Below are positions 1 through 64,000 of a stretch of 64,000 nucleotides of DNA, in pieces (positions within the stretch are counted from its first letter, which is position 1; every line of letters starts with the position of its first letter). This DNA comes from Octopus vulgaris (taxonomy: Eukaryota), in NCBI GenBank assembly GCA_951406725.2, contig OX597834.1, positions 32,922,001 through 32,986,000 of the forward strand, read 5' to 3'. A program made the position numbers and the translations under genes. The notes under the pieces are model-generated. The model made no database searches and was not told the DNA's origin. It saw only the letters and a program-made list of their open reading frames with translations.

Positions 1-12653: not shown

Positions 12654-12851
12654 TGTATGTATGTATGTATGTATGTATGTATGTATGTATCTATGCATGT
12701 ATGTATGTACGTACGTAGGTATGCATGTATGTATGTATGTATGTATGTATGTATGTATGTATGTATGTATGTATGTATGTATGTATGTATGTGTATGTAT
12801 GTATGTATATATGTATGTATGTATGTGTGTGTGTGCATGTATGTATGTACG

Positions 12852-12885
<34 letters not shown>

Positions 12886-13274
12886 TGTATGTATGTATGT
12901 ATGTATGTATGTATGTATATATGTATGTATGTATGGATGGATGCATGCATGCGTGTATGTGTATCTGGAGTGTCTGTATGCGTGTAGGGTCTGAATATGT
13001 GATTGTGCAGATATGTGTGTTTATGTGTGTGCGTATGTGTGTGTGCTTGTGCAATGAGAGCCTGAGTTTGTGTATGTATGTGTGTGTTTGAGAGAGAGAG
13101 AGAGGTGGGGAGCGGTGCTTATCCGTTATCTCTTGGTGTGTTACCGTATGGAATGATTTCCAATATCAATATGCCATCTAAATAAAAATGAGCCTTGCAT
13201 ATGTATACACACACACATACATACATACATACATACATACATACATACATACATACATACATACATACATACAC

Positions 13275-13363
<89 letters not shown>

Positions 13364-13437
13364 CACATTTATATACTTATATATTTATACACACACATAT
13401 ATATATTCATATACATATATATACATATATTTATGTG

Positions 13438-13468
<31 letters not shown>

Positions 13469-13508
13469 GTATGTATGTATATATATATATATGTATATGT
13501 ATGTATGA

Positions 13509-13554
<46 letters not shown>

Positions 13555-13611
13555 GCATATACACACTAACAAATATATACATGCATATATATATATATAA
13601 TATTCATAGAT

Positions 13612-13677
<66 letters not shown>

Positions 13678-13711
13678 TGATACATAGAGAGAGATAGACA
13701 GACAGACAGAT

Positions 13712-13782
<71 letters not shown>

Positions 13783-13803
13783 GACAGACATACAGATAGA
13801 TAA

Positions 13804-13889
<86 letters not shown>

Positions 13890-14239
13890 GGATAGGTATT
13901 ATCGTCATCACCATCAATGGAAAGATCACGTTAAATCGGAACGCGATATGGATGGTAGCAGATGCCGTGTGGGTATGTGTGTGTGTGTGTGCGTGTGTGT
14001 GTGTGTGTGTGTTGTATGTGTATAGGAATGGGGGGAGGGGTATATGATGGTGTTGGTAGGGGGTTGCGAGTGAGGGATGAGTGTTGGAGGTGGTGGTGAG
14101 GTGGGGGGGGGAAGCCCGGATCGCTGTTCCATCGATTAGGAAGAAACCTCTCTGTCGCACCCCCCTCCCGCTGCCGGCTGTGAAACCAGAACACACGTGG
14201 CGTTTCGCGTGTTGTATGTTTGGTGTAATTGCAGTGCCA

Positions 14240-15650
14240 AAGGTGGCGGTGGCGGTTGCAGTAGAAGTGAAGGTGGCGGTAGTGGTGGTAGTAGAGAAGA
14301 TGGCGGTGGTGGTGGTTGTAGAGAAGATGGCTGTGGTGTTGAAGGTGGTGGCGGTGGTGGTAGTAGAGGAGATGGCAGTGGTGGAGGTAGTTGAGAAAAT
14401 GGCTGTGGTGTTGAAGGTGGTGGTGGAGGTTGTGGTAGTAGAGAAGATGGTGGTGGAGGTGGTAGTAGAGGAGATGGCGGTTACAGAGGGTTATGGCGGT
14501 GGTGGTGGTAGTAGAGAAGATGGCTGTGGTGTTGAAGGTGGTGCTGGTGGTGGTGGTGGTGGTGTAGATGGCGGTGTTGGTGGTAGCAGAAAATATGGCT
14601 GTGGTGTTGAAGGTGGTGGTGGAGGTGGTAGTAGAGGAGATGGCGGTGCTAGAGGGAGATGACGGTGGTGGTGGTAGTAGAGAAGATGGTGGTGGTGTTG
14701 AAGGTGGTTGTGTAGATGGCGGTGGTGGTAGTAGAGAAGATGGCTGTGGTGTTGAAGGTGGTGGTGGTGGTGGTGGTGTAGATGGCGGTGGTGGTGGTAG
14801 TAGAGAAGATGGCTGTGGTGTTGAAGGTGATGGTGGCTGGTGGTAGTGATGATGGCTGTAGTCATGGTATTGGCGGTGGTGGTGGCGGTAGTAGAGGTGA
14901 AGATGGCGGTGGTGTTGGATTTGATGGTGGTGGTGGTGATGTTAGTGGTGGCAGTGGTGGTGGTAGTGTTGATAGTGTTAGTGGTGATGGTGTTGGCGGT
15001 AGTGTTGTTGTTAACGGTGAGAGCTGCGATGGTGACGATGGTGGTGGCGGGGCTGTTATTGGTGGCGGCGGCGATGGTGATGGTGGTGGAGTGGTAGCGA
15101 AGCTGGTTATCGCGATGGTAATGGTGATGCTGCTGCTGTAGTTCCGGCTGTTGTCGTGATCGGGGTTGTGGTGGTAGTTTTTGGTGGTAGTAATACTGGT
15201 TGTAGTACTGATAGTCGTATGGATGGTAGTGACGGCGGTAGTGGTGACACTGGTCGTGGCCGCGGCAGTAGTAGTGGTGGTGATGATGATGATGGTGGTG
15301 GTGGTGGTGGTGGTGGTGGTGGTGGTGATTGTGACTCTGGTGTTTGTGATAGTGGTGGGTAGAGTTGTAGTAGCGATTGTTGTTATGGTAGTGGTGGTAC
15401 TGGTAGTGAGGTGGTGTTGCGGTGCTAGCGGTAGTGGTGGCAGTAAACGTGTTATTCTTGTACTGCGGGGTATTGTGTACGTTGTAGTGGTAGTGGTGGC
15501 GGCGGTGGTGGTGATGATTGTGGTGGTAGTGGTTGTGGTGGTGGTGATGGTGGTGGTAGTGGTAGTGGTGGTGGTGATGGTGGTAGTGGTGAACGTGATG
15601 GTAGTAGTATCAATAACAGTTGTGATAGTGTTGGTGGTAGTACTACACCT
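14240..15650. repeat. (GGT/GTA)n tract with a recurring GTAGAGAAGATGGCTGTGGTGTTGAAG unit
   Basis: Directly visible; it produces the poly-Val/Gly/Thr pseudo-ORFs. Confidence 0.9.
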
Positions 15651-16015
15651 GGCAAGCAAAGAGTGTTCTTTTCGTTGTTGTTGTTGTTGTTATTGTTGCT
15701 GCTGCTGTTTAACCCTTGGTTGACCCTAGTCTTCACCGACCTATGATCAAAACACATCTCAGCCGTGACCATCTTGTCTTTTTGTTATGTATGTACAACT
15801 CAGGACGACATTGACTTCATGACATGCCTCCTTTCTTTTTAAGACAGTAGGCGAGATTTAGCTGCTATTTCTAGCGGATTAACAACCACGTAGAGCAGGG
15901 GTCGGTACTATATTGACTGGAGAGGATCGGCGTGAGGACATACCTCTGTGATGCTCCATTCTGGAAATTAAATGTTCTGTGACAGTTGAGTGTGTTTCGC
16001 TGTACCGTATTTACT

Positions 16016-16117
<102 letters not shown>

Positions 16118-16411
16118 TGTGTGTGTGTATGTGTGTGTGTATATACATATGTAAAATTTGATTTGATTTGGTCGAGCCATTTGAGAATGCATAGAGAACA
16201 GACAGACAGATAGGATGCGCGTTTCCACAAATCAAGTGCCCCTTAAGATCATAGTCCATATTCCTGGGATGACTAGAGTATAGTCAGAAGTATCTGTCGA
16301 TATTGGGTAGATTATGTTCATGCATTCATTTCTTCAACCGACATAAATAAATAAGTGCTTTTATATGTATATTCAAAAAACATCTCTCGTAAACGAACTT
16401 CATGGATATAA

Positions 16412-16832
<421 letters not shown>

Positions 16833-16834
16833 GT

Positions 16835-17052
16835 GGGCATATGGCGTAGTGGTTCGATTCCAGGCAGTGACCTGAATAATAATAATAATAATAATAACAA
16901 TAACATGGAAAAATACCCTAGGAATGAGAACCCAGGTTTGAAATTTCCCCAAAACACCTGATGAAGGCTTGGAAGGCATATCAGCCGAAACGTTGTGTTA
17001 GCAACAAACAAGATGAGGACAAATATCCGTCAAATGTAAATAATGTTAAATG
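16835..17052 (+). mobile_element. Inverted second copy of the tRNA-HHR element (internal deletion in the tRNA part, 3' truncated)
   Basis: Reverse complement of the left arm; the deletion joins GTGGTT to CGATTCC through a GTT microhomology. Confidence 0.8.
16953..16999 (+). ncRNA. Minimal type I hammerhead ribozyme, canonical core
   Basis: AACAC-CUGAUGA-a-GGCU...AGCC-GAAA-CG-UU-GUGUU, with palindromic AACGUU stem III. Predicted cut is after 16994. Confidence 0.8.
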
Positions 17053-17059
17053 ACATACA

Positions 17060-17128
<69 letters not shown>

Positions 17129-17768
17129 TTAAAATATTGTTTAAATAGGGGTTTTAAATGCAAACCCTCCATGATTGATAATATATACTCCAATCTATAC
17201 TTAGCCATGAAATATTTACTTATATTTATATTTACTTATATTTATATTCTAATTTTTGATATATATTCTACTTATTATACAACATTACTCTTTTATGTAA
17301 TTTTATGTACATTGGCTTTATGTACATGATTTGTTTGCCTTTTTTGTTTAACCCTACAGTCTCTTATGTGGTGGTTTAATAAAATATGTGATGAGTATTA
17401 TCTGGTAATTGATATTTGATTTAGATGTATTTCTCCATTTTCTTATCTTGTATATATATATATATATATATGTATCTATATGGTGGTCCAGTAGCGCAAT
17501 CTGCGCAAGGTCATCCCTCTTTGGTATTTCACATTCAGGGAAGCAAAAGAGCCAGAAACGAGATAGGAGAAAGCATTGGGCAGATCCAGTGTTTTTACAC
17601 CTTTTGTCATAAAAGAAATCTTTTCCTTCTGGGTAAATGCAGTGAATTTGCCTTTAGATAATTAAAATGTCACAAACATATTTTAACTAACCTAAAGATC
17701 GTTTGTACCTAATTACCATTCAGTGTGTGTGTGTGTATGCGTTCGTATGTGTGTGTATGTGTGTGTGT

Positions 17769-17801
<33 letters not shown>

Positions 17802-18099
17802 AGAGTGCGTACGTGTATGGCGCAAGATAGATGCCCTGAGAAAAGCAGGGAATTGTTTATCGAGTACTTATAGTCGATACGCGTATGGAGCAGGACGAGA
17901 TGTCTAAGGTAGGCTGTTGTAATTTGCAAGGTAATGTTTGTTTGAATGTGTGTGTATGTAAATGCTGTTGTAGATTGTTTAGGATACAAATCGGGTTCAG
18001 TCGTGATACCTATTTGTTTTAGCCCTTTTGTTATCTCAAACTATTTCAAAACTTTGTATGCTTATCATATCAACAAGATTCGTGTTGCTAGGTTTTACT

Positions 18100-18950
18100 T
18101 TGAACGTTGATATCTCCGGTGCAGCGTCGCTTCGTATCAATTACCTGTGTCATTTATGATATCTCTATATTAAATGCAAGATTTTATAGATGCCGTTCGT
18201 CACGCCTCTATATAATCTCAAAGGCTCAATATAATAAGATTTTGCCATAATTTGGAATGGCAGGTATTCTATGTTCAGGTATTAAGAATATCATCCATGT
18301 ATTGCTACATGAATATCGTGTGTTATCATAAAGATCTTTTAATTCTATAAAAGTGTTTTTAATGCCGTTAATGATGTCGTGTATAACTTTTGTGTTTCTT
18401 ACTGTCATATATCACAAGGATTATTTTTGTAAATAAAGTGTTTATTATTGAATGCTTTCTGTGCAGTTCCTTGGCGTTGGAAAAAGAGACTTGACAGCGG
18501 AAATTGTACGTATTCCTATTGCAGTGGTTGCTGTCATTGCTAGTTATTATTCTCGTGTATTTCTGTGCATTATTTGTAAAGAGATGTTGTTTGTGTAAAT
18601 AAGTCGTAGAATTTATGTGACTCTTGTCTTTCGAGGAGATTTAAAGCTTATTTCATGCAGATTCGTAGCGACAGACATTCTCTGTAGAAACATTAAAGGT
18701 ATTAAAAGCACCTTAATGGAACTAAAAAGCTGTACGATCGCGCTCGATATTCTTGTAGCAGTACTGCAAATGACATTCTTAGAAACCGAACATAGAATAC
18801 CTGCCATTCAAAATTATAGACTCTTTCAGAAAGGAGAGGATCTTGCAACATACTTAAAAACTTGCATTTAAGGCAAAAATATTACAAACGACATTTTGTA
18901 ATTTATTAGAAACGGCGCTGCACAAGAAATACAGACTGAAACTCAACACG
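18100..18950. pseudogene. Two diverged, inverted copies of a LINE APE endonuclease N-terminus
   Basis: + strand: ILCRNIKGIKSTLMELK..DILVAVLQMTFLETEHRIPAIQNY..LATYLK. - strand: IINGIKNTFIELK..EHRIPAIPNY. Both resemble the WNxNG..LQET pattern. Confidence 0.7.
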
Positions 18951-18969
18951 AAGCACGTTCATATATTAG

Positions 18970-19180
18970 TTTCAAATTTTGGCACAAGGCCAGCAATTTT
19001 GGGGCAGTGAGTCATTCGATCACCTCGACCCTAGTGATCCACTGGTACTTATTTTATCGACCACGGAATAATGAAAGGGAAAGTCAACCTCGGCGAAATT
19101 TAAACTCCGAAAGTAGAGACGGACGGAATACCGCTAAGCATTTTGTCCGGTATGCTAACGCTCCCGCCTGCTTGCCGCCT
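18970..19180 (-). mobile_element. SINE family B, older subfamily
   Basis: Diverged match to 9156-9389 with a GGCCTTGTGCCAAAATTTGAA tail. Confidence 0.8.
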
Positions 19181-19198
19181 TACACATTTATATATTAA

Positions 19199-19418
19199 CC
19201 CTTTAGCATTCAGATTACTCTGTCAAATGTAAAGCCTGTTTAATTACATTGTTTTAAATTAATTGTACAGCATCTTGTAACTCTGAGATTTTGATGATGT
19301 CCCTGTTTATTTTTAGAATGACTTTGTAGGGTAGGTGTGAGAGGTCAGAGCTGACTGGTTTGAGCATAAAACAAGAAGGCAATTTTGGCCTGATATGGCC
19401 GGTTTAAACACTAAAGGG
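19199..19418. mobile_element. piggyBac-like MITE
   Basis: TTAA-CCCTTTAG ... CTAAAGGG-TTAA; 220 bp and non-coding. Confidence 0.8.
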
Positions 19419-19480
19419 TTAAACATAGAGTCGCACGTGTTGTAAAGAAATATTTCTCTGTCCAAAATTTATCGTCAAAA

Positions 19481-19757
19481 TGGATTTCTAGCCGTGTCCG
19501 TCCTGAATTTCTAGCCGTGTCCATCGTGGATTTCTGCCCGTGTCCGTATTGGATTTCTAGCTGTGCCCGTCTTGGATCTTTACCCGTGTCCGTCTTGGAT
19601 TTCTAGCTGTGTCGGTCCTGGATTTCTAGCTATGTCTGTCTTGGATTTCTACCCGTGTCCGTCCTGGATTTCAAACTGTGTCGGTCCTGGATTTTTCGCC
19701 GTGTCCGTCTTGGATTTCTAGCTTTGTCGGTCTTGGATTTCTAGCTTTGTCCGTCCT
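19481..19757. repeat. 23-bp minisatellite, about 12 copies
   Basis: Unit TGGATTTCTAGCCGTGTCCGTCC. Confidence 0.92.
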
Positions 19758-20006
19758 GTCTCCTTTTCTGGTGTTCAGTTTCGGTTTGGTCTTTACGTTT
19801 AAACATTTACGAAAACGATAGAAGAGTATTTGAGGAAGATTTGGCAACGATTTCTTTCAAGGGGAGTCTTTTTTATTGACCCAGGTTGATGGGATTGGTG
19901 GACAATAATTTAAGATGTAGTGTCCATAAACGCATAACCATACATACATAAGGCAGACACACTCACACACACATACGCATATGTGCATGCACGCGCGCGT
20001 GGTTGA

Positions 20007-20250
20007 AGGCGCGTGGCCGAGTGGTTAAGGTGTTGCACTTACGATTGCTAGCTCGAGTTTTCGATCCCCGAACAGGGCGACGCATTGGGTTCTTGAGTAA
20101 AACACTTCATTTCAAGTTGCTCCAGTTCACTCAACCGTCAATGGGTCACCCTGCGACGGGATTTCCTTCCAGCCAGGCGGAGTGCTGGTCTGTTCAACCA
20201 GCCAGCAGAGTGGCTTTTCATTCGAAAGCCAAAAGCGCTGTTCACTGTCT
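20007..20250 (+). mobile_element. SINE family C
   Basis: GGCGCGTGGCCGAGTGGTTAAGG head and TTCTTGAGTAAAACACTT CORE-like block. Confidence 0.75.
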
Positions 20251-20285
20251 TTGAATCAACTCACACACACACACATTTATATATA

Positions 20286-20738
20286 CAGGGTGCGGTGAAT
20301 AAACTGTCGTCTAAATTATGCAAAAATGAAAATAACACTGACATCTCATTTTAACAGATATATTTACCAAAATGACATAAAAATACCTTGAAATAATAAA
20401 ATTCCCATTGGCTTCAACCATGGCCTCCGGATAACTTCGGAATGCCATGCAACTCTTCTGGACGGTCTCCTTATTTAAGTTGGTGAATGCTGCCATAATC
20501 CTTGCCTTCAGCTCATCTTTGGTGACACAAGGAATTTTATTGGTCTCTCACTCAACTGCGCCCCACACATAATAATCAAGGGGGTGGCAGTCTGGGGAGT
20601 TAGATGGCCAGATGCTAGAGGTGGTGTAATCGCAGAAATTGTCTGACAGCCATAAGTGGGTTCTCCTTCTTGTGTAGCATGGTGCAGAGTCCTGTTGCTA
20701 GACATAGGGTCTTCCAACAACCATCCTCTTGACCCAGG
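20286..20738 (-). mobile_element. Tc1/mariner DD37D (maT-like) transposon, 3' part
   Basis: TA plus TIR CAGGGTGCGGTGAATAAACTGTCG; remnant QQDSAPC..WPSNSPDCHPLDYYVWG..KARIMAAFTNL. Confidence 0.88.
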
Positions 20739-21316
20739 TTGGAAAGCAAGCCTCTTACCCGACATCCACTCCTGTGCCTATATATGTATACATGTCTATA
20801 TATATACATACACACACACACAGACGCATGAAGGCGGCGAGACAGCCGAATGGTTGGCACGCCGAGCAAAATGCTTGGTGTCAGCATTTTGTCCGGCTTT
20901 ACGTTCTGAGTTCAGATTCTGCCTAGGTCGACTTTACCACTTTGCACAATCGACTTACCCATGACCCGAAGCCTGCGCCAAGATTCGAAACCGATTCCTG
21001 GGATTGCTTCTAAGAAAATTCATTCGTGTGCAACAAGTTGCGTGAAAATGATTTTACGCAATCAGCATTTGATGGTCACTGAAACACGTGTAAATGTGTT
21101 ATATGCAAATCATTGTCCAGTTTATTCTCTTGTCTTGTATTATTTATTCATCATCTCTGACCACTGGACGGCCTTTAAAGCCGTTGCTTTACATCATCCG
21201 TGTTGCAACCGGAATCTACTTCTCAGGCGTCTCCTTTTGGGGATGGAATGAAACAAACGGTGGCTTAAAGTACAAGTAAATATGTCGTGCATTTTAGCTG
21301 GTATTTTAATAAATCC

Positions 21317-21375
<59 letters not shown>

Positions 21376-21566
21376 ATTGGGGTTTCTTGCATGTTTGAAT
21401 GGGGATAAATTCGATTTGATATATAAAACTTTCACCTATGTAAGAGACAGCTGGGAAGCTGGTACGTATATGTTATATGTTCAATGTTCACCGTTTCAAT
21501 TATATAATTTTATGGTTTTGATACTAAAAATTTCGTCGTCTGAGTTAAGTGTCAAGTGTGTGTGTG

Positions 21567-21604
<38 letters not shown>

Positions 21605-22059
21605 GTGGAAGGAATTTGTTCCTTAGTTTATATACAGATACAGGAAGTCTTCAAGTTTTCCCAGCGAAATTAAATGAAATGGAACGAAATAAAACGGAAT
21701 GAAATATATAACATTTACGTCATATGAAGGTAAATAATTCGTTTTTAACGATTGAACTCGAAGTAGAAAAGCTATAAATAACAGTCGGTAAATTCCATGC
21801 TCTGCATTTTTATCAATTTTTTTGCCTCTTCACTCTTTCTTTCTACCATATATCTGCTAGCTTAATGATGAATTACTTACACCCAACCATTGATAAAAAT
21901 TGACAGTTCCACTTCTTCTTTTAGTCACAGTTCAAGTCGGAGTTTTGCGTAGAAAAACAACTTGAGCACTTATTGAATATTCCAATTATTATCATTAGAC
22001 CTAATTTTATCTATACTTTATCTCTCATCCTCTCTCCTTTTCTCTATCTCTTTATCTCT

Positions 22060-22099
<40 letters not shown>

Positions 22100-22198
22100 A
22101 TATATATATATATATATATATATATAGGTATATATATATGATTGACTTCTATATCCACAAGTATATTTTATTCTCTCTCTGCTTATTTCTTCGCGTTC

Positions 22199-22320
22199 GT
22201 TTCTGTTGAAGAGCGTAAGCTCGAAATGTAAAAGTCTTTCTTACCTTCCCCGAGCGTTAAACTAATACACCTGTTGTTTATACGTCTGTTTTTGTCTTTT
22301 ATTTTTCTATAAATTTCAAC
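22199..22320 (+). mobile_element. PLE pseudo-LTR-like repeat with hammerhead-like fold (A6U core)
   Basis: CUGUUGA-a-GAGC-GUAA-GCUC-GAAA-UGUA. Related copies at about 26926-27000 and 42806-42900. Confidence 0.55.
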
Positions 22321-22392
<72 letters not shown>

Positions 22393-22719
22393 GATATATA
22401 TATATATAGATATAAATATATATAGATATATATATTTATAAATGTATATATATATATGTATGTATATATGTATATATATATGTGTGTGTGTATGTGTGTG
22501 TATGTGTGTATGTATGTATGCATGTATGTATGTGAGTACGTATGTATATATGTGTATGTTTGTAGGTATGTATCTATGTATATATGTATGTATGTATGTT
22601 TGTATGTCTCTTCTCTTTTTTAGTTATTATAAATTTTCCACAGAGGAGGGAGCCGGTTTCCAAGAAAGATACACGGCTCCGTCTTTGGGATGTAGTTAAC
22701 ACAGACAAATTCACATTTG

Positions 22720-23055
22720 TTACGGAGATGTACTTGCATAGCAAGGGATTTGATCTGAGATCGAGTGCTGAAACGAAAACAATTGCAGCGTGGAAGGTGT
22801 TTGTAAGCCATTCAAGAAACACACAAAAGCTGTTCGATTCACTTCAACATTTAAGTTTAATTTGTCAAAATATTTTCGTCGCTTTAAGACCGCGACCTGT
22901 TCACTGACAAAAATCCGTGATGCAGCACGGATTTTTGTCAGTGAACAGGTCGCGGTCTTAAAGCGACGAAAATATTTTGACAAATTAAACTTAAATGTTG
23001 AAGTGAATCGAACGGCTTTTGTGTGTTTCTTGAATGGCTTACAAACACCTTCCAC
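22720..23055. mobile_element. 336-bp fold-back element with a 266-bp palindrome and 12-bp TSD
   Basis: 22790-23055 is palindromic with 2 mismatched pairs out of 133. AATTCACATTTG is repeated at 22708-22719 and 23056-23067. Confidence 0.92.
22935..22983 (+). ncRNA. Minimal hammerhead fold, G3-C8 core variant (mirror copy at 22862-22910 on the - strand)
   Basis: UUGUCA-GUGAACA-g-GUCGC-loop-GCGAC-GAAA-AUAU-UU-UGACAA: 6-bp stem I, 5-bp stem II and palindromic AAUAUU stem III. Confidence 0.7.
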
Positions 23056-23324
23056 AATTCACATTTGGAACTTGAGAAAAGTCTTGCATATTTTTACTGT
23101 TCCACTCACAGATTGCACTTGTAATGTACGAATCAGCCAGTATACATACATGTGTATGTTTGTACGTATGTATATAGGTATGTATGTATGTATGTGTGCG
23201 TGTATGTATGTATGTATGTATGTATGTATGAATGTATATATGTGTGTATGTATGTATGTATGTGCGTGTATTAGTATGTGTGTGCATGCATGTGAATGTA
23301 TATAATTTATCAATTGCTTTTATC

Positions 23325-23722
23325 TTTTACTTGTTTCAGTCGTTAGACTGCGGCCATGCTGGGGCACCACCTTCAAGAACTTTTACTCAAACGTATCAAA
23401 CCCAGTACTTATATTTTTTAAAGCCTGGTATTCATTCTGTCGGTCGCTTTAGCCGAAATACTAAGGTATAGGGACATAAACACACCAACACCGGTTGTCA
23501 AGTGGTGGTGGTGGTAGTGGGGACAAACACAGACCCAAAGACACATACACATACATATATACATACATATATATATACGACGGGCTTCCTGTTTCCATTT
23601 ACTAAATCCACTCACAGGGCTTTGGTCGGATCGAGGCTATAGTAGAAGGCAGTTGTCCAAAGTGCCAAGCGGTGGGACTGAACCTGGAACCATGTGGTTG
23701 GGAAACAAATTTGTTACCACAA
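23325..23722 (-). mobile_element. SINE family A
   Basis: Both halves match 790-1246. Confidence 0.85.
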
Positions 23723-23744
23723 CGCCAGATAGACAAATGGGTAT

Positions 23745-23822
<78 letters not shown>

Positions 23823-23842
23823 TGATAGATAGATAGACAGAC

Positions 23843-23910
<68 letters not shown>

Positions 23911-24113
23911 GGATGGATTGATAGGTGGATAAATAGATAGAAGGATTCTCTGCGCGTGTGTGTGTGTGTGTGATATCGTGCGTACGGTTATAATGTATCA
24001 GATATGTTGTGTACTGTGACATGTGCTACGTTCATACAATATGGCTGGACATGTGATAAGATGGATTGCAATATCGTACAGGATAACTTACCTTGGCAAC
24101 ATCCAGCTAAGTG

Positions 24114-24191
<78 letters not shown>

Positions 24192-24591
24192 GCAGCAACC
24201 AAAAGAAATAACATTAAAAGGAAGTACGAACAAGCTTTCCCTTCTGTTATTGTTATCATTGTGATATCAATCAACATCGTCATCAACGTCATCATCATCA
24301 TTGCTGTCGTCACCGTCGTCGTCGTGGTCGTCTTCGCCGCCATCATCAACCAGCGCTCTCTTTTGCTTCTGTCTCTGTCTGTCTGTCTGTCTTTGTCTGT
24401 TTGTTTGTCTCTCTCTCCCTCCCTCCCCCTCTCTCTGTTCTATCTCTCTGTCTCTCACACTCCCCTCCCCCTCTCTCTGTTCTCTCTCTCTCTCCTTCCC
24501 TCCTCTCTCCCTCCTCTGTCTCCAACCACCACCAGCAACTAAGCCACAGAAATTATTTCTATAAGAATAAAGCATCACACACACACACACA

Positions 24592-24647
<56 letters not shown>

Positions 24648-24699
24648 CTATCTATCTATCTACCTCACTACATGTATATATTCTTTTATGCTTTTATTC

Positions 24700-24889
24700 T
24701 TTTATGTGTTTCAGTCGTTTGACTGCGGCCATGCTGGAGCACCGCCTTTAGTCGAACAAATCGAAACCAGTACTTATTCCTTGTAAGCCTAGCACATATT
24801 CTATCGGTCCTATTTTGCCGAACCGCTAACTTATGGGGACGTAAACACACCACCATCGGTCGTCAAGCGATAGCGGGGAACAAACACAG

Positions 24890-24937
<48 letters not shown>

Positions 24938-25086
24938 GACGGGCTTCTTTCAGTTTCCGTCTTCCAATTCCACTCACAAGGCTTTGGTAAGCCCGAGGCT
25001 ATTGTAGAAGACACTTGCCCAAAGTGCCACGCTGTGGGACTGAACCCGGAACTATGTGGTTGGTGAGCAAGCTAGTTACCGCACAG
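24700..25086 (-). mobile_element. SINE family A
   Basis: Both halves match 790-1246. Confidence 0.88.
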
Positions 25087-25228
25087 TAGATGCTTGCTAT
25101 AGGGTTCAAATACCTGACGGTAAACTTTCCACCCCGATACCGTCGGTATCTACATATCAAATTTGAGCGTAATCGGATGGAGGATGCCCGAGATCCTAGA
25201 AGACACACACACACAGACAGAACGGATG

Positions 25229-25232
<4 letters not shown>
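25087..25232. mobile_element. HINE/Helitron-like fragment
   Basis: CATATCAAATTTGAGCGTAATCGG...ACAGACAGA..TTATATA end motif. Confidence 0.5.
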
Positions 25233-25313
<81 letters not shown>

Positions 25314-25430
25314 CATATATATAAAGTATATATAAAAATACAAAATGGGACAAGAACACAAAACACTCAAAGAGACGACACAAAGAGCGGACGGGTCATT
25401 CGAAGCCTCTAATCTTCAGTCAAGAACCGG

Positions 25431-25483
<53 letters not shown>

Positions 25484-25487
<4 letters not shown>

Positions 25488-25778
25488 GAAATGAAGAAAA
25501 TGCTGACAAAATAATTTAAGTAAGGGAGAGTGTATTTAATTAGGTGAAAGTTCTTTTTACCGGTTGCGCATTTGTTATGCTTATCAAAATATATTTTTTA
25601 AAGAGAGATAGAGTTCCTTTCTAAGAGAAAAAATCTATCAGAAAGGAACTCTATCTCTCTTAAAAAAATATCTTTTGATAAGCATAACAAATGCGCAACC
25701 GGTAAAAAGAACTTTCACCTAATTAAATACACTCTCCCTTACTTAAATTATTTTGTCAGCATTTTCTACATTTCCTTT
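25484..25778. repeat. Fold-back with ~139-bp arms and a 17-bp spacer; hammerhead-like U3-A8 motif in each arm
   Basis: Arms at 25484-25622 and 25640-25778. UUGAUAA-GCAU-AACAA-AUGC-GCAA-CCGG-UA lies at 25675-25704. Confidence 0.9.
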
Positions 25779-25811
25779 TTTTATATATCACAACTCGTGT
25801 TCCACATCTCC

Positions 25812-25870
<59 letters not shown>

Positions 25871-26500
25871 CATATATATATATATATACATAGCGAGAGA
25901 GAGAGGGAAGGAGGTAGAGAGAAATGCGGGAGTTTGACAGATACATAGCGATCAATTTAGTTTAATATGGTAAAATGGAGAACGCTCTACATAAGATATA
26001 TAGAATTAATTAAAATATTATTTCAATTAATTAATTTATGATCCGTTTTGTGCCCAAAGCAAGTTACTCGTTTAGGGATGTAAGTGTACGCGTGAATCAA
26101 GTCTTACGACGATGAGCTTAACAATGCTGAGTGGCTGTGAGTGGTTTTGAAGCTATTAGTATTGTGTACTTACTCGCTTCAATACATGCTCACACGCGCG
26201 CGCGAACATTTGTTTATGTACATGAGCAGCTCAAAAGAAGATATCGCCATCATTTGTAAAGGCTTATTTCTAAACACAAAGAAATTTAATTTGATGCATT
26301 TAAAATAATTAATATAGTATATAGAAGATATGCCACCGCGTTTATAACGCATTGAGAAGTGGAAAACACCAGGTATTGTGTACACAGATAAATGAGATAC
26401 TGAGGAACGTCTGTTTACATTCGAGATGTGTGTGTATATATATATATATATTTTTTCTCTAGTTTCAGCTCAGAGCTGCCGCCATGCTGATGCACCGCTG

Positions 26501-26555
<55 letters not shown>

Positions 26556-54619: not shown

Positions 54620-55977
54620 TTACCGATCACGTTTAGCGAACCGTTATGTTAATTTTCGATCAAGTTTGGCGAACAGCTAAGTTATTTTATCGGTATTCTT
54701 TTGCAAACTGCTAAGTTATTTCATGGCCCCTTCTTTGGCGAACCGCTAGATTATTTTATTGTTACACCTTTGGCGAACTGCTAAGTTATTTTACCGATCC
54801 CGATTGGCGAACCGCTAAGTTATTTTATCGATCACGATTGGCGAACCGCTAAGTTATTTTATCGATCACGTTTGGCGAACTGCTAAGTTATTTTATAGAT
54901 ATATTTTGGCGAACCGCTAAGTTATTTTATCTATAGACTTTGGTGATCCGCTAGGTTATTTTATCGATATTCTTTGGCGAACCGCTACGTTATTTTATTG
55001 ATCAGATTTGGCGAACCGCTAGTTTATTTTATCGATCTTCTTTGGCGGTCCGCTATTTTATTTTATCGATCTTCTTTCGGGAACAGCTAAGTTATTTTAT
55101 TCAACTTCTTTGGCGAACCGCTAATTAGTTTTATCGATTTCTTTGTCTAACCGCTAAGTTATTTTATCGATCATGTTTGATGAACCGCTAGCTTATTTTA
55201 TCGATCTCATTTGCCGAACAGCTAAGTTATTTTATCGATCACCTTTGGCAAACTGCTAGATTATTTTATCGGTCTCCTTTGGCGAACCGCTATGTTATTT
55301 TATCGATCACGTTTGGCGAACTGCTATATTATTTTTCTGACGTTTGGCGAACCGCTAAGTTATTTTATCGATATCCTTTGGCGATCCGCGAAGTTATTTT
55401 ATCGATATCCTTTGGTGAACCGCTAAGTTATTTTATCAATTTTCTTTGGCGAACCGCTACGTTATTTTATTGATCACGTTTGGTGAACCGATAGGTTATT
55501 TTATTGATCTCTTTTGGCGAACTGCTAAATTATTTTATCGAACTCCTTTGGCGAATCGTTAAGTTGTTTTATCGATCTCCTTTGGCGAACCACTAAGTTT
55601 TTTTATCGATCTTCTTTGGCGAACCGCTAAGTTATTTTATTGACCACATTTGGTGAACCGCTTGGTTAATTTATCGATTTCCTTTGTCGAACCGCTAAGT
55701 TATTTTATCAATTTTCTTTGGCGAACCGAAACGTTATTTTATTGATCACGTTTAGTGAACCGCTAGGTTATTTAATCGATCTCCTTTGGTGAACCGCTAA
55801 ATTATTTTATCGCACTCCTTTGGCGAACCACTAAGTTTTTTTATCGTCACCTTTGTTGAACCGCTATGTTATTTTATCGGTCTGTTTTGGCGAACCGCTA
55901 CGTTATTTTATTGATCACGTTTGGTGAACCGCTAAGTTCTTTTATCGATCTCGATTGGCGAACCGCTTAATTATTTT
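54620..55977. repeat. 34-bp minisatellite, about 40 copies, SINE A-derived
   Basis: GGCGAACCGCTAAGTTATTTTATCGATCACGTTT, with period 34 (e.g. 54806, 54840, 54874). Confidence 0.95.
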
Positions 55978-56205
55978 AAAATTGGATACGTTTTGCCCGA
56001 TTTCAATCTTATTTTCAACATGGTAAAATGGAATCGGATTAGTAATTTAAGCGCGGAAATCTAATTTTTTATAAATGTGAGAGAGATAGATAGAGAAATA
56101 TAGAGAGTAAGAGAAAGCGAGGGAGAGTCCGAGAGAAAGAAAGAGTAAAAGAGTGGGAAAGTGAGAAAGAAAGGAGAGAATAACAAAGAGGGAGAATGTG
56201 TCGAT

Positions 56206-56280
56206 AAGAAACTGATAGGAAGCAACAGAAAGCAACAACCACACCCTCACCCGCGCGTAGAGCGGGTCACCTTAATCTAG
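56206..56280 (+). mobile_element. Helitron 3' terminus
   Basis: Hairpin at 56249-56267 followed by CTAG-T. Confidence 0.75.
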
Positions 56281-56364
56281 TCTTCATTGATAAAAAGAAA
56301 ATGACGCGGCGCTTCATAGATCCGTCACACTATTGTAACTGTTCGAAAAGAGGTACTTACTCAC

Positions 56365-56441
56365 CGGGTACCCAGAGTACAGACTGTTTTGCAAACATCA
56401 TGTTTTAGTCGAGAGACCGCCCATTCAGGATGTTTCTTTTG
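56365..56441 (-). other. Possible 77-nt exon of an unidentified host gene
   Basis: CTCTTTAG acceptor and CCG|GTGAGT donor; one frame is open (QKKHPEWAVSRLKHDVCKTVCTLGT). No homology recognised. Confidence 0.25.
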
Positions 56442-56640
56442 CTAAAGAGTCAATCTATTCTAAACAAAATACAGTTCCTCGATACATTATCGATAAGTAT
56501 TTATTCAATCAACTTATATCACCGAATCACTTACGACAACTTCTAATCTATGATTAAAAACATTGACAGATTATCATATCAGAGCAATGTTCCTTAGGGA
56601 TTATTACTAGTACCTCCAATTTTGATTTTATATTTGGTGG

Positions 56641-56875
56641 AGGCGCATGGCTCAATGGTTAGAGAGTCGGACGCACAATCATGAGGTATCTCACTGGTGC
56701 CAAACTATATTGGTCTTTGCCTTTCTCTTGGATAACATCAATGGTATGGAGAGGGGAACCTGGCATGCATGGATGACTGCTGGTCTTCCATAAACAACCT
56801 TGCCCGCACTTGTGCCTCGGAGGGAAACTTTCTAGGTGCAATCCCATGGTCATTCATGACCGAAGGGGGTCTTTA
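56641..56875 (+). mobile_element. SINE family C with internal deletion
   Basis: Inverted homologue of 58039-58354. Confidence 0.8.
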
Positions 56876-58038
56876 ACCTTTTATACTGTATTTGACTTTG
56901 ACACCTGACATTGCTCTTGACCCTTCTCTAGTAAACGCTACAAGCTTCTATTCCCTGTGATGCCTCATTAAATCCAATAAAAAAAATTTATTTAAAGCTC
57001 CAGTTAACCAAAGAAATATGAGTATGATCTGCCATTTTGTGCGAAATTAGACGTGAAACGAAGAATCGGACACTTTACTTTGTATGCATTCCGGGCTTGT
57101 AGTCATATATTTTTCCTAGACAATTTTTACCAATCCTGTTTTCGGCACTTAAAAGAGACAGTATAACTTTTTGATAACATCTGACCAATTTTTTTCTCTT
57201 CTGGGTTTGTTCGAATCCGTCATTGAATATTCGGCACTTCTACCAATAATTTGACAACCCCGAAATCTCAGATGTTAGAAGTTTGAAATGGCATATCTTC
57301 AGTTTTCCCCTTTTAATTCTTACATTTTACTTGTTTTCGTCAAGAAACTGATGCCCTGCTTGAGCGCCATCTGAAGGGCTGAGTCGAATAAATCCACCCC
57401 AATACCCATTTCTAAGCATGGTACTTATTATGTCGACTTCTTTTGCCGAACGCCTAAGTTACGGGGTCAAAAACTAACCAATACTGCTGGCCGAATGAGG
57501 GGAATATACACACATACATACTTATATGTATATGCGGCGGGCTTCCACACAGTTTTTGACTACCAAGCTGCTGCACAAAGCCTGGTTATGTGGAAGACAT
57601 TTGTCCAAGGTGCTGTGTTGTGGGACTGAACCCAAAGCCATGTGGTTGCAATGCGAGCTTCTTAACCAAACACCCAATCACAAAATTTCACTCAATTTCG
57701 TCATCCGCGAACTCTAACGAGGAATAAATTTCATTCCTTTTCTTGCACTTTACTCATATCCAAACTCCTGAGCAAAGATACGAAGCCTGACGTCGAAATA
57801 CCATTACTTACAGACTGAGTTTGGACTTCTGCATTAGAAGCATGCGAAACACAGCTTGTGTTACTTTTAATGTTATCAGTTTCTTGTACGTTATTGTCGT
57901 TACACTCCTCAGACTGTTCACGATAGAGAGACACTAAAGATGTTTGCTGAGAAACCATAGATTTGTTAGTGAGGAAAACATACTTTTGTATTAGCGTGTA
58001 ATGCACAGACCACCATCCACCGCTGATGTGGTTTGACT

Positions 58039-58354
58039 CATGAATGACCATGGGATTGCACCTAGAAAGTTACTCTTCTAGACACAAGTCCGGGCAAGGT
58101 TGTTTATGGAAGACCAGCAGTCGCCCATGCATACCAGCCTCCCCTCTCCACGCCACCAGTGTTATCCAAGGGAAAGACAAAGGTCGATACAGCTTGGCAC
58201 CAGTGACGTCGCAACTCATTTCTACAGCTGAGTGAACTGGAGCAACGTGAAATAAAGTGCTTTGCTCAAGAACACAACACGCAGCCCGGTCCGGGATTCG
58301 AGCTCACAACCTCACGATCGTAAGCTCGACGCTCTAACCACTGAGCCATGCGCC
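58039..58354 (-). mobile_element. SINE family C with a 13-bp TSD
   Basis: tRNA head GGCGCATGGCTCAGTGGTTAGAGCG and CORE-like block. ATGTGGTTTGACT at 58026-58038 and 58355-58367. Confidence 0.9.
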
Positions 58355-59435
58355 ATGTGGTTTGACTAAGTGACAGTATTACAGCAGAGTAAATGGAATA
58401 AAAACAAGAAAAAGAAGGAAAGAAGTTCTCCGTCTGATGTATAACCCGAGTTAAACAGTGTACATAAAAATAAGATCTCGTCTTATATATCATTATTTGT
58501 TACATAATTTACTCTGCTGACAAATTTTATTATTTTCATCTATATCGACAACAGAAAAGAATTTTTTTTAACGTATATTCAAAAACAGAAGTTTGCGAAT
58601 AAATATGTTTATTGTGCTTATAGAATTGAAAATTCGAAAACAGAGGATTGTAACAAAACCAAACGGTTTGTGAAAGTTCGCATCGTCAGGTGTCTGCCGA
58701 TAACCGAGTCAACCCGTCGCCGGACGGAATTGAATGCCTGAATATAGAAAATGTTAATGTTGTGTTCTTGAGGAAAACCCGTTGCCCCAGTCCACTCGGC
58801 TGTAAATGGCTCACCCCTGCGACGGAATAACCTTCTGATCGGTGGGAGAAATGTCGGTCTGCAGCCTAACCAGCGTGAGGGGGGGGGGTTCAAATGAGGG
58901 AGTGGCATTATTCTAAAGCTAAAACGATGCAAAGCGCATTGTGACTAGCGAGGAACAACATCCGATAGTCTGGTCATCTGGTAGAGTTGTTGGTTTGTGG
59001 AGGTGGTGATGGTGGTGGTGGTGGTGGTAGTGGACATTTTGACGTGTGTTCGTGTGTTGCAGCAGTGGTAAAGGGGGAGATTGTGATGATGATTATAATG
59101 ATGATGATAATGATGATGATGGTAGCGCTGGGGTACGGTAAGTGGTATTGTTAGCGATGGTGGTGAGTTTGATGATAATGGTGGTGGTGGCGGCGGCGGC
59201 GGTGTTGGTGGTGGTGGTGATGGTGGTGGTAGAGGTGGTGGTGGTGGTGGCGGTGGCCGTGGTGGTGGTGGTGGTGGTACAAGGAAGGATGAACTTGAGA
59301 AATTAATGGTACAGCCTGTAATACGAAACTAATCCGGCAGCCGAATTATATATACACCCTGTAAACCGCCACTCCGTCCCACCCCGCCCCAACCCTGCCG
59401 CGACGCACATATACGCGTAGTCGTATCTACACACC

Positions 59436-59488
<53 letters not shown>

Positions 59489-59608
59489 ATACACTCGAGC
59501 ATGCATAGACATACCAATAGTGACGAACACTTGTGTAAATAAATGTGTGTGTGTTTTATACGACTTGTATCATAAAAACGTATGTTCAAACATGCATATA
59601 TACATACA

Positions 59609-59777
<169 letters not shown>

Positions 59778-59902
59778 TATATATATAAACATATATATAT
59801 ATATCATATATATAAACATATACATACATATGTATATACATCTGTATATGCCTCAATGTAAAATTTATGCATACGTTTGATGCATATGTGTGCCTCTCTC
59901 TC

Positions 59903-59985
<83 letters not shown>

Positions 59986-60006
59986 TATAATATATATATT
60001 TATATA

Positions 60007-60068
<62 letters not shown>

Positions 60069-60119
60069 TTTGTTGCATGTACATATGTGCAATATAAATG
60101 TATATACATATATACATAC

Positions 60120-60183
<64 letters not shown>

Positions 60184-60417
60184 GCTTCTATACATGTATA
60201 TGAATACACGCACGCACACACATGCCCCGGTACATAAAAACAGTCACATATACCCATAACGCATGCACGCGCACACACACACACACGTGTGATGATGTAT
60301 GCTTGATGTGACACGTTACAAAAGCTGGCTCCTTCATAGAAATGTACGAGGAGACACAATGCGGCTTTTACGTCCATGTTATGTGGACGTGGTCTGTGCG
60401 TGTGTAAGCGTGCGTGC

Positions 60418-60468
<51 letters not shown>

Positions 60469-60644
60469 TGTGTGTGTGTGTGAGAGTGTGAGAGATGAGT
60501 GTGAGTGTGTGAAGAGAAGGAAACGTGAGAGATTATTGTGTGCAAATATAACGAAATATATATATATATATATGTATGTATGTATATATATATATGTAAA
60601 TGCGTGTGTATGTGTGCGTGTGTGTATGTATGTATGTATGTATA

Positions 60645-60742
<98 letters not shown>

Positions 60743-60827
60743 TATATACACATACGTATGTACGTATACATATATGCATATGTATAATGTTTTTATAAAT
60801 GTATATATATATATTCGCTTATGGATA

Positions 60828-60863
<36 letters not shown>

Positions 60864-60980
60864 TATATGTACATACAAATATGTATGTATATATCCACAT
60901 GTCTATGTACACATACACGTATACATATGCATACTCAAAAATGTATGCATATGTATATATACACATATATTTATAAATGT

Positions 60981-61015
<35 letters not shown>

Positions 61016-61066
61016 CACTTGTATATATATATATATATATATATACATTCATATATATGTACATAC

Positions 61067-61099
<33 letters not shown>

Positions 61100-61663
61100 C
61101 ATATATATATGTATAAATATTTATACAAACATACATGCATATATACATATATATATTTATATATGCATATGTATATATACACTTACGTATGCACATATAT
61201 ACTTGGGTATGTGTGTATGTATGTATGTATGTATGTATGTATGTATGTATGTATGTATGTATGTATGTATGCATGTATGTATGTATGTATGTATGCATAT
61301 ATGTACGTATGTATACTTAGTAATAAAGGCTTAGTGATATATATGAACAACAAAAAATCAAAAGTGTAAAAATAATAATTCAGATAAAGAATATCAAAAT
61401 ACATTTCAACAAAAATAAACAAAACATCTTCTTCTTGTTTGATATTTCTTGTTTCTATTTATCGAAATTGTCCAGAACAAAGATGGCGGCTGTGAGATGT
61501 ACGAAGTCTGGAAGATACGGTTACGCTTAGGTTATTCACTGTAATATAAGGACGTGTGACGAGGTCGAGGAAACAGTTGAAGAATGTATATATATATATA
61601 TATATATATATATCCACATATACATACATATATATATATATATTATATATGCATATGTATGTA

Positions 61664-61725
<62 letters not shown>

Positions 61726-61740
<15 letters not shown>

Positions 61741-61773
61741 ACATATACGTATATGCATATACATTCAAGTGTG

Positions 61774-61818
<45 letters not shown>

Positions 61819-61824
61819 GCATAT

Positions 61825-61860
<36 letters not shown>

Positions 61861-61866
61861 ATATGC

Positions 61867-61905
<39 letters not shown>

Positions 61906-61951
61906 CTTGAATGTATATGCATATACGTATATGTATATATATGTATATGTA
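61726..61951. repeat. Palindrome embedded in an AT microsatellite
   Basis: CATTCAAGT/ACTTGAATG and CATGCATATAAAGG/CCTTTATATGCATG are mirrored about (AT)n. Confidence 0.85.
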
Positions 61952-62020
61952 TGTATATGTGTTATATATATATATATATATATATATAATTATGTATATA
62001 TATGAGCGTATATATACATA

Positions 62021-62079
<59 letters not shown>

Positions 62080-62313
62080 TCATATATTTTCCTGTTTATC
62101 AATGAAAAGTCATTGTCTTCTAGTACGTGTATGTATGTACACACGTATGTTTATGTGTGTTGTTAGTCAATCCGAACTTGTGTACACACACACACACATA
62201 CACACACACAAATACACACATATATAGAGAAAGAGATAGATATGTTAACATACACACATATTCTCTCTCTCTCTCTCGACATATATATATATACATATAT
62301 ATATATACATATA

Positions 62314-62386
<73 letters not shown>

Positions 62387-62762
62387 GCACATATACATAT
62401 GATTATAGATAGATAGCTGGATAGACGGTGAGATATAAGCTTTATCCATATATTATATTTCTGACATGTAATTTTTTGAGTTTTTGCCTCAAATTGGCAT
62501 TTACTGAGATTTTCCAGTTATATATAAATCATGCAGGAAATCGAATCTTTTAAAATCTTACATGGAAGATAAATTGCAATGTTGAATCTTGTAGCGTTAA
62601 TACAGCTATATCTATTTACCGCCTTACTTATATACACACACGTAGTAATGTGTGTGTATGTATGTATGTATATATATATGTATGCGTGTGTGTGTGTGTG
62701 TGTGTGTGACACAGGGTTAATTTAGTTATTTCTCCATAGATTGAAAATGATAAGATCAAGCG

Positions 62763-62803
62763 CCTCATTCGATTTTCGAAACTTATTGAGCTCTCATCAG
62801 AGG
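62763..62803 (-). ncRNA. Degenerate hammerhead-like motif
   Basis: CCU-CUGAUGA-GAGCU-CAAUA-AGUUUC-GAAA-AUCGAA-UG-AGG; G at position 17 predicts no cleavage. Confidence 0.35.
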
Positions 62804-62988
62804 TGTGTACATCAATTGGACCAGACCCCGCGTGAGAAGCAGCCAATCTGCTTACATACTCAACAATTCCAATAATTACACAGAACTGGGGATACTAATT
62901 CGCTTACCATAATTATTTAATATTTTATTTATTATTAATAGACTGTCAACGGGGATCTCAGTCCACCGAATACACACACACACACATA

Positions 62989-63034
<46 letters not shown>

Positions 63035-63037
<3 letters not shown>

Positions 63038-63300
63038 AGCACTCCGTCGGTTACGACGACGAAGGTCCAGCCGATAGGATCAAAGGAACAGTCTGCCCGT
63101 GAAATTCTCCGGGAGATTCAGTATGACATAGAACATGATAAGGCTGGTCCTTAGAAATACACGTACAACTTGTTTTTGCCAGATGAGTGGACTGGTACAA
63201 TGTGAAATAAGGAGTCTTACTGGAGGACACAACGCGCCACCGGGAATTGAACTCACGACCTTACGACCATGAGCTGAATATCCCAACCACTATACCACGT
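63035..63300 (-). mobile_element. SINE family C variant
   Basis: tRNA-like head (GTGGTTGG..GAGTTCAATTCCC) and diverged CORE-like block. Confidence 0.7.
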
Positions 63301-63530
63301 GATATATATGTTTTATGTATATTGAATTTGCATAAAAGGGAATTAAAAAATGTTTATATTCGGAATTTTAACGTCGACTGTTGTATTTATTGCTGGATAC
63401 TGATGAGGTGTGATGCTTGATTGCATAATGTTTCTGCCACGACTATGTCATTTTTTCTGCATTTTACTGCAACCCGAGTGTGCTCCCTAAGGCATTGAAT
63501 ACAACATCTGCTTTCTGCTGATTATTGTTT

Positions 63531-63584
<54 letters not shown>

Positions 63585-63696
63585 TGTGTGTGCGTGTGAC
63601 TATGTGTAATTGTGTGCGTGTGTGTGTATGTACGCGCGTGCGTGTATATATGCATATATATATGTGTGTATGTACATGTAATATATATGTATACAG

Positions 63697-63983
63697 AGGT
63701 GCAGGCGTGACTGTGTGGTAAGTAGCTTGCTTACCAGCCACATGGTTCCAGGTTCAGTCCCACTGCGTGGCACCTTGGGCAAGTGTCTTCTACCATATCT
63801 TCGGGCCGACCAAAGCCTTGTGAGTGGATTTGGTAGACGGAAACTTAAAGAAGCCTGTCGTATGTATATATATATATATATATATACATATGTGTGTGTC
63901 TGTGTGTGTGTATGTGCGTGTGTGTCTGTGTTTGTACCCCAACATCGCTTGACAACCGATGCTGGTGTGTTTACGTCCCCGTA
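63697..63983 (+). mobile_element. SINE family A, 3' truncated
   Basis: Matches 47449 onward. Confidence 0.9.
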
Positions 63984-64000
63984 AAACGGACTTACAAAAT

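What the first reader, a model, noticed from the sequence alone, without database searches (positions are those of the whole stretch)
22708..23067. Near-perfect 266-bp palindrome inserted as one event with a 12-bp TSD and carrying mirrored G3-C8 hammerheads
Seen: the 336-bp insert is a 203-bp unit plus a 133-bp inverted partial copy with no spacer. It is flanked by AATTCACATTTG repeats and interrupts a LINE at its stop codon. Inference: the inversion arose during integration, as with PLE inverted pseudo-LTRs. Transcription of either strand would give a 133-bp hairpin that competes with the ribozyme fold and could be an ADAR or Dicer substrate.
Basis: partly seen in the sequence, partly recalled or inferred. 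Interest (0 to 1): 0.7.

Follow-up and report, generated by a model that had tools for sequence, protein, structure and literature searches.

The report
Octopus Penelope stub, swapped-core hammerhead
The palindrome is a real, stump-sized insertion of the end piece of a Penelope-like jumping gene, which is a known pattern; its small self-cutting RNA motif has two paired core letters swapped, and there is an indirect hint that it still cuts.

Summary
The 133+133-bp palindrome, the 12-bp target-site duplication and the mirrored G3-C8 minimal hammerheads are real.

The unit is the pseudo-LTR of a Penelope-like element (PLE). It ends in 30 codons that match the N-terminus of an octopus protein at 29/30 residues. 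Overlapping homologs link that protein to RT plus GIY-YIG-like proteins.

Public contigs show a very abundant family with a fixed 3' end, many solo units, and head-to-head junctions at 14 different positions, so the inversion is built during insertion. The flank is a separate repeat whose other copies carry the 12-mer once. Nothing supports calling it a LINE.

This architecture is published. Three points are less ordinary:
- G3-C8 appears to be the family's own core.
- The predicted cut lies 56 nt upstream of the ATG.
- In one presumed RNA run, depth relative to DNA steps down about threefold at the predicted cut.

Cleavage, editing and long-read support for this locus were not shown.

The parts
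22708..22719 (.). left copy of the 12-bp target-site duplication
   Evidence: present once in other copies of the host repeat (table 7)
22720..22919 (-). long arm: PLE pseudo-LTR read outward from the centre; 22720 is the family's fixed 3' end
   Evidence: loose ends with unlike flanks before 22720 in 100, 113 and 17 contigs
22720..22789 (-). 70-nt one-sided extension, in the position of the PLE 'tail' but longer than the published 30-40 nt
   Evidence: PMC8557442 passages
22722..22811 (-). first 30 codons of the PLE open reading frame (ATG at 22811-22809)
   Evidence: 29/30 identical to the N-terminus of P0002; 5 of 8 listed non-CpG family variants are synonymous in this frame, against 1 and 2 of 8 in the other frames
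22861..22911 (-). minimal type I hammerhead with G3-C8 core (left copy); predicted cut between 22868 and 22867, 56 nt upstream of the ATG
22915..22930 (.). head-to-head junction: 5-bp stem closing a 6-nt loop; left arm probably ends and right arm begins at the shared G22919
   Evidence: fold; family letters at 22918-22924 and joints landing at 22919-22923
22919..23055 (+). short arm: second pseudo-LTR copy, ending 22 nt into the ORF
22934..22984 (+). minimal type I hammerhead (right copy): stem I 22934-40/22978-84, G3 22941, C8 22946, A9 22947, extra G 22948, stem II 22949-53/22963-67, GAA 22968-70, palindromic AATATT 22971-76, U17 22977
23056..23067 (.). right copy of the target-site duplication
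22612..22719 (.). left part of the host repeat (unclassified, high copy, lying between microsatellites)
   Evidence: summed contig depth up to about 400000 in DNA runs; 4 near-fixed differences from other copies
23068..23140 (.). right part of the host repeat (outer end approximate)
   Evidence: loose-end consensus behind 22719 matches the start of this stretch

Best explanation
A single retrotransposition event by an endonuclease-bearing Penelope-like element left two copies of its pseudo-LTR head to head inside an older repeat.

Shown: the unit holds a hammerhead, a 56-nt leader and the first 30 codons of the element's ORF. It has a fixed 3' end and a clustered 5' limit about 10-20 nt upstream of hammerhead stem I. 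It inserts as solo units or as head-to-head pairs with variable junctions.

Inferred (about 0.55): the endonuclease nicks the two target strands 12 nt apart. Each nick primes reverse transcription inside the ORF start (92 and 22 nt into it here) on uncut RNA. Both cDNAs run to or near the RNA's 5' end and are joined end to end, here over a 1-nt overlap. The near-perfect palindrome is the special case where both cDNAs were almost complete.

Inferred (about 0.5): the G3-C8 hammerhead is a working, probably dimer- or protein-dependent ribozyme in solo and tandem transcripts. It would release an RNA with an intact start codon. In read-through transcripts of this copy the hairpin silences it.
For: Protein chain: the 30-aa frame hits residues 1-26 of P0001 at E 2e-5, the only hit among 1.84 billion proteins (O. 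bimaculoides). It matches P0002 (O. sinensis) at 29/30. P0002 matches P0094 (O. vulgaris) at 79% over 150 aa, and P0094 matches the 1045-aa P0004 at 41%, E 2e-122. Of 29 long homologs I scanned 16: all have DKS and YVDD, 13 have a CX2-5CxxC linker, and 11 have a YIG-like motif downstream of the RT.

Family data: 16463, 13422 and 1270 contigs were laid in three runs. 10 of 15 shown joints (of 98) and 7 of 12 shown filler joints (of 59) go from 14 different positions (22740-22858) to 22919-22923. 6 of those 10 joints occur in both DNA runs.

Both arms agree at 10 of 10 tested polymorphic sites, including C22813 (2% in the family). A snap-back of the short arm cannot make a longer arm, and the top strand switches from antisense to sense letters at 22919/22920.

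Published matches: head-to-head pLTRs with 8-10-bp TSDs and junction palindromes (PMC3846280); both target strands cut and extended, internal RT start sites, uncut RNA used (PMC11167929).
Against: No single full-length octopus element was seen: the link to RT and endonuclease is a chain of overlaps, with 31-44% identity at the last step. Pfam recognises RT or GIY-YIG only weakly, in 3 of 10 long homologs and below cut-off.

No listed contig spans this locus. The only raw-read run gave 0 laid reads, so it was no test. Most joint and loose-end rows were hidden (83, 47 and 712). The reference held only 28 nt of the right arm, which biases which joints can be seen.

The extension is 70 nt, not 30-40 nt. 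TSD lengths of other copies were not measurable. A22920 could still be a simple substitution in a symmetric centre.
Confidence: 0.88

Rival explanations
1. A PLE-derived non-autonomous element whose palindromic form is itself the unit copied from a master locus, so the inversion at this site was inherited, not made here.
For: The 5' limits cluster tightly at 22919-22924, so the centre looks fixed. Both arms share rare letters. Depth continues across the centre.
Against: There are 14 different junction positions, several with filler letters, and many solo units. A read-through RNA is a -246 kcal/mol hairpin, which should be a poor template (inference).
Confidence: 0.07
2. A DNA foldback element or MITE moved by a transposase.
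For: It is short, palindromic, high-copy and flanked by a TSD.
Against: The two termini are not inverted copies of each other (70 nt is unmatched). The unit carries a hammerhead and the start of an RT-linked ORF. Solo non-palindromic copies are common.
Confidence: 0.02
3. The right arm is an assembly or library fold-back artefact, or a later replication fold-back of a solo unit.
For: No independent piece spans the locus; no long reads were seen.
Against: An exact TSD closes both arms and the host repeat resumes in register. The arms differ at a CpG site where the family has C (22831). The same kind of junction recurs in two independent DNA runs.
Confidence: 0.03
4. On the ribozyme only: the motif is inactive, and the RNA depth step reflects a transcription start near 22870, hairpin-related loss during library making, or subfamily mix.
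For: One run, only guessed to be RNA and held as contigs, which cannot show ends. Minimal PLE hammerheads cut poorly in vitro (PMC4209133). No reads ended at the cut in Anolis RNA-seq, and engineered C3G/G8C only partly rescues activity (PMC11167929). The stem III duplex is only -0.2 kcal/mol. U17 is outside the usual H17 consensus only if read strictly; PMC3088659 allows A, C or U there.
Against: The step falls in the 12-nt bin that holds the predicted cut, and the level beyond it is close to that of the host repeat. None of the 40 shown variant rows (of 70) hits the GUGAACA or GAA core letters. The stem I variant at 22865 keeps pairing as G-U.
Confidence: 0.5

Closest known systems
Insertions of endonuclease-bearing PLEs with an inverted pLTR and a one-sided tail (Adineta Pen2a/Pen3a, PMC3846280; PMC8557442 Fig. 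2 legend)
   Same: Head-to-head pLTRs, a short palindrome at the junction, TSD of about 8-12 bp, pLTR holding the first codons of the ORF, one arm shorter, partial tandems.
   Different: This is a stub with no ORF body. The one-sided extension is 70 nt rather than 30-40 nt. Both arms reach the 5' limit, giving a near-perfect hairpin.
Minimal type I hammerheads of metazoan PLEs (PMC4209133)
   Same: Extra nucleotide between 9 and 10.1, G10.1-C11.1, palindromic 15-16 segment, short stems; dual motifs on opposite strands 100-700 bp apart were described in Schistosoma.
   Different: The core pair is G3-C8. The text I read reports C3-G8 and natural U3-A8 only. The two cores here are only 37 nt apart.
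Poseidon of Anolis, PAc (PMC11167929)
   Same: RT start sites inside the ORF start define the insertion ends; both strands are cut and extended; an ATT motif is present at the TSD start here; uncut RNA is the template.
   Different: In PAc the hammerhead cuts 26 nt downstream of the start codon; here the predicted cut is 56 nt upstream. The protein lineage differs (DKS motif, CX2-5CxxC linker).
Neptune/Nematis-type PLE proteins (PMC8557442, supplement Figs S1, S2, S7 rows)
   Same: C-terminal GIY-YIG-like domain preceded by a CX2-5CxxC linker, short and Nematis-like by eye.
   Different: RT3(A) to RT4(B) spacing is 127-136 aa in 14 of 16 scanned homologs, against about 60 aa for canonical C-terminal-EN PLEs counted by eye in Fig. 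S1. Clade not assigned.
Animal non-LTR retrozymes (PMC7229834; 10.64898/2026.07.22.740005)
   Same: Short, non-coding, type I hammerhead, PLE-related.
   Different: Retrozymes are head-to-tail tandem arrays; this is head-to-head with a minimal motif.

Membership tests
EN+ Penelope-like element | Cognate ORF with PLE-type RT and C-terminal GIY-YIG endonuclease | tested here: met
   Indirect, through overlapping homologs; no single full-length octopus protein seen; Pfam support weak
EN+ Penelope-like element | pLTR contains the first codons of the ORF | tested here: met
   29/30 match to the P0002 N-terminus; synonymous bias P 0.014-0.029
EN+ Penelope-like element | Hammerhead motif in the pLTR | tested here: met
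   Rfam gathering search found nothing in the window
EN+ Penelope-like element | Inverted 5'-truncated copy joined head to head; partial tandems | tested here: met
   14 junction positions; 'goes back' joints such as 22884 to 22779
EN+ Penelope-like element | Optional 30-40-nt tail on one side | tested here: inconclusive
   The extension is 70 nt; a second end at 22782 appears in 15 contigs of one run; 712 loose-end rows were hidden
EN+ Penelope-like element | TSD of variable length across copies | not testable with these tools
   No genome held; only this copy's 12 bp was measured
Minimal PLE hammerhead | Extra nt after A9, G10.1-C11.1, GAAA, palindromic stem III, stem I | tested here: met
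   features from PMC4209133
Minimal PLE hammerhead | Canonical C3-G8 core pair | tested here: not met
   G3-C8; the Watson-Crick pair is kept
Minimal PLE hammerhead | Self-cleavage | not testable with these tools
   Only the indirect depth step
MITE / DNA foldback | Terminal inverted repeats at both ends of a non-coding unit | tested here: not met
   22720-22789 has no partner; solo units; ORF start present
Non-LTR retrozyme | Head-to-tail tandem hammerhead-bearing units | tested here: not met
   Head-to-head at this locus; no other copy in the window
LINE (for the host repeat) | 3' end of an RT-bearing ORF | tested here: inconclusive
   No Pfam hit, no longer homolog; the query was short, so this is weak negative evidence

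The most novel reading that the evidence does not exclude
An octopus PLE family of some tens of thousands of copies has fixed a G3-C8 hammerhead core, so far met in the papers I read only as an engineered rescue mutant. It cleaves in vivo 56 nt upstream of its start codon. It belongs to an unassigned C-terminal-endonuclease lineage with a roughly 70-aa insertion in the RT fingers. Its two-ended priming mass-produces near-perfect hairpins that could supply a measurable share of octopus ADAR substrates.
Probability: 0.2. Interest if true: 0.7.

Novelty: new variant of a known kind. Interest (0 to 1): 0.42.

Why it matters
The insertion pattern is known, so the palindrome alone is ordinary. The family offers three tests.
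1. A natural G3-C8 hammerhead in thousands of copies, with an RNA signal at the predicted cut. In vivo cleavage by PLE hammerheads is unsettled; none was seen in Anolis RNA-seq (PMC11167929).
2. A large set of junctions and arm ends that can decide how PLE head-to-head inversions form.
3. A candidate source for the unusually high double-stranded RNA potential and hyper-editing reported for octopus (PMC5625713, where octopus was left out of the repeat-family analysis).

Tried and rejected
- Rfam gathering search of the window: 0 matches.
- No genome was held, so there is no genome-wide copy table.
- Hammerhead pattern in metagenome contigs: 0 matches. A looser pattern in viral contigs gave 1 match, L001; not examined and treated as chance.
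- No other copy of the unit, and no further part of its ORF, in the window.
- Raw-read run X22 laid 0 reads: no test.
- A-to-G editing: places by kind of change were A>G 3 and T>C 5 in the presumed RNA run, against 2 and 4 in each DNA run. Contigs drop rare variants, so this is no test.
- LINE identity of the host: no support.
- Protein atlas: one uninformative hit at 0.75. PDB profile search: one weak RT hit, E 2e-4. ARAGORN: 0 genes.
- The 111-codon open frame across the palindrome is not a gene: no Pfam hit, and a 47% variant puts a stop in that frame.
- Snap-back of the short arm: rejected, because it cannot give a longer partner.
- Literature searches for a natural G3-C8 hammerhead and for this octopus family listed none by title or in the passages read. 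PMC5785218 on PLE hammerhead variants is not held and may report it. Supplements of PMC4209133 were not read.

Full report
**Observation.** The window holds an inverted repeat with arms 22790-22922 and 22923-23055, 133 nt each, with no gap and two mismatches. An exact 12-mer flanks the 336-nt insert. A descriptor scan finds a minimal type I hammerhead in each arm, both reading outward from the centre. Each has the core GUGAACA, one extra G, a 5-bp stem II opened by G-C, GAA, a palindromic AAUAUU in place of stem III, U17 and a 7-bp stem I. In 20000 shuffles of the unit, none gave a hit of this quality and 3 gave a loose hit. These are the four traits that PMC4209133 lists for PLE minimal hammerheads (parts 1-2 of 4 read), except that the 3-8 pair is G-C. 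Rfam misses the motif. In the solo unit the stems form with probability 0.66-1.0; in a read-through transcript of either strand they fall to 0.0.

**One event.** I laid four public runs on 22612-22950. One gave no reads, two are presumed DNA contig sets under two organism labels, and one is presumed RNA. The flank is itself a repeat. In 80, 72 and 7 contigs it continues past 22719 straight into the sequence that follows the right TSD, so paralogous empty sites carry the 12-mer once. The two arms agree at 10 of 10 polymorphic sites tested, one of them carried by about 2% of the family by depth. The arms therefore come from one source. The only clear later change is a CpG transition at 22831. 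No listed piece spans the locus, so this particular insertion is not independently confirmed.

**The family.** 16463, 13422 and 1270 contigs were laid. Summed depth reaches 2-4 million, against about 30-55 for most of the longest single contigs listed. That suggests roughly tens of thousands of copies, although the tool warns that this is not a copy number. The 3' end is fixed at 22720 with unlike flanks (100, 113 and 17 contigs). The 5' ends cluster at 22912-22924, also with unlike flanks, so solo units are common. Of 15 joints shown (98 in all), 10 run from a variable point in the antisense arm to 22919-22923, the start of the sense arm, and 6 of these occur in both DNA runs. Of 12 filler joints shown (59 in all), 7 do the same with 1-17 extra letters. 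Together these give 14 junction positions between 22740 and 22858. The short reference limits which joints can be seen. Family letters around 22918-22927 show that A22920 is the natural sense letter. The window's junction then reads as left arm to G22919 and right arm from G22919, an asymmetric join that only looks symmetric. A plain substitution is not excluded.

**What the unit is.** On the sense strand an ATG at 22811 opens 30 codons that run to the fixed end. Five of 8 listed non-CpG variants are synonymous in this frame (P 0.014-0.029), against 1 and 2 of 8 in the other frames. The peptide's only hit among 1.84 billion proteins is the N-terminus of an Octopus bimaculoides protein. An O. 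sinensis protein starts with 29 of the 30 residues and runs on. O. vulgaris proteins overlap it at 79% and reach a DKS motif and RT motif A. Twenty-nine longer homologs were found. Of the 16 scanned, all have YVDD, 13 have a CX2-5CxxC linker and 11 have a downstream YIG-like motif. Pfam sees RT or GIY-YIG only weakly, in 3 of 10. The unit is thus the pseudo-LTR of an endonuclease-bearing PLE, and the host is most likely an octopus, inferred from those names.

**How it likely works.** Both outer ends are 3' ends, 92 and 22 nt into the ORF. PMC11167929 (passages and section 3 part 2) shows a PLE protein cutting and extending both target strands, starting internally in the ORF start, on uncut RNA. 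I infer two priming events at nicks 12 nt apart, two cDNAs running to the RNA's 5' end, and end joining. Incomplete cDNAs would give the variable junctions and fillers; two near-complete ones would give this palindrome. Internal priming in the first pLTR of a transcript would also explain the mass of stubs of about 205 nt. PMC3846280 (passages) instead proposes self-priming on an antisense template for head-to-head junctions. My data do not exclude that for the family. Snap-back of the short arm alone cannot explain this copy.

**The ribozyme.** None of the 40 shown variant rows (70 in all) touches the GUGAACA or GAA letters, so G3-C8 appears to be the family core. The predicted cut is 56 nt upstream of the ATG, which would leave the ORF intact; in Anolis the cut is inside the ORF. 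RNA-to-DNA depth (per thousand) is 9.6-21.8 in the 12 bins 3' of the cut, 7.2 in the bin holding it, 3.1-4.5 in the 6 bins 5' of it, and 1.9-3.6 in 6 host-repeat bins. This fits cleavage. It rests on one contig set only guessed to be RNA, and a promoter at that point or hairpin-related loss would look alike. In the passages I read, natural covariation at 3-8 is U3-A8 (PMC3088659, PMC4209133), and G3-C8 appears as an engineered variant with partial activity (PMC11167929, PMC3884650). PMC5785218 could not be read and may already report it.

The LINE host is unsupported. ADAR and Dicer use is untested. It is plausible, since octopus has very high hairpin potential and hyper-editing, and lizard Penelope is heavily edited (PMC5625713 passages). 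Whether this locus is transcribed is unknown.

**Context.** A second, unrelated family in the window (about 16450-17060) shows the same head-to-head layout with C3-G8 hammerheads and a longer left arm. Penelope-like elements are annotated and recently active in O. vulgaris (PMC13282606 passages). Other papers seen: PMC8557442 passages and supplement rows; PMC6765202 and PMC7229834 passages; 10.64898/2026.07.22.740005 part 1 of 5. Hammerhead numbering follows my own knowledge of the convention.

**Verdict.** The feature is real and belongs to a known class, PLE pseudo-LTR stubs with an inverted partner. It is a modest variant through its G3-C8 core, the cut position upstream of the ORF, and a cognate protein lineage with an unusually long RT3-RT4 segment. 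Interest 0.42.

Noticed in passing
window 16450-17061: Second head-to-head insertion from another family: C3-G8 minimal hammerheads at 16551 (-) and 16958 (+). At the centre (about 16830) is a head that looks tRNA-derived by eye (A/B-box-like; ARAGORN finds nothing). There is an (AAT)n tract, a 35-nt deletion in the right arm and a longer left arm. It may be a Pol III-headed parasite of PLEs.
   Followed up: partly
P0004-P0030 (homologs of the ORF begun at window 22811): RT3(A)-RT4(B) spacing of 127-136 aa in 14 of 16 scanned proteins that have a C-terminal endonuclease-like domain. PMC8557442 describes such an insertion as absent from canonical C-terminal-EN PLEs. Not yet seen in the octopus protein itself.
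   Followed up: partly
window 5633-6352: 239-aa open frame with a GIY-YIG domain (Pfam PF01541, E 4e-6) and a Cys linker: a relic of a different PLE family.
   Followed up: partly
window 40748-41095: 115-aa open frame that looks by eye like another GIY-YIG-type PLE end; no Pfam hit.
   Followed up: partly
window 23318-23720, 24692-25080, 47467-47846, 48656-49098 and others: Abundant SINE-like repeat of about 400 bp with a central microsatellite; more than ten copies at 67-79% identity.
   Followed up: no
P0002: The O. sinensis gene model fuses the PLE N-terminal 220 aa to a methyltransferase domain; probably an annotation chimera, though exonisation is not excluded.
   Followed up: no
window 22932-22941 (+), mirrored at 22904-22913 (-): Stem I 5' strand ends in a pyrimidine run plus CAG, resembling a splice acceptor. 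PMC4209133 notes an intron ending at helix I in Drosophila Penelope.
   Followed up: no
window 18247-18373 and 18691-18817: Degenerate inverted pair, 79% over 129 nt, about 320 nt apart.
   Followed up: no
window 1301-1342 and 1964-2023: Weak matches (72-76%) to the host repeat on either side of a long microsatellite; possibly an older relative.
   Followed up: no
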